This document shows, one piece after another, positions 1 to 64,000 of a stretch of 64,000 nucleotides of DNA. A program made the position numbers and the translations under genes. The notes under the pieces are model-generated. The model did not search any database. It was given only the letters and a program-made list of their open reading frames with translations, and had not been told where the DNA came from. The stretch's first letter is position 1; each line of letters opens with the position of its first letter. The stretch lies in NCBI GenBank assembly GCA_035530195.1, contig DATKVG010000103.1, forward strand, positions 4,069 through 68,068, read 5' to 3'. This DNA is from Candidatus Bathyarchaeia archaeon (GTDB taxonomy: Bacteria > Hydrogenedentota > Hydrogenedentia > Hydrogenedentales > SLHB01).

Positions 1-1229
1 TCGATCAGGCCATCGACGCAAGCACCATCAACGGCAACGCCATCTCGGTTATCCTGCTCAAAGAAGCTGGTGCGGAAAGCGCCGACCTTTTTATTTCGGT
101 CACCGGCCAGGACGAGGTCAACCTGCTTACGGCGGCTGCCGCCAAAGGGTTGGGCGCCAAGCAGGTCGTAGCTCGTGTCGACCAGCAGGTCTATATCGAG
201 TCCAGCATCCTCTACGAAGCCATACTCGGCATCGACTACGTGCTGAGCCCGGAAGCACTTACTGCGCTCGACATCGCCAAATACATCGAGACCTCCGGGA
301 TCGCCGCCTTGCAGGATTTCGGCCGCGGCAGGGTCCAGATGCGGCAGGTCCGTGTCACGAAGTCGCCGACGGTCGGCGGCAAGACCCTCAAAGACGTGTG
401 CCCGCCCGGATCGGGCGTACTGCTGGGCGTGGTGAGCCGCAACGAGGACATTATCATCCCCCACGGCGACTCGACCGTGGAGCCCGGAGACATGGTAACG
501 CTCGTTGGCCGCACCGAGGTGCTCGACGAGATGCAAAAACAGTTTCAGGACAAGGAGTCCCGTATCCAGCGTGTTTTCATCATGGGCGGCGGCAGCATGG
601 GCTTCCTGCTCGCGCGCGCCCTCGATCAACGCCGCAGGACTATTAAGATCTTCGAGCGCAACCCGGCCCGCTGCCAGGAACTTGCCAATGCGTTCGATCG
701 GGTCGAAATTATTTGCGCCGATGGAAGTTCGCGCGACGTCCTCGAGCGCGAACTGGCCGGCGAAGCCGACGTGTTCGTGGCCGTAACCGACGACGATGAA
801 CGCAACATCATAGCCAGCGTGCTGGCCCGCGAAGTGGGGGGCGAACGCACCATCTGCGTGGTGCACCAGCCTGACTTTGCCTCGCTCGTGCCCAAGCTGG
901 GCATCGACCATGCCGTTACACCGCGCGCCTGCCTGGCCAACCGGATCCTCCGGATGGTTCATTCCGGCGCCGTCACCTCATTGGCCGTGCTCGAAGAGGG
1001 CAAAGTCGAAGTCGTCGAGTTTTCCGCCAAAGAAAAGTCACCCGTACTAAACCGCCCGCTCAAAGACCTGCGTAACCGATTTCCAAAAAACGCGCTCGTG
1101 GCCGTTATCCTCCACGGCGACCAGGTCATCGTTCCCAGCGGCGCAGATGTCATACAGGCCGGCGACTCGGTGGTCATGATTGTCGACAGCGAATCGCTTG
1201 AATCGGTACAAAGACTGTTTCCCCAATGA
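1..1229 (+). CDS. trkA: Trk potassium uptake protein TrkA (NAD-binding peripheral subunit), 5' end outside window
   Basis: The reading frame is open from the window edge (DQAIDASTINGNAISVILLKEAGAESADLFISVTGQ...). It contains a second Rossmann-like GGGSMG motif and a TrkA-C domain. Its stop overlaps the trkH start (ATGA at 1226). Confidence 0.85.
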   Translation, partial: DQAIDASTINGNAISVILLKEAGAESADLFISVTGQDEVNLLTAAAAKGLGAKQVVARVDQQVYIESSILYEAILGIDYVLSPEALTALDIAKYIETSGIAALQDFGRGRVQMRQVRVTKSPTVGGKTLKDVCPPGSGVLLGVVSRNEDIIIPHGDSTVEPGDMVTLVGRTEVLDEMQKQFQDKESRIQRVFIMGGGSMGFLLARALDQRRRTIKIFERNPARCQELANAFDRVEIICADGSSRDVLERELAGEADVFVAVTDDDERNIIASVLAREVGGERTICVVHQPDFASLVPKLGIDHAVTPRACLANRILRMVHSGAVTSLAVLEEGKVEVVEFSAKEKSPVLNRPLKDLRNRFPKNALVAVILHGDQVIVPSGADVIQAGDSVVMIVDSESLESVQRLFPQ

Positions 1230-2695
1230 ATTACCGCCTGCTCGCACGCTATCTCGGGCTGTTCTCGATAGCGTTAGGCCTTCTTATGCTGCCGTCGGCG
1301 GCTTGGGCGGTGTATTTTCGTGAATGGCATTCGCTGCGGGCGCTTATTTCCGCCAGCGCGGTTTCGGCCCTTTTCGGCGGGCTGCTGGCGTTGGTCGGAG
1401 GCCGGCCAAGGCGCAGCATCGGCCAGCAGGACGCGCTCGGGTTGGTGGGACTGAGCTGGCTGTTGCTGGTGGGACTCGGCGCCCTGCCATACCTTTTCGA
1501 CGGCATCTTCGGCCCCATCGACGCCTACTTCGAAAGCATGTCGGGGTTCACCACAACCGGCTCGACGGTTCTAACTAATATCGAGGCCGCGCCAAGGAGC
1601 ATCCTTTTCTGGCGTTCCTTTACCCACTGGCTGGGCGGCATGGGGGTGGTTGTGCTGTTTATTGCGGTGCTTCCTTTCATCGGTGCGGGCGGAAAGATGC
1701 TGTTCCGCCATGAATCGCCCGGCCCCGATCCCCACGGTCTGCGCCCGCGTATCAAGGACACGGCCTCGATCTTATGGAAAATCTACCTCGGCTTTACGGT
1801 GGCGGAAACCAGCGCGCTGATGTTGGCCGGCTTGAGTTTTTTCGACGCGCTGACACAGACTTTCGCGACCCTCGCCACGGGTGGCTTTTCGACGCGGCAG
1901 GCGAGCATCGCCGGGTTCGACAGTCTGGCGGTGGAAATCATCATCATGGTTTTCATGACCGCGGCAGGCTTGAACTTTACCCTGTATTTCGCGCTGATCC
2001 GCAAGCGTTGGAGCGCCTTCCTGAAGGATACGGAGTGGCGCGTTTACCTTTTCATCCTGGCGGCGGCCATCATCGCTGTTACGGTCAACCTGCACCGTCC
2101 CCACGGCGCCACCCATGTTGTGAGTTATCCAGGAATAGGAAGCGCGTTGCGCCATGCGTCGTTTCAGGTCATCTCCATTATGACCACCACCGGGTTCATC
2201 ACCACGGACTTCGACCTCTGGCCGGATTTCTCGCGTCTGTTGCTAGTTTTGCTGATGTTCGTAGGGGCCTGCGCCGGATCTACCGGGGGCGGCATCAAAG
2301 TTGTGCGCATCGTTGTTCTGCTGAAAATGGCTTACTTGCGCCTCGAATCCACGTTCCGCCCCAAGAATGTCCGCGTAGTCCGGGTGGCGGGCGTGGTTGT
2401 CGAAGAAGGCCTGCAGCGGACTATCTACGCCTTTTTCGTGCTTTACATCGCCGTGTTTGTTTGTGCGACGCTTTTTATTGCCTACCTGGGCCTTTCCTTC
2501 GAGACGGCCGTTTCCTCCGTCGCCGCAACGTTGAACAACATCGGGCCGGGTCTCGAAGTGGTAGGGGCGGTGCGGGATTATAACGCGGTGCCTCCCGTGG
2601 GAAAGCTTGTCCTGTCGTTGTGCATGGTGCTGGGCCGGCTCGAACTGTTCAGCATTCTCGTCCTCTTCATCCCCAGTTTTTGGCGCCGGGCCTGA
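1226..2695 (+). CDS. trkH: Trk-type K+ transporter membrane subunit TrkH
   Basis: 489-aa polytopic membrane protein carrying the TrkH/KtrB family motifs (GFTTTG, TGGFS, TTTGF pore-loop repeats). It is translationally coupled to trkA. Confidence 0.85.
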   Translation: MNYRLLARYLGLFSIALGLLMLPSAAWAVYFREWHSLRALISASAVSALFGGLLALVGGRPRRSIGQQDALGLVGLSWLLLVGLGALPYLFDGIFGPIDAYFESMSGFTTTGSTVLTNIEAAPRSILFWRSFTHWLGGMGVVVLFIAVLPFIGAGGKMLFRHESPGPDPHGLRPRIKDTASILWKIYLGFTVAETSALMLAGLSFFDALTQTFATLATGGFSTRQASIAGFDSLAVEIIIMVFMTAAGLNFTLYFALIRKRWSAFLKDTEWRVYLFILAAAIIAVTVNLHRPHGATHVVSYPGIGSALRHASFQVISIMTTTGFITTDFDLWPDFSRLLLVLLMFVGACAGSTGGGIKVVRIVVLLKMAYLRLESTFRPKNVRVVRVAGVVVEEGLQRTIYAFFVLYIAVFVCATLFIAYLGLSFETAVSSVAATLNNIGPGLEVVGAVRDYNAVPPVGKLVLSLCMVLGRLELFSILVLFIPSFWRRA

Positions 2696-2766
2696 TCCAG
2701 ACGCCGGCGCCGCGGGCGCCACGGCGTTATCATGGCGTAATCAAGACAGGCGGGAGGATTCGCTCA

Positions 2767-4707
2767 ATGGGCCGCATTTTGTTCGCAGCAATCTTGGGCA
2801 TGTTTTGCATCGCCGCCGCAGCGGGCGCGCAGGACGCCGCTCCTGACTCCAATTCTGCAGATATGGTGAAGAACCGCTTCTTCCGCCTGTCGGACGAGGC
2901 GTTCGCACGGCGCCAGACAGCACGCGACGCGCTCGCAACGCCCGAAGAAATCGCCGCATACCAGGCGGAGATGCGACAGTTCTTCACGGATCAGCTCGGC
3001 GGCTTTTGGGAAAAGGGCCCGCTGAACGCGCAGGTTGTCGGCACGGGCGAACGCGACGGGTTCCGCTATGAGAAAGTCATTTATGAGAGCATGCCCGGTC
3101 TGCTAATCACGGGCATCGTGTTTCTGCCGCTCGAGGCGGGCCCGTACCCGGGGGTGATCGTGCCGTGTGGACATGATGACGGGGGCAAGGTGTGCGAAGC
3201 GTACCAGCGGCTTTGCATCCTGCTGGCCAGGAACGGGATTGCGGCGCTGATCTACGACCCGATCGGCCAGGGGGAGCGCGTTCAGGTTTTTGGCGAGGAC
3301 GGCAAACCGAAGTACAGTTGCACGATCGAGCACACGGTGGTCGGGGCGGCCGCGATACCGCTGGGGTGGAGCACGGCGAAGTTTCGGGTGTGGGACGGGA
3401 TGCGCAGCATCGACTATTTGGCGAGCCGGCCGGATATCCACCCCGAGCGGATCGGGTGCACCGGCAACAGCGGCGGCGGCACGCTCACCAGCTACATCAT
3501 GGCGCTCGACCCGCGCGTAAAATGCGCCGCGCCCAGTTGCTACATCACCAGCCAGCAGCTTTTCTTCCGCAAAGACGGGCCGCAGGACGCCGAGCAGAAT
3601 ATCCACGGCCAGATCGCGCGGGGTATGGAGCATGCGGACTACGTGATGATGCGGGCGCCGCGGCCAACGCTGATCTGCTCCGCCACACGGGATTTTTTCA
3701 ACATCGAGGGGACGTGGGACAGTTTCCGCGACGCCAAACGCCTCTACACCAAGCTGGGGTTTCCCGAGCGCGTGAGCCTGGTCGAGGCGGACGAGGAGCA
3801 CGGGTTCACGGCGCCGTTGCGGCAGGGTGCGGCGCGGTGGATGCGCCGGTGGTTGCTGGAAAAGGACGACGCGGCGGTCGAACAGGACGCGACCGTACTG
3901 ACGATCGAGGAGGCGCGGTGTACGCCGGACGGGCAGGTGACCAGGATGCCCGGCGCGCGCACGGTCTTCGACGTGATGGCCGAGGAAGAGTCGCGGTTGG
4001 CGACCGGACGCGCGGAATGGCTGAAGTCGACGCCGCGTGAACAGGTGCTGGCGAAGATACGCGAACTGACCGGCATCCGGCTGCTGGCCGATTTGCCGGA
4101 GCCGGGCGTGGAAACGGGGCCGGTCGAGGAACGGGACGGGTACCGGGTGGAAAACCTGGTGTTCAGCCCTGAGGAGGGAATCCAGCTGCGGGCGAGATAT
4201 TACGTTCCAGCGAATCCAACAGGCGGGGCCGAGCTTCACGTGTCTCCGGAAGCGGTTGGGGAACCCTCACAGGAGGTGGTTGCTCTGGTCGCTAATGGAA
4301 CGGCGGTTTTGGCGCTGGAAGTGCGCGGGACAGGTCAGACGGCACCCAAGACGCGGCTCGAGAGTTTCGACAAGGTTTTTGGCGGGGGGTGGCGGGACTT
4401 TTTCACGGCTTACATGCTCGACAAGACCTACCTTGGCATGCAGGCCGAAGATATGATCGCATGCGGCCGGTGGCTGGCGGGCAAGATGGGCGGGAAAGTC
4501 ATGTTACGCGTGGGCGGAAACGGGTTGCAGCCAGCGGGGCTGCATGCGGCGGCGCTGGCGCGGGAAGTGTTCGAGACGTGCGAGCTTGAGCAGCCTCCGG
4601 TAAGCTGGGCGGAGACGGTTCGGGATCCGGAGCGGCCCGGCGCGTTAATCAACACGGTTCACGGCACCCTGCGGTATTACGACATCCCCGATCTTGAGAG
4701 GCTGTGA
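2767..4707 (+). CDS. secreted alpha/beta hydrolase (dienelactone-hydrolase/acetylxylan-esterase-like) with an extra C-terminal domain
   Basis: The internal ATG at 2767 follows a GGGAGG RBS and starts a signal peptide (MGRILFAAILGMFCIAAAAGAQD). A nucleophile elbow G-N-S-G-G-G (CTGNSGGGT) is present. The protein is a paralog of the 58885-60999 product. The ORF-track start at 2620 was rejected. Confidence 0.6.
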   Translation: MGRILFAAILGMFCIAAAAGAQDAAPDSNSADMVKNRFFRLSDEAFARRQTARDALATPEEIAAYQAEMRQFFTDQLGGFWEKGPLNAQVVGTGERDGFRYEKVIYESMPGLLITGIVFLPLEAGPYPGVIVPCGHDDGGKVCEAYQRLCILLARNGIAALIYDPIGQGERVQVFGEDGKPKYSCTIEHTVVGAAAIPLGWSTAKFRVWDGMRSIDYLASRPDIHPERIGCTGNSGGGTLTSYIMALDPRVKCAAPSCYITSQQLFFRKDGPQDAEQNIHGQIARGMEHADYVMMRAPRPTLICSATRDFFNIEGTWDSFRDAKRLYTKLGFPERVSLVEADEEHGFTAPLRQGAARWMRRWLLEKDDAAVEQDATVLTIEEARCTPDGQVTRMPGARTVFDVMAEEESRLATGRAEWLKSTPREQVLAKIRELTGIRLLADLPEPGVETGPVEERDGYRVENLVFSPEEGIQLRARYYVPANPTGGAELHVSPEAVGEPSQEVVALVANGTAVLALEVRGTGQTAPKTRLESFDKVFGGGWRDFFTAYMLDKTYLGMQAEDMIACGRWLAGKMGGKVMLRVGGNGLQPAGLHAAALAREVFETCELEQPPVSWAETVRDPERPGALINTVHGTLRYYDIPDLERL

Positions 4708-4815
4708 CTAGATCGGGCCTTGGCCGTTCACAATGGGCGGCTTTAATTTTCCCGGCGTTTGTGCTATACAAGTTCGTAGTTATCCTGTTCTACATAAAGG
4801 CTGAATGGCGGGGGG

Positions 4816-5631
4816 ATGTGGCGTATGTTGAGCCGGCTCATGACGCGGAAAGAGCAACTGGTGCTGCTTTTGTTTGCCGGGGCGATACTAGTTGGCGCGG
4901 TCGCGCTGTGGTACAGCCGGTCGGGTGCCGACGAAGCTACCTTGGCGGTTGCCGCGGCGATTCCTCAGCCCGCAGCCGCGGCCATGCCGGCGGCCGCCCC
5001 GGCTGCGTCTCCGGCGCCCGAGCCGCTTCCCATCGCGCCGCCGCCGCAGCCGCCGCTACAGCGGGCGCTGCAACCGGAGTTGCCGCGGGCGCCGGAAATG
5101 GTCGGTGTGAGCGCGGCGGGCGAGGTGGCGCGGCCCGATGTCTATATGCTGCCCGAGGGGGCGCGTGTGCGCGACCTACTGGAGAAAGCCGGTGGTGCGA
5201 CAGAGCGGGCCGACCTTTCGGACATCAACCTCGCCGCCAGACTTATAGACGGGTCGACGCTCACGATTCCGGCGCGGCGCCAGCCGGGAAAGAGGACGCT
5301 GCCGGCTTTTTACGTGAACCCGCCGCATTACACGATTTCGGGCTGGCAACCGGCGCCGCAGGAGGCCCCGGCTGAGACGCCGCCTCTTGCAGGTTCGCAA
5401 GTGCCGGCGGCCGGGGCGCCCGGCGCGCAGGGAAAAGGGGCCCTGCTGGACCTGAACAGCGCCAGCCAGGATGAGTTGGAAACCCTGCCGGGGATCGGCC
5501 CCAAACTGGCGGCGGAGATCATTGCGTACCGGTCATGGGCCCCGTTTGCGTCCGTAGACGATCTGACCAACGTCAGCGGGATCGGGCCAAAGAAGTTGGA
5601 AGGCGTGCGGAATCTGGTCACGGTGCGGTAA
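4816..5631 (+). CDS. comEA: ComEA-like DNA-binding competence protein (SLBB domain plus tandem helix-hairpin-helix)
   Basis: N-terminal membrane anchor, then an Ala/Pro-rich linker and an SLBB-like segment, then a C-terminal LLDLNSASQDELETLPGIGPKLAAEII...VSGIGPKKLE tandem HhH motif typical of ComEA. The start could alternatively be 4828 or 4840. Confidence 0.75.
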   Translation: MWRMLSRLMTRKEQLVLLLFAGAILVGAVALWYSRSGADEATLAVAAAIPQPAAAAMPAAAPAASPAPEPLPIAPPPQPPLQRALQPELPRAPEMVGVSAAGEVARPDVYMLPEGARVRDLLEKAGGATERADLSDINLAARLIDGSTLTIPARRQPGKRTLPAFYVNPPHYTISGWQPAPQEAPAETPPLAGSQVPAAGAPGAQGKGALLDLNSASQDELETLPGIGPKLAAEIIAYRSWAPFASVDDLTNVSGIGPKKLEGVRNLVTVR

Positions 5632-5690
5632 TCTACGCGGGAATTCGATCAGGCGCATACGAGTGTTTCCCTCCGCAAAGGTGTTTTTCG

Positions 5691-8249
5691 ATGAAGGCCC
5701 GTAGAACGCTTCACATAGCGGCATCTCTGATCCCGGTCGTGGTTGTCGTCGCCGTTGCGGTGGCGGTGCACTATGCGTTAAAAGAATTCCGGTATTCGGA
5801 CCTGCAATCGGCGATACGCGCTATTCCGCGACAAGCCATTCTCGAGTCGGTGCTTTTAACGGCGTTCGGCTATTTTCTCATGACGTGCTATGACACGCTG
5901 GCCTTCCGATACGTGCGCAAAGACCTGCCCTATTCGAAGATCGCGTTTACCTCTTTTATTGGCTACACCCTCAGCAACAACATTGGCTATTCGTTCCTCA
6001 GCGGGGGCTCGATCCGTTACCGGTTCTATTCGGGGTGGGGCCTGACGCCGGCGGAGATCTTTGGCGTCATCACGTTCTGCACGGTTACCGGGTGGCTGGG
6101 TTTCATGACGCTGGCCGGCTCGAGTTCGCTGCTGGAACCCACGGTGGTGCTCGAGGCGGCATCCCTGCCGCCCGCGGTGGCCCATGTCGCGGGTATTCTA
6201 CTGATCCTGTTTCCCATTATTTACCTTGGCGCAGCGATTCTCGGGCGCGAGACGGTGTCGGTGGGGAAGTGGTCGATCCGGCTGCCGAACCGTAGGCTGG
6301 CGGTGACCCAATGGGGTTTGGGGGTGGTGGATTTTTCCGTGGCATGCGCGGCGTTGTACGTGCTGTTGCCGGCGCATGCGGGTCTTTCCTTTGCGGGTTT
6401 TCTGGGGCTGTTCATGATTTCGCTGGTGGCCGGAATAGCCAGCCAGATGCCCGGCGGGCTTGGCGTTTTTGAAGGGGCGATGACGCTGCTGCTGGCGTCG
6501 AGGATCCCGCCGGCGCAGGCGTTGAGCGCGCTGGTGGTATTTCGCCTCATCTATTATGTTTTCCCATTGTGCGCGGGGCTGGCCGTACTTACCGCCTATG
6601 AAATCCGGCGGCGGCGCCGTTACGTCAGCCGGCTGTACAGCTTTGCGGACCTTCATCTCTACCCGCTGGTTCCGCACCTGTTTGTGGTGTCGGTTTTTGT
6701 TTGCGGCATTATCCTGTTGGTTTCAGGCGCCACGCCTGCCACGGAAGGCCGGATGAGATTCCTGCGCGATTTCCTGCCGCTTCCGGTGATTGAGATGTCG
6801 CATTTCCTGGCCAGCATGGCGGGGCTGGGAATGCTCTTGCTGGCCCAGGCGCTGCAGCACCGGGTGAAGGCCGCTTATTGGCTCACCTGCGGATTGCTCG
6901 GCGCGGGAGTTGTCTTTTCCCTGTTGAAAGGATTCGATTACGAGGAGGCGATCATTCTTTTGCTGATGCTGGTGGCGCTGATTCCCAGCCACAGACATTT
7001 CCGGCGCAAGGCGCGCCTGTTCTCGCAGGTGACGGACCCGCGATGGCTGGCGGCGGTGGCCGCGGCAACGGCGGGCTCGATTTGGCTGGGCATCTTTGTT
7101 CACCGCCACGTGGAATATACGGGTGACGTGTGGTGGCGGTTCAGTTTCAACGCCGACGCCCCCAGGTTTCTGCGGGCCAGTGTAGGGCTCGTCATAGGGA
7201 TGGTGGCCCTGGTGGCGGCCCGGCTGTTGCGGTCTACCCCCATCAAACCCGCGCCGCCTACCGCCGAAGACAGGGAGGCGGTGCGCGAACTCGTGAAGCA
7301 GGCGCAAAACGTGCAGGCCAACCTCGCCCTGCTTCCCGACAAGAATTATCTGTTCAATGACAACAAGACCGGGTTCATCATGTACGGCATGCATGATCGG
7401 GCGTGGGTTTCGATGGGGGATCCGGTGGCCCCTGACGCGGAAAAAGCGGACTTGGTGTGGCGGTTTCGCGAGGCGTGCGACGCAAGCGGGGCCTGGCCTG
7501 TGTTTTATGAGGTAAGACCGGCATTCTTGCCGCTGTACATTGACGCGGGCCTCATGCTGTACAAGCTGGGCGAGGAAGCCCGGGTCCCGCTCGAATCGTT
7601 CTCGCTGGAGGGGAGCAGCCATAAGAGCGATAGGAACCTTCTCCACAAGCTCGGTCGGGAGGCGTATGAGTTCACGGTTCTTAGCCCGGACGAGGTGGCG
7701 CCCCTGCTTCCGGAGTTGTGCGAAATTTCCGATCAATGGCTGGCGCAGAAGAACGTGCGGGAAAAAGGGTTCAGTCTTGGCCGGTTTGACCCGCAGTACC
7801 TGTTGAATTTTCCTCACGCGATTGTCAGGAAAGAGGCAAAAGTGATCGCTTTCGCCAACCTCTGGCAGGGCGGCGGACGCGACGAGGTCTCGCCCGACCT
7901 GATGCGTTATCTGCCGGGCGGGCATGGGGGTGTGATCGATTTCCTGTTCTTGAATATAATGCTTTGGGCGAAACAAGAGGGGTACCAGTGGTTCAACCTC
8001 GGCATGGCTCCGCTGGCGGGGCTTGAGCATCATGCGGGTGCCGCGCTGTGGAACCGGCTGGGTGTGTTGATGTACCGGCATGGCGAGATGTTTTACAACT
8101 TCCAGGGCCTGCGGAAGTTCAAGGAGAAATTCGACCCGGTGTGGGAGCCGCGCTACCTGGCCAGCCCCAGACTCGTGCTGCTTCCTACGGTGTTGGTCGA
8201 CACGGCCGCCCTCATCAGCGGGGGGATCGCCGGAATCGTATCCAAATAA
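5691..8249 (+). CDS. mprF: bifunctional lysyl-phosphatidylglycerol synthase/flippase MprF
   Basis: N-terminal multi-TM flippase domain and a C-terminal DUF2156/LPG-synthase domain (motifs YGMHDRAWV, FYNFQGLRKFKEKF). The ATG at 5691 begins MKARRTLH; the longer upstream extension in the ORF track lacks an RBS and was rejected. Confidence 0.8.
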   Translation: MKARRTLHIAASLIPVVVVVAVAVAVHYALKEFRYSDLQSAIRAIPRQAILESVLLTAFGYFLMTCYDTLAFRYVRKDLPYSKIAFTSFIGYTLSNNIGYSFLSGGSIRYRFYSGWGLTPAEIFGVITFCTVTGWLGFMTLAGSSSLLEPTVVLEAASLPPAVAHVAGILLILFPIIYLGAAILGRETVSVGKWSIRLPNRRLAVTQWGLGVVDFSVACAALYVLLPAHAGLSFAGFLGLFMISLVAGIASQMPGGLGVFEGAMTLLLASRIPPAQALSALVVFRLIYYVFPLCAGLAVLTAYEIRRRRRYVSRLYSFADLHLYPLVPHLFVVSVFVCGIILLVSGATPATEGRMRFLRDFLPLPVIEMSHFLASMAGLGMLLLAQALQHRVKAAYWLTCGLLGAGVVFSLLKGFDYEEAIILLLMLVALIPSHRHFRRKARLFSQVTDPRWLAAVAAATAGSIWLGIFVHRHVEYTGDVWWRFSFNADAPRFLRASVGLVIGMVALVAARLLRSTPIKPAPPTAEDREAVRELVKQAQNVQANLALLPDKNYLFNDNKTGFIMYGMHDRAWVSMGDPVAPDAEKADLVWRFREACDASGAWPVFYEVRPAFLPLYIDAGLMLYKLGEEARVPLESFSLEGSSHKSDRNLLHKLGREAYEFTVLSPDEVAPLLPELCEISDQWLAQKNVREKGFSLGRFDPQYLLNFPHAIVRKEAKVIAFANLWQGGGRDEVSPDLMRYLPGGHGGVIDFLFLNIMLWAKQEGYQWFNLGMAPLAGLEHHAGAALWNRLGVLMYRHGEMFYNFQGLRKFKEKFDPVWEPRYLASPRLVLLPTVLVDTAALISGGIAGIVSK

Positions 8250-8263
8250 CGAGGAGCATTGTC

Positions 8264-8719
8264 ATGAAGCTTCAATTTCCCGAGCCGTACGCTCACAAGC
8301 ATCCGCCGGTCAGAAACGTGAACGACCTCCTCCAGGAGCATCTGACGCCCGGCCAGCGCGCCAGCGACCAAATCGCCCGGATAGTCGGATCCTGGACCTT
8401 TATCATCACCCAATCGATTTTGCTGGTTTTCTGGGTAGCGCTGAACGTGATGGCCTGGATCAGCCATTGGGACCCATACCCGTTCATTCTGCTGAACCTG
8501 TTCTTGTCGCTCCAGGCGGCTTATACGGCGCCCATCATCATGATGAGCCAAAACCGTCTCGCCGCCCGCGATCGGCTCGAAGCCCATGAAGACTACCACA
8601 CAAACCTCAAGGCCGAAGAAGAAATCCGGGCGATTATGAATCATCTCGCCGCCCAGGACACCGCGCTTACCACTATTCATGACATCCTCGTTGGCCTGCA
8701 GGAGAAACCCGCCGCTTAA
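8264..8719 (+). CDS. DUF1003-family small membrane protein
   Basis: The ATG at 8264 is preceded by GAGGAG. It encodes 151 aa with two TM helices and a coiled-coil tail, a pattern typical of DUF1003. The ORF-track start at 8048 overlaps mprF and was rejected. Confidence 0.6.
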   Translation: MKLQFPEPYAHKHPPVRNVNDLLQEHLTPGQRASDQIARIVGSWTFIITQSILLVFWVALNVMAWISHWDPYPFILLNLFLSLQAAYTAPIIMMSQNRLAARDRLEAHEDYHTNLKAEEEIRAIMNHLAAQDTALTTIHDILVGLQEKPAA

Positions 8720-8746
8720 GCCTAAATTCGGCATTTAGGTTAAGCC
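8714..8746. terminator. hairpin between convergent DUF1003 gene and Crp/Fnr gene (probable bidirectional terminator)
   Basis: gcttaagcctaaat-tcggc-atttagg(t)taagc forms a roughly 12-bp stem with a single bulge. Confidence 0.4.
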
Positions 8747-9435
8747 TGCCCCAGGCGCCGTTCGGCCTGTGCGATTTCGATGAGGGCGGCCCGGTCGAGG
8801 ATTCGGATCTGGCGTGGGTCGGGCATGTCGATGAGGCCTTCTTTGGTCATCCGTGCGAGGATCCGCGAGAGTGTTTCGGGGATCGTGCCAAGCATGCTGG
8901 CGAGTTGGGCCTTGGGCAGCTCGAGGACGAGTGTGTCGCTTCCTTCCTGGCGTGTGCTGAGGTAAAGGAGGTGCGCCGCGAGCCGGGCGGGAACTTCACG
9001 CAACGAGAGGTCTTCGATCAGCGAGGCAAACCGGCGCAACTTGAACGACAACTCCGCCAGCATGCCCAACGCGAGGTCCGGCTCGCTGCGAATCAGGCTG
9101 ATAAACCTGTTGCGCGGGAAAAAGAGCGTGTAGGCGGGTTCGAGCGGTTCGGCGTACGCGGGGAAGTCTTTGCCGGCGAACACGACCGCCTCGCCGAACA
9201 CATCGCCCGGGCCGAACACGTGCAGGATCTGCTCTTTTCCCTCCGGCGAGAGCTTGTACACCTTGACGCGGCCGGAAACGATGGCATGGAAGCCGGTCGC
9301 GCGCTCACCGTCGGCGAAGATGACCTGGCCTTTGTCGTAATTGCGCGTAACCGCAATCTCGGCAAGCTTTTGCCGCAGGTTTTCGGGCAGCCCGCCGAAT
9401 AGGGGGATTGCGCCGATTGTTCTGGAGATGGCCAT
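8740..9435 (-). CDS. Crp/Fnr-family transcriptional regulator (HcpR-like, divergent from hcp)
   Basis: N-terminal cNMP-binding beta-barrel (GDVFGE motif) and C-terminal HTH (ETLSRILARM). It is divergently arranged with hcp, as HcpR regulators are. Confidence 0.8.
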   Translation of the reverse strand: MAISRTIGAIPLFGGLPENLRQKLAEIAVTRNYDKGQVIFADGERATGFHAIVSGRVKVYKLSPEGKEQILHVFGPGDVFGEAVVFAGKDFPAYAEPLEPAYTLFFPRNRFISLIRSEPDLALGMLAELSFKLRRFASLIEDLSLREVPARLAAHLLYLSTRQEGSDTLVLELPKAQLASMLGTIPETLSRILARMTKEGLIDMPDPRQIRILDRAALIEIAQAERRLGQA

Positions 9436-9469
9436 GGTTTTCCTCTTTTTACAGAAATTACCGTTCGGC

Positions 9470-9483
9470 TTGACCTAAGTCAA
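9470..9483. promoter_or_regulatory. perfect TTGAC-N4-GTCAA inverted repeat (FNR/HcpR-type box) in the divergent regulator-hcp intergenic region
   Basis: The sequence ttgacctaagtcaa is read directly. Crp/Fnr regulators bind TTGAT/C-N4-A/GTCAA boxes. It lies about 125 nt upstream of the hcp ATG. Confidence 0.45.
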
Positions 9484-9556
9484 GGCAACTAGGCGGTGCG
9501 GGTGGTAAATTGCCTGCATGAGATTTGAGTGGCTCGAGCCGGAGCGGCGGGGCGAA

Positions 9557-9575
9557 ACCCTGCCGAAACGGCAGG
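9557..9575 (+). other. perfect 8-bp stem / 3-nt loop hairpin in the hcp 5' leader
   Basis: ccctgccg-aaa-cggcaggg is read directly. Confidence 0.4.
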
Positions 9576-9606
9576 GACCGAACCCAACCGACAAGGAGAC
9601 GCGACA

Positions 9607-11235
9607 ATGTTCTGTTACCAGTGCGAGCAAACGGCAAAAGGCACAGGATGCACCAGTGTGGGCGTATGTGGCAAAAAATCGGACGTGGCGGCCCTCCAGG
9701 ATTTGCTCACCTACGTCCTGAAAGGATTCGGCGCCGTGGCCGTGGCCGCCCGAAAGGCCGGGATCGTGGACCGGGATGCGGAGCGCCAGATGTGCGATGG
9801 CTTGTTTGCCACGCTGACAAACGTCAACTTCGACCCGGACCGGTTCGCCGAATACGTCCGCGACGCGGCTCGCATTCGCGACGGGCTGAAAGCCCGTCTG
9901 GCCGCAGCGGGCGTTGCTGTTGAGTTTCCGGCGGGCCCGGCGGACCTGGTGCCGGCGTCGGGCGTGACGGAGATGGTGGCTCAAGGGGAGCGGCACGGCA
10001 TGCTGGAAGACGGAAGCCCGAACGAAGACATCCGCTCGTTGCAGCACATCCTGCTTTACGGCGTGCGGGGCGTGGCGGCGTACGCGCACCATGCGTATGT
10101 CCTTGGCCAGGAAGACGTTGCGGTGTACGAGTTTGTGGAAGAGGCGCTCGATGCGTCGCACCGGCCGGACATCTCGCTGGATGAGGCGCTCGGGCTGGTG
10201 TTGAAGTGCGGCGAGATCAACCTGCGGGTGATGGAGTTGCTCGACGCGGGGCATACGGGCACGTACGGCCACCCCGTCCCGACCTCGGTGCCGCTGGGCG
10301 CCAAAGCCGGCAAGGCCATCCTGGTTTCCGGCCACGACCTGATGGATTTGGCGGCCCTGCTGAAACAAACTGAAGGCACCGGCATCAACGTGTACACCCA
10401 CGGCGAAATGCTGCCGGCGCACGGTTACCCGGGCCTGAAAAAGCACGCGCACCTGTATGGCCACTACGGGACGGCGTGGCAAAACCAGGTTTCCGAGTTT
10501 CAAAAGTTCCCCGGCGCCATCGTCATGACGACCAACTGCATCCAGGCCCCGCGGCCCGCGTACATGGACCGGATCTACACGACGGGCACCGTGGGCTGGC
10601 CGGGAGTCCAGCATGTCGTGAACAGGGATTTCTCGAAGGTGATTCAAAAGGCGTTGGCAATACCGGGATTTGTAGAGGATACCGACGCAGGTTCGGTGAT
10701 GGTAGGTTTTGCGCGGAACGCCGTACTGGGCGTGGCCGACAAGGTCATCGCGGCGGTCAAATCCGGCGCGATCCGGCACTTCTTCCTGGTGGGAGGGTGC
10801 GACGGGGCCAAGCCCGGCAGAGACTATTACACCGAGTTCGTCGAGAAGGTCCCGCAGGATTGCGTGGTGCTGACGCTGGCGTGCGGCAAGTTCCGGTTTT
10901 TCGACAAGCAGCTTGGCGACATTGGCGGGATCCCGCGGTTGCTCGACGTCGGCCAGTGCAACGATGCGTATTCGGCAATCCAGATTGCGGCGGCGCTGGC
11001 CGGGGCGTTCAAGTGCGGCGTCAACGACCTGCCGCTGTCGATGGTGCTGTCGTGGTACGAGCAGAAGGCGGTGTCGATCCTGCTTTCGTTGCTTCACCTG
11101 GGCATCAAAGGCATCCGGCTCGGGCCGTCGCTGCCGGCATTCATCACGCCCAACGTGCTCGATGTGCTGGTTAAGAATTTCGATATCAAACCGATTTCGA
11201 CACCGGACGCGGACTTGGCGGCCATATTGGGCTAG
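9607..11235 (+). CDS. hcp: hydroxylamine reductase / hybrid-cluster protein
   Basis: Begins MFCYQCEQTAKGTGCTSVGVCGK, the characteristic N-terminal Cys cluster of Hcp. Length 542 aa. AGGAGA RBS sits 7 nt upstream. The GTG at 9529 in the ORF track was rejected. Confidence 0.9.
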   Translation: MFCYQCEQTAKGTGCTSVGVCGKKSDVAALQDLLTYVLKGFGAVAVAARKAGIVDRDAERQMCDGLFATLTNVNFDPDRFAEYVRDAARIRDGLKARLAAAGVAVEFPAGPADLVPASGVTEMVAQGERHGMLEDGSPNEDIRSLQHILLYGVRGVAAYAHHAYVLGQEDVAVYEFVEEALDASHRPDISLDEALGLVLKCGEINLRVMELLDAGHTGTYGHPVPTSVPLGAKAGKAILVSGHDLMDLAALLKQTEGTGINVYTHGEMLPAHGYPGLKKHAHLYGHYGTAWQNQVSEFQKFPGAIVMTTNCIQAPRPAYMDRIYTTGTVGWPGVQHVVNRDFSKVIQKALAIPGFVEDTDAGSVMVGFARNAVLGVADKVIAAVKSGAIRHFFLVGGCDGAKPGRDYYTEFVEKVPQDCVVLTLACGKFRFFDKQLGDIGGIPRLLDVGQCNDAYSAIQIAAALAGAFKCGVNDLPLSMVLSWYEQKAVSILLSLLHLGIKGIRLGPSLPAFITPNVLDVLVKNFDIKPISTPDADLAAILG

Positions 11236-11263
11236 TCGCGGTTTCAGAGTGGGAGTAGCAGAA

Positions 11264-12007
11264 ATGCGGGTGAAGCGAAAGATCATCGAGATTAACGAGG
11301 AGCTCTGCAACGGTTGCGGGCAGTGTGTTCGGGCTTGCGCTGAAGGGGCGATTCAGATGGTGGACGGCAAGGCGCGGCTGGTATCGGACGTATACTGCGA
11401 CGGGTTGGGCGCGTGCATCGGCGACTGCCCGACGGGCGCGCTCGAGGTGGTCGAGCGCGAGGCGGAGAACTTTCACGAAGTGGCTGTCCACACCCACTTG
11501 CATCAGTTGGCTGAAAAAACCGGCGGTTGCCCATCGGCGCAGGCGATGACGTTTGCGCCGGCCGCCGCGGCCGATTTGGACGTTGCCGTTGAACCGGCGC
11601 TCGGCCACTGGCCTGTTCAGATCCGGCTGGTATCGGCGGCTGCGCCGTTTCTGGAGGACGCGGACATCACGGTGGCGGCGGATTGCGTACCGGTGGCGTA
11701 TCCGGCGTTTCACCGTGATTTTGTGGCGGGCAAGGTGGTGCTGATCGGTTGCCCGAAGTTTGACGACCCGACGCCGTACGTGGGGCGTTTTGTGGAGATT
11801 TTCAGCCGCAACCGGGTTCGGCGGGTGACGGTGGTGGTGATGGAAGTGCCGTGCTGCCAGGGACTGCCGGTGCTGGTCGAGCAGGCGCGCAAGATGGCCG
11901 GGGCCGACGTGCCAATCGAAAAAGTGGTGGTCAGCCGCGACGGCAGAATCGTACATCGCCAGCTTTTGTCGAAAAACGCGAATAAAAGCGGCGCCTCGGT
12001 TGGTTAA
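11264..12007 (+). CDS. 4Fe-4S dicluster ferredoxin-like protein (hcp-associated)
   Basis: The ATG at 11264 follows GGGAG. Two ferredoxin-type motifs are present (CNGCGQCVRAC and CDGLGACIGDCP), plus a CxxC-containing C-terminal domain. Its position immediately after hcp is a common arrangement. Confidence 0.6.
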   Translation: MRVKRKIIEINEELCNGCGQCVRACAEGAIQMVDGKARLVSDVYCDGLGACIGDCPTGALEVVEREAENFHEVAVHTHLHQLAEKTGGCPSAQAMTFAPAAAADLDVAVEPALGHWPVQIRLVSAAAPFLEDADITVAADCVPVAYPAFHRDFVAGKVVLIGCPKFDDPTPYVGRFVEIFSRNRVRRVTVVVMEVPCCQGLPVLVEQARKMAGADVPIEKVVVSRDGRIVHRQLLSKNANKSGASVG

Positions 12008-12065
12008 CCTCGAATTACACCGGGTAAAATCAGGTGAGAGGCAGTAAGAGCATTAGAGGTAACCT

Positions 12066-13697
12066 GTGATCAACCGAGAAGTTCAGTTTAAGGGCCTTCC
12101 GATCAGCGGCGGCATTGCCTTCGCCAAGATCTGCCTGTTTAACGAAAATCGCCATGACCGTGCGCCCGCCCACCAGGTCGAGGGGCCGGGGATCGAACGG
12201 GAAACGGCGCGGATCGAGCAGGCGGTGAAGGTGGCGTCGGAACGGACGCAGGCGCTTGTCGACCAAATCCAGGCCCGGCTGGGATCGGCGCAGGCGGGCA
12301 TTTTCGTGGCGCAGAAAATGATGGTTGAAGACGCCGCGCTGTACGCGAAAATGCTGGCGCTGATTGAACACGAGGGGCTGAACGCGGAGGCCGCTGTCAC
12401 CCGGGCACTGGACGAGTACGAGGCGGTCCTCAGCGCCATCGACAACCAGTACCTGCGGGAGCGGGCGTCGGATATCGGCGAGATTAAGCGGCGGCTGCTC
12501 GACGTGCTGGGCAACACGACCCCGTCGCTGCAATGCGACGGGTTTGCCCACTGCCAGCGTGGCAAGAACCGGGTGGTCGCGGCCGTCGAACTCACCCCCT
12601 CACTCACCACCGAACTCGACACCGACAATCTGCGCGGGTTTATCACCGAACACGGCGGCGCGGGTTCGCACGCGGCCATTCTGGCGCGCGCGTTGGGCAT
12701 CCCGGCCGTCAGCGGCCTGGCGGGTAGCCACAGTACTGTCACCTGCGGAAACGACGTGATCGTGGACGGCGACCGGGGCCTGGTGATTCTGTGGCCGACC
12801 CGGGAAACGCTGGCCAGCTACAAGCTGGTCGAGGGGGCGGTGGTTAAGGCGGCTGTCGACATCGAGCCGGCGGTGCCCAGCTACCAGGTGATGGCCAACG
12901 CCAGCCGGTTCAAAGATATCGAGAAAGCACTGGCGGCCGGCGCAGAAGGCATCGGCCTGTACCGAACGGAGTTCGGGGTGTTCGTGCCCAACCGGATCCT
13001 GGATGAGCAGGAGCAGTACGACCAGTACGTCCGCATCCTGGAGATGATGGGGCCGCGGCCCGTCACAATCCGCCTGCTCGACCTCGGCGGCGACAAGGGC
13101 GGCGAGTGGCTCAACCTCCCGCCCGAGGAAAACCCGCAGTTGGGCCTGAGAGGCAGCCGGCTGTTGTTGGCGCGCCGCGACCTGTTCGACGCGCAGGCGC
13201 GGGCGCTCGCGCGCGCTTCCGTCCACGGGCCCGTCAACGTGATGTATCCGATGATCGTGGATGCGGCGCAGTTCTTGAAGATGCGCGAGGCGTTCGAGAA
13301 CGCGGTGGAAGGCGTCGAGCGGGGCACGTTGCGGCACGGCGTGATGTTCGAGGTGCCCGCGGCATGCCTCCACGCGGGCCAGATCCTCGAGCACGCCGAG
13401 TTCGGCAGCATCGGCACCAACGACCTCACCCAGTATCTGTTTGCGGTGGACAGAAACAACGAGCTGGTCGCCGAATATTACAACCCGGATGCGCCGGCAT
13501 TCTGGGCGCTGATCCGGATGACGGTCGACGCGGCGGCCCACCGGGGCCGGCCGCTGTCGGTTTGCGGGGAGATGGCGGGTGACGAGCAGTTTGTTGAGCG
13601 GTTCATCGAACTGGGGATCAAGTCGGTCAGTGTCAGCTCGCGGCTGATCGCCCGGACGCGGCGCACCGCTCGGAAAATCTTGGGCAGTCAAAACTAA
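12066..13697 (+). CDS. ptsI: phosphoenolpyruvate-protein phosphotransferase (PTS enzyme I)
   Basis: EI N-terminal HPr-binding domain; phospho-histidine domain with GGAGSHAAILARALGIPAV; C-terminal PEP-utilising TIM barrel (NDLTQY). GTG start preceded by GAGGT. Confidence 0.8.
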   Translation: MINREVQFKGLPISGGIAFAKICLFNENRHDRAPAHQVEGPGIERETARIEQAVKVASERTQALVDQIQARLGSAQAGIFVAQKMMVEDAALYAKMLALIEHEGLNAEAAVTRALDEYEAVLSAIDNQYLRERASDIGEIKRRLLDVLGNTTPSLQCDGFAHCQRGKNRVVAAVELTPSLTTELDTDNLRGFITEHGGAGSHAAILARALGIPAVSGLAGSHSTVTCGNDVIVDGDRGLVILWPTRETLASYKLVEGAVVKAAVDIEPAVPSYQVMANASRFKDIEKALAAGAEGIGLYRTEFGVFVPNRILDEQEQYDQYVRILEMMGPRPVTIRLLDLGGDKGGEWLNLPPEENPQLGLRGSRLLLARRDLFDAQARALARASVHGPVNVMYPMIVDAAQFLKMREAFENAVEGVERGTLRHGVMFEVPAACLHAGQILEHAEFGSIGTNDLTQYLFAVDRNNELVAEYYNPDAPAFWALIRMTVDAAAHRGRPLSVCGEMAGDEQFVERFIELGIKSVSVSSRLIARTRRTARKILGSQN

Positions 13698-13744
13698 GCC
13701 GCATTGGCTTAGATCCGGCCAAACGTGTTACGCTGGTGGCACTT

Positions 13745-16405
13745 ATGGACTTTTTCTCTGCTTCCATGCTGTTGAAGCTCAAGGTGCTGTCGAAACCGGG
13801 CCTGGCGTTTGCGGGCCTGGCGATCGTGGCGCTGGTTCTCTTGCTGCAATTGCTCGGGGTGAAGTCGCGGAAAGTGCGCTGGGCGGTCACGGCGCTGCTG
13901 ACGGTGGCGGGTGCGGTTGCGGTTGCGTCCTACCTCGAGTTCGGCCAGTTCCGTTACGACCGGTACATCAACCCGCACGACGTGTTCCACTACTACATGG
14001 GGTCGAAATACTCGCGCGAAATCGGCTACTCCCACCTTTACGCCAGCGCGCTGGTCGCCGACTCGCAAATGAACAGCGTCTACGACCGCAACCGGTCCAT
14101 CAGAAGCCAGGAGGACTACGGTTACATCCCCGCAAGGATGGTGCTGAAAGACTCCGCGAAGTATGAGGGGTTATTCACGCCGCGACGTTGGGTTGAGTTC
14201 AAACGGGACATAGCGTTTTTTCAGTCGCGGATGCCCAAGGCGAAGTGGAACAACGTGCTGCGGGATAAGGGTTACAACGCCACGCCGGTGTGGAATATGG
14301 TTGCACGGGCGCTGGCGAACACGTTTGACACATCGAGCATAAACGCGCTGCTGTTTCTCGATCTGGCGATGCTGGCGGCGATGCTGGTGATGATCTGGGC
14401 GGCGTTCGGCTGGAACGTGGCGATGCTGGCAGCGGTTTTTTTTGCGTCGAACTTTTTCATGAGTTTTGTACACATCCGTGGTGCGTTTCTGCGGCTGGAC
14501 TGGGTGGCGTTGCTGGTGATGTCCGTCTGCGCCCTGAAACTGGGCTGGTACAAGACGGCCGGCGGGATGATGGCGTACGCGGCGCTGGCGCGGGTGTTTC
14601 CCACAGTTTTCGTGTTTGGCATCGGGGCGTGTTTTGTGTGGGACGTGATCAAGAATCGGCGGTTAAGCCGCAGATACGTCGAGTTTTTTGCGGTGTTCGT
14701 GCTGACGGTGTCGGTGCTCGTTGGTTTGTCCATCTTTGACGACGGAAACCTCCATCTCTGGCGCGAATTCAGCGACAAAATCACCCTGCACAACAACGAC
14801 TTGTCCACAACGCGTGTCGGGTTCAAGTACATCTTCCTCGATACACGGGCAGTTACAGGCTCGTGGCCGCAGTTTGTGGCGGCCAAACAGCACGAGTTCG
14901 CGGGCCGGCGCCTGCAATGGCTGGCAATCCAGGCGGCGGTCCTGGCGGCGTGTTTTCTGGCGTCGCGGAAACTGCGCGACCACGAGGCGCTGGCGCTGGG
15001 TTTTGTGCCGGCCTTTTTCCTGGTGGCGCCGACGTTTTACTACCACGTGATGCTGATCGTGCCGTTCATGTTTTTTGCCGCGCGGCCCGAATCGCTGTCT
15101 CGGCTTATTGGGGCGGCGGGCATGTTCGCGTTGAGCGCCGCCGCGTATCGTCTCAACCAGAAGCTCGGGTTTACCATCTTCCTCAGTTACGTCCTTTCGT
15201 GGATGCTGCTGGGGTTGGCAGCGTACCAGTTGGCGGCGGCGTTCTTGACTCGGCGCGACGAGGAAACCGCAGGCGAAGTAGTGGCAACGGCTAAACCCGC
15301 CATCACGCGGCCGCAGAAGGCCCTGCTATGTACGGTGCCGGTGTGCTGGCTGATCTTCGCGGGTGTTGGGCTGATGCGTGCGCATGCGGGCCCGGCCCCG
15401 GCGTCGTCAGCCCTTGCCGATCGGCTCAAATCGCAGCCGGGGATCGTGCAACTGGCGCTGACGGGCGACGTGATGATGGCGCGCGGCGTCAATCGCACGC
15501 TGGTGGCAAGCGGCCAGGATTTCGCGTCGCCGATGATGAACGTGGCGCGTTACCTGCGCAACGCCGATGCGGCCTTCTGCAACCTGGAGACGGCCGTGTC
15601 GACCCTGGGCCAACAGATCAAAAAGCGGTATACGTTCCGATCGTCGCCCCAGACGGTTGCGGCGTTGTCGACGGCGGGGTTTGACGTGGTCAGCCTGGCC
15701 AATAACCACGTGTTGGATTTTGGCACCGACGCGCTGGCCGATACGATGAAGCGGCTCGATGCCGCCGGCATAAAACAGGCCGGCGTTGCCGCCGACGGCG
15801 CAAGGCAGCAGCCGGTCGTTCTGACTGCCAAGGGCGTGAAAATCGGGTTCCTTGCCTATGTCGATCCCGAAAGCCGGTACGCGGACGCGCCCGAATATGA
15901 CTCGATGACGGGCCTGAGGCCGGTCAAAGCCACGCGCGAGCAATGCGCGGCGGACATCTCCGCGCTGAAACGGGCGGCGGATATTGTGGTGGTATCGATG
16001 CACTGGGGGACGGAGTACATCGAGAAACCCGACCGTCGTCAGGTCGAGTTCGGGCGTTTCTTGATCGACGCGGGCGCCAATATCGTGGCAGGGCATCATC
16101 CGCACGTCCAGCAGGAGCCGGAGTGGTACCGGGGCGGCGTCATCATCCACAGCATGGGCAACTTTGTGTTCGACCAGTGGAGCCGGCCGCTCACGCGCGT
16201 CAGCCGGCTTTATCGCGTCTATTGCGACAAGACCGGCGTGAAAGGCCTCGAGTACCTGCCGCTGGACAAAGAGAAAGATACGTGGCTGCTGTTCGCCACG
16301 TCGCGGCGGTTTATTGAAGTGCCCGCCCAACCCGGCACGCGCCGCATGCCCGTCAAACAACCCCCGGCGCCGCCCGCACGTGCCAAGTCTGGAGGAAGCA
16401 GATGA
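13745..16405 (+). CDS. fusion protein: N-terminal polytopic membrane domain of unknown function plus C-terminal CapA/PgsA-type metallophosphoesterase
   Basis: About 530 aa with at least 10 predicted TM helices, followed by a CapA-family domain (motifs LTGDVMMARGV, SLANNHVLDFG, VSMHWGTEY, AGHHPHV). An alternative GTG start lies at 13736. Confidence 0.65.
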   Translation: MDFFSASMLLKLKVLSKPGLAFAGLAIVALVLLLQLLGVKSRKVRWAVTALLTVAGAVAVASYLEFGQFRYDRYINPHDVFHYYMGSKYSREIGYSHLYASALVADSQMNSVYDRNRSIRSQEDYGYIPARMVLKDSAKYEGLFTPRRWVEFKRDIAFFQSRMPKAKWNNVLRDKGYNATPVWNMVARALANTFDTSSINALLFLDLAMLAAMLVMIWAAFGWNVAMLAAVFFASNFFMSFVHIRGAFLRLDWVALLVMSVCALKLGWYKTAGGMMAYAALARVFPTVFVFGIGACFVWDVIKNRRLSRRYVEFFAVFVLTVSVLVGLSIFDDGNLHLWREFSDKITLHNNDLSTTRVGFKYIFLDTRAVTGSWPQFVAAKQHEFAGRRLQWLAIQAAVLAACFLASRKLRDHEALALGFVPAFFLVAPTFYYHVMLIVPFMFFAARPESLSRLIGAAGMFALSAAAYRLNQKLGFTIFLSYVLSWMLLGLAAYQLAAAFLTRRDEETAGEVVATAKPAITRPQKALLCTVPVCWLIFAGVGLMRAHAGPAPASSALADRLKSQPGIVQLALTGDVMMARGVNRTLVASGQDFASPMMNVARYLRNADAAFCNLETAVSTLGQQIKKRYTFRSSPQTVAALSTAGFDVVSLANNHVLDFGTDALADTMKRLDAAGIKQAGVAADGARQQPVVLTAKGVKIGFLAYVDPESRYADAPEYDSMTGLRPVKATREQCAADISALKRAADIVVVSMHWGTEYIEKPDRRQVEFGRFLIDAGANIVAGHHPHVQQEPEWYRGGVIIHSMGNFVFDQWSRPLTRVSRLYRVYCDKTGVKGLEYLPLDKEKDTWLLFATSRRFIEVPAQPGTRRMPVKQPPAPPARAKSGGSR

Positions 16406-18165
16406 CCGGTTCGACGCGGAAGTTGGCGGCGGTGTTGGCGACACTTTTGGCGATGGTCATGGTCCCGGGAACATGGGCTCAGGTTTCGGGCGCTGGTTCC
16501 GCGGGGCCTTCTGTTTTGATGGAGGGTGTGTGGGAGTCGAGCGGTGCGAGGCCGGGCGAGACGGTGCGGCTTGCGGCGGCGGTAACAGTCGAAGAGGGCT
16601 GGCACGTCAACGCCCACAAACCCAGCGACCCGTACATCATCCCGACGACGCTCGATCTGTCGCTGCCCGAGGGCGTTACGGCGGGGCGGACGGCCTATCC
16701 CGAGCCGACATTGTTCGAGGTGCAGGGGTTCCCGGAAAAGCTGGCGGTATACGGCGGGAAGTTTGTGATTGGGGTTGAAGTTCACGTGGGTGCGGAGGTC
16801 AAGCCGGGCACGTTTAACGTGCCGATGACGCTCCACTACCAGGCGTGCAACGACCGGCAGTGCATGATGCCGACGCAAACACCGGCGTTGGCGGAGTTGG
16901 CGGTGGTGGAACCGGGGGCTGCGGTAACGCCGCAACGGCTTGACTTGTTCGAGGGGCTGGTTTTCTCCGAAGAGGCGGGGGCCCAGACGCCTCCAGAGAC
17001 GCCCGCAACCGAAGCGCCGGCCGATACCGGCGACTGGCGGGCGTTGATAGGCGGGTTTGAAGTTGCGGGGACGGCGGGCGGGTATCTGTCGGCATCGGAG
17101 TTCCTGGCGTTTCTCGATAGAGTGGAAAAGGGCGAGGCGGAAGCAGGCCTGTTTGAGAACAAATCGGTGTGGCTTGTGGTGGTGCTGGTCATTGTCGGCG
17201 GCATACTGCTGAACCTGACGCCGTGCGTGTTGCCGCTGATCCCGATTAATCTGGCCATTATCGGCGCGGGCGCGAAAGCCGGCTCAAGACGGCGCGGATT
17301 CCTGCTTGGGGGGACGTATGGGCTGGGGATGGCGGCGACGTACGGGCTGCTGGGGCTGGTCGTGGTGCTAGGCCTTTCGAGCACGTTTGGCGCGTTGAAT
17401 TCGACGATCTGGTTCAACGCCGTAATCGCGGCGGTGTTTGTGGCGCTGGCGCTGGCAATGTTTGACGTGTTCATCCTGGACTTCAGCCGGCTACAGGGCC
17501 GGCTTGGTGTGGCGCGGTTGCAGGGTGGGACGTTCGTGGCGGCGGGCGTGATGGGTGCGGTGGCGGCACTGCTGGCGGGTGCGTGTGTGGCGCCGGTGAT
17601 CATTTCGACGATCGTCTACGCGCAGGATCAGTATGCGCGCGGCAACCGCGTGGCGTTGTTGTTGCCGTTCCTGATCGGGCTCGGGATGGGGCTTCCGTGG
17701 CCGTTTGCGGGGGCGGGCCTGTCGTTCCTGCCCAAGCCGGGGAAATGGATGGAGCGGGTGAAGTATGTTTTTGGCGCGGTTATCCTGGTGGCCGCCGGGT
17801 ATTTCGCTTATCAGACGTGGCTGTTGTTCAGCAACAAATACCTGGTGGATCGACAGGCGGTTCAGGCGAGCGCCGCGGCGTTGGACAAAGAAGGCTGGCA
17901 TTCGGATCTGGCGACGGCACTCGACGAGGCCAGGCGCGACGGGAAACCCGTCTTGATCGACTTCTGGGCGACGTGGTGCAAGAACTGCCTGTGGATGAAT
18001 GAGACGACGTTCAGGGACCCCGCGGTTAAGGCGCGCCTCGAGAAGTACGTGAAGGTGAAGTACCAGGCGGAACGGCTCAGCGAGCCGGCCACACGCGCCG
18101 TGATGGAACGGTTCGACGTGATCGGCCTGCCGACGTACGTGGTGCTGAAACCGCGTCCTGGCTGA
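16402..18165 (+). CDS. dsbD: thiol:disulfide interchange protein DsbD
   Basis: Signal peptide and N-terminal DsbD-alpha domain, a CcdA-like TM core with conserved Cys, and a C-terminal thioredoxin domain (WATWCKNC). Its start overlaps the upstream stop (ATGA). Confidence 0.85.
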   Translation: MTGSTRKLAAVLATLLAMVMVPGTWAQVSGAGSAGPSVLMEGVWESSGARPGETVRLAAAVTVEEGWHVNAHKPSDPYIIPTTLDLSLPEGVTAGRTAYPEPTLFEVQGFPEKLAVYGGKFVIGVEVHVGAEVKPGTFNVPMTLHYQACNDRQCMMPTQTPALAELAVVEPGAAVTPQRLDLFEGLVFSEEAGAQTPPETPATEAPADTGDWRALIGGFEVAGTAGGYLSASEFLAFLDRVEKGEAEAGLFENKSVWLVVVLVIVGGILLNLTPCVLPLIPINLAIIGAGAKAGSRRRGFLLGGTYGLGMAATYGLLGLVVVLGLSSTFGALNSTIWFNAVIAAVFVALALAMFDVFILDFSRLQGRLGVARLQGGTFVAAGVMGAVAALLAGACVAPVIISTIVYAQDQYARGNRVALLLPFLIGLGMGLPWPFAGAGLSFLPKPGKWMERVKYVFGAVILVAAGYFAYQTWLLFSNKYLVDRQAVQASAAALDKEGWHSDLATALDEARRDGKPVLIDFWATWCKNCLWMNETTFRDPAVKARLEKYVKVKYQAERLSEPATRAVMERFDVIGLPTYVVLKPRPG

Positions 18166-18194
18166 GACGGCTGGGACGTCCGCACCGCAATAGC

Positions 18195-18228
18195 GGTCGC
18201 GCAGGAGCGCGACCCCACCGCATGCAGC
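18195..18228. repeat. REP-like hairpin element GGTCGCGC-rGGA-GCGCGACC followed by CCACCGCAT(T)GCAGC, copy 1
   Basis: It lies between the convergent dsbD and cysE genes. A near-identical copy sits at 37175-37209. Confidence 0.6.
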
Positions 18229-18304
18229 CTGAGCCGGCGGCTTCCATCAAAAGCGCAGGATATTTTGTGCGGCAGCTTGCTGCCGCAATCCAAACAGGCT
18301 TCCC

Positions 18305-19129
18305 CTACAAAAGAGCGTCGTCGGCCAGTTTCTTTTCGGTTTCTTCGTCGATCCGCTGGTCCATTTCGAGGGCGGGCAGGGCGTGGGCTGGGTATCCGAC
18401 GGGTTTTGCGGGTACGCCGGCAACGGTGCAGTGAGGTGGGACGTCTTCGAGCACGACGCTGCCGGCGCCGATTTTTGCGCCTTCGCCGATGATGACGTTG
18501 CCGAGCACCTTGGCGCCGGCCCCGATCAGCACACCCTTGCCGATCCTGGGGTGGCGTTGGCCGCCGGCCTTGCCGGTGCCGCCAAGCGTGACCTCGTGCA
18601 ACATCGAGAAGTCGTCGTCGATGACGGCGGTCTCGCCGATGACGATGCTGGTGGCGTGGTCGAACAGGAGGCCTTTTCCGAGCCGCGCCCCGGGGTGGAT
18701 GTCGACGGCAAACACTTCGGACATCCGGCTCTGAAGGTACAGGGCCAGCGGTTTCCGGTCCTGTTGCCAGTAGTAATGGGCGGCACGGTAGGACTGGATG
18801 GCGTGGTAGCCCTTGAAGTAGAGGAGCGGCTGCGAGCAGCCGCGGCATGCCGGGTCGCGGGTGACGACGGCGTTGATGTCGGCGCGCAATGCGGCGGCAA
18901 TCTTGTGGTCGCTGCGAAACGCTTCGTCAATGAGGTCGCGCAGCGTAACCGCGGGGACGGTCGAGCTCCCCAGCTTGCTGGCGAGGATGAAGCTGAGCGC
19001 GTCCTCGAGTGTTTTGTGGTTCAAGACCACCGAGTAGAGGAAACTGGCCAGCATCGGCTCGGTTTGCGCGTCTCGCGCGGCTTCCTCGCGTATTTTTTCC
19101 CAAATCGGGTCGTTTTTCTGCTTCGTCAT
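18305..19129 (-). CDS. cysE: serine O-acetyltransferase
   Basis: SATase N-terminal helical domain and a left-handed beta-helix with hexapeptide repeats (GARLGKGLLFDHATSIVIGETAVIDDD...). The ATG at 19129 (MTKQKN) has an AAGGAGAG RBS. The 10 upstream codons in the ORF track were rejected. Confidence 0.85.
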   Translation of the reverse strand: MTKQKNDPIWEKIREEAARDAQTEPMLASFLYSVVLNHKTLEDALSFILASKLGSSTVPAVTLRDLIDEAFRSDHKIAAALRADINAVVTRDPACRGCSQPLLYFKGYHAIQSYRAAHYYWQQDRKPLALYLQSRMSEVFAVDIHPGARLGKGLLFDHATSIVIGETAVIDDDFSMLHEVTLGGTGKAGGQRHPRIGKGVLIGAGAKVLGNVIIGEGAKIGAGSVVLEDVPPHCTVAGVPAKPVGYPAHALPALEMDQRIDEETEKKLADDALL

Positions 19130-19245
19130 TACGCGCTCTCCTTTGAAGAATGATAGCACAGATTAAATCCGCGTATGAAGACGGACGCGGCCCGGGTGCG
19201 CCATGGCGGCCGTTATATATGACGACATAATTTTTGCTGAATGTG

Positions 19246-19266
19246 GGTCCGGAATTATTCCGGACC
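19246..19266. promoter_or_regulatory. perfect 21-bp palindrome in the cysE / MATE divergent promoter region
   Basis: ggtccggaat-t-attccggacc is read directly. It is a candidate dimeric-regulator operator. Confidence 0.3.
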
Positions 19267-19314
19267 TACAGATGCCGAGCCTACAGGAAGGTGCAAAAAT
19301 TCGGTCGTGCTGTA

Positions 19315-19420
19315 TAGAATCTTTGTTCGCGACATCTGCGCGCGCCGCGTAGATGTCGGCTCAAAGTCGCGAACAAAGATTCTGATTCCGGCTTACCAGC
19401 CGGCGGCTTCTTAGCCGCCT
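19315..19420. repeat. palindromic repeat element, copy 1 (18-bp perfect inverted repeats AGAATCTTTGTTCGCGAC flanking 33 bp, plus a GGCGGCTTCTTAGCCGCC hairpin tail)
   Basis: It is directly comparable with copy 2 at 29769-29875, which has the inverse orientation. Confidence 0.7.
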
Positions 19421-19445
19421 TAGAACATGTTATAGTTGGTTCTTT

Positions 19446-20831
19446 ATGAAAGCGTTTGATCGCGAAATAGTGAGTGGCAGCATCGTGCAGTCGGTATGGA
19501 AGCTGGCGTGGCCGATGACGCTGCTGAACCTGGTGAACGGGTCGCACAGCCTGGTCGACCACATCCTGGTGGGCAACTTCATTTCGTCCGCAGACAATGC
19601 GGCCAACGCGGCGATCGGGGTGGCGTGGCAGGTTTTCCTGGTGTTTGTGGTGATGATCGCGTCGCTTTTCCAGGGCAACAACGTTTTGATCGCGCGTTAC
19701 GCGGGCAAGCAGGATAGAGAAAAAATCAGCGGGGTGGCGTACGACGTGTTTGTGGCGTCGGTGGCAATCCTGGTGCTGGTGCTTGGGCCGCTGGGCTTTC
19801 TGTTGAGCCCGGCGCTGGTCAGGTTTGCGACGGCGGACGCGTCGGTGGCGGCTCACGCGCTGCCGTACCTGCGGATCATGTTTGTGGGCGGGGTGCCGCT
19901 GTTCATCATGTTCATGGTGACGGGCGCGCTGCAGGCGTCGGGCCAGCCAAAAGTGCCGTTGAAGCTGGGCGTGCTCACAACAGTGCTGAACATCGTGCTG
20001 AGCACGCTGTTTATTACGGGGTTCGGCCCGTGGCCGCCGATGGGGACGGCGGGGGCGGCGCTGGGAACGTGCCTGGCGCCGCTGGCGAGCGTGGGGATCG
20101 TGCTGGCGCTGGTGATGCGGCGGCGGACGATGTTTCTGCCCCCGAAACGGTTGCGGCTGCCGGACTGGCGCGTACTGCGGGCGGTGGCCCTGATCGGTGT
20201 GCCCACGGGTGTGCAGGCGGTGCTGCTTAACCTAGGCGGGGCGCTGCTGATCGGCAAGATCGGGACGCTGCCGCAGGGGGCGGCGGCGCAGGCCGCGTAT
20301 ACCATCGGGTACATTCAGCTTTTTTCGCTGGTGATGTGGGTGTCGTTCGGACTTCGGGTCGCTTCGGCCACCATCATGGGGCAGAATATCGGCGCGAACC
20401 GGCCTGAACGGGGCACGCGGGGCGTGTACGTGGCGGCGCTGATGGGCATGACGTGGGCGGCGGTGATCGGCGCGGTGTTCTGGCTGTTTCCGGGCGTGCT
20501 GCTGGGGGCGTTTCGGGCTACCGCGGAACCCTTGTTTGGCTACGGGGCGTCGTTGCTCAAGGTGCTGGCGTTTTCCGGCGTGATGCAGGTCGTGACGCTG
20601 GCGTTCACGGGCGGGTTGCAGGGCGCCGGCGACACGCGCACGCCGATGTTCATCGCGTTCATCACGCAGATCGTCATCTTGCTGGGTCTGGCGCAGGTGT
20701 TGGATATGACGGGACATCTGAGCGTGTACACATTGTGGGGTGCGGTCTTCGTGGCGCACGCCTCGCGCTTCCTGCTGACGGCGGCGGTTTTCTATCGCGG
20801 GCGGTGGAAAGGGATCGAACTGGAGGTGTAG
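19446..20831 (+). CDS. MATE-family efflux transporter
   Basis: 461 aa with 12 TM helices and a NorM/DinF-like MATE signature. It is co-directional with the downstream rSAM/GT block. Confidence 0.85.
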   Translation: MKAFDREIVSGSIVQSVWKLAWPMTLLNLVNGSHSLVDHILVGNFISSADNAANAAIGVAWQVFLVFVVMIASLFQGNNVLIARYAGKQDREKISGVAYDVFVASVAILVLVLGPLGFLLSPALVRFATADASVAAHALPYLRIMFVGGVPLFIMFMVTGALQASGQPKVPLKLGVLTTVLNIVLSTLFITGFGPWPPMGTAGAALGTCLAPLASVGIVLALVMRRRTMFLPPKRLRLPDWRVLRAVALIGVPTGVQAVLLNLGGALLIGKIGTLPQGAAAQAAYTIGYIQLFSLVMWVSFGLRVASATIMGQNIGANRPERGTRGVYVAALMGMTWAAVIGAVFWLFPGVLLGAFRATAEPLFGYGASLLKVLAFSGVMQVVTLAFTGGLQGAGDTRTPMFIAFITQIVILLGLAQVLDMTGHLSVYTLWGAVFVAHASRFLLTAAVFYRGRWKGIELEV

Positions 20832-20839
20832 CTGGCACA

Positions 20840-20980
20840 GTGAGCGAAAAGGAACAAGATTGGCTGGAACGTCTGTCGGCATGGCGGCTCGCCGGGCTAC
20901 TGCAAGTAGGTGGCGTGGCCTTTGCGGTGAAAAAGGCTATAAACTGCGCGCTTCATAACCTCAAGGGGGAAAGGCGGTAG
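20840..20980 (+). CDS. candidate small peptide ORF (46 aa) upstream of the rSAM/SPASM pair; speculative precursor
   Basis: A GTG at 20840 lies 13 nt after GGAGG. It encodes MSEKEQDWLERLSAWRLAGLLQVGG|VAFAVKKAINCALHNLKGERR, which has a double-glycine-like LSxx-L-xx-LLQVGG segment. It sits in the gap between the MATE and rSAM genes. There is no independent support. Confidence 0.2.
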   Translation: MSEKEQDWLERLSAWRLAGLLQVGGVAFAVKKAINCALHNLKGERR

Positions 20981-21055
20981 GGGCATATGTTATCATTTGA
21001 CTAACGATTATTTTGCGGCAGGGAAACCGGCCTTGGCGTCCCATGCAGGAAAGAA

Positions 21056-22246
21056 ATGATGAATTACGATTCAAAAAGCGGACGGCTGGTGGCGTGGCAG
21101 GCGGGGGAGGCGCCTGGCCCGTGGCGCATGCTGCTATTTCCCACGTTTCGGTGCAACTTGCGGTGCGCTATTTGCTCACGCGCCTGGTGGGATGACCCGC
21201 CCGCATTTAAACACGAGATGTCGGACGAACGGCTGCTGCGGCTGGTGGATGAGAGTGCGGAACTGGGGGTCCAGGAGTTCTGCATCGGGGGCGGCGGTGA
21301 ACCGTTGGTGCGCGGCGAGATCGTGATGAAACTGTGCGAGCGTATCAAGCACTACAAAATGTACGGCATCCTGCAGACAAACGGAACGCTGCTCACGGCG
21401 GACCGCATTGACCAGCTTGTGCGGATGAACTGGGACCACATCGATCTCAGTATAGACGGGCCGACCGCCGAGACCTGCGATGCTATCCGTCAAAAAGGCG
21501 TTTTCGACAAAGCAATCGCGGCCGTGAGAGAGACGCGGGCCGCCAAAACGCGCCACAAACGAAAACTGCCGCAGATGACGGCGGTGAACGTCATCACGTC
21601 ATTAAACTACGACCGTCTCGACCAGATGATAGAAATGCTTCACGAGGCGGGCGCAGATTCGGTTATCTTCAAAGACATGATTGTCTATGCCGAAGGAATG
21701 CGAGAATTTGCCTTGACAGACACGCAGACGGTGGAACTGCAAGGGCACCTGGAGAAGGCGGGCCGACGCGGGCTTGATCTGGGCCTGTCGCTGTATGGCG
21801 GGTCATATGTCCAATGCGAACAGGGACCGGGCCCGGTGGGGCAGAAATCAGACGTGAAGCACGGATACGAGCAGGCGCTTTGCGTCGAACCCTGGCTGAG
21901 CATGGTGGTGCTATGCAACGGGTCCGCGGCCCCGTGTTGCAGCTTTTGGGAAGGCATCGCAGGCAGTCTGGAAACCAGCTCTCTTAAGGATGTCTGGCTG
22001 GGACCGGAGTACACGCAATTCAGGAAAGACATACTCGAGGGGCGGGGCCCGGCGCCATGCAAGGTGTGCCAGCCACAGTACGTGCTCCAGAAGGAGCAGG
22101 TCCTGGCGCGACTGAGCAATTATGAACGGTACCAGGCGACGCCGTGGAACTTGGCGGCGCGTGTGTTAAACAGTTTGCGCCATCACGGGCTGCGTGCCAG
22201 CTTCGCACGCGGCAAAGAATGGCTCCTGATCCGCAAGCGCCTCTAA
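21056..22246 (+). CDS. radical SAM enzyme with C-terminal SPASM domain
   Basis: CNLRCAIC (CxxxCxxC) lies near the N-terminus. A GGGGEP glycine-rich SAM motif is present. The C-terminal Cys pattern CVEPW...C...CCSFW...C..C fits SPASM/twitch. There is no N-terminal RRE-like extension. RBS AGGAAAG. Confidence 0.85.
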   Translation: MMNYDSKSGRLVAWQAGEAPGPWRMLLFPTFRCNLRCAICSRAWWDDPPAFKHEMSDERLLRLVDESAELGVQEFCIGGGGEPLVRGEIVMKLCERIKHYKMYGILQTNGTLLTADRIDQLVRMNWDHIDLSIDGPTAETCDAIRQKGVFDKAIAAVRETRAAKTRHKRKLPQMTAVNVITSLNYDRLDQMIEMLHEAGADSVIFKDMIVYAEGMREFALTDTQTVELQGHLEKAGRRGLDLGLSLYGGSYVQCEQGPGPVGQKSDVKHGYEQALCVEPWLSMVVLCNGSAAPCCSFWEGIAGSLETSSLKDVWLGPEYTQFRKDILEGRGPAPCKVCQPQYVLQKEQVLARLSNYERYQATPWNLAARVLNSLRHHGLRASFARGKEWLLIRKRL

Positions 22247-22279
22247 GGGCGCGGGGCGGACAGCGCGCATACGACGCAA

Positions 22280-23482
22280 ATGATCAAGAGCAACGCGGGC
22301 ATAATCGATCGGCTGGACGCGTGGCGCCTCGGGCGCCGGGCTGGCCCCGTTCACGTTACGGTGTATCCCACCAACCGCTGTAATCTTCAATGCAGCATCT
22401 GCTGGCAGCGCTGGTCGGAGATCGAACGCCAGGAGTTGCCGGATGATCGCCTGATGCGCCTGGTTGACGAATGCGCGGACGCCGGCGTAGCCGATTGGCT
22501 GTTTGTCGGCGGGGGCGAACCTATGGTGCGCGGCGAACTGATGATGAAAATGATGTCGCGCATTCGGGAACGGGGGATGAATGGCTGCCTGCAAACCAAC
22601 GGGACGCTGTTTAAGGAGGATCAACTCGAGGCGCTGGTGAAAATGGGCTGGTATCGCGTAGCCGTGAGCGTGGATGGGCCGGACGAGGCGACTAACGACG
22701 CCATCCGTAGCAACGGGTCATTCGCCAAAGCTACAGCCAATATCAGGCGGCTCGTGGACATGAAACAGCGGCTTAAATCTTCATTGCCGGGCGTATGCCT
22801 GTATATGACGCTGACAAACCTTACCTACAACCGAATCGATGAGATGGTGGAACTCTCTCATTCGCTTGGTTGCGACACCACATTCAGCATCTCCGAGCTT
22901 ATCGTGAGAGGAAAACGCTGCCAGGAATTGGCGTTGACGCCGGAACAGCGCAGCAGATTGCCCGAGCACCTCAACCGCGCCGAGGACAAAGCACGCGCGT
23001 ACGGGCTCGAAACAAACTTCTCCATGTACCTTTCCACAAGCAAATCCGAAAACAAAAAAACCGCCAGGCGCAGTCAGTTTCCTCCGAACGATATGGCCAA
23101 CGCGGTGTGCTTTGAGCCCTGGTTGAGAATAGCCATCCTGCCAGATGGCCGCACGGGCCCTTGCTGCTCATTTTGGGCCGCCGATGCCGATACCCTTGAA
23201 GCCAAGACCCTCGAGGAAGTGTGGCATGGCGCATATATGGAACGGGTGCGAAAGCAGTTGATCGAGCACCAACCTCCAGCCTACTGCGCCCACTGCTCGT
23301 CGGATAACCTCGCCTTAACGCGCCAATTGAGAGAGGCTTACCGGGAGTACCGCAGCCTTCGCGGGGGCAGACTTATGGTGTATCTGGCATGTAAAGGACT
23401 GAAGAGTTTTCGACGGGATGGACTCATCAAGACCGCGGGCCGCGCCAAAGAATGGATCTTGCTGCAGAGAGGAAGACAATAG
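22280..23482 (+). CDS. radical SAM enzyme with C-terminal SPASM domain (paralog of upstream gene)
   Basis: CNLQCSIC motif, GGGEP motif, and a C-terminal CFEPW...PCCSFW...YCAHC Cys pattern. It is clearly homologous to the 21056-22246 product. Confidence 0.85.
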   Translation: MIKSNAGIIDRLDAWRLGRRAGPVHVTVYPTNRCNLQCSICWQRWSEIERQELPDDRLMRLVDECADAGVADWLFVGGGEPMVRGELMMKMMSRIRERGMNGCLQTNGTLFKEDQLEALVKMGWYRVAVSVDGPDEATNDAIRSNGSFAKATANIRRLVDMKQRLKSSLPGVCLYMTLTNLTYNRIDEMVELSHSLGCDTTFSISELIVRGKRCQELALTPEQRSRLPEHLNRAEDKARAYGLETNFSMYLSTSKSENKKTARRSQFPPNDMANAVCFEPWLRIAILPDGRTGPCCSFWAADADTLEAKTLEEVWHGAYMERVRKQLIEHQPPAYCAHCSSDNLALTRQLREAYREYRSLRGGRLMVYLACKGLKSFRRDGLIKTAGRAKEWILLQRGRQ

Positions 23483-23554
23483 CCCATGGCTCAGAATGTC
23501 CTGCCTTCCCGGCCGCAGACGGTTGCGGTACAATAACGGGTAGAGGCCTCATCA

Positions 23555-25879
23555 TTGACAACTAGATTACAAGATTCTCTGCCACCCGTGCGCGGGCTGG
23601 TCGTGCTGACCAACAGCCGCGGACAAACCTTTCCCCTGCGCGACGTCCAGCGGTGGATCAACCTGAACCGGCTGATGTTCAAGGTCGAGAAAATCGACGT
23701 GCTGGCGCGGCACGTCGACGTGCACCTGATTAAAACGCTCGTCGAATACGCCCGGCTCAACACGGCTGTCAACGCGGCCGTTTCGTTAAGGACGGACTGC
23801 TCGGGGCCGCCGCCCGACCCGGGGCTGCTACGGGACGCCGGCCTGCTCGACGTTTTTCTGACGCCCCCGGAACCCGACGGAGACTTGTTTCATCGCTGGC
23901 TTGATGCGTGCGGGAAGGCGGGGCGTGCGGTGCGGGTGCAACTGTGCGCTCCGTTCGGCGCCTCACTCGATGTGCGGGCCTTGGCGGCGCGTCTTAAGGC
24001 GGCAGGCGCCTTGGCCGTGAACATTGTGCTGTATGACGCCTTCGATACGCCTATGGCGTCGCATGGTAAAGATGTGACGTTGGCCAAGATGAACGAGTTG
24101 GCCGCGGCGGTCGCCGCACAGGAGATTGAAACCAGCCTTTACGGCTTGCCGTTGTGCCTGGTGGTGGACGAGAACATGCCCATGGCGGGCAATAGGCCGC
24201 TGTTTTTCCAGGACCATCAGCAGTACGACCGAGGCGCGTACGAGCTCGCAGCGAAACTGTACCGGCGGCCGGTAAAACGGGCCCGTCTCGCGCTCGCAAT
24301 CTTGATCGCGGGGCGGACGCAAATCGAAAACCCGCTGGATAAATGGGTAGTCGAGTGGCTGCTTGTGAACCGCCCGTGGTGGTACTGCTTCCTGATGCTT
24401 GTGCACAAGGTCACGCTGTATTCGCGGCTGATTAAGAGCCGCGTGCCGGAGGCGGCCGATTCATCGCCGCCCGAGCCGGCCCGCGAGAAGGCGAAGGGCC
24501 CGCGGTGCGGATCGTGCAGCCTGCGGCGGATCTGCGACGGCGAAACGGCCGAGTTCAAGCGCGCGCTTCCGGGCGTCGAGGTGCGGCCGCGCGACGGGCA
24601 ACCGGTGTTGTCGCCGGCTCATTTCTCGGGGCAGCGTCAGCGGCATTATGATGGAATTGACGCGCTGCGCCTGCAGGCGGAGTCGCAACGCCAGGCGCTC
24701 GTGGAGGAAGCAGGCCGGCTGATGGTACAGCAGACGCCCGAGGTTCTGCCGGCGTCTCACTACTGGGCGCTGAACACATACGGGGAGCCGTTGTCGGGCG
24801 CGGTGAGGTGGCATTCGGCGACGCACGCCGAAAAACTCAGCTCGATCGTGGCTTACATCCAGTCGCCGTTCGTCATTTCGTGCAGTATCGGCGGCGGGAT
24901 AGCGGATCTGGCCGGGTTTGCCGTGGGCAGGACCGGGCGGCTGGTTTGCCCGATGCTGCTACCCTCCCACGAGATCTCGCTTTACGTAAAGAAAGGCGGC
25001 GGATACGTGCTGATGCGCGACGGCCAGCCGGTTACGCCAGCCCAGTTGGGAAGGTCGTATTACGTGCCGGCGCTGATGCCGGACTGGAACCCGATCCAGT
25101 TGTCATTATGGAACGTGGATGGGACCATCACCACGCAGGAGGTGAGGATTTGGAAAGAGCCGGACGCGGCGCTGCCCGAACCGCGCGCAAAGTACAGCGT
25201 GGTGATTTTCAGCACGCGGTTTTCGCGGCGTCTGCAGGCGACGCTGCAAAGCCTCGCCCACCAGGAAGGGGTGGTTCCGGGCGATCTCGAGGTGGTGGTG
25301 GGTTACGTGCCGGGCATTGACGCCACGGACGACGTGCTCGAGTCGGTGCGGCTTGCCCACCCGGGGCTGCGGGTGAAACGGGCGGCGTTCCCGGAGCACC
25401 GGGTGAAATCCAAAGGTTTCATCATCAACGAATCGGTTCGCCAAGCGACGGGCGAGTGGGTGGTCCTGATGGATGCGGACATCCTGCTGCCGCCGGACTT
25501 TTTCACCCGCGTCGAGGCCGAAACCGCCGGCTGCGTGTTCATGGCGCCGGACGGACGCGTGATGCTCGATGCCGAGACGACGGCCAAGGTGCTGTTGGGC
25601 GAGATCGAGCCGCGGCTCGAGTGGCGCGCGCTCGTGAACGGCGGCGAATACCGGCACCGGGAGTCTGAGGGCATCCCGATCGGGTTCTGCCAGATTGTGC
25701 GCGCCACGTGTTTTGAGAAGGTACAATACGAAGAGTACGAACATTTTGCGGTGGCTGATTCGAACTTCGGGCTGGCGATGCGCCGGGAGTTCGGGCAGGA
25801 AAAACGCCTCAGCGGGATGCCGGTGATCCATCTGGACCACGGCGGCAGCCGGTGGTTCGGCACGCGCGGGCACCTATGA
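23555..25879 (+). CDS. two-domain protein: N-terminal ~520-aa domain of unknown function fused to C-terminal family-2 glycosyltransferase (GT-A)
   Basis: The C-terminal region has a GT2 signature (YSVVIFSTRFSRR...LEVVVG...VVLMDADILLPPDFF, with a DxD-like DAD). The N-terminal region has no motif I recognise, apart from a CGSCSLRRICDG Cys cluster. The TTG start at 23555 comes from the ORF track; internal GTG/ATG starts are possible. Confidence 0.7.
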   Translation: MTTRLQDSLPPVRGLVVLTNSRGQTFPLRDVQRWINLNRLMFKVEKIDVLARHVDVHLIKTLVEYARLNTAVNAAVSLRTDCSGPPPDPGLLRDAGLLDVFLTPPEPDGDLFHRWLDACGKAGRAVRVQLCAPFGASLDVRALAARLKAAGALAVNIVLYDAFDTPMASHGKDVTLAKMNELAAAVAAQEIETSLYGLPLCLVVDENMPMAGNRPLFFQDHQQYDRGAYELAAKLYRRPVKRARLALAILIAGRTQIENPLDKWVVEWLLVNRPWWYCFLMLVHKVTLYSRLIKSRVPEAADSSPPEPAREKAKGPRCGSCSLRRICDGETAEFKRALPGVEVRPRDGQPVLSPAHFSGQRQRHYDGIDALRLQAESQRQALVEEAGRLMVQQTPEVLPASHYWALNTYGEPLSGAVRWHSATHAEKLSSIVAYIQSPFVISCSIGGGIADLAGFAVGRTGRLVCPMLLPSHEISLYVKKGGGYVLMRDGQPVTPAQLGRSYYVPALMPDWNPIQLSLWNVDGTITTQEVRIWKEPDAALPEPRAKYSVVIFSTRFSRRLQATLQSLAHQEGVVPGDLEVVVGYVPGIDATDDVLESVRLAHPGLRVKRAAFPEHRVKSKGFIINESVRQATGEWVVLMDADILLPPDFFTRVEAETAGCVFMAPDGRVMLDAETTAKVLLGEIEPRLEWRALVNGGEYRHRESEGIPIGFCQIVRATCFEKVQYEEYEHFAVADSNFGLAMRREFGQEKRLSGMPVIHLDHGGSRWFGTRGHL

Positions 25880-25901
25880 AGCCGCACCGGGAAATTCGGG
25901 C

Positions 25902-27152
25902 ATGAAACTGGCCTTTGTCGATCTTGTTTTTTCGTGGCCGCCGCTCGGCGGGGCGCCGCTGGACCTGTACCAAACGATGGTGGGGCTGCAGCAGCTTGGC
26001 CACGAGGCGAAGCTGTTTTTTGCCGCCGACAAGGACAACTGGGACCGCGGCGAAATCCCGCCCGGCTCATTGCCGTTCGAATCGCAGCGGCTGGACTTCG
26101 ATCTGGACACGTTCACGCCCGAGCATGTTCCGGCGCGGTTTCGGGAAGCGGTGGATGCGTGGCGGCCCGACGTGGTTTTTGTTTGTTTCGGTTTTTTCAT
26201 GAAGCCGTTTGTGACCAAAGCGCTGGCGGGTTATCCGCTTGTCTCGCGCTATTACGCGTACGAGGTGGCGTGTCTTCGCGATTACCGCCAGTTTTGGAAG
26301 AAGAAGACGTGCCCCAGCGATTACGTGAACACGCCGAACGCGTGCCGGCGTTGCACCGCGCGCGCGTTGGGCAAAGACATCCGTGCGGGCCGGATCAACT
26401 CGTACGCGCGCGAGTATCTGGCTGCCGGCGCGCACCGTCCCGAATATTATGACGTGCTGGTCGAGTCGGTGAGGTCCTACAATGCCATCATCGTTTACAA
26501 CCACATGACGAAACGCCACCTGTCGGCGTTGAACGCGAACGTCCACGTGATTCCCGGCGGCGTCCACGCGGGCGAGTTTGCCTTTACGCCGCCGCCGTCG
26601 CGCAAGCCGGGCGAGAAAAAAATCATCCTGATGACGGGCCGGGCCACGGATTTCTCGAAGGGGCTGCACATTGTGCAGCGATCCGGAGCCCTGTTGGCGA
26701 AGCGCCGTGACGATTTCGAGTTTTGGGTGACAGTCGAGGCGCCGTTTGTGCGGAAGGCGCCGTGGATCCGGGCCCTGGGCTGGCACGACGTGTCGGAACT
26801 CCCGGCATTTTACCGGCAGGCGGACATTTGCGTCGTGCCGTCGGTTTGGGAAGAGCCGTTCGGGATGGTGGCGGTCGAGGCGATGGCGACGGGCCGGCCG
26901 GTGTGCGTGAGCCGGGTCGGCGGCCTTCAGGAAATCGTCACGCCCGGCGAGACCGGGTTCATCTACGACCGCAACGACGCAAAGGCGCTCGCCGGGCACC
27001 TCGAGACCCTGCTGGATCAGCCTGACCTGCGGGCGCGGATGGGCGAGGCGGGGCGGCGGCGGGTCGAGCAGGAGTACGACTGGCCGCGCATCATGCAGAA
27101 ATACTATCCGCCCATACTTGAAGGGATCGTGAAGAAAGCGAAAACCGCATGA
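25902..27152 (+). CDS. family-4 (GT-B) glycosyltransferase
   Basis: The C-terminal half has the GT4/GT1 signature EPFGMVAVEAMATGRPV...GGLQEIV. Two Rossmann-like domains. Confidence 0.8.
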   Translation: MKLAFVDLVFSWPPLGGAPLDLYQTMVGLQQLGHEAKLFFAADKDNWDRGEIPPGSLPFESQRLDFDLDTFTPEHVPARFREAVDAWRPDVVFVCFGFFMKPFVTKALAGYPLVSRYYAYEVACLRDYRQFWKKKTCPSDYVNTPNACRRCTARALGKDIRAGRINSYAREYLAAGAHRPEYYDVLVESVRSYNAIIVYNHMTKRHLSALNANVHVIPGGVHAGEFAFTPPPSRKPGEKKIILMTGRATDFSKGLHIVQRSGALLAKRRDDFEFWVTVEAPFVRKAPWIRALGWHDVSELPAFYRQADICVVPSVWEEPFGMVAVEAMATGRPVCVSRVGGLQEIVTPGETGFIYDRNDAKALAGHLETLLDQPDLRARMGEAGRRRVEQEYDWPRIMQKYYPPILEGIVKKAKTA

Positions 27153-27610
27153 ACAACTCCGAACGCGCCTGCGTCTTTTTCAGCATCGGCAGCGACTTCG
27201 CCAAAGTGGTAAAAACCGTGCGGGCGCGGCATCCGGGTGCGCGCATCACAGCGATGGCGCCACCCGATTTTCCAATGGACGGCGTGGCGGCCGACGACGT
27301 CGTGCGGATGGAAGTGCAGCGGTACCGGCCATGGCACGTTGCGCGGCTTCGTCGCCTGGCCCGTCAACTCCGGGCGGGCCGGTACGACCGGTTCGTGGTC
27401 CTTTTCCCGAGCGTGAAACTCAAGATGCTCGCCTCGTTGAGCGGCGCGCCAAAATGCGAGTGCTGGGGCGTCGACGGCCGGGTCCGCCGGCTGGACCCCG
27501 GGTTCTGGGGCAATTTCTCCGGCGAACTTCCGCGGCGGTTGCGCGGGTTTTGGCAGTTTCTCGACGTCTGGGTGCAGACGCTGCTGCGGCCGGTGAGGAA
27601 ACGGCGCTAG
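27149..27610 (+). CDS. hypothetical protein (153 aa), translationally coupled to the GT4 gene
   Basis: Its ATG overlaps the GT4 stop (ATGA). Arg-rich. No recognisable domain. Confidence 0.45.
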   Translation: MNNSERACVFFSIGSDFAKVVKTVRARHPGARITAMAPPDFPMDGVAADDVVRMEVQRYRPWHVARLRRLARQLRAGRYDRFVVLFPSVKLKMLASLSGAPKCECWGVDGRVRRLDPGFWGNFSGELPRRLRGFWQFLDVWVQTLLRPVRKRR

Positions 27611-28221
27611 TCTTTCCTTATTGATCGCCTTGTCTTGTAGAGGCGCTCGGTGAAACCACCTTCCTGCTGAAACTTTCTCGCTTGGGTGGCAATTTGGCGA
27701 TCAAGGAGGAACGAAGCCACTGTGATGAGGGCGAGAGCGGCGTTGGCGGCGATTTCGGGGAAAGTGGACGGAGTGGACCTAGTGGACGAAGTGGACGGAG
27801 TGGACGCGGACATTTTTGAGACTGGGCGGCCGTGAATACTCTTTGCCCATTCGGCTACTGCGTCGGCGGTTGCGGGGCGAGACACTATCAAAGCGGTCCT
27901 TCGTGGATCGTTGCGATCCCACTGCGGAAGGCGGCGTTGGCGCAGAAAGTCTTCGTAATCCAAGCGCAGTTCTTCCAGACTGGAGCGGGCTACGCTTGTG
28001 AGTTTTAACTCCGTCTTTTTCGAGGTGGCCGAAGTCTGACTTCCTTCTGCAATGTTCTGGACACCTGATCTGGCGGATTGGACCATTTGCTCATACATCT
28101 TGTGCGACCTGACGTATTTGTCGCAGAAACGGACAGTGACGTCATAAACTAACTGCGCCACCTGAAAGCTCTTCAGTTTCCGAAACCCACCGTGTTTCTG
28201 TATAAGCGGCTCTTTGTCCAC
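27607..28221 (-). CDS. four-helix-bundle protein (TIGR02436 / 23S-IVS / Avd-like family) with Ser/Thr/Pro-repeat C-terminal extension
   Basis: The N-terminal 120 aa show the family signature (...ARSGVQNIAEGSQTS...SLEELRLDYEDFL). The C-terminal extension contains STPSTSSTRSTPST, encoded by a 9-bp tandem repeat. GTG start. Confidence 0.6.
   Translation of the reverse strand: MDKEPLIQKHGGFRKLKSFQVAQLVYDVTVRFCDKYVRSHKMYEQMVQSARSGVQNIAEGSQTSATSKKTELKLTSVARSSLEELRLDYEDFLRQRRLPQWDRNDPRRTALIVSRPATADAVAEWAKSIHGRPVSKMSASTPSTSSTRSTPSTFPEIAANAALALITVASFLLDRQIATQARKFQQEGGFTERLYKTRRSIRKD
27763..27807. repeat. 5 x 9-bp tandem array AGTGGACNN inside the four-helix-bundle gene
   Basis: agtggacgg agtggacct agtggacga agtggacgg agtggacgc. 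On the coding strand it encodes STPSTSSTRSTPST. Confidence 0.75.
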
Positions 28222-28222
28222 G

Positions 28223-28267
28223 GTCCACTCAGTCCACTATGTCCACTACGTCCACTGCGTCCACTAC
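28223..28267. repeat. 5 x 9-bp tandem array GTCCACTNN immediately upstream of the four-helix-bundle gene start (inverted relative to the internal array)
   Basis: gtccactca gtccactat gtccactac gtccactgc gtccactac. It overlaps the tyrS stop codon. Confidence 0.75.
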
Positions 28268-29532
28268 ACAAACTTCAGCAGGTGGTAGTTCTTTTTCCCT
28301 TTGCGAATGACGGCGATGTTTCCTGCGCAAATCACGCCTTCGCTGGTGTTGATGTCGGCGTCAAGGCGTTCGTTGTTGAGGTAGAATCCGCCGCTTTCGA
28401 TGAGTCTCCTGGCCTCGCCTTTGCTCTTGAACACGGTGTGCTCGACCAGCACGTCGACCAGCGGGCGGTTCTTCCCCAGTTCGTCGCGCGAGATCTCCGT
28501 GGAAGGGACTTCGCTGAAGATCTCGGCGAGTGTGGCTTCGTCGAGCCCCTCGAGGGAGCCGCCGAACATGGCTTCGCTGGCCCGGACGGCGTTTTCGATC
28601 GCGGACTCCCCGTGAACTATCCGGGTGAGTTCTTCGGCGAGCCGGCGCTGTGCAGCCCGTTTCTCGGGCTCGTTAACGAGGCGCCGCTCGTACTCGGCGA
28701 TCTCGTCGGGAGCGAGAAACGTGAACAGCCTCAGCCACCGGGGCATGTCGGCGTCGGCCTGGTTGATCCAAAATTGGTAGAACTTGTATGGCGAGGTCCG
28801 GGCCGGGTCCAGCCAGATGTTGCCGCCTTCGCTCTTGCCAAACTTGGACCCGTCCGACTTCGTCACCAGCGGAAACGTGATCCCGAACACCGTGTATTCT
28901 CTTACGCGGCGGATCAGGTCCATTCCCGCCACGATATTGCCCCACTGGTCGCTGCCGCCGACCTGGAGCCGGCAGTTCTGGGTGTCGGCCAGATGGAGAA
29001 AATCGTAGGCCTGCAGGAGAACGTACGAGAACTCGGTAAAACTCATCCCGTGCTCGCGGTCTTCGATGCGCCCGCGTACCGACTCTTTGGCCAGCATGAC
29101 GTTTATCGAGAAATGCTTGCCAACGTCGCGCAGGAAATTGAGCAGCGGCATGTCGCAAAGCCAGTCGGAGTTGTTGAGGAGTCTTGCGGCGCTGGGCCCG
29201 TGGAAATCCAGGAACCGCTCGAGCTGCATCCGGATGCCTTCTGCGTTGGCCTCAACCTGCTTGCGGGTCAGGAGTTGGCGCTCCTGCACCTTGCCGCTGG
29301 GGTCGCCGATCAGGCCGGTCCCCCCGCCAACGAGCACGATCGGCTTGTGGCCGCGCCGCTGGAAATGGACCAGGCCCAGGATGGGAAGCAGGCTGCCGAT
29401 GTGCAGGCTGTCCGCCGTCGGGTCAAACCCGCAATACAGGGTGAACCGGTCCATCTCGAGGAGTTTGCCAACCTCCTCATGGGTCACCTGACTGATAAAG
29501 CCGCGCCAGGATAGCTCTTCAAACAGCGTCAT
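28264..29532 (-). CDS. tyrS: tyrosine-tRNA ligase
   Basis: The class-I HIGH-equivalent motif (FDPTADSLHIGSL) and KMSKS-equivalent (KFGKSEGG) are present, with a C-terminal S4-like domain. The ATG at 29532 has a GGAGAC RBS. The longer ORF-track start was rejected. Confidence 0.9.
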   Translation of the reverse strand: MTLFEELSWRGFISQVTHEEVGKLLEMDRFTLYCGFDPTADSLHIGSLLPILGLVHFQRRGHKPIVLVGGGTGLIGDPSGKVQERQLLTRKQVEANAEGIRMQLERFLDFHGPSAARLLNNSDWLCDMPLLNFLRDVGKHFSINVMLAKESVRGRIEDREHGMSFTEFSYVLLQAYDFLHLADTQNCRLQVGGSDQWGNIVAGMDLIRRVREYTVFGITFPLVTKSDGSKFGKSEGGNIWLDPARTSPYKFYQFWINQADADMPRWLRLFTFLAPDEIAEYERRLVNEPEKRAAQRRLAEELTRIVHGESAIENAVRASEAMFGGSLEGLDEATLAEIFSEVPSTEISRDELGKNRPLVDVLVEHTVFKSKGEARRLIESGGFYLNNERLDADINTSEGVICAGNIAVIRKGKKNYHLLKFV

Positions 29533-29768
29533 TGATTGTCTCCGCCCATTACGCCTAGCAGCCCGTGGGAAATGGCCGCGTGCAGACCGCGACGTCTTTT
29601 GCCGCGGGCTGCCAGGGCCCGGAATTTCGAACGCTACCACATTACCGAATCGGGGTCAAGAATGACCCTAGGGAAACCTGGTACGGCGGGCTGCAGTTCT
29701 TTCATAATTCTTGATTTTGTGTCAATGAAATCCTGTTGACTTTTCCAGCGTGTATCGGCAAACTAGAT

Positions 29769-29875
29769 GCGACGGCTTTTTAAGCCGCGGCTTAAGAAGC
29801 CGCATTCAGAATCTTTGTTCGCGACCTTGAGCTAACATCTACGCGCCGTGCGCAGATGTCGCGAACAAAGATTCT
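29769..29875. repeat. palindromic repeat element, copy 2 (inverted orientation relative to copy 1)
   Basis: It has the same 18-bp inverted repeats. The internal 32 bp is the near reverse complement of copy 1's internal segment. The tail hairpins are on the opposite side. Confidence 0.7.
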
Positions 29876-29919
29876 AATAGCAAGTGAGGTAATGACATAT
29901 ATTTGGGAGGGGTACGTTT

Positions 29920-32163
29920 ATGTTTGGGCGATCCGGTAGCCATATTCTGCCGGCCCTGGTGCTCTTGGGGGCATTGCTGGTTGGGTGCCCGGAGGGTCCG
30001 CGCGACCTTGGAGCGGAACCCGAAGCGCGGTTTGAGGCGGTGCCAAGGTCTGGTCATGTGCCGCTGCTGGTAGAGTTTTTTGACTCATCGGATCCGGGGG
30101 TATCGGGCATAGCGCAGTGGTACTGGGACTTCGGCGACAACACCTCGAGCACCGACCGCGACCCGCGTCACACATATTACATGGCAGGCAACTACACCGT
30201 TTCGCTGCGGGTCACTACGGCGATTGGATCGAGCACAAAGATCGTCCCCAATTGTGTCAGCGTTACGGATCCGATAGCCGTGGTCGCAATAGACAGCGAC
30301 GGCGGAACACTTGAGGCGTTCGACGGGACGTTGACGGCGCCCGCCGGGGCGTTTGCGAGCCGGGTTATAGTGGGTATGACGGCAGGCGAAGGGCAGATGC
30401 CGGTGGATTTCTCGGAACAGGAACAGGTTGTATCGGCCGTCTATACGATCCAGCATGATCAGCCTGACCTGCACGTCGACCCGCGCAAGGCACTGGAAGT
30501 AGACCTTCCATTCTATGCGCCCATGGTGCCGGAATCGGACCGGACGGGCGAGAAGCTGTATTTGTTTGCGCGGTATGGGAACGGGGTTCGCACGCCCATC
30601 CCGGGGCGCGTATCGGGTGAACGATTCATTGCGGACATAGCGGGTCTGCCGCACACGGCCGATTACGCGGTCGTGTACTGCCCGACGATGGCGGCGGTAA
30701 CGGTGATAGCGGAACAAATCTTTAAAACGCCTACCAGCTATCGCTGGGACACGGCCAAGTGGCGGTTGGCCTATTCGGCGGGCATGTTGCAGGCCCTGAC
30801 GGCCCTGCGCGTGGGCAACCCGCACTTCCTGCAACCGTACGACTGGCGCGATTTTTCCGGGCCGGACACAGACCAAACCCTGGCGGAGTTGCGCGATGAG
30901 GTGGCGGAAGTGCATCAGGCGGCGGACGAGGCAGGCTTTATCAGCCCCGCCCTCAATGTGACGCCGGACAACGAGTACAACCTGTTGTTCTACCCCATGA
31001 AACCGCCCGCCAGCAATTTTGACTGCGTGGCCGAAACCCTGTATGCCACTTCGCTTTTCGGCTCGATCGTGATCGACCCGGAACAACTGGTGGCGATCTG
31101 CAAGCGGCAGGCAGACGCCGATTCCGATGGCGTCCAGGAGCTGGAATTCCTGCACGCGTTTACCGAGGAGCTTTTCCGCGCTATGTTCCGTGGCTATGAC
31201 TACCCGTTCTACACGATCGCGGTTGCTCCCCGGTACGGTACCGACAGAAGACCGGTCAACGTACCGTTCACGCTTGGATTCAACGAAGGGCTCGCCGTCT
31301 ACACCAGCCAGATAGCCGCGGGCGAAATCGCCTACCGGCCTGCCGGGACAGGCTACACGGCCATTTTGAAACCGCGCGCGTTCAGCCCCAACGAATACGC
31401 CCTGCTCAGCGAGCCGCTGTTCGCACCGGCTTCCCCGCGGACGTGCGGCTATGCCACCGCCACCCAGGACTTCTTTTTCTACCTCGCCAACAAGTACGCG
31501 CCGGCGGGGGACCCGCTGACGTTTGTCGCGGATTCGTACGACGGCGTGCTCGAGATGTTGCGCATGAACGCGGGCGCGCCGGGTGTCACCGATTATGAAA
31601 CCGCGATGCGGCAGGCCCGGATGGCGGTGGATGTCACGTTGCTCCGGCTGTTCGACAAAGGGCTGCCGGAAATCTATTGGGATTACGCCTGCGACAGGGC
31701 GTTCGAAAACCCCAGCGACTCCAAGATACGCCCCAGCGACTATTTCCGCAAGGCGTACACGTTCAATGACGACCGGTTTGAAACCCAGGCGGTGGTGCGG
31801 GCGACGATCAACGGCCTGTACGAGCAAGTGTTCACCCGCGTGGGGTATCCGCGGCTGGGCGACGTGCCCCCCCTGACCACCGTGGCGGTCGTGCTGACGG
31901 CCGCGAACGCCTTTTCCTGCGACCTGAAGGTGGCCGTCAACGCGTACGACTGGGACGTCGACACGTACGGCAACAGGATGCGCGCAAAAGCCTATCTGAA
32001 CGGATCGGACGGCATCGAAATGACGGCCATCGAGTCGGAAGCCGTCCTGCCGGGATTCGGCGCAACATCGACCACCAAAAAGGCGGTGGTGCTGCTCAGC
32101 AACACTTCGATGGAAGACTCCTACTCCGTAGAGGTGACGGTGACGCCGCGCGCGCGCCTATAA
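29920..32163 (+). CDS. PKD-domain lipoprotein of unknown function
   Basis: Signal peptide with lipobox (LLVGC). A PKD domain is present (WDFGDNTSSTDRDPRHTYYMAGNYTVSLRV). The remaining ~600 aa have no recognisable domain. Confidence 0.7.
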   Translation: MFGRSGSHILPALVLLGALLVGCPEGPRDLGAEPEARFEAVPRSGHVPLLVEFFDSSDPGVSGIAQWYWDFGDNTSSTDRDPRHTYYMAGNYTVSLRVTTAIGSSTKIVPNCVSVTDPIAVVAIDSDGGTLEAFDGTLTAPAGAFASRVIVGMTAGEGQMPVDFSEQEQVVSAVYTIQHDQPDLHVDPRKALEVDLPFYAPMVPESDRTGEKLYLFARYGNGVRTPIPGRVSGERFIADIAGLPHTADYAVVYCPTMAAVTVIAEQIFKTPTSYRWDTAKWRLAYSAGMLQALTALRVGNPHFLQPYDWRDFSGPDTDQTLAELRDEVAEVHQAADEAGFISPALNVTPDNEYNLLFYPMKPPASNFDCVAETLYATSLFGSIVIDPEQLVAICKRQADADSDGVQELEFLHAFTEELFRAMFRGYDYPFYTIAVAPRYGTDRRPVNVPFTLGFNEGLAVYTSQIAAGEIAYRPAGTGYTAILKPRAFSPNEYALLSEPLFAPASPRTCGYATATQDFFFYLANKYAPAGDPLTFVADSYDGVLEMLRMNAGAPGVTDYETAMRQARMAVDVTLLRLFDKGLPEIYWDYACDRAFENPSDSKIRPSDYFRKAYTFNDDRFETQAVVRATINGLYEQVFTRVGYPRLGDVPPLTTVAVVLTAANAFSCDLKVAVNAYDWDVDTYGNRMRAKAYLNGSDGIEMTAIESEAVLPGFGATSTTKKAVVLLSNTSMEDSYSVEVTVTPRARL

Positions 32164-32176
32164 TCGCCGGCGCCGG

Positions 32177-32695
32177 TTACGGGTCCGACAGCGCGTCAAA
32201 CATCGCCACGAGTTCCCGGTGCGCCCGGAACGGCAGCGGGGGGCGATTTTCGCGCGAGAAAAACCGCAGGTCGACCACGTCCGAGCAGGGCTGCAACGTG
32301 CCGGACCATTCGCCCACATAGTAGCCGAGAACCGTCACGGCGCCGTAGAAACGGCTCTGCTGGGTGCTCACGCCGACAAGGCGGAGCGAGGCGATATCGA
32401 GCGTGGTTTCTTCGCGCATCTCCCGCACAATGGCTTCCTCGGTGGTCTCGCCGATTTCGACAAACCCCCCCGGCAGCGTCCATTCGCCCACACACGGCTC
32501 CACCGCCCGCTGCGCCAGCAGCAGGTTGTCGTCTCGCGTGATGAAACAACACACCGCGGGCACGGGATTGCGGTAATAGAACCTGCGGCAGCGGTCGCAC
32601 CGCGGCTGTTCCTTCTCGCCATCGAAGCACAGCCTCAATCTCCCGCCGCAAATCGGGCAATAGTTCCAGCAGAAATCTTCAGGATCGAATGCCAT
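32177..32695 (-). CDS. NUDIX hydrolase with N-terminal zinc-ribbon (NudC-like)
   Basis: A CxxC...CxxC zinc ribbon (CPICGG...CDRCRR) precedes the Nudix box GGFVEIGETTEEAIVREMREETTL. Confidence 0.8.
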   Translation of the reverse strand: MAFDPEDFCWNYCPICGGRLRLCFDGEKEQPRCDRCRRFYYRNPVPAVCCFITRDDNLLLAQRAVEPCVGEWTLPGGFVEIGETTEEAIVREMREETTLDIASLRLVGVSTQQSRFYGAVTVLGYYVGEWSGTLQPCSDVVDLRFFSRENRPPLPFRAHRELVAMFDALSDP

Positions 32696-32797
32696 GCCCT
32701 AACTCTAGCAGGCTTCATGCCAAACGGCAAAAGCCAATCGTCCCAACTGTCCCGCAGTCCCACGTCCGGCGCAACACAAGAAACCTGCCGGCAGCGG

Positions 32798-33799
32798 CTA
32801 AATCCCGCCATATTGTCGCTTATAGTATTCGAGGTACTCGCCGGTCTTGATCTTGCGCCACCACCATTCGTTCTGCTGGTACCACTGCACCGTTAGTTCA
32901 ATGCCTTGGTCCCAATCCATGGCCGGCGCCCAGCCGAGCCGATTGAGTTTGGCGGGGTAGATCGAATAGCGGCGGTCGTGGCCGGGCCGGTCGGGGACGA
33001 GCCGGATCAGGTCTTCGCTCTTGCCCATGATGGCGAGGATGCGGCGGGTCAACTCGATGTTTTCGCGCTCGTTGCCGCCGGCGATGTTGTAGATCTGGCC
33101 GGGCTCGCCTCTGCGCAGCGCGCAATCGATCCCGCTGCAATGGTCTTCGACGTACAGCCAGTCGCGCACGTTGTGCTCGCCGCCCTGATACAGCGGCAGG
33201 GGGAGGTTGTCGATGGCGTTTGTCACGAACAGCGGCAGGACTTTCTCCGGGTATTGGTTGGGCCCGTAGGTGTTTGAACCGCGCGTGATGATGACGGGCG
33301 CCTGGAACGTCGTGAAGTACGCCATGCCCATCAGTTCGCCCCCGGCCTTGCTCGCCGAATACGGGTTGCGCGGCGAGATCGGGTCCGTTTCGGAAAACGA
33401 CCCGCGGTCGATGCTGCCGTAGACCTCGTCGGTCGAGACGAGCAGCACCCGGCTTGTGCCAAGCTTACGGGCGGTTTCGACGATGTTGTGGACGCCGCGC
33501 ACGTCCGTGTCGATGAATTCGGACGCGCCGAGGATGCTGCGATCGACGTGGGTTTCGGCGGCGAAATTGACAACGGCATCGCAGCCCTGCATGGCTTCAG
33601 CGAGCGCGTCGGCGTTAGCGATGTCGCCGCGGATGAATGTGTAACGCGACTCATCAATCCCTTTAAGGTTGTCGAGGTTGCCCGCATAGGTAAGCTTGTC
33701 GAAATTGCGGACTTTGATATCCGCGTAATGGTCAAGCTGGTATTTGACGAAATGCGAGCCGATAAACCCCGCACCGCCCGTGACCAAGATGTTTTTCAC
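32798..33799 (-). CDS. rfbB: dTDP-glucose 4,6-dehydratase
   Basis: Starts MKNILVTGGAGFIGSHFV (Rossmann fold). The YxxxK catalytic motif is present. Typical RmlB length (333 aa). Confidence 0.9.
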   Translation of the reverse strand: MKNILVTGGAGFIGSHFVKYQLDHYADIKVRNFDKLTYAGNLDNLKGIDESRYTFIRGDIANADALAEAMQGCDAVVNFAAETHVDRSILGASEFIDTDVRGVHNIVETARKLGTSRVLLVSTDEVYGSIDRGSFSETDPISPRNPYSASKAGGELMGMAYFTTFQAPVIITRGSNTYGPNQYPEKVLPLFVTNAIDNLPLPLYQGGEHNVRDWLYVEDHCSGIDCALRRGEPGQIYNIAGGNERENIELTRRILAIMGKSEDLIRLVPDRPGHDRRYSIYPAKLNRLGWAPAMDWDQGIELTVQWYQQNEWWWRKIKTGEYLEYYKRQYGGI

Positions 33800-34644
33800 T
33801 GGTTTTGCCGCCTCCTTTGGATGTAACCGGCGAGCGCCTCCTGCCAGGCGCGCATGGTATTGCCGGTCAGCTTCTCATATTTCTCGTTGGAGAGCACCGA
33901 GTATAACGGCCGCTTCGCCTTCATCGGGAAAGCCTCCGCGGAACACGGTTCCACGCGCGTATCAAGCCCGGCCAGTTCAACAATTGTTCGCGCAAACTCG
34001 TAACGCGAGCACGAGCCGCTGTTGACGACATGGAACGTGCCGACCGCCCCGGCCGATGCCAGCGCCGCCGTAGCTTCCACCAAGTCGAACGTGTAGGTTG
34101 GCGAGCCGACCTCGTCCTCGACGACGGTGAGCGAAGGGCGCGTCTGGGCGGCGCGGATAATTTTTTCCACGAAGTTATTGCCGCCGGGGCCGTAAAGCCA
34201 CGCGGTCCGGATGATGCAGTGGCGGTCGTTGTTTTCGCGCGTCGCTTCCTCGCCGGCCAGCTTGGATGTGGCATAGACGCAAAGCGGGGTCGGCGCGTCT
34301 TCGGGCACGTAGGGAGACCTTTTTGTGCCGTCGAAGACGAAATCGGTGCTGTAATAAACAACGGCGGCGCCCGCACGCGCAGAAGCCCGCGCGATATGGC
34401 CTGCCCCCGTTTCGTTCACCCTGAATGCGGAGGCGGGGTTGTCTTCCGCGGCCTCGACGTCCGTGTATGCGGCCGCATTGATGACCAGATCCGGCCGGGC
34501 TTCCCGCATGAACTCCTCCACCGCACCAAAATCCGCGATGTCCACTTCCGGAAGGTCGGCCGCAAAAACCTCGCCGTCACGGCTAAACCGCGCGCACAGG
34601 TCGCGCCCCAGTTGGCCTTTCGATCCGAATAGGATTGTCAGCAT
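33796..34644 (-). CDS. rfbD: dTDP-4-dehydrorhamnose reductase
   Basis: An RmlD-like short Rossmann protein (MLTILFGSKGQLG...). It overlaps the rfbB start by 4 nt. Confidence 0.85.
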   Translation of the reverse strand: MLTILFGSKGQLGRDLCARFSRDGEVFAADLPEVDIADFGAVEEFMREARPDLVINAAAYTDVEAAEDNPASAFRVNETGAGHIARASARAGAAVVYYSTDFVFDGTKRSPYVPEDAPTPLCVYATSKLAGEEATRENNDRHCIIRTAWLYGPGGNNFVEKIIRAAQTRPSLTVVEDEVGSPTYTFDLVEATAALASAGAVGTFHVVNSGSCSRYEFARTIVELAGLDTRVEPCSAEAFPMKAKRPLYSVLSNEKYEKLTGNTMRAWQEALAGYIQRRRQNQ

Positions 34645-34936
34645 GATGCCCTATGCGGCCTCGCCGCCCGTTTTAGCCCTATTGTACACGATTTCAAAAC
34701 GCCCACCCAGCAAGACCTGTCACTATTATAGTTTTATACCCATATAAACTAAAGATTTCCCGATTCGAGCCGATGAATTGAGTAAGCCAAGACACGGAGG
34801 TCGGAGGCGGCAGGACAAGCGACACGGAGGTCGCGACAGTTGAAGAGAGACTGACGCAAACGGTGGGGCGCCTATCCCGCGGGATAAAATCCCGGCGCCA
34901 ACGCGGCCAGCGTTTGTTTTTACGGTCTTCCTCCTT

Positions 34937-34980
34937 GAGTGGCGCCACGGTTCGTCGTGGCGCTTTTTCTTTGCCCGCCG
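34937..34980 (+). other. terminator-like hairpin A in the 950-bp non-coding region (GGCGCCACG-gttcgt-CGTGGCGC then TTTTTCTTTG)
   Basis: Read directly. It is preceded by a CCUCCU (anti-SD-like) motif. Confidence 0.4.
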
Positions 34981-35116
34981 CTAAAGTTTAGGCGCTCGCA
35001 GCCGATAAAAAAATCGTAAGGTTCAGGCACTTGAATCCAATCAAGAACGCGCCGGCGGGTGCCAATCCCAACACCCGGCAGTCCGGCGCCGTCCCAAGAA
35101 TCTTACCTCCTTTGAG

Positions 35117-35160
35117 TGCGCCATGACGCGGGTTATGGCGCTCTTCCTTTTGCCGCCGTT
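35117..35160 (+). other. terminator-like hairpin B (GCGCCAT-gacgcgggtt-ATGGCGC then TCTTCCTTTT), paralogous to hairpin A
   Basis: Read directly. It has the same upstream CCUCCUUUGAGUG context as hairpin A. Confidence 0.4.
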
Positions 35161-35498
35161 GAAACACCTCGCGCGTCTAAACCCATTCCGCTAAAGTTCC
35201 CGAACCGCCGGTCGATAAGTACTTCAGAGCCGGACAGGGAGGTCCAAAAACGTGACAAGGACGTCGCCGGCCTTAAGGCTGGGTTGTAAGGACGGTTGAA
35301 TCGGGCTCGGCGGGCGGCCCACTCGGTCCGAGCGAGTGCCGGCCGCAGGATTCAACAGTCAATCCTCTGAGAGTGGCGCTGTGGCGGCCGCAACGACGGC
35401 CGGCACGGCGCCGCATTCTTTATTGCAGGTTGCGGATTAACTGCGGCCGATCTAAACGCGCTTGAGACAATTGGAACCTATTCAATCCGCAATCTGTC

Positions 35499-35545
35499 GG
35501 GGCGCCCCCCGGCAGTTCGTGGGGGGTGTCCCCATTTTAGCTTTG
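35499..35545 (+). other. very stable G/C hairpin (GGGG..CCCCCC-ggcagttcgt-GGGGGG..CCCC) followed by ATTTTAGCTTTGG
   Basis: Read directly. It lies 55 nt beyond the truA stop on the opposite strand. Confidence 0.4.
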
Positions 35546-35599
35546 GGCTTAACCGCGGTTTGTTCTATTCGCTGTTCCGTTTAATCCGCAATCCGCAAT

Positions 35600-36373
35600 T
35601 CACTCATACTCGACCGCCATCAGCACGAGGCCGTGGGCCGGCGCCGTGTAGCCGCGGTACGGACCCGGCGAAGTAAGACGCTCATCGAGCGTCGACGCGG
35701 GCAGCAGGCCGCGCGCAATGTCAATCAGGGTGCCGGTAAGGTTGCGCACCATCTTGTAGAGGAACGCATCGCCGCGGAATTCCAGACGCCACAAGCCTTC
35801 GGCGTCAACGGGACCGGCAAACCCGCCCTCGATCAACTCGACCGAATGCAGGGTTCGGACGGTGGTCGCGCTCGAGGCGCCCGCGCATTGAAACCCGGCG
35901 AAATCGCGCCGGCCCGTGATGTGCCCGGCCAGTTCGGCGAGCCGTTGGAGGTCTACGGGCCACGGGACCAGCCACGCGTACCGCGCCGTGAACGGGTCCG
36001 GGAATTTGGCAAAGGAAAATGCATACGCATAGCGTTTGCCCGTGGCGGAGAAACGGGCATCGAAGTCATCCGGCGCAACTTCAACCGACTCGGCACGCAA
36101 ATCGGGGCTGAGCATGCCCGAGATCGATCTCCGCAGCTTTTCCGTATCGGGTTCGAGCGGCCATTGAAAGTTGCAAACCTGCCCGAGCGCGTGGGCGCCC
36201 GCGTCGGTTCTCCCGGCCCCGCGTACACTGATCGCGCGCGACGCAATCGTGGACAATACGCGCTCGAGTTCCCCCTGGACGGTTCTCAGACCCGGCTGGA
36301 CCTGCCAGCCGGCGAACCCCGAGCCGTCGTACCGGACCGTGGCTTTGATGTTCACGTTGCCCTGGCCGCGCAC
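35600..36373 (-). CDS. truA: tRNA pseudouridine(38-40) synthase
   Basis: The TruA signature (RYDGSGFAGWQVQ) and a catalytic Asp region are present. The start is either the ATG at 36373 (22-nt overlap with eda) or the GTG at 36355 (GTGA overlap). Confidence 0.85.
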   Translation of the reverse strand: MRGQGNVNIKATVRYDGSGFAGWQVQPGLRTVQGELERVLSTIASRAISVRGAGRTDAGAHALGQVCNFQWPLEPDTEKLRRSISGMLSPDLRAESVEVAPDDFDARFSATGKRYAYAFSFAKFPDPFTARYAWLVPWPVDLQRLAELAGHITGRRDFAGFQCAGASSATTVRTLHSVELIEGGFAGPVDAEGLWRLEFRGDAFLYKMVRNLTGTLIDIARGLLPASTLDERLTSPGPYRGYTAPAHGLVLMAVEYE

Positions 36374-37017
36374 ACCGCGTTGGCAAACCGTTTGGCGTTT
36401 TCCGTCAGGCCTTTGTAGTCGCGGGCCGCCAAGAGTTTCTTGCTCACCAGGTTACCCCCGACTCCCAGCGCGGACGCGCCCGCCTTGAGGAACGCGCCGA
36501 TGTTGTCGAGTTCGACGCCGCCGGTGGGAACGAGCGGCACCTGCGGCAACGGCCCTTTCAGCGCCTTGATGTAATCGGGCCCGCCGATGCTTGCCGGAAA
36601 CACTTTGACAAAATCGGCGCCGTTTTCCCACGCCGTCAGGATTTCCGTGGGCGTGTACGCGCCGGCGAACACGGGTTTGCCGTACCGGCGCGCCATCTGG
36701 ATGACGGGGATTGATAGCGTCGGCGTCACAACGTACTGCGCCCCCGCCAGGATCGCCATCCGGCACGTCTCCGAATCCAGCACCGTCCCCACCCCCAGCA
36801 GGACGTCCGCGCCCGCCAGGTTTCTCGACGCGGTCTCGATACACTCGAGGGCGCCGGGCGTCGTCATCGTAACCTCGATACACTGGACGCCGCCCGCGGC
36901 AACAGCTTCCACGACTCGCGACAACTCCTCCCCGCCCGACTTGGCAGCCGAATCGGCGCGAACCACGGCCACAATGCATTTATCCAGCACGTATTGAATA
37001 GCGGCGTACTTGTCCAT
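36352..37017 (-). CDS. eda: KDPG / KHG aldolase
   Basis: TIM-barrel aldolase of the Eda family (VVRADSA...IEVTMTTPGALE...GVGTVL...FVKVFPA), 221 aa. Confidence 0.8.
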   Translation of the reverse strand: MDKYAAIQYVLDKCIVAVVRADSAAKSGGEELSRVVEAVAAGGVQCIEVTMTTPGALECIETASRNLAGADVLLGVGTVLDSETCRMAILAGAQYVVTPTLSIPVIQMARRYGKPVFAGAYTPTEILTAWENGADFVKVFPASIGGPDYIKALKGPLPQVPLVPTGGVELDNIGAFLKAGASALGVGGNLVSKKLLAARDYKGLTENAKRFANAVCAARAT

Positions 37018-37174
37018 GGCATTTCTCCGATCTAACAGTCGCTAAGTCCTTTGTTTCTGGCGAAGAGCCTTTAGTAACTCTGTCCTTGGAAGCAGCGGTG
37101 GGGTCGAGATCCTGCTCGACCGTGGCTCCAACATCCCAACCTGCGCCTCCGGGGTACCGCCTCTGCCACCACCC

Positions 37175-37209
37175 GGTCGCGCGGGAGCGCGACCCCACCG
37201 CATTGCAGC
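37175..37209. repeat. REP-like hairpin element, copy 2
   Basis: ggtcgcgcgggagcgcgaccccaccgcattgcagc lies in the eda / LmbE-like divergent region. Confidence 0.6.
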
Positions 37210-37235
37210 ACATGGGCCGCAACCGATGCAACCTT

Positions 37236-37271
37236 TTGGCACATCGGATCGGTCGGATCCGTCGGATCGGT
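37236..37271. repeat. 4 x 9-bp tandem repeat (CGGATCGGT / CGGATCCGT) upstream of the LmbE-like deacetylase gene
   Basis: Read directly as cggatcggt cggatccgt cggatcggt cggatcggt. Confidence 0.7.
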
Positions 37272-37341
37272 CGGATCGGTTCTGTAGCCCACGTGCACAA
37301 AACCCCAAAAATTCGTTATAGTACCCGAGGGAGGATTTGCA

Positions 37342-38142
37342 ATGGCAAAGCCGGTCGCGTTTGCGGTGGGTGCACACCCGGACGACATCGAGTTTATGAT
37401 GGCGGGCACGTTGTTGATGCTGGGCCGGGCGGGGTATGAACTGCACACGATGAACATCTGCAACGGCTCGTGCGGAACCGCCGTCGAGGATCGCGAGGCC
37501 ATCATCGCCCGCAGAACCGCCGAGGCCCGCGAGGCCGCTCGCTCGCTCGGCGCGCATTTCCACGAGCCGCTGGTGGACGATATCGATCTGTTTTACGAGC
37601 CGGGCGTCCTGCATCGGGTCGCGGCAGTCGTGCGGGACGTGAAACCGGCCGTGCTGCTGACGGCCTCACCGCAGGATTACATGGAAGACCACATGACGGC
37701 GTCGCGCGTGGCGGTGACGGCGGCGTTCTGCCGGGGCATGCGCAATTTTCCAACCGACCCGCCGCGCCCGCCCATCGACGTCGAGGTGACGGTGTACCAC
37801 GCCCTGCCCTGGGGGTTGAGCGACAGCCTCAGGCGTGTTGTCCGCGCCGGTCAGTACGTGGATATCGCGCCGGTGCTTGAACAGAAACGGGCCGCGCTGG
37901 CGTGTCACAAAAGCCAGAAGGAATGGCTCGACTCGAGCCAGGGGCTCGACAGCTACCTGACCACGATGGAAGAAATGAGCCGCGAGGTCGGCAAACAGTC
38001 GGGCCAATTCGAGTACGCCGAGGGATGGCGGCGTCATCTGCACCTGGGTTTTTGCTCGGAGGCGGCCGACCCGCTTTCCGAGGCGGTTGGCAAACACGGA
38101 ATCATATCGCGGGCCTACGAGGACGGCCCGAACAGGGCTTGA
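37342..38142 (+). CDS. PIG-L/LmbE-family N-acetylglucosaminyl deacetylase
   Basis: The AHPDDIE metal-binding motif sits near the N-terminus. Length and fold fit the LmbE family. Confidence 0.8.
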
Positions 38143-38180
38143 CGCGCGTCCGCGCGCGCCGACGCGCGTCCGCGCGCGCC
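38141..38180. repeat. perfect 2 x 20-bp tandem duplication GACGCGCGTCCGCGCGCGCC between the LmbE-like and NagB-like genes
   Basis: Read directly. Each unit contains the palindromes GACGCGCGTC and CGCGCGCG. Confidence 0.75.
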
Positions 38181-38194
38181 GAAAGGAGAAACCA

Positions 38195-39151
38195 ATGGCT
38201 ATCGATTTGATCGGCACCATCAAGGGATCGCTGCTCGAGGGCTATTTCCCGGCAGGGTGGGATCTGAAAAAGCTCAACAAAATCTGCGCGCAACCGCCGG
38301 GAAAAGCCACCGCCCGCGAGAAATGGTGGAACAGGAGCTTCACGCCGATCCCGTGCGACTCGCTCGAGGATTTCAACATCATGCTTGGCCACGAAATCGC
38401 GCTCGAGATCGCCAACGCGGCCAAAGCCGGGCACGAAATCGTATTCATCCTGCCGGTCGGGCCGATGGGCATGTACCGCTGGGTGGTGTTCTTCCTGAAA
38501 GAATGGAACGTGGGCTGCCGGCACGTCCACGGGTTCAACATGGATGAGTGGAGCGACCACGCCGGCAACACACTCCCCGGCGACAACCCCGGCGCGTTCC
38601 AGAACGCCATGGAACAGGCGTTCTACGGCCCGCTGGGCAAGTTGACGGTGCCCAAAAACCAGCGCCATTTCGCCACGCGCCGCCAACTGCCCAAGTACGG
38701 CGGCCAAATCAGGGCGCTCAAAGACAAAGGCGCGCGGCTGGTGACGGTGTTCGGGATCGGGCGCGCGTGCCACATCGCGTTTTGGGAGCCCCATTTCGCC
38801 GCCGAGTTCAAGTCGGTGAACGAGTGGAAGGCGCAGGAATACCGGCTCGGCGCGATGCTTCATCCGATGACGATCGAGCAAAACGCCATCACCAGTTTCA
38901 AGAGCCGGACCACGCTCGTCCCCACAACGGCCAACACGGTCGGGCCGGGGCTGTTCCTCAAGTCCGACAAGATCATCGGCGGGGCCGACGGCGCGCTCGG
39001 GCGCGGCATGATGTGGCAAGGCATGTCGTTGTGGATGACGCTGCACCACGCCCCCACGCCCTGGATCCCAAGCACGTTCATGCCAACGCTGGCCGGCAAG
39101 CTGTTTTTCCTTAAAGAACTCGCCGGCCCCCTTGAACCTGAATGCAATTAA
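38195..39151 (+). CDS. glucosamine-6-phosphate deaminase/isomerase-family protein (NagB/SOL-like)
   Basis: The GFNMDEW motif (NagB TFNMDEY equivalent) and a Rossmann-like sugar-phosphate isomerase fold are present. AAAGGAGA RBS. Confidence 0.7.
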
Positions 39152-39196
39152 TTCGGTAGGTCCGAAATTATTTCGGGCCTACAGAGGAGGATCACG

Positions 39197-40390
39197 ATGA
39201 CCGAGCGGGATCTGTTTCGCGTACGGATAGCGTTGGTGCAGGCGTTCCTGCGCGACCACCAATACGACGGCGTGCTGCTGTCGCGGGTGGATAACTTCGC
39301 CACGGCCACCGGCGGCAAGCGCAACTACGTCTACATTATGGGCGACATCGGGGTATGCTCGCTGTTCGTTACCGCCGCTGGCGACGTCTACTACGTCGGC
39401 ACCAATATCGAAGAGGCCAGGGTGTTGGAAGAGGAACTGGCGGGGCTTGGGTGCAAAAGCCGCCGGTTCCTTTGGTTTGAAACCAACGCCGCCGAGGTGG
39501 TCCGGCGCGAGTTCCGCGGCAACTTCGTGTCCGACGACGGGTCGCTGGGCAAGAACGTCCACGACGAGATGGCCTACGTCCGCTCGCTGTTGACGCCGGA
39601 CGAACTCGAGAAGTACCGGCGGCTGGGAACGCTGGCCGCGGAAGCCATGACGGCCGCGGTCGGGTCAGTCGAGCCGGGCATGCCGGAGTGGGACATCGCG
39701 GCGCGGCTCGTGGCGGAAGGGACGAAGCGGCGGTGCCTCGTGCCCGTATCGCTCATTGCGGCTGACGAGAGGATCGCCAAGTACCGCCACCCCATCCCGA
39801 CCGAACAACCCCTGCTCAGGGCCGATACCTCCGAACGCCCGGTTCACGGGTACGTGATGATCGTCGGCTGTTTCTGGAAGGAGGGTTTGGTGGCGTCGAT
39901 AACGCGGTTCCGGCAAGTCGGCGACATCCCGGCGTCGATCCACGACGCCTACGCCCGCGTGGCCGGCGTCGACGCGCTGATGCAGGAAGCCAGCGAGCCC
40001 GGCAAGACGCTGGGCGACGTGTTCTCCGCGTGCCAGGAGGCCTATGCGCGGCTGGGATTCCCGGCCAACGAGTGGCACAACCACCACCAAGGCGGGACCG
40101 CCGGGTACGCCGGCAGGACATGCAAAGCCACGCCCGGCGAGCCGTTTCCGATCCTCGAAAAAGGGTGGAGCGAGCGTGTCAAGGAAATTTCGGGCGTTTC
40201 CGTCGAGTTTGGGCAGGCGTTTGCCTGGAATCCGTCGGCGGTGGGAGTCAAGTCGGAAGATACGTTCATCTTGATGCCGGACGGGCGGAAGGAGATCGTG
40301 ACTACTACGCCCACATTGCCGCGGGTTGACCTCGAGGCGGTGCTGGGACGAAAAACAACCGTGACTAAATCGGGCATCGCCGGCCCCTGA
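39197..40390 (+). CDS. M24-family metallopeptidase (Xaa-Pro dipeptidase/creatinase-like)
   Basis: N-terminal creatinase-like domain and a pita-bread fold with HHQGGTAGY metal ligands. Confidence 0.75.
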   Translation: MTERDLFRVRIALVQAFLRDHQYDGVLLSRVDNFATATGGKRNYVYIMGDIGVCSLFVTAAGDVYYVGTNIEEARVLEEELAGLGCKSRRFLWFETNAAEVVRREFRGNFVSDDGSLGKNVHDEMAYVRSLLTPDELEKYRRLGTLAAEAMTAAVGSVEPGMPEWDIAARLVAEGTKRRCLVPVSLIAADERIAKYRHPIPTEQPLLRADTSERPVHGYVMIVGCFWKEGLVASITRFRQVGDIPASIHDAYARVAGVDALMQEASEPGKTLGDVFSACQEAYARLGFPANEWHNHHQGGTAGYAGRTCKATPGEPFPILEKGWSERVKEISGVSVEFGQAFAWNPSAVGVKSEDTFILMPDGRKEIVTTTPTLPRVDLEAVLGRKTTVTKSGIAGP

Positions 40391-40402
40391 AAAGGCACAC
40401 AT

Positions 40403-41746
40403 ATGGAACACGTCAAGAAGATCCGGATTGACCTCGAAACCGCACTGGCCGCCTTGCCGTGGGTCGACGTCCACACCCACATCGATGCCGCCCACCTGTC
40501 CGCACGCGGGCTCGACGACATCCTTCTCTACCACATGTCGATCAGCGACCTGTACGCCGCCGGATGCGGATGCGGCGCACGGCTCAGCGAAAATAGAACC
40601 GAAGACGAAGCCGTCTCCCGCCTCGAACAGGCCGTTCCATACCTGCCCAAGACGTTCAACACGTTCATCGCGTGGGGCATCAGGATCATCCTCGAGGACC
40701 TGTACGGCTGGCGCGAACCCGTCACACGGGACAACTGGCGCCGGCTGCACGCCCTGATCGCCGAACGCAGAGACGACCCCACATGGCCGCGCGAAATACT
40801 CAAGCGGGCGGGAATTGTCCGGTCGGCTACGGAACTGTGGCGCGGCCGCGATGGATCCGCCGACGACCTGTTCGATTACAGCCTCGAATGGGCGTTTTTC
40901 TCGCGCACCCAGTGCGGCCAGCCCGATATACCCCTGTACGAACTCGAACGGGCCTGGGCCGAAACTAAACCCGGCATACCACTCCCCGTCACGTTCGACC
41001 GGGCCGACGCGCCGCCCCTCCCGCGAACAATCTGCAACCTCGACGACCTGCACGAAGCCGTCAGCCATTACGCCGGGCTTATCCCCTACGGAAAAGTCTT
41101 CTCGACCGCCACGCATTTCTCGACCGAGATCGATTATGCCCCCGTCACCGACGCCGCGATGTCCGAGGCCCTGCGGCTCAGAGATGTCGCGACCGACAAG
41201 CAGCGCGATGTCTACGCCAGCTACATCACCCACGCCCTGCTCGACGCGCTTTCCCCGCACGGGAGCGAAATGGCGTTCCAGTTTTCGCTGGGCGCCGAGC
41301 CGTTGCCCCACGAATCCGCCAGTCTCCTCAGGCAGCGCACCATCGGCCAGTTGGCAGAACTGATCAACCGGTTCCCAAGCGTGCGGTTCGTCTGTTTTCT
41401 CTCGAGCCGGCACGCCAACCAATCCCTGTGCACCCTCGCTCGAGAACTGCCCAACCTCTCACTCGCCGGATATTGGTGGCACAACTTCTTCCCCGGAGCT
41501 ATCCGCCACGTGTTCGACGAGCGGCTCGACATGCTGCCCCTCAACAAGCAAATCGGCTTTTTCAGCGACGCCTACTGCGCCGACTGGGCTTACGCCAAGG
41601 CTGTCCTAGTGCGGAAACTCATGGCCGAAGTCCTGGCGAACAGGATCGATTCAGGCCAGTACAGTTTCGACGACGCCGTCAACATCTCGCGCACCCTCGT
41701 CTACAACACGCCCCTCGAGGTGCTGGGAATCCGCCTGAAAAAATAG
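40403..41746 (+). CDS. uxaC: glucuronate (uronate) isomerase-family protein
   Basis: The N-terminal VDVHTHID HxH motif and C-terminal ARELPNLSLAGYWWHNFFPG align well with the UxaC signature ARAFPNVYVGAPWWFNDSP. Confidence 0.65.
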   Translation: MEHVKKIRIDLETALAALPWVDVHTHIDAAHLSARGLDDILLYHMSISDLYAAGCGCGARLSENRTEDEAVSRLEQAVPYLPKTFNTFIAWGIRIILEDLYGWREPVTRDNWRRLHALIAERRDDPTWPREILKRAGIVRSATELWRGRDGSADDLFDYSLEWAFFSRTQCGQPDIPLYELERAWAETKPGIPLPVTFDRADAPPLPRTICNLDDLHEAVSHYAGLIPYGKVFSTATHFSTEIDYAPVTDAAMSEALRLRDVATDKQRDVYASYITHALLDALSPHGSEMAFQFSLGAEPLPHESASLLRQRTIGQLAELINRFPSVRFVCFLSSRHANQSLCTLARELPNLSLAGYWWHNFFPGAIRHVFDERLDMLPLNKQIGFFSDAYCADWAYAKAVLVRKLMAEVLANRIDSGQYSFDDAVNISRTLVYNTPLEVLGIRLKK

Positions 41747-42013
41747 AACAGGATATCTCCGGACGCTGCCCTTATCGCGCCGCCGCAATGCCTTAACCTG
41801 AGACTCCTTCCTATACTCGCGGTGACGTAATCCCGAAGGGATGTGGGTGCCATAGCCGGGGGTGCGGGAGCGCGAGTCTTCGAGTGCGACCAAACCCCCG
41901 GTAGCGACGCCCCCCGCGTTATAGCCCCGCAAGGGGCGCAGGACCTTTACAGGGACGTGGTTTGGTTGTGCCGTCCGTGGATCCGGAACGTAGGTTGCCC
42001 TACCATATTTCCG

Positions 42014-42592
42014 TCAGGCGATTTCTTTAGCGTTCTTGACGATTTTGGATACCAGCCCGTATTGGACGGCTTCTTCGGCGGACATCCAGAAGTCGCGGTC
42101 GCTGTCGACGGCCACTTTATCGATGGGCTGGCCGGTTTCCTCGGAGATGAGGTTGTTGATCCGCTCGCGGATTTTCAGGATTTCCTGCGCCGTGATGCGG
42201 ATGTCCGAGGCGACGCCGGCGGCGCCCGTGCTCGGCTGGTGCATCATGAAGCGCGTGTTGGGCAGGGTGTAGCGGTCCTGCCGAACCGCCGAGAGCATAA
42301 TCGGCACGCCCATGCTGGCCACGAACCCCGCACCGATACAGATCACCTTCGATTCCACGTACCGCAGGATGTCGTAAATGGCAAACCCCACGTCCACCAT
42401 CCCGCCGGGCGTGGTTACCAGTACGCGGATCGGGTCGTGCGAGTCCGAGTCCAGCACCAGCGCCTGCGTGATGACGCGTTCCCCGAGATCCTCTTCGAGG
42501 GGGCCGTTGATGAGAATCGTGCGCGCCTTCAACAGCTTGGCGCTGATGATACCAACTCCCCGTTCTTCTTTTTCTTCGTCGGGACAAGGCAT
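42014..42592 (-). CDS. clpP: ATP-dependent Clp protease proteolytic subunit
   Basis: 192 aa with the ClpP Ser-His-Asp triad context (GFVASMG, MHQP). Confidence 0.9.
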   Translation of the reverse strand: MPCPDEEKEERGVGIISAKLLKARTILINGPLEEDLGERVITQALVLDSDSHDPIRVLVTTPGGMVDVGFAIYDILRYVESKVICIGAGFVASMGVPIMLSAVRQDRYTLPNTRFMMHQPSTGAAGVASDIRITAQEILKIRERINNLISEETGQPIDKVAVDSDRDFWMSAEEAVQYGLVSKIVKNAKEIA

Positions 42593-42663
42593 GGTTATTC
42601 CCTCGTTATCGTTTCATAACAAATCGCAGTATTTTGCCATTCCGCCCCGGAACCGGTCAAAAA

Positions 42664-42687
42664 AGTCCGGAGTCCGGAGTCCGGAGG
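42664..42687. repeat. 3 x 7-bp tandem repeat AGTCCGG upstream of clpP
   Basis: Read directly as agtccgg agtccgg agtccgg agg. Confidence 0.6.
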
Positions 42688-42815
42688 AACTGCAGATTTC
42701 GGATTGCGGATGAACTGCTGAGACGGAAACCGATAGGCAGTCCCAGTTGTCCCAAAGATCAAATCTGCCTCCGCCTGAATCGACAACATCCTGCTAATCC
42801 CGTTATCCTGTCGAA

Positions 42816-44861
42816 ATGAAGAGTCTGGACTCCCCCGTCGAAACCCTCTCGGGCATCGGCCCAAAACGCGCGGGCCTGCTGGCCAACCTGGGAATCGCCA
42901 CGTTGCGCGACCTGTTGTTCCACCTGCCGCGCGACTACCAGGACAGACGTCACATCACGCCGATTGCCGAAGCGCGCGAAGGCCAAACGGTGACGGTCGA
43001 GGTGGAGGTGGTGCGCGCGCGGCAGGTCCGGCTGCGTGGCCGGATGTCGTTGGCGGTGGTGACGTTGCGCGACGCGTCGGGCGAGATGCAGGCAACGTGG
43101 TTCGGCCGGGGGTTCCTCGCGAAGGCGTTCGTGGCGGGCGCGCGGGGGCTGTTCACGGGGCCGGTGGGCAAATACAAGGGCCCCGCGCTGAAAAACCCGG
43201 ACTACGAGATGTTGTCCGGCGACGAGGAAGACCGCCTGCACACAGGCCGGATCGTGCCCATCTACCGGCTCACGGAGAAGGTGACCCAGCGGATGTTGCG
43301 CCGCTGGGCGTGGGAAGCCCTGAACGCGTTCGGCCCGGAACTGGACGAGCCGCTGCCCGGACGCCTGCGCGCGAAATACAAGTTCCCGGAGGTCGGCCAG
43401 GCCATCCGCACGGCCCATTTCCCGGACGAAATCGAGCTGGCCGAGAAAGCCCGTGCTCGATTTGCCTACGAGGAGCTTCTGGAAATTCAGCTTGGCGTGC
43501 TCGGTGAGCGGGCGCAACGGCTCCACGAGGAAAAGGGCATCCGGCACACTACAGACGGCCCGCTGTTGGCGGCGTTCCGCGAATCCCTGCCGTACAAATT
43601 GACCTCGGCCCAAGCCCGCGCCGTGGACGACATCCTGGCCGACCTCGAGTCGCCGCGGCCGATGTTGCGGCTGGTTCAGGGCGACGTGGGCAGCGGCAAA
43701 ACCGTCGTGGCGCTCCACGCGATCGCGGCCGCCGCCGACGGCGCGTACCAGACCGCCGTCATGGCGCCGACGGAAGTGCTCGCCGAACAGCATTTCCTGG
43801 TGTTGCGCGAGATGCTCGAACCGCTGGGCCTATGGGTGGAACTGCTGACGGGATCGATACGCGGCTCGGCGGCAGTGCGGCGGCGCATTCACCGCGGCGA
43901 GGCCCACGTCATCGTCGGTACGCACGCGCTTATCCAGGAAAAGACCGAGTTCAAGCGGCTCGGGCTCGTCATTATTGACGAACAGCACCGGTTCGGCGTG
44001 TACCAGCGCAGCGAACTTGCCGCAAAGGGCACCAACCCCGACGTCCTCCACATGACGGCCACGCCCATCCCGCGCACCCTTGCCATCACCGTGTACGGCG
44101 GGATGGACATCACCGTCATCGACGAGATGCCGCCGGGCCGGCTGCCGGTCAAGACACGTCGAGTGCCTGTCGACAAAATCCCGGACCTCTACACCTACGT
44201 CGCCGAGCGGGCGCGCGAACACCTCCAGACGTACTATGTCTGCCCGCTCGTCGAGGAAAGCGACAAACGCGAGCTCGCCGCCGTCACCACGCATTTCCAG
44301 GAGCTGTCGGCCGGCCCGTTTTCGGATCTGCGCACGGCCCTGATGCACGGGCGGCTCGATCCGGATGAAAAAGACCGCATCATGCGCGAATTCAAGCAGG
44401 GCCGGATCGACGTGCTGTTCAGCACGACCGTGATCGAAGTCGGTGTCGACATCCCCAATGCTACCACCATGGTGATTGAAGACGCCTCGCAGTTCGGCCT
44501 CACCCAGCTTCACCAGTTGCGGGGCCGCGTCGGGCGTGGCAACGTGCAGTCCTACTGTTTTCTCTTGGGAACGCCGAAGACGGAGGATGGGGCGCGCCGC
44601 CTTGAAATTATGTGCAAAACAACCAGCGGGTTTGAAATTGCCGAGGAAGACCTCAAACTCCGCGGGCCCGGAGAGTTCTACGGCGTCCGGCAGGCCGGGC
44701 TGAGCGACCTTCGCGCCGCGGACCTCGTCCGCGACGGGCGCCTACTCGACCACGCCCGGCGCGACGCCCAGGATATCCTCCAACGCGACCCGGCGCTGGC
44801 CGAGCCGCAGAACGCCCTGCTCGCCCAACGCGCCACCAGGTTCCGCCAGATGCTGGCCTAG
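42816..44861 (+). CDS. recG: ATP-dependent DNA helicase RecG
   Basis: N-terminal wedge/OB domain, helicase motif I (GDVGSGKT), DEQH box and a C-terminal helicase domain. 681 aa. Confidence 0.9.
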   Translation: MKSLDSPVETLSGIGPKRAGLLANLGIATLRDLLFHLPRDYQDRRHITPIAEAREGQTVTVEVEVVRARQVRLRGRMSLAVVTLRDASGEMQATWFGRGFLAKAFVAGARGLFTGPVGKYKGPALKNPDYEMLSGDEEDRLHTGRIVPIYRLTEKVTQRMLRRWAWEALNAFGPELDEPLPGRLRAKYKFPEVGQAIRTAHFPDEIELAEKARARFAYEELLEIQLGVLGERAQRLHEEKGIRHTTDGPLLAAFRESLPYKLTSAQARAVDDILADLESPRPMLRLVQGDVGSGKTVVALHAIAAAADGAYQTAVMAPTEVLAEQHFLVLREMLEPLGLWVELLTGSIRGSAAVRRRIHRGEAHVIVGTHALIQEKTEFKRLGLVIIDEQHRFGVYQRSELAAKGTNPDVLHMTATPIPRTLAITVYGGMDITVIDEMPPGRLPVKTRRVPVDKIPDLYTYVAERAREHLQTYYVCPLVEESDKRELAAVTTHFQELSAGPFSDLRTALMHGRLDPDEKDRIMREFKQGRIDVLFSTTVIEVGVDIPNATTMVIEDASQFGLTQLHQLRGRVGRGNVQSYCFLLGTPKTEDGARRLEIMCKTTSGFEIAEEDLKLRGPGEFYGVRQAGLSDLRAADLVRDGRLLDHARRDAQDILQRDPALAEPQNALLAQRATRFRQMLA

Positions 44862-44919
44862 TTGGGACGCCTACATCACAATGACGGACCGTCCCTGTGG
44901 TTGATTGTTGACAACCGTG

Positions 44920-44931
44920 CTATAATGTAGG
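44920..44931 (+). promoter_or_regulatory. candidate extended -10 promoter (TGcTATAAT) for the 44974 gene
   Basis: gtgctataat carries a TGn extension. An upstream TTGACA is only 7 nt away, so no canonical -35 exists at 17-nt spacing. Confidence 0.3.
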
Positions 44932-44973
44932 AGGGAAAGGTGGAGATCGAGGCGTAGTGAGGGAACCATTACG

Positions 44974-45546
44974 ATGAAAACGACCAGAGTTTTGGCAGGA
45001 CTTGCCGCGGTTGCGGCGGCCTTGATAATTGCCGGGGGGGCATTTGCGCAGACAGCCAACGCCGCCTACGACCAAGCCGCGGGTGAGGCCGTAAAACAAG
45101 CCAGGCCGGCAGATACAGCCGTAGTCACGTTTGTGGGGCGCGGCAACCGGGCAGTGGAAGTCGGTAAAGACGGTACCATAACAGAATTTACGCCTGACAA
45201 ACTCGTTCTCCGAAACCGGGGCAAACGTATGATGCAGTTGCCGGCCCCGCCCGCGCCCGTACCCGCCAAACCGGACGTTCAACCAAACCTTGTGGAAGAA
45301 GCCCAAAAAGCCGCCAGAGAAGAGGGCGAGAAAGCCGTACAGGAGGCGCTAAAAGAAGCCGACGTCAAATCCATCGAGGAAATGAGAAAAAGCCGGTACA
45401 TGTGGTTTTTCGACGAGACCGGCAAAGTCATGACCCAAGAAGAACTGGACCGCCGCGTCGCCGACAAGAACGTGGCCGGCATCAAAGCCATGAACGACGA
45501 CCGGGACGAGTGGACTCCCCGAAGCGCTAAATCCGAGCAAAAGTAA
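44974..45546 (+). CDS. secreted hypothetical protein
   Basis: Signal peptide (MKTTRVLAGLAAVAAALIIAGGAFAQ) and a charged, coiled-coil-like C-terminus. An extended -10 promoter lies upstream and a hairpin terminator downstream. Confidence 0.55.
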   Translation: MKTTRVLAGLAAVAAALIIAGGAFAQTANAAYDQAAGEAVKQARPADTAVVTFVGRGNRAVEVGKDGTITEFTPDKLVLRNRGKRMMQLPAPPAPVPAKPDVQPNLVEEAQKAAREEGEKAVQEALKEADVKSIEEMRKSRYMWFFDETGKVMTQEELDRRVADKNVAGIKAMNDDRDEWTPRSAKSEQK

Positions 45547-45589
45547 CCTGTAGTCCCAGCCCAATAAGACCATCTTTTCCGCGGCGAAT

Positions 45590-45635
45590 TCCCCGCCAAA
45601 GGGAACGCATCCGAACCCGGGGTTTTGTCTGTTCT
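45590..45635 (+). terminator. GC-rich hairpin plus U-tract downstream of the 44974-45546 gene
   Basis: ccccgccaaagggaacgcatccgaacccgggg followed by ttttgtctgttctg. Confidence 0.4.
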
Positions 45636-46094
45636 GAGTTGTTTTCATACGTCCATCCGGGGGACCTATCTTGATCTGGCCGCAGATGAGTCCCGGCATG
45701 GATGGTTTGATAATAACCCAGGAGGACACCCCTGGGGAAAAGGATTGCCATTAGCGGAAAGTCCCGTAAGGGACGACTGAAATCGTCCGTGTAAAAGTGG
45801 TCTGGGCGTTCCTGGAGTTGTGATGTCGCCCAACGCCGCCGTCGCCGCGCGACGTCCTTGTCGTGCCACGTCACCGTCGACCCAATGAAGCGGCGAGGAC
45901 GCCGCTTCCACAAGCGCACCATGGCAAGAATTGTAAAGACCCGCGCTTTGCTGACGCGGGCCCAGCCATGTTTGATTTTCTTTTTCTGACGCGGCTTCGG
46001 GCGTAAAATGTGGCCCGACATGAGGAGTGGCGTCTGGTGTGTTGTCTGTCGTATTGGGTGGCGCTGTTTCTTTGACGCCACCCGGTGGAGCGCA

Positions 46095-46334
46095 ATGGGA
46101 ACACCGGGCAAAAGTTCGTCTTCGGGCGTCGCGCAAGGGCTGGCCCTGGTGACGGAACTCGGGCTGTCGATCGGCATCCCGATAACCCTGGGCGCCCTGC
46201 TTGGCGACTACCTGGAGCAACGCTATGGCGGACGCCGCGGGCTGCTTTTTGCGGTTGTTTTCCTCCTCGGCATTGGAGCGGGCTTATACAACGGCTACCG
46301 GTTGCTGCGCCACGCGGTGGAATCGACCAAATGA
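46095..46334 (+). CDS. atpZ: AtpZ/AtpI-family small membrane protein (putative F0F1 accessory subunit)
   Basis: The ATG at 46095 follows GGTGGAG. It encodes 79 aa with two TM helices, at the head of the atp operon. The upstream extension in the ORF track was rejected. Confidence 0.6.
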   Translation: MGTPGKSSSSGVAQGLALVTELGLSIGIPITLGALLGDYLEQRYGGRRGLLFAVVFLLGIGAGLYNGYRLLRHAVESTK

Positions 46335-46388
46335 AGATACCTTTTGTTGAGCGTCGGACCCCGGCCCCACCCACCCGGCTTTCCCGCC

Positions 46389-46751
46389 ATGAATAATTTC
46401 CGAAACCGGTTTTGCCGCCTTTCGGTTTTATTACTGGCCGGCGCTTTCCTAGTGTTGCTGCCGTTGAGCCGTGCGGCGGCCGCGGGCCTTTTTGTGGGTG
46501 GCGCGGCCAACTTGATCGTGCAGCTCGGCCGGATCAGGGCGCTCCGCCTTGCAGGGGGTTCTGTCAATGGTATAAAGTGGAGTACAACTACTTGGGGGAT
46601 TTTAGGTTGGGCCGTGTACGCGGCCGTTTTTTACATTGGGTACAAGTTTGGCGACGGTCGGGCCGCAGGCATTTTGGGCACGGCGGCCGGTTTAATGATA
46701 CCTCTGGCGGTGATGGTCTACACAGGCGCGACCGAAACGGCGGCTTCTTAG
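46389..46751 (+). CDS. atpI: ATP synthase protein I-like membrane protein
   Basis: 120 aa with four TM helices, located between atpZ and atpB. Start MNNFRNRF. Confidence 0.55.
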   Translation: MNNFRNRFCRLSVLLLAGAFLVLLPLSRAAAAGLFVGGAANLIVQLGRIRALRLAGGSVNGIKWSTTTWGILGWAVYAAVFYIGYKFGDGRAAGILGTAAGLMIPLAVMVYTGATETAAS

Positions 46752-46775
46752 CCGCGTTAGGCCGCACGGGTTGAA

Positions 46776-47543
46776 ATGGAACATCTTATAGAGCGGTTTA
46801 CTTGGCATTATGTGCCATTTACCGACTATCGCATCCCGTTAGGCGGGATCAACATGTCCACGATTGTCAATACCCTGCTGGTGATGGCGCTCCTGCTCGG
46901 CGTGCTTCGGGCGCTGACCCGGCGGATGTTGCCGGCGCCAGGCCGCGGGCAGGCGTTGGCCGAATTGCTTGTGGAGAGTTGGGACCGGATGTACGCGGTG
47001 ACGTTTGACGAGGTGGGAGACCCCCACTACGAAGAAAAGCGGAGGAGGCTGGTGCCGCTGCTCTCGGCGCTGTTCATATTCATCCTGATCTCGAACGCGA
47101 TTGTGGCGCTGCCCGTGCCTTTCGTCCAGGAACCCACGAGCGACCTCAATTGCACGCTGGCCCTGGGGTTTTTCAGCCTCTCGTGCGCAACCGTTTATGG
47201 TATTCGCTACAAGGGCGTCCGGGGCACCTTGAAAGAAATGGCGGGCCCCCTGTGGCAAACAGAAAGCGCGGCATGGTGGGCATCGGCCGCGGGCAAGGCG
47301 TCGGCCCTGCTGTTTTTCCCGATCCACGTGATCGGCGAGGTCTCGCGGATGCTGTCGATCTCGTTCCGGTTGTTCGGCAACATTCTGGGCGGTGCGACCA
47401 TCATTGCAGTGATTTTCCTGCTGGTGCGCGGGCTTTTTGTCCCGCTGATCATGGACAGTTTCTTCCTGGCGTTTGAAGCCGCCGTACAGGCTTACGTGTT
47501 TTCCATGCTGACCCTTGTTTACGTAGCGGTAGCCACAGAATGA
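46776..47543 (+). CDS. atpB: F0F1 ATP synthase subunit a
   Basis: The conserved Arg-containing helix (ISFRLFGNILGG) is present. 255 aa with 5-6 TM helices. Confidence 0.85.
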   Translation: MEHLIERFTWHYVPFTDYRIPLGGINMSTIVNTLLVMALLLGVLRALTRRMLPAPGRGQALAELLVESWDRMYAVTFDEVGDPHYEEKRRRLVPLLSALFIFILISNAIVALPVPFVQEPTSDLNCTLALGFFSLSCATVYGIRYKGVRGTLKEMAGPLWQTESAAWWASAAGKASALLFFPIHVIGEVSRMLSISFRLFGNILGGATIIAVIFLLVRGLFVPLIMDSFFLAFEAAVQAYVFSMLTLVYVAVATE

Positions 47544-47615
47544 GATTGCCTGCCGCCTGGATAAATCCGGCGCCCGCTGCGCCGGCAACATCAAATTGTA
47601 GAAAGGATTGCCCCT

Positions 47616-47924
47616 ATGGATGTGAGTACTGCATTGACTCTACTGCAAGCGACGGTGGCCCAGGCCGCGCAGACAGCGCCCACCGGCCTCGATCTACGCG
47701 CCATAGCCGGCGTGGCCGCGGCGGCTTTTGCAATTTCGTTTGGCGTAATCGGGGCGGCGCTCAGCGAGGGCTACGCCACCGCCCGCGCCTGCGAGAGCAT
47801 TGCCCGGAACCCGCAGGCTGCCGGGGCTATTACGCGCACCATGTTGATCGGCCAGGCCATCACCGAGTCCACCGCCATTTACGCCCTGTTGATTGCGCTG
47901 CTGATCCTGGTGTTGGCTGTTTGA
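47616..47924 (+). CDS. atpE: F0F1 ATP synthase subunit c
   Basis: 102-aa hairpin proteolipid with the conserved carboxylate helix (LIGQAITESTAIYALLIALLIL). Confidence 0.9.
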   Translation: MDVSTALTLLQATVAQAAQTAPTGLDLRAIAGVAAAAFAISFGVIGAALSEGYATARACESIARNPQAAGAITRTMLIGQAITESTAIYALLIALLILVLAV

Positions 47925-47952
47925 ATCAACCGGCCGCGAAAGCAGACCCGAC

Positions 47953-48384
47953 ATGGTTTCCCTGAACCTCACTTTTGTGGTGCAACTGGCGTTGTTCCTG
48001 GTTTTCTACGCCGTGTCCCGCCGTCTCATTTTTGAGCCGCTCCACCGCCTGATGCTCGAGCGTCAGGCCAGAATCCGGCACGAAGAAGATCTGGCCAAAA
48101 AAGACCAGCAAGAATCCGAGCGGCTGCAAGAACTCGAGGCGGAGCGGCTCGCGGCCGCCCAGCAGCAGGGCGCGCAGCGCCTCCGCGATGCACGGTTCAA
48201 CGCCTACCGGCAGAACCGCATCGAGGCCGACGAACGGCGCCAGAACGCCGACGCCGAGGTGGCCGCATTCCACGCGCGGGTTCAAAACCAAATCGACGGC
48301 GAGCAGGGGCGTTACAGCCAGGTGCTCCCGGACCTGGTCGAGGCCATGGATCGCCAGGTCAACGTAGAAGGGAGCCTGATGTGA
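47953..48384 (+). CDS. F0F1 ATP synthase subunit b' (second b-type subunit)
   Basis: N-terminal single TM helix and a long charged coiled coil. It precedes a second b-type gene. Confidence 0.7.
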   Translation: MVSLNLTFVVQLALFLVFYAVSRRLIFEPLHRLMLERQARIRHEEDLAKKDQQESERLQELEAERLAAAQQQGAQRLRDARFNAYRQNRIEADERRQNADAEVAAFHARVQNQIDGEQGRYSQVLPDLVEAMDRQVNVEGSLM

Positions 48385-49139
48385 GACCTGTCAGGCGGTT
48401 CCTTCTGATTTCGCTTGCGGCCTACGCGGTGCTTGCGGCGATCGGGCTTGTCTGGTTGCGGTCGTCCGACCTGTCCAAGCGGTACCTGGCGCAAAACCAG
48501 GCCGCCCACGAACGATTTGTAGCCATAACCAAGGATCCCGCCTTTCAGTTGTTCCGGGAACGGCCGCACCTTTATTCGCCGGAAGATGCGCGCCACGAAC
48601 AACTGGCGTTTGTCCAGGCGTACCAGGCGCACCCCGAATACCGTGCGGAGCGGCTGCGGATCGAGGCGTTCACGCTGTACTTTCATGTCTTGAACGGCGT
48701 GACGTTCCTGGTGCTGGTGATCCGGTTCGCGTATCGGCCGACACTCAATTACCTGGACAAGCGGGTTCAGGATATTAAGGCCCAAATGACCAACGCTTCC
48801 GGAACCCGCACTGCGGCTATGCACCGGCTGGCCGAGGTCCAGGCGGAGGCCGACCAATGGCCGCAGAAGGAAGCCAAAATAAGAGCCCGCGCCGACGAGG
48901 CCATAAACGCCAGCCTGGTCCAAATCCACGAGGAAGCCCGGCTGGCCCGAATACAGCTTGCCCGCGAAACCGAAGATCGCAAACGCGCCGAACTCTTTCG
49001 GGCCGCCGCCTTGATTAAGCAGGAGTTGGTGTCTCAGGCCGTCGAAACGCTCGAGGCGCGTTACGCGGCGGAAACCTCGGAGCGCGACTTGCGGGATAAG
49101 GTAGATGAGTTTGTGCGCCTGCTGGATCTGATTGCATGA
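48381..49139 (+). CDS. atpF: F0F1 ATP synthase subunit b
   Basis: Single TM helix plus coiled coil. Its GTG start overlaps the upstream stop (GTGA). At 252 aa it is unusually long for a b subunit. Confidence 0.7.
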   Translation: MRPVRRFLLISLAAYAVLAAIGLVWLRSSDLSKRYLAQNQAAHERFVAITKDPAFQLFRERPHLYSPEDARHEQLAFVQAYQAHPEYRAERLRIEAFTLYFHVLNGVTFLVLVIRFAYRPTLNYLDKRVQDIKAQMTNASGTRTAAMHRLAEVQAEADQWPQKEAKIRARADEAINASLVQIHEEARLARIQLARETEDRKRAELFRAAALIKQELVSQAVETLEARYAAETSERDLRDKVDEFVRLLDLIA

Positions 49140-49699
49140 GAAAATCGCTCCTCATAGAACGTTACGCAAAGGCACTGGGAGAGTCGCTGGCCGGACCCGA
49201 TGTCTTGCGAAACACAACCAAGGCCCTCTCGGGGCTGGCGCTGTTTTTTGAGCGCACACCCTCGCTCAGGAACGCACTGGGAAACCCCGCCCACGCTATG
49301 AGCCGGCGCCGGCAAATCCTCGACTTGGTCCTCGATAATCACCAAGCCGACCAACCGCTGCGCAACTTCATGCACGCCCTGCTCGACCGAAACAGAATGG
49401 CCCTGTTGCCCGCCATCGCCGAGCAGTTTGATCGCAGCATCGACGAGTTGCTCAACACCGTCGATGTGCGCGTCGTGACAGTCATCCCGCTGGCCGAAGA
49501 CGTCCGTGGGCGGCTGGTGAAGGCACTGGAACGGCTGGCGGGGAAAACGGTGCGCTTGCGCAATGAGCTAGACCCGGCCATCGTCGCAGGCCTCATTGTC
49601 TACATGTGGGGCGTCTATTTTGATTTCAGCCTGCGCACGAGGCTCGAACGGCTCAAGCAACTGTTGCTTGCGGAGGAAAAGACGCAGTATGGATATTAA
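49136..49699 (+). CDS. atpH: F0F1 ATP synthase subunit delta (OSCP)
   Basis: 187-aa OSCP-like helical protein, positioned between b and alpha. Confidence 0.8.
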
Positions 49700-51221
49700 G
49701 GCCCGAGCCGACGAACTCAGCGAACTGATCCGCCGCCAAATCAGCGATTTCAAGTGGAGCATCGACATCGCCGAAGTCGGAACCGTCGTCCAGGCCGGCG
49801 ACGGCATCGCCTCGATCTACGGGCTGGAAAAAGCGATGGCCGGCGAGTTGCTCGAGTTCCCCCACGATGTGACCGGAATGGTGTTCAACCTCGAAGAAAA
49901 CAACGTCGGCGCGGTCCTGTTGGGCGACTTCGACAAGATCGGCGAAGGCGATACCGTCAAACGCACCGGCCGGATTGCTTCGGTGCCGGTGGGCGAGGGA
50001 CTGATAGGGCGGGTCGTCAACGCATTGGGGCAGCCGCTGGATGGCCGCGGCCCCATCGACGTCACCCGCTACAATCCCGTCGAGCACATCGCTCCCGGAA
50101 TTGTCGAGCGCCAGCCCGTCCGACGGCCCCTGCAAACCGGCATCAAGGCCATCGACTCCATGACGGCCATTGGCCGCGGCCAGCGCGAGTTGATTATCGG
50201 CGACCGCCAAACCGGCAAGACCGCCATCGTCGTCGACACCATCATCAGCCAGCGCAACAGCGACGTGATCTGCATCTACGTCGCCATCGGCCAGAAACAA
50301 TCAAGCGTGGCCCGGGTGGTGCAGGACCTGGTGGCGCATGGCGCGATGGACTACGTGATCGTGGTGCTGGCGTCGGCCTCCGAATCCGCCCCCATGCAGT
50401 ATCTGGCCGCGTATGCCGGGTGTGCCATGGGCGAATATTTCCGCGACAAAGGCCTCCACGCCCTCGTCGTCTACGACGACCTCAGCAAGCACGCCGTCGC
50501 ATACCGGCAGTTGAGCCTGCTGTTGCGCCGCCCGCCCGGCAGAGAGGCTTATCCGGGCGACATTTTCTACCTGCACTCGCGGCTACTCGAGCGCGCCGCC
50601 ACCCTCAACGAACATCACGGCGGCGGCACCCTGACCGCCCTGCCCATCATCGAAACCCAGGCCGGCGACATCTCCGCCTACATCCCCACCAACATCATCT
50701 CGATTACGGACGGACAGATCTTCCTCGAGTCAAGCCTGTTCTACGCGGGCGTCCGGCCCGCCATCAACCCCGGCATCAGCGTGTCCCGCGTCGGCGGCGC
50801 CGCGCAGACCCCCGCCATGAAAAAAGTCGCCGGCATGTTGCGCCTCAACCTGGCGCAGTACCGCGAGCTCGAGGCCTTTGCCCAGTTCGGCACCGAACTC
50901 GATGCCTCGACCCGCGCCCAGTTGAACCGCGGCGCGCATCTGGTCGAGATCCTCAAACAGCCGCTGTACCAGCCGCTGCCGATCGAAAAACAAACCATCA
51001 TCATCCACGCCGCGGCCTCCGGCTTCCTGGACGACATCCCGCTCAGCGAGGTCGGAACGCTTGAACAGGAACTCTACAGCTACCTGGATACACAGCACGC
51101 CAATCTGCTTAGCGAACTCGCCAAAACCGGCGAACTTTCCGACCAACTAATGGCCGCCATTGATAACGCCATCCGCACCTTCCTCGAAACCGTCTGGCAC
51201 GAAGGCAAAGGCCGCCGATGA
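49689..51221 (+). CDS. atpA: F0F1 ATP synthase subunit alpha
   Basis: Walker A (GDRQTGKT). 510 aa. The ATG at 49689 overlaps the atpH stop. The ORF-track extension was rejected. Confidence 0.92.
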
Positions 51222-52069
51222 ACCTCCAAGAAATCAGACGCCGCATCAACAGCGTAAAAAACACGCAGAAAATCACGCGCGCCATGAAAATGGTGGCCGC
51301 GTCAAAGCTGCGCAGGGCCCAGGAAGCCATCCGGCGAACCCGACCATACGCCCATAACATGGGCGACCTCACAAAGGCGCTCGCCTCGCGCGCCGACCCC
51401 GAAAAACACCCCCTGTTACGGCCCGGCAGCGGCAGCACGGTCGGGCTGGTGGTCGTGACCTCCGACAGGGGTTTGTGCGGCGGGTTCAACGTCAACATCA
51501 TCAACGAAACAATGCGGGCGATACACGAGGAGTTCGCCGGCAGGCCCGTCGAACTGATTGTCATCGGGCGCAAAGGCGTCGACACGTTCAAACGGCGCAA
51601 CGTGACGGTTCGCCGGGCGTTTCCGGGCCTGTTTGACCGGTTCAGCGTGAATTCCGCTTCCGCCGTTGTGGATGATTTCGTGCAGCGGTTCACGGGTGGC
51701 GAGTTCAGCGAGGTCTATTGCGTCTACAACGAGTTTAAGACGGCCGTCACACAGCGGGTCGTGCTCGAACGGCTGCTTCCTTATCCGTCTTTGGAGGCCG
51801 CGGAAACGTCACAGGTTGACTATATTTTCGAGCCGTCTGAAGACCAGATCCTGTTTCAGTTGCTTGTAAACAACGGCTACGTCCAGATGTACCGGATCCT
51901 GCACGAGTCCGCGGCCAGCGAGCACGGCGCACGGATGAGCTCGATGGACTCGGCTACCCGCAACGCCGGCGACATCGTCGGAAAGCTAACGCTGACATAC
52001 AACAAGGCGCGCCAGGCGGAAATCACACGTGAAGTCACCGAGGTGATCAGCGCCGCCGAGGCCGTATAA
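51218..52069 (+). CDS. atpG: F0F1 ATP synthase subunit gamma
   Basis: Starts [35 protein letters not shown], the canonical gamma N-terminus. Confidence 0.9.
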
Positions 52070-52084
52070 TGCAAACTATAAGCA

Positions 52085-52150
52085 AAAAACGGGGACTGAC
52101 TCGCTTTTCTCGGCAGTTTGAGAAAAGCGTGTCTGTCCCCGCTTTTCGCG
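52085..52150 (+). terminator. long hairpin (10-bp inner plus 6-bp outer stem) with U-rich tail between atpG and atpD; likely partial terminator/attenuator
   Basis: ggggac-tgact-cgcttttctc-ggcagttt-gagaaaagcg-tgtct-gtcccc-gcttttcg is read directly. Confidence 0.5.
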
Positions 52151-52214
52151 GACCTACCTTCATCGTTTACGGGCGAGGCAAAGCTTCAGGGCAGAATTTG
52201 CGAGGCAAGCTTGA

Positions 52215-53624
<1,410 letters not shown>

Positions 53625-53626
53625 CC

Positions 53627-54058
53627 GTGCCCGGCCCATACGGAGATTTGCTAATCCTTGAAATTTCCGCCCTCGACCGCGACCCGGTCCGGCTCGAAGT
53701 TGCCGACGTCTCCCTGCCCGGCACCGAAGGCGTATTTACCGTCCTCCCCGGCCACGCGCCTATGGTGGCCACCATCACGATAGGCGTATTGACCGCCACC
53801 CTCTTGTCGGGCATCCGCCACTCGTTCGCCGTCAGCAGCGGGTTGGTCCACGTCATCCAGAACAAAGTCCTCGTCCTGACGCAAACCGCCGAAATGGACA
53901 CCGAAATCGACCTCGATCGTGCCGAAGCCGCACAAAAATGGGCCGAGCAGGAAATCGACAAGGCAAAAGGCACCGCCGACGTCGGCGTCGCAGAAATCGC
54001 CCTCAAACGAGCCATCATACGCATCCGCGCCCGACACGGCGAATCCGCCGGCACATAG
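53627..54058 (+). CDS. atpC: F0F1 ATP synthase subunit epsilon
   Basis: Beta-sandwich N-terminus (LLILEISALDRDPVRLEVADVSLPGTEGVFTVLPGHAPM) and a helical hairpin C-terminus. The GTG start at 53627 is inferred; the ORF-track start inside atpD was rejected. Confidence 0.75.
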   Translation: MPGPYGDLLILEISALDRDPVRLEVADVSLPGTEGVFTVLPGHAPMVATITIGVLTATLLSGIRHSFAVSSGLVHVIQNKVLVLTQTAEMDTEIDLDRAEAAQKWAEQEIDKAKGTADVGVAEIALKRAIIRIRARHGESAGT

Positions 54059-54143
54059 CGAAAAACGGGAACTTGGCTCGCGACGCCTCCGGCAGTTTGG
54101 GGTTTTCCTTGAAAATTAGCAGTCTATCTGCTATTATTCAATC

Positions 54144-55292
54144 ATGATAAAGGTCCCAAGATACCGCCTTTTGGAGTCGGTTGAGTGCGAACTCGGGCGG
54201 TTTCCCGTTGTCCTGCTGCTTGGGCCGCGTCAGTGCGGGAAGACGACGCTGGCTCGCGAAATCGCCGAGATCCGCGGCGCCCACTACTACGACCTTGAGG
54301 ACCCGGAGAATCCGCTCTTGCCGGAGTCGGCCGGCATAACACTTCGCGCGCTGGAGGGGCTGGTCGTCATTGACGAGTTCCAGCGGATGCCTCAACTTTT
54401 CAACCTGCTTCGCGTCCTGGCTGATCGGCGCCCGTTGCCGGCACGTTTCCTGATTCTGGGGAGCGCGTCCCCCGATCTGGTCAAGGGGGTTTCAGAAACC
54501 TTGGCGGGCCGTGTGGCGTATGTGGCCATGGGTGGTTTCGATCTTGGCGAGGTTGGCAGTGACTCGTGGCGGAACCTGTGGATACGGGGACGGTTTCCGG
54601 ATTCATTTCTGGCGCCGGATGATTCTCACAGTTACGACTGGCGGCAGAACTTTATCCTGTCGTTCTTGGAGCGAGACATTCCTCAGTTGGGCATCCGGGT
54701 CCCCGCGTCGACACTCAGACGTTTCTGGACGATGCTGGCTCATTGGCACGGCCAAACATGGAATGCTTCGGAACTGGCTCGAGCCCTCGGCACGCGTGAG
54801 AACACCGCACGGCATTATCTGGACATCTTGTGCGGCGCTTTCATGATCAGGCAGTTGCAGCCGTGGCTCGAGAACGTGGGTAAGCGGCTCGTCAAATCGC
54901 CAAAGATCTATTTCCGCGACACCGGGCTGCTCCACACGTTGCTCGGGCTTGGCAACCTTGACCAGGTATTGGCTCACCCCCGCCTTGGGTTCTCCTGGGA
55001 AGGCTTCGCCCTCGAAGAAGTGCTCTGCCGGCTCAACGTGGAGCAGGGCGCTTATTTCTACAAGACGCATGGAGGGGCCGAATTGGACCTCTTGATCATG
55101 CAAACCGGAAAGAGATATGGCTTTGAGTTCAAATTCCAGGATGCCCCCCGCCTAACCAAGGCCATGCACGTCGTCCTGGACGACCTCAGGTTGGACCGTC
55201 TCTTCGTGGTCTACCCCGGCTCTCAAAACTATGCCTTGGACGAGCGTATATCGGTCGTGCCGCTTAGTACTCTAAAGGAAAACTTGGCCTAA
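54144..55292 (+). CDS. AAA+ ATPase with C-terminal DUF4143 domain
   Basis: Walker A (GPRQCGKTT) and Walker B (VVIDEF). The C-terminal DUF4143-like winged-helix/restriction-fold region is typical of this widespread orphan ATPase family. Confidence 0.8.
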   Translation: MIKVPRYRLLESVECELGRFPVVLLLGPRQCGKTTLAREIAEIRGAHYYDLEDPENPLLPESAGITLRALEGLVVIDEFQRMPQLFNLLRVLADRRPLPARFLILGSASPDLVKGVSETLAGRVAYVAMGGFDLGEVGSDSWRNLWIRGRFPDSFLAPDDSHSYDWRQNFILSFLERDIPQLGIRVPASTLRRFWTMLAHWHGQTWNASELARALGTRENTARHYLDILCGAFMIRQLQPWLENVGKRLVKSPKIYFRDTGLLHTLLGLGNLDQVLAHPRLGFSWEGFALEEVLCRLNVEQGAYFYKTHGGAELDLLIMQTGKRYGFEFKFQDAPRLTKAMHVVLDDLRLDRLFVVYPGSQNYALDERISVVPLSTLKENLA

Positions 55293-55473
55293 AGCGGGTG
55301 AATTCGGCCCGCCTGCGCATGACCGGCTACAAACCACGTTTCCCAAATGACGCGTGTCCTGTGTTGGAGATCGGCAACCTTTCCTTCCCAACGGGACACG
55401 CCGGTTGAAGTCCCACTGTGAATCGTGGTCAAATGCCAAGGCAGCCACGGGCACAAAAACGGAGGGATGAATC

Positions 55474-56922
55474 ATGTGTACACATTGCACGCGTCGGCAT
55501 TTTCTAGGGGTAAGCGCGGCGACCGGGATAGCGCTGGCTACGGGCCATTTGGCGGTTGCCGCGAATGCGCCGACGTCCGCGGCCGCTACTGATTCAAAGG
55601 TCCGAATCTGTGCCATCATTGCCGGCAAGCCGGGGGAGATCAGTTGGAACCCGTCCGAAGCGGAAATCACGGCTGCGCGGGACCGCCTGGCCAAAGCAGA
55701 AAAAAACCTTGGCAACGTCGAATTCGTTGTCGGCCAGGCAAATAATGCCGAGGAGACCGCTCAGTTGCTGGACCAAGCCGGGCCCGACGCGCCCGTGCTC
55801 GTGATCAGCGCACACATCTTCGGGCCGACAAAGGTCATGCCGACCATCTTCGAACAGCGCCGGCCGGCCGCCTTGTTTCACCTCCCGGTCGTTGGCGGGC
55901 ACGACTGGTGCCTGGTGAAGCCGTGGCGCGAGGAAGGCAACCGGGTCACGCTCTTTAACAGCAGCGACTACAACGAACTGGAGCGGGCTGCGGCACTGCT
56001 TCGGGTGGTTCCGCTGTTGCGACGAAGCCGGGTACTCGTTTCTCCGCCGTTCAAGGGCACGCCCGAATCCTATGCGCCGGATAAGGTCAAAGAGCGGCTT
56101 GGGGTCGAACTCGTGCAGATCGCCGATGGGCGTTATGACGAGGTTATGGCGAATGTGGACGCTGCCGCCGCAGAGACCGAAGCGAAGACGTGGCTTGACG
56201 AGGCACAGAGTATCGTCGAACCGGCCCGCGAGGACGTTGTCAAGGCCGCCAAGGCTAGCCTGACCTTGGACCAGTTGATCGCCGAGAACCACGCTGACGC
56301 GTTGTGCGTCGGGACATGCATGGGCTGGCTCAACCGCGGTTTTCCATGCCTGGGCTTTTCGCGCCTTAACGACCGCGGAATCCCCGCCGCCTGCGACGGG
56401 GACGTGGACTGCGTCCTCACCATGTTGATGTTCCAGCACGCGCTGAACCAGGCCGGTTTCCTGGGCAACGCGGCGGGCGTGGATACGTCCAAGAACGCGT
56501 TTCACCTCTCCCACTGCTCAGCCCCGCTGCGAATGGAAGGCCCTGAGAGCCCCAGATCACCCTACCTGCTTCGCCGGCATGCGGAGGTCCGTGGCGGCGC
56601 AGTGACCGAAGTCCATTATCGCATCGGACAGAAAGTCACCTTCACCAAACTGGTCCACCTTGACACCCTGTTGATGTTTACCGGAAAGATCATCGAAGTC
56701 CCCGAGGTTCCCAAAGGCCAAGAACGGGGTTGCCGGACCGAAATCGCCGCCGAGGTAAATGACGCAGACAAGCTGCTGGAAAACTGGGGCGGCGGGGCAC
56801 TGGGCGCGAGCGCCAAGGACTACTACGCCTCGTTGCACCGGGTGGCCTACTACGGCGACCATACCCAAACCATCCGGCACTTGGCCCACCTGACTGGAAT
56901 GAAGGTCGTCGAGGAAGTCTGA
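55474..56922 (+). CDS. Tat-exported protein of unknown function
   Basis: Twin-arginine signal (TRRHFLGVSAATGIALATG...AVAANA). The 480-aa mature protein has no recognised motif. A long hairpin terminator follows. Confidence 0.6.
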   Translation: MCTHCTRRHFLGVSAATGIALATGHLAVAANAPTSAAATDSKVRICAIIAGKPGEISWNPSEAEITAARDRLAKAEKNLGNVEFVVGQANNAEETAQLLDQAGPDAPVLVISAHIFGPTKVMPTIFEQRRPAALFHLPVVGGHDWCLVKPWREEGNRVTLFNSSDYNELERAAALLRVVPLLRRSRVLVSPPFKGTPESYAPDKVKERLGVELVQIADGRYDEVMANVDAAAAETEAKTWLDEAQSIVEPAREDVVKAAKASLTLDQLIAENHADALCVGTCMGWLNRGFPCLGFSRLNDRGIPAACDGDVDCVLTMLMFQHALNQAGFLGNAAGVDTSKNAFHLSHCSAPLRMEGPESPRSPYLLRRHAEVRGGAVTEVHYRIGQKVTFTKLVHLDTLLMFTGKIIEVPEVPKGQERGCRTEIAAEVNDADKLLENWGGGALGASAKDYYASLHRVAYYGDHTQTIRHLAHLTGMKVVEEV

Positions 56923-56940
56923 CCGAACAAGACAATCGAA

Positions 56941-57030
56941 TCTGGAACTCAGGAACTCAGGAAGCAGACAGCCGCGCGATCGCAGACCTTCCCTGATCTC
57001 ATGAGTTCCAGATTTTCCTGACTTTGAAGC
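56941..57030 (+). terminator. long imperfect hairpin with U-rich tail after the Tat-exported protein gene; part of the segmental duplication
   Basis: atctggaactca...(~50 nt)...tgagttccagattttcc. A diverged copy lies at 61052-61135. Confidence 0.4.
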
Positions 57031-57073
57031 CGCGTTTTCATCTGGCTGTTTGCGGATTCCAATAAGAATCGGA

Positions 57074-57277
57074 TTACAGTCCGCACAACGCGTAGATCGT
57101 GCCGGCATGGTCTCCCACGAGGATAGACGCTTCGCCGCGGCCTTCGATGTCGGCCACAATCGGCGGCCCCAGGGTTTCCGGTGCTTCCCAACGCCACAGC
57201 ACGTGTCCCGCGGCCGTGTCAGTGGAGGTGGTGAAAAAAGGCGGTGGTTGTACTAAGGTTGCGGGGCACGTCTCCAT
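57074..57277 (-). pseudogene. remnant of the 3' end of a paralog of the FG-GAP repeat protein gene (61277-63961)
   Basis: The 67-aa ORF (…TDTAAGHVLWRWEAPETLGPPIVADIEGRGEASILVGDHAGTIYAL) matches the last ~50 aa of the 894-aa protein. The flanking DNA (56941-57250) is about 85% identical to 61052-61420. Confidence 0.5.
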
Positions 57278-58656
57278 ACGAGGTTTCCTCGCTCATCGAT
57301 TCCCAAGTTTCGGCGAAGGTGCTCGTTGAGGCTAAGGGCGCTCCCCATCGCGCTGTACAGCGAGTAACTATCCCCTGACGATTCGTAGCCAAAAGGCTGA
57401 CCCGTGAACGGGTCCAAAGGGATTGACCCGCCCAGCGTCGGCGCAACCCCGTTCAGCGTCGCGGGATATTCGCCGTTTTGCGCGTGATACTGCTCGATGG
57501 CGAGTCCCAGGCTCATGAGGCCCAGATAGGCCTCGTGCCGGGCTTGGGCTTCTGCGGCCCGGGTCAGCGCCGGCAGCACCATCCGCGACATAACCCGCGT
57601 GCGCGGCAAGCCCTGGATATCCGCGTCGATTTGGTCGAACACCGGCTTGGCCTCGTAGTAGGGCAGGGCGGCGGCCTCGCCTATCCGCCCGATGATGTCC
57701 GCGTAAGCCTCTTCGTCCATGTTCAGCCAAGGCCGGGCGACGGGACTGCCGTAAATGCGCATCAGGAAACCGTTCCAGGGATCGGACGAGGAGTAGATGA
57801 CTTGGTTGATGTTGCCGCTCCGGATTTCCTCAAAAGCACCCAGCCCGAAAAAGCCTTCTCCGTTGAACGAATTGGCGAAGGCCTCCCGCTGACCTGCCCG
57901 GGAAGCGTACTCAATGAGTTCCCTGGCCGCCTCGGGCGGCAATTCCTCACCGGGAATCGACGCGCTCACTGTTTCGTACACAATGCCGTCCATGGTAATA
58001 CGGACCAGTTGTGAGATGAGGATGGGCTCCTTGTCGAGGGCGTCGGCAAGCTTCATTGTGGCCAGCAGGTCTTGTACCGCTTCGCCGTACTCGCCCCGGT
58101 CGGCCTGCATCACGGCATCCGCCGCCAGCAGGCGCGCACAATCCCGAAGCTGCGCAAGATGTGGCAGCTCCATCGCAAACCCTTTCGAGAAATCTAACTC
58201 GTATACCGGCCCGCCCGATCGGGCCAGTTCGCGCAACTCGCGAATCACGTCGCTGCAAGCCGACAAATACTCCTTGATCTTCTCGCGGTCCGCGTCAGTC
58301 CACTCTGAGGTTTTCTTTGCGACAATCTCCTCCACCTCCTCCCAGGATGGATCGGCCTGCATGACCCTCCGTTTCTTGAATACATCCTCAAAACGGGCAA
58401 TGCTTTCTTCTTCTGAAGGTCCTGCATCGGGCATTTCAATGGACGGCTGTACGGGCGCGGCTTTCCCGTTTGGAGATGTCCCCGATACGAGGCTTTGGGC
58501 CACGTGCGGGTCGAGGGCTGCCGCGGTTTTGGCTCGGAGTTTTGACACGGCGGCGGCGCGGTTCCCTTCCGTGACGAGATAGCCAATCGTCGCAGCCACC
58601 CCGATGGCGGTCACGCCAACCATTCCGATCAACCATTTATCCCGGGACGCGGCCAT
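57253..58656 (-). CDS. membrane-anchored hypothetical protein
   Basis: N-terminal signal-anchor TM helix. The ~440-aa periplasmic region has no recognised domain. Confidence 0.55.
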   Translation of the reverse strand: MAASRDKWLIGMVGVTAIGVAATIGYLVTEGNRAAAVSKLRAKTAAALDPHVAQSLVSGTSPNGKAAPVQPSIEMPDAGPSEEESIARFEDVFKKRRVMQADPSWEEVEEIVAKKTSEWTDADREKIKEYLSACSDVIRELRELARSGGPVYELDFSKGFAMELPHLAQLRDCARLLAADAVMQADRGEYGEAVQDLLATMKLADALDKEPILISQLVRITMDGIVYETVSASIPGEELPPEAARELIEYASRAGQREAFANSFNGEGFFGLGAFEEIRSGNINQVIYSSSDPWNGFLMRIYGSPVARPWLNMDEEAYADIIGRIGEAAALPYYEAKPVFDQIDADIQGLPRTRVMSRMVLPALTRAAEAQARHEAYLGLMSLGLAIEQYHAQNGEYPATLNGVAPTLGGSIPLDPFTGQPFGYESSGDSYSLYSAMGSALSLNEHLRRNLGIDERGNLVWRRAPQP

Positions 58657-58884
58657 TGTTCCCTTCCTCCTGAATGAGTATGACTGCCGTACTGAACCTC
58701 GATCAACCGTAGCGAGTCAGTAGTGCATCACTGGGGCATTTTAAGGTTGAGATGCGTCACGCGCCGAAACTGTTCGATTAAACGTAGAAGAGGCTTCTAG
58801 CCTCTTGCTCTCCACGGCCAAGCCGCAAGCACGCGGCAAGATGCCGCGTCTACTACCTACTGAAGCCGCTGCAAAAAACGCGGG

Positions 58885-60999
58885 CTACGGAATTGCAATG
58901 TGAAGGCCATCCTCGTTACGGGCGGCGGCAAAGGCCTGTTTGAGCCAAGTCGACTCGCTCGCGTCCACGCTCAGGTTGTGTGCAGTGACCTCGCGATCAC
59001 CAAGCACGGCCAGCCATTGGGGTACGTCGCCGTAACGCAGGATAAACGGGATGATCGGCAGGCCGTCCGGTTGGTCCCGCCAATTCCTGTAGGTTTCGTA
59101 CCGGCAACCGTTCAGATCCACGTCCAACACGCGAATTCGGGGATCGAGGATGCCGGCGAAAACGGCCGCCAGACCCAAGTATGCCGTGCCGTGAGTCTCG
59201 ATGCGGACCGATTCGAGGTTCGCCGCCGGATACTGCTCGAGCGCCTGCAGCACGCTCCGGATGTCCGACACGGCCATGCCCACAATCGGCCGCCCCCACA
59301 CGATGCCGTTGCGCTCCCAGGCCCAGAGCAGATGATTCAGTTGGTCTTCGGGTTTCTCATAAGCGCTCAGGTTCGAAGCGACGTTATGCTTGACAAGGTC
59401 CGGTCCAATCTTGCCCGCAAGTCCCGCAAGGTCGTACACGCCCGTGAAACGGATGTCGGCCAGCACAACCAATTCGCCTTTCATTGCGCGTTCAACATAT
59501 GAGCCGGCCTTGTCGCGGCCAGTCGAACCGCCGCTTCGAAGCACGAGTGAGACGGGCCACGGGCGCGCTGCATCGCCGGCAGGCCGAACGATGAGCCCCG
59601 GCAAGCGGAGATCTCCCTCCGAAGGGAAAAGTACTTGTTCGACGAGTGCCCCGCCGTCGCGTCGCGCCTCTCCCAACTCCATTCCCTTGCGGGCGGTAGG
59701 GAGCCGGGCGTCCAATCCCAGCAATTGCGGAAGCACGCCAGCCATTTCCTTCTGATAGGGTGCCCAGTCGGCTTGCGTATCGAGATTCCGCTGCACAAAG
59801 TGGAACCGCTCGCGAAATATCGTCGATAGATGGCTGAGGCCCTTGTTACGCGGATTGTCGATGGGCAGGTCGTTTATGGTTTCCGGCGGAGAGATGGTCA
59901 CGACCTCTTTGGGCTCGTCCGGAATGGGCTGCTTGAAGTCGCCGTCGTTCCTGAGCCATTTCTCCATCCACCAGTAGGTCCGCTCCCTCTTTGGCTGATC
60001 GTACGCGTGCTCGGTAGGCCAGTATGTGCAACTCGCACGGTCAGGGTGGCCGTTGGCGCGGTATAAGTCCAATATCGTGGGGTAGTTGTCGTGCGGGAAG
60101 TGGCGCGTCCAATCGTTCATGACGAGGTACTGTATGGGGCGCGGGAAAGCCAGTGCGCTGATCTCGGGCCAGTCGGTGTAGGACATGACGTTGGGCCAGT
60201 GGTTGCACTCACAATGCGCAGCATGGGGAAACATAATCTCCCGGTAGTCGCATGTGAGCCCGACAATGGTGGCGGCTTGCACGCGGGCGTCCAACGCGGT
60301 GACCATCTGTGTCTGAAGACCGCCGCCCGATGCCCCCGCCACGCCGATCCGCTCGGGATCGACCTCCGGCAGCGATTGCAACAAATCGATACCCCGCATG
60401 TTGGTCCAGATCATGTGCGTTTGATGCGAAATCCCCAAGGCAAGGTCCTCGTAATGGTTTTGCTTCGGGCTCAACACGACATAACCCATCTTGGCGAGAA
60501 CAACGCAGCGTTTCTGCACGTCGGGGGCCGCGTAACCCTCTTTCCAGTGACCGTGCGGGCACAGCATCCCCGGCGCGGGCCGGTCGACGAACTCCTTGGG
60601 CGTGAACAGCAGTCCGGACGTATACACACCCGGCCACAGTTGGTACTCGATCTTTTCGATCGTGCACCACGGGTGATCGATGGGCGCCGACTTGTGAACA
60701 TCCAGATCGATCCGTTCCGGCAGAGGATCGAGGCCCACGTCGTTCAGCAACCTCGAACGCAGCTCCTGCTGGCGGGCAGTCAACGCGTCTCCCGTTAACA
60801 CAGGGAACGGTTCAGGGACGGACATGGCCTCAAAGTAGGCCGTCAACGCTGTCGCCGCTTCCCGGCCCGTTACGGGCGATTGAGCATGCACCGCCGCCGT
60901 CCCAAGTATCATCAGGACAAGACACGTAGCCGGAACGGACGCCCGGCGCACCTTCAGACGAACTGCCGGCTTGAAAAGGCTCACATACACCAGGAGCAC
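58885..60999 (-). CDS. secreted alpha/beta hydrolase, paralog of the 2767-4707 product
   Basis: Signal-like N-terminus. It has a nucleophile elbow GVAGASGGG and a two-lobed architecture equivalent to the first hydrolase. The start may be an internal ATG about 29 codons downstream. Confidence 0.6.
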   Translation of the reverse strand: MLLVYVSLFKPAVRLKVRRASVPATCLVLMILGTAAVHAQSPVTGREAATALTAYFEAMSVPEPFPVLTGDALTARQQELRSRLLNDVGLDPLPERIDLDVHKSAPIDHPWCTIEKIEYQLWPGVYTSGLLFTPKEFVDRPAPGMLCPHGHWKEGYAAPDVQKRCVVLAKMGYVVLSPKQNHYEDLALGISHQTHMIWTNMRGIDLLQSLPEVDPERIGVAGASGGGLQTQMVTALDARVQAATIVGLTCDYREIMFPHAAHCECNHWPNVMSYTDWPEISALAFPRPIQYLVMNDWTRHFPHDNYPTILDLYRANGHPDRASCTYWPTEHAYDQPKRERTYWWMEKWLRNDGDFKQPIPDEPKEVVTISPPETINDLPIDNPRNKGLSHLSTIFRERFHFVQRNLDTQADWAPYQKEMAGVLPQLLGLDARLPTARKGMELGEARRDGGALVEQVLFPSEGDLRLPGLIVRPAGDAARPWPVSLVLRSGGSTGRDKAGSYVERAMKGELVVLADIRFTGVYDLAGLAGKIGPDLVKHNVASNLSAYEKPEDQLNHLLWAWERNGIVWGRPIVGMAVSDIRSVLQALEQYPAANLESVRIETHGTAYLGLAAVFAGILDPRIRVLDVDLNGCRYETYRNWRDQPDGLPIIPFILRYGDVPQWLAVLGDREVTAHNLSVDASESTWLKQAFAAARNEDGLHIAIP

Positions 61000-61276
61000 C
61001 TCCTGTCGGGTACGGTGTTGCGTTCAAGCACGTACAGACAAAACTCACACACCATCTGGAACTCAAGAACCCAGGAAACAGACAACTGCGCGAATACCAA
61101 CCTTCCTGATTTCCTGAGTTCGAGATTCTCTTGGTTTTGGAACCGTAATTGTATCTGTTTGTTCGCGAATTGGTATGAGTCACAGCATTTAAGCGCCTTG
61201 AGAGTACCAGATTGCATACGGCTTGTAGTACCAGCGTTTCCCGCGCCCGCGTGGCAATAGACCGCGGGACCTGGCC

Positions 61277-63961
61277 CTACCCGCGCAAGGCGTAGATCGT
61301 GCCGGCCTGGTCTCCCACGAGGATAGACGCCTCGCTCTTGCCTTCCAGGTCGGCCACAATCAGCGGGCCGAGGGTTGACGGCGCTTCCCAACGCCACAGC
61401 ACGTGTCCCGCGGCCGTGTCTGCGGCGGTGGTGACGGCGCAGAGGGTTGTACCTGCGGTCGCGAGGATATCGCATCGCCCGTCGCCATTGATGTCGGCGC
61501 TGGCCACGCCCGTAAGCGTGCCCGGCAAGGGCGGCGACATGGTCCATTCGACGGTGCCCTTCCGCACGTCGTAGCATCGCCAGCCGTCGCCAAAACCTGT
61601 GCCCATCGTCTCGAGCGCGCCGTCCCCGTCAAAATCGCCGAAGGCGAACAGTCCCAGCCCTTTTCCCGATTCGTCGGACCAGACCAGTTGTCCGGCGTGG
61701 TCGATCAGCGCGGTCAAGTCGGTGCCCGCCATGAACAGATAAGGTTTGGCCTCGAGGCCCGCCAACTCAGGCATGGCCACGGGCCGGCCCCAGTACACGG
61801 GATTATCCTTGACCGTGGGCCAGCTCGTATCCCGCTTGAGCAACAGTTCGCCCGTTGCGCCATCGAGTACATAGAGCAGCGAAGGATAGAACGAGGCCAC
61901 GTCGTCCAGCCCGTCGCCATCGAAGTCGGCGAGCGCAAAGGCCGTCCCGCCCACTCCGCGGTTCTGGTGCGGGGTCGCTTGACGCCGTTGCCGCCAGCAT
62001 TCCCGACCGTCCTGGCCTGACAACAGCGCCGTCTCTTCGCTGTGCATCATAGACCGGCGCACGGTCACCAAGACGTCCATGCGCTCAGGATGCGTGAAGT
62101 GGCCCGCTTGCCACAACACAATCCCGCCTACGTTCCAGGTAGGCAGGTCCCCGGGAATGTCGGGAAAATCGTGATGCCAAACCTCTTTGCCGGTGACTAC
62201 GTCTTCCGCCACAAAACGGGCGCAGCCTTCCGGGGCTCTGGCGGCATACAGCAACGCCCTGCGTCCGTCGCCCGCGAGATCGGCAAGCACCGGCCCCGGC
62301 GAAATCGATCCTTCCCACGAGGTGTCCTGCACCCTTCCGGTTGTGCGGCGCACTATTTCCGCCGGTTGGTCTCCGCGCGGTGGATGCAACAGCACGATTT
62401 CCTCGCCACTGCCCCGGACAACCACGACAGGTTGCGCGTCCGCGCGCGCGTTTTCCTGCCCAGCCCACACCACCGCCGGAGGCGCCAGCGATACCCCTGG
62501 ATGTTGGGTTGCCTGCATGTCCACGCGGCCCTGGACAGTGAGGGTTTGCCCGGCGCGTGACTGAAAAAGCAGCGACCCAGAACCGTCAATCGCCAGACCG
62601 GACAGCCCCGCGCCTGTAACCGAGCCCTCCTGCCGGAATCCATTGTCCCACCGGGCGAGCGCCAGGACGGACTCGGTCCTCAATGCCGCGACGAACCCCC
62701 GGGACGAAGCTCGCGCCAGCACGGTTTCCTGGCCCAGCGTTGCCCCGGCGTATACGTGCTCCGCTACGGGTGCGCGATGATGCTCCCAGGCCCTGCCCGA
62801 CGATTGCCAGACGCACTCCAATCTGTTCGCGCCCGCCCCTGCGCGCCATTTCCACACCCGGATCGGGCCCCACTGCGCCACGGCCGCCCCTTGGGTATCG
62901 GTGGTCAACAGTTCGGCCCGGCCGTCGCCGTCCACGTCCATGGCTGCTTCGAAATAAGCGTCGTCAAGCTCCGCTTTCACCACCCCGGTCAGCCCGTCGC
63001 GCACGTGCGCGTGCCAACGACTGTCGCGCCGCTCGTTGTAGCCGCTCCATATCACCTCCGCCACGCCGTCGCCATCCATGTCCGCCACGCAAGTCGGCCT
63101 CACACGCACGATCGTGCTTGGATCGTCGATGATCAACTCGATTTCCTGTTTCCACAGCAGTTCGAGACGCCCTTCCCGAAACCCGAGCACGTCCACGTGC
63201 TTGGCGAAATCCGCCAACACTACAAATTCCCACAACCCGTCTCCGTTCAAATCGTGCGCGCCAAAATAGCCATAGTTTCGGCCCGGCGTGAACTTGCATC
63301 GCTGTTCAAGCCGGCCCGTGGCCGCGTCGAAAAGATGCAGGGCGTACCATGGCAGCACGGCGATCTCGAGTTGGCCGTCATGATCGTAATCTTCCGCCAG
63401 CAGGCCCACGTTGCTCGTGTTGCCGCCGGGCCGCCAGTCGCTTTCCCACTGCACTTGCCACACCCCGTCTTTCCACGCCCGGCACACCACCCGGAAATCC
63501 TTGTCGTATTGGCCCCGGGGCCGCATTTCATAAACCACTTCTTCGACGCCGGGTATCTCCGGCAAGACGTCCGCCAGTACCCGCGCCGATACGTTTTCCG
63601 GGCGCGGCTGAACCTTGCCATCGAGTAATACGTCCCTCGCCTGCGGATACCACCTCGCCATATCCGGCAACGATTGCGGCAGGCCGGCCGTCTCCACCGC
63701 AACAGTGTGTTCCGCGATTCCGTCCAACGCCAGCGATCCCAGCGCCAACACCGTTCCCACGTCGTACTGCCACGCCACCCGCGGCGACTCGATATGGCCC
63801 TTGAGCGGCGAGTACGAGAGCCGCGTGCCATCGCGCTTTTCGCACGGCCATTCCGCGGCATTGGGAAATGCCGACGGCTTCGGAAACGCCGGTTCCGAGT
63901 GACCCGCGATGCAGACAGCAAGAGCCGCCAACGCCGCGCACAATGTTCTGCGCGTCATCAC
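61277..63961 (-). CDS. secreted FG-GAP/beta-propeller repeat protein
   Basis: Signal peptide (MMTRRTLCAALAALAVCIAG). It carries multiple DxDGDG / DFDGDG calcium-binding FG-GAP-like repeats. Confidence 0.65.
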   Translation of the reverse strand: MMTRRTLCAALAALAVCIAGHSEPAFPKPSAFPNAAEWPCEKRDGTRLSYSPLKGHIESPRVAWQYDVGTVLALGSLALDGIAEHTVAVETAGLPQSLPDMARWYPQARDVLLDGKVQPRPENVSARVLADVLPEIPGVEEVVYEMRPRGQYDKDFRVVCRAWKDGVWQVQWESDWRPGGNTSNVGLLAEDYDHDGQLEIAVLPWYALHLFDAATGRLEQRCKFTPGRNYGYFGAHDLNGDGLWEFVVLADFAKHVDVLGFREGRLELLWKQEIELIIDDPSTIVRVRPTCVADMDGDGVAEVIWSGYNERRDSRWHAHVRDGLTGVVKAELDDAYFEAAMDVDGDGRAELLTTDTQGAAVAQWGPIRVWKWRAGAGANRLECVWQSSGRAWEHHRAPVAEHVYAGATLGQETVLARASSRGFVAALRTESVLALARWDNGFRQEGSVTGAGLSGLAIDGSGSLLFQSRAGQTLTVQGRVDMQATQHPGVSLAPPAVVWAGQENARADAQPVVVVRGSGEEIVLLHPPRGDQPAEIVRRTTGRVQDTSWEGSISPGPVLADLAGDGRRALLYAARAPEGCARFVAEDVVTGKEVWHHDFPDIPGDLPTWNVGGIVLWQAGHFTHPERMDVLVTVRRSMMHSEETALLSGQDGRECWRQRRQATPHQNRGVGGTAFALADFDGDGLDDVASFYPSLLYVLDGATGELLLKRDTSWPTVKDNPVYWGRPVAMPELAGLEAKPYLFMAGTDLTALIDHAGQLVWSDESGKGLGLFAFGDFDGDGALETMGTGFGDGWRCYDVRKGTVEWTMSPPLPGTLTGVASADINGDGRCDILATAGTTLCAVTTAADTAAGHVLWRWEAPSTLGPLIVADLEGKSEASILVGDQAGTIYALRG

Positions 63962-64000
63962 CGCTGTTCTCCCGGCGCAGACTCCGCCGCCCGTTCGCGA

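Follow-up and report, generated by a model that had tools for sequence, protein, structure and literature searches.

The end of an FG-GAP gene is present twice in the 64-kb stretch of DNA analysed here (the window): once in place, and once as a diverged copy of about 300 bp, which sits 4.2 kb from the intact gene. How a gene may come to have a second, detached tail, and whether the short open reading frame crossing this tail is a gene in its own right, are the questions raised by the locus. Our preferred answer, to which we assign a probability of roughly 0.45, is that the fragment represents the 3' tail which the resident FG-GAP gene originally had, displaced by one recombinational insertion from a diverged lineage. 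By itself the duplication is a modest result; it would, however, provide a clean natural case of a gene-tail swap with the old tail left behind.

Extent and boundaries of the repeat

The features of the region are:

55474–56922, + strand: 482-aa gene, an ORF convergent on the repeat
56923–56939: post-stop tail of the 482-aa gene, CCGAACAAGACAATCGA, conserved in relatives; synteny stops at 56940
56939–57015: palindrome of copy A, a predicted fold with arms at about 56939–56963 and 56990–57015 and a loop of about 26 nt
57016–57073: spacer A, from the palindrome to the stop codon of the remnant, homologous to spacer B
57074–57277, − strand: ORF67, 67 codons, the last 52 of which (57080–57235) are in the parental FG-GAP frame
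57081–57234, − strand: coding repeat block of copy A, ungapped, 88% identical to 61281–61434
57235–57253: junction, a scrambled 11-nt patch followed by GTACAACC, shared with the parent, and abutting the TAG stop codon of the 467-aa gene
57253–58656, − strand: gene of a 467-aa membrane-anchored protein with a pseudopilin-like C-terminus, full length and with its native C-terminus
58885–60999, − strand: gene of a 704-aa alpha/beta-hydrolase resembling glucuronyl/acetyl-xylan esterases (Pfam GCE_fung, AXE1), given as 701 aa by gene callers
61054–61126: palindrome of copy B, with two mismatches to the family consensus per arm
61127–61276: spacer B, homologous to spacer A, with about 87 extra nt at roughly 61173–61258
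61277–63958, − strand: intact FG-GAP/VCBS beta-propeller gene, 893 aa (Pfam FG-GAP_3, E=5e-25; FG-GAP, E=8e-14)

Copy A (56940–57234, possibly to 57253) repeats copy B (61054–61434, or to 61453), and the two are collinear, with the same order and orientation on the + strand. Each is one contiguous piece of an FG-GAP locus in its native order, consisting of the gene end, the downstream spacer and a long palindrome. As direct repeats they flank a block of two genes, so that copy B is followed by the 704-aa and 467-aa genes and then by copy A. The first-pass annotation had described a diverged duplicate of the 3' end of the gene, the spacer and the hairpin, at about 85% identity. The duplicate is genuine, with the last ~52 codons of the gene (61280–61435 in copy B) as its coding part, and the estimate was close, as 241 of the 294 aligned columns are identical (82%) over the entire repeat, with 88 gap columns that are due to the ~87 extra nucleotides of spacer B.

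The similarity is strongest in the coding block, where 135 of 154 nt are identical and the local alignment score reaches 213, against 21 ± 2.1 (maximum 30) in 200 shuffles. The non-coding part (56940–57080 versus 61054–61280) has 106 identical positions in 140 aligned columns (76%), and its initial 53 nt, starting at 56940/61054, are 81% identical. This is not an effect of the conserved palindrome arms, for with these excluded the loop alone (z=5.5) and the spacer alone (z=5.1) are still similar between the copies. Similarity is absent from the flank outside the palindrome (z=−1.2) and not significant in the flank past 57234 (z=1.8). The presence of GTACAACC at both 57245–57252 and 61445–61452 nevertheless hints that the homology may reach the stop codon of the 467-aa gene, across a scrambled patch of 11 versus 10 nt.

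The outer end of the repeat is also the place where relatives part from the window. Three contigs carrying 482-aa homologues (L143, L137 and L142) share the post-stop tail of that gene and diverge exactly where palindrome A starts, their loss of homology thus coinciding with the start of the A/B repeat. The 482-aa family is highly conserved (homologues are 75–90% identical across phyla), gives no Pfam match and only a weak NCBIfam match, to sulfoquinovose isomerase; a 481-aa gene near the 467-aa orthologue on contig L014 was rejected as its counterpart, being merely a 25% paralogue. At the inner end, the 467-aa gene is an ordinary complete gene, whose homologues of 457–470 aa have the same ...GN(L/I)VWR... 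ending and whose nucleotide homology to L014 extends to 57270. It gives no Pfam or NCBIfam match and belongs to a multicopy family found in unrelated contexts. That it might be a frameshifted FG-GAP paralogue was considered and rejected, because there is no BLASTP similarity and the family is full length with the same C-terminus.

It could be argued that FG-GAP tail alleles from two strains were mistakenly joined in one contig. The samples do hold at least two lineages, as the L006 contig described below indicates, and two Logan contigs (L004 and L005) end inside the repeat, at 57191, which is a kind of break that repeats tend to cause. We nevertheless give such an artefact almost no credence. 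Eight contigs from ENA, JGI and Logan assemblies, representing six distinct samples, match the window, seven of them at 100%; copy A is included in six and both copies are spanned by four. The source metagenomes are ENA ERZ27256808/827/847, JGI 3300031578 and 3300031673, and SRR8554504/5. Both junctions are reproduced with identical structure by independent pipelines and samples (ENA MEGAHIT, JGI, Logan), including contigs of 16–40 kb, and the full arrangement is present on every contig of this species.

The L006 contig is informative in another respect. It equals the window across the 467-aa gene, the fragment and palindrome A (56882–58689), and differs solely in the 482-aa gene, at 19 of 125 nt, all within 56757–56881 and mostly synonymous (12 synonymous and 6 non-synonymous codons). 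The breakpoint lies within 60 nt of palindrome A. We regard these sequences as direct evidence of exchange between diverged lineages at this junction. L006, from sample ERZ27256847, is short and ends in an adapter, but it comes from a k=141 assembly, so that even a chimeric L006 would require a second lineage sharing at least 141 nt, palindrome A included. The palindrome here marks both a synteny breakpoint and a breakpoint of inter-lineage recombination, and the earlier suggestion of a recombination hotspot fits both the position of the L006 breakpoint beside hairpin A and the loss of synteny of three relatives at the outer end.

Substitution polarity and the origin of the arrangement

Substitutions were polarized over the last 43 codons with the closest FG-GAP orthologue (P0002/L011) as the outgroup. 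Private changes number 29 in the outgroup, 11 in copy B and only 3 in copy A, and three sites differ in all three sequences; polarity rests on the 14 informative sites and on an outgroup that is 27–33% diverged, so homoplasy is possible. Were copy A a neutrally decaying remnant and copy B under constraint, about 69% of the changes would be expected on A (our estimate, with omega of about 0.25 assumed on B), and the observed 3 of 14 departs from this expectation at P=3.4e-4. Copy A also retains family-consensus residues lost in B, among them the near-invariant Pro of GPP and the Gly of EG(R/x)G, and its EGRGEASIL is identical to that of the orthologue. On these grounds we rejected the view of copy A as a pseudogene undergoing simple neutral decay in place; the first-pass proposal of a mostly deleted tandem paralogue, with subsequent decay of the remainder, is not supported. 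Tests of polarity can in this way tell a functional end that was displaced recently from a pseudogene that has long been decaying.

Silent divergence between the copies in the coding block (dS 0.24) is about equal to the non-coding divergence (0.29), and there is no indel in the 154 nt of the coding block, against at least three in the 141-nt non-coding part. Both copies were therefore shielded from frameshifts during most of their separation, as would be expected of two functional alleles diverging in separate lineages.

In the mechanism that we favour, DNA of about 4.2 kb from a related lineage, diverged by ~12–25%, would have integrated in the 3' region of the FG-GAP gene. The imported piece would have comprised its own FG-GAP tail, spacer and palindrome together with two genes, those of the 704-aa esterase and the 467-aa protein. 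It might have entered as a circular intermediate that underwent one crossover (Campbell-type insertion-duplication). Alternatively, by homology-facilitated illegitimate recombination, one end would have been anchored by homology in FG-GAP and the other joined illegitimately at the stop codon of the 467-aa gene. Copy B, as the imported tail, would now complete the FG-GAP gene. Copy A, the tail of the resident gene, would have stayed behind with its spacer and palindrome as a promoterless remnant, and an ATG lying out of frame within the 467-aa gene would by chance lead into its frame, which yields ORF67. The donor and the order of events are what we infer from the arrangement. Neither a donor genome nor a pre-insertion ('empty') allele was found, and the available relatives have different neighbourhoods: the contexts of FG-GAP (P0002, P0003), 467-aa (P0122, P0124) and 482-aa (P0241–P0244) homologues contain no such allele. 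The exact FG-GAP protein was found on 8 public contigs; its closest orthologue keeps the upstream CN_hydrolase neighbour and has a different neighbour downstream, where the 704-aa and 467-aa genes are absent, and synteny among the homologue contexts examined is limited to the CN_hydrolase–FG-GAP pair.

Several observations sit uneasily with this insertion. A sister-lineage donor predicts equal branches, so that the 11:3 asymmetry (two-sided P=0.057 against equality) needs a faster copy-B lineage. The dN/dS ratio between A and B (0.46–0.56) is above that of either copy versus the outgroup (0.17–0.20), which counts against the insertion, and the placement of the junction exactly at the 467 stop codon would have to be a coincidence. 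The proteins of the 704/467 block include no integrase, transposase or other recombinase in Pfam and NCBIfam scans. An integrative element was for this reason rejected as the origin, and the lack of a recombinase counts against the insertion model too.

The alternative that deserves most attention is a duplication made in place within this genome, copy A then drifting as a non-functional remnant. It could have proceeded by tandem duplication of the tail-spacer-palindrome-704-467 unit and deletion of the second 704-467 pair, or by a one-sided copying event ('transduction') that carried the palindromic element and its flanking DNA over 4.1 kb. Such an origin would have the simplest source, as both copies lie 4.2 kb apart in one genome, and base composition has nothing distinctive that would signal foreign DNA. 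One repeat boundary falls within 1–2 nt of the outer end of the palindromic element, which is sharp; copying driven by the element, or by a break there, would lead to such a coincidence, and the A/B dN/dS suggests some relaxation. The reversed polarity is hard to reconcile with it, since the supposedly neutral copy bears 3 private changes and the constrained one 11, and so are the near-invariant residues retained by copy A and the absence of indels over 154 nt despite ~0.25–0.3 substitutions per silent site. The tandem route needs two events, and the element is not shown to be mobile by any filled/empty polymorphism. We therefore consider an origin in place unlikely.

Displacement of the resident tail by imported DNA has parallels in known systems. 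Homology-facilitated illegitimate recombination has reportedly been described in two studies on naturally transformable bacteria. As in that process, and as in Campbell-type insertion, the foreign DNA would be anchored by homology on one side, no dedicated recombinase gene would be needed, and target sequence, duplicated or displaced, flanks or abuts the inserted block. The present locus differs in that no donor or empty site is observed, that repeats 12–25% diverged have low identity for efficient homologous recombination, and that one boundary is a palindromic element. Some genomic islands enter the 3' ends of genes (tRNA, tmRNA and some protein genes), bring a replacement end and leave a partial copy as the second att site. 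The series of an intact gene with a new tail, cargo and a remnant of the old tail, arranged as direct repeats, resembles these islands; here, however, the cargo is just two ordinary genes with no integrase, and no identical core set in unrelated sequence is obvious in the repeats.

The 67-codon reading frame

The open frame of 67 codons noted in the first reading of the sequence exists on the minus strand. Its residues 24–66 correspond to the terminal blade of the 893-aa FG-GAP protein (36 of 43 residues identical to the parent C-terminus, 84%, E=5e-22), and neither a stop codon nor an indel interrupts the 52 codons of the block. The initial ~15 codons are of another kind, consisting of an out-of-frame overlap with the 467-aa gene, 25 nt long, and of junction sequence. 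It had been stated that the remnant retains a start codon; an ATG is indeed present, but it lies out of frame where the 467-aa gene encodes its conserved V-W, and is not the remnant's own.

ORF67 is annotated by gene callers on all public contigs that include the region. It is nevertheless most likely a by-product, the last FG-GAP blade placed behind an accidental start, and we infer that it has no function. One might propose instead that it is a real gene, in which a single-blade mini-protein or its RNA is under purifying selection and translation is coupled to that of the 467-aa gene. The intact, indel-free frame, the small number of changes in copy A with its consensus residues kept, and the consistent gene calls would agree with this, and so would an AGGA 8 nt upstream of an ATG that overlaps the end of the 467-aa gene by 25 nt. 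Yet both the ATG and the AGGA are side effects of the conserved D-E-R-G-N-L-V-W that the 467-aa gene encodes there, and the N-terminal ~15 residues come from another frame or from the junction. ORF67 by itself has no Pfam match, the loci searched hold no stand-alone homologue (all matches are C-termini of full-length proteins), and the arrangement is found in a single species. It resembles FG-GAP/VCBS/PQQ-like propellers as a terminal blade and differs from them as a single blade with the rest of the propeller absent; a lone blade of a multi-blade beta-propeller is not expected to fold by itself. A functional ORF67 is thus improbable in our opinion.

The first-pass annotation also suggested that the shared C-terminal peptide of ~45 aa might be a sorting or anchoring module; if many proteins carried it, its recurrence here would be unremarkable. 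Each family member examined does keep the motif at its C-terminus, but it is there the last FG-GAP/PQQ-like blade in every one checked. The sequence ends ...ILVGDQAGTIYALRG; it aligns as a propeller blade throughout the family, matches AfsK propeller repeats and weakly matches an internal blade of the same protein (residues 549–576). It has no hydrophobic helix with a basic tail and no motif of the LPXTG or PEP-CTERM type, and models of C-terminal sorting domains (LPXTG, PEP-CTERM, T9SS CTD and similar) gave no Pfam or NCBIfam match. Only two copies occur in 64 kb, and the nucleotide repeat runs on into the non-coding spacer and the palindrome, an extension that a protein module cannot explain. 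A sorting signal is accordingly very hard to defend.

The palindromic element

The palindrome had initially been taken for the terminator hairpin of the FG-GAP gene. A strong hairpin is predicted, with folding energies of about −40 to −50 kcal/mol for the region, and its position downstream of convergent or tandem genes is that of Rho-independent terminators. It departs from them in its stem of ~25–30 bp, which is not especially GC-rich, and in having no proper U-run after the stem on the minus strand, the strand of the FG-GAP, 704 and 467 genes; TTTTCC follows palindrome A on the + strand. A consensus terminator scan of 56500–61700 called neither palindrome. Convincing compensatory changes between hairpins A and B were not seen, copy B being simply mismatched. 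Rfam gave no match for the whole window at the gathering threshold, and for the region and eight family members only sub-threshold, generic matches to miRNA precursors.

The arm sequence is what sets this hairpin apart, being conserved far past structural need. The 25-nt arm AATCTGGAACTCAGGAACTCAGGAA is found in at least 119 unrelated metagenome contigs, and since the sequence and not just the structure is conserved, the hairpin belongs to a family of palindromic repeats and is not simply a terminator private to this locus. The arms of palindrome A match ATCTGGAACTCAGGAACTCAGGAA at 24/24 and 20/24 positions, and its 5' arm is the modal 24-mer of the family. Information content is 1.1–2.0 bits per position in the arm, barring the two free positions of the pattern (0.5 and 1.6), and drops to at most 0.5 bit in the flanks, which makes the outer boundary sharp. 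An inverted partner is present for 80 of 133 arms. The arm is conserved in many uncultured bacteria that differ widely in base composition (contigs of 37–72% GC), and the interiors are unrelated, with a continuous range of lengths from 0 to ~600 nt. Up to three arms occur in 4.3 kb on one contig (L040); in the 64-kb window there are only the two duplicated copies, and ~130 kb of related loci contain none. Plasmid collections gave no matches and viral collections only seven, on viral contigs.

Some copies enclose a gene of the GxxExxY (TIGR04256) nuclease family, the only gene family that recurs downstream of single arms. No cognate transposase, no evident target-site duplication around the elements and no pair of filled and empty sites among the fetched loci were found. 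A crude ORF analysis placed the hairpins between genes whatever the gene arrangement, and their orientation showed no clear bias of the kind expected of terminators. The searchable literature gave nothing on the arm sequence in either strand, and there is almost none on the GxxExxY family, which is mentioned only in passing where found. An integron attC site was considered and rejected, as the arm AATCTGGAACTCAGGAA... has no GTTRRRY core and neither adjacent gene is an integrase.

Palindromic intergenic repeats such as REP/BIME, ERIC, Correia (NEMIS) and other MITEs can be both RNA hairpins or terminators and recombination breakpoints. The present family is like them in its inverted-repeat arms of ~25 nt, sharp boundary, intergenic position and occurrence in several copies on some contigs. 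It is unlike them in the conservation of the arms over so wide a range of GC, in the unrelated interiors of 0 to ~600 nt, in that neither target-site duplications nor a transposase were found, and in the GxxExxY genes that some copies enclose. The palindrome is probably both a preferred breakpoint and, at the ends of genes, an RNA hairpin (a terminator or a processing site), and it may still terminate transcription. More tentatively, it could be an undescribed, widespread inverted-repeat element with 25-nt arms, a sharp terminus and interiors of 0–600 nt, whose full-length form would carry the GxxExxY (PD-(D/E)XK-like) gene and whose short forms would be MITE-like. Such elements would serve as sites of breakage and recombination that reshuffle neighbourhoods and drag or duplicate gene ends, the present duplication being one footprint; this is a speculative proposal, and we hold it as rather doubtful. 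If the elements are mobile or are cleavage targets, they would offer a new handle on the reshuffling of gene order in poorly studied phyla, and a first functional context for the GxxExxY family. The GAATCT/AGATTC termini recur in a second type of palindrome in the window, a hint that both types might be recognized by one mechanism.

Repetition of the FG-GAP gene end

The 3' end of the FG-GAP gene is present twice at this locus, at the intact gene itself (copy B) and as a separate, partial repeat (copy A) next to a convergent gene.

Features of the locus (window coordinates)
Upstream neighbour of the FG-GAP gene, minus strand: CN_hydrolase gene
63958..61277, minus strand: FG-GAP/VCBS beta-propeller gene, 893 aa
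Between the FG-GAP gene and palindrome B: spacer B, 150 nt
61126..61054: palindrome B, long
60999..58885, minus strand: esterase-like alpha/beta-hydrolase gene, 704 aa
58656..57253, minus strand: membrane protein gene, 467 aa, with a pseudopilin-like C-terminus
57277..57074, minus strand: ORF67, 67 codons
Between ORF67 and palindrome A: spacer A, 58 nt
57015..56939: palindrome A
55474..56922, plus strand: 482-aa gene, convergent, its stop codon 17 nt from palindrome A

The segmental repeat claimed in the first-pass annotation is real, as both its coding and non-coding parts can be aligned and are seen in separate assemblies. The coding block (57081-57234 versus 61281-61434) extends over 154 nt without gaps at 88% identity, with a local score of 213 against 21 ± 2 in shuffles, and the non-coding part, starting at 56940/61054, shows 76% identity across 140 aligned columns, copy B carrying about 87 nt extra. 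Similarity of the loop and spacer was significant even with the palindrome arms left out (z about 5), which indicates that palindromes A and B are related by descent, one from the other or from a common ancestor, and rules out independent insertions. Flanks beyond both palindromes are unrelated. Eight contigs from ENA, JGI and Logan assemblies, representing six distinct samples, match the window, and since four of them span both copies, an assembly artefact is essentially excluded. Contigs of this species are all clonal across the locus. Two Logan contigs (L004 and L005), which are independent short-read assemblies, stop at 57191, within a 38-nt stretch identical in both copies, as contigs typically do when a repeat interrupts assembly.

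The mini-ORF and probable selection on the repeated gene end

The final 43 residues of the FG-GAP protein, its terminal propeller blade, recur at 84% identity as residues 24-66 of ORF67. The blade motif, LW...GPP.(I/V)AD..G.G.ASIL..G.DG.(V/I)Y.., is kept in all family members examined, each of which ends within two residues of it, and a further similarity links the stretch to one of the internal blades of the FG-GAP protein. No sorting-signal architecture was found in this stretch, so the suggestion that it is a sorting or anchoring signal is essentially excluded. The frame of the mini-ORF is indeed open; its supposedly retained start codon, however, lies out of frame in codons of the 467-aa gene. 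Codons 1 to ~15 consist of out-of-frame overlap with that gene and a scrambled junction patch. The ATG and its upstream AGGA both sit inside the conserved ...DERGNLVW... codons of the 467-aa gene, which is complete and has its native C-terminus. For these reasons ORF67, although annotated by every gene caller, looks like an accidental ORF.

Differences between the copies were polarised with the closest FG-GAP orthologue (P0002, locus L011, 68% protein identity). Among 17 differences in the final 43 codons, 11 are private to copy B, the tail of the intact gene, and 3 to the fragment, the remaining 3 being impossible to polarise. Neutral decay would place ~69% of changes on copy A (our own estimate, with omega for copy B taken as about 0.25), and the observed 3 of 14 gives P=3.4e-4 against neutral drift of A with B constrained, and P=0.057 against equal rates. 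The near-invariant Pro of 'GPP' and Gly of 'EGRG' are kept in copy A and replaced by Leu and Ser in copy B. No indel occurs in the coding block, compared with at least three in the neighbouring 141 nt. The proposed origin as the remnant of a mostly deleted tandem paralog, left to decay, was thus not borne out, and simple neutral decay in place is rejected on polarity, consensus residues and the absence of indels. These observations, together with a dS in the coding block (0.24) equal to the non-coding divergence (0.29), indicate that for most of their separation both copies were selected to keep their frame open and blade-like. Two readings would fit such selection, namely that ORF67 is functional, or that an FG-GAP gene had copy A as its working end until not long ago.

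Palindromic elements and recombination at the junction

The hairpin had been taken for a terminator; it does not fit the intrinsic-terminator consensus, and its arm pattern, CTGGAACTCANGAACNCAGGAA, was found by exact-pattern scan in at least 119 metagenome contigs (L018-L136). Among the matches listed, the GC content of host contigs spans 37-72%, the three bases directly preceding the pattern (AAT) are almost invariant though outside the searched sequence, and conservation falls to background just outside a sharp 25-nt arm, AATCTGGAACTCAGGAACTCAGGAA. An inverted partner lies within 2.5 kb of 80 of 133 listed arms, and the interiors, all but two shorter than 600 nt, are unrelated sequences whose lengths vary continuously from 0. 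Where the interior measures 410-575 nt, it encodes a GxxExxY protein (TIGR04256, E=1e-32 to 1e-38), and arms directly flank the complete ORF.

Copies enclosing a GxxExxY gene
L038, 156-598
L078, L094, L126
Also L063, L081, L093, L129

These gene-bearing copies point to an arm-nuclease-arm unit, and the short hairpins may be its empty derivatives; the window itself encodes no GxxExxY gene. Whatever the arrangement of the neighbouring genes, the elements lie between them, and they contain the GGAACTCA unit one to three times; the 5' arm of palindrome A equals the modal family sequence exactly, and each arm of palindrome B has two mismatches. Rfam yielded no family at threshold, no paper with the arm sequence was found, the plasmid collection gave no match and the viral-contig collection only seven. 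The palindromes are similar to REP, Correia or MITE-type elements in their inverted-repeat arms, intergenic position, putative RNA hairpin and putative breakpoint role, but differ in that their sequence is conserved across taxa around interiors that are unrelated, and in the occasional GxxExxY cargo; they are assigned to no named family. They may stop or process transcripts. That they represent a nuclease-associated element not described before, either recombinogenic or mobile, is a speculative and somewhat unlikely proposal; the loci examined showed neither target-site duplications nor a transposase nor empty sites.

The alternative that the junction is a recombination hotspot does fit the data. 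A contig from another sample (L006; ENA ERZ27256847 k141_420389) corresponds to window positions 56753-58689. From 56882 on, across palindrome A, the fragment and the 467-aa gene, it matches the window without a difference, whereas 19 of 125 nt differ (15%) in the end of the 482-aa gene next to this block, where 12 codons are changed synonymously and 6 non-synonymously. The block is thus common to two lineages that differ by about 15%, with a breakpoint less than 60 nt from the palindrome. Illumina adapter sequence (TACACGACGCTCTTCCGATCT) is present at the start of this contig. In three other contigs, the 482-aa orthologues keep the conserved post-stop tail (CCGAACAAGACAATCGAA in the window) and diverge exactly at the start of palindrome A, which is the start of the repeat. 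At the P0002 locus, the CN_hydrolase neighbour is kept and a convergent ABC-transporter gene lies 10 nt past the stop; the 704 and 467 genes and the palindrome are absent downstream.

Our favoured, still tentative explanation (probability roughly 0.45) is a single recombinational insertion. A diverged relative would have supplied the donor DNA, which comprised the FG-GAP tail of that lineage with spacer and palindrome, plus the 704 and 467 genes. Homology in the 3' region of FG-GAP would have allowed this DNA to integrate, through one Campbell-type crossover or through homology-facilitated illegitimate recombination whose illegitimate join was made at the stop codon of the 467 gene. The FG-GAP gene would now end in the imported tail, the resident one having been displaced together with its spacer and palindrome. 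Such an event accounts for the direct repeats, their divergence and the intact, consensus-like copy A, as well as for the exchange between lineages and the lack of a recombinase gene, none being found in the inserted block. It would be of the same kind as insertion-duplication, or the displaced gene tails at island integration sites; the block has no integrase and is therefore not an integrative island. Several facts weaken this model: neither a donor nor an empty allele turned up among the homologues and contigs examined, the 11:3 asymmetry, which comprises only 14 informative sites, needs a faster copy-B lineage, and dN/dS is higher between the copies (0.46-0.56) than for either of them compared with the outgroup (0.17-0.20). 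Duplication in place, by tandem duplication and deletion or by palindrome-associated copying of flanking DNA, would agree with one repeat boundary being a palindrome terminus; we consider it unlikely, as polarity and indels conflict with it unless ORF67 is under selection, and a functional ORF67 is itself improbable.

Other repeats, neighbouring proteins and host

Another palindrome of a different type (TAGAATCTTTGTTCGCGAC...GTCGCGAACAAAGATTCTGA, 95 nt), likewise intergenic, occurs at 19315-19409 and 29782-29876, its copies being 86% identical and each upstream of an unrelated gene; it has the termini GAATCT/AGATTC in common with the GGAACTCA-type palindrome. One-arm-like sequences, ATCTGTTTGTTCGCGAATT, are present in spacers A and B. 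Two distant sites, 18194-18223 and 37174-37203, carry a 30-nt direct repeat that agrees at 29 of 30 nt. The repeat itself forms a small palindrome rich in GC, CGGTCGCGC.GGAGCGCGACC then CCACCGCAT, and could represent one more short hairpin or terminator that is repeated.

The source is an uncultured bacterium, the MAG of which is labelled 'Candidatus Bathyarchaeia archaeon' by NCBI (P0001, P0121). A bacterial F-type ATP synthase operon in the neighbourhood, and closest homologues from Hydrogenedentes, Planctomycetes and Verrucomicrobia, indicate that the host is bacterial and the label probably reflects mis-binning. The 467-aa family, for which there is no Pfam or NCBIfam model, is multicopy and found in unrelated gene contexts, and several paralogues can share one contig (P0126, P0135 and P0141 on 9.1 kb); the protein has an N-terminal membrane anchor and the C-terminal pseudopilin-like motif YHAQNG.YP..L..VAP.LGG..P.DPFTGQP..Y. 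The 482-aa protein, which has no Pfam domain and is weakly similar to sulfoquinovose isomerase, shows 75-90% identity to MAG proteins labelled Planctomycetes, Phycisphaerae, Omnitrophica and Armatimonadota, a conservation across phyla that is unusually high for an uncharacterised family.
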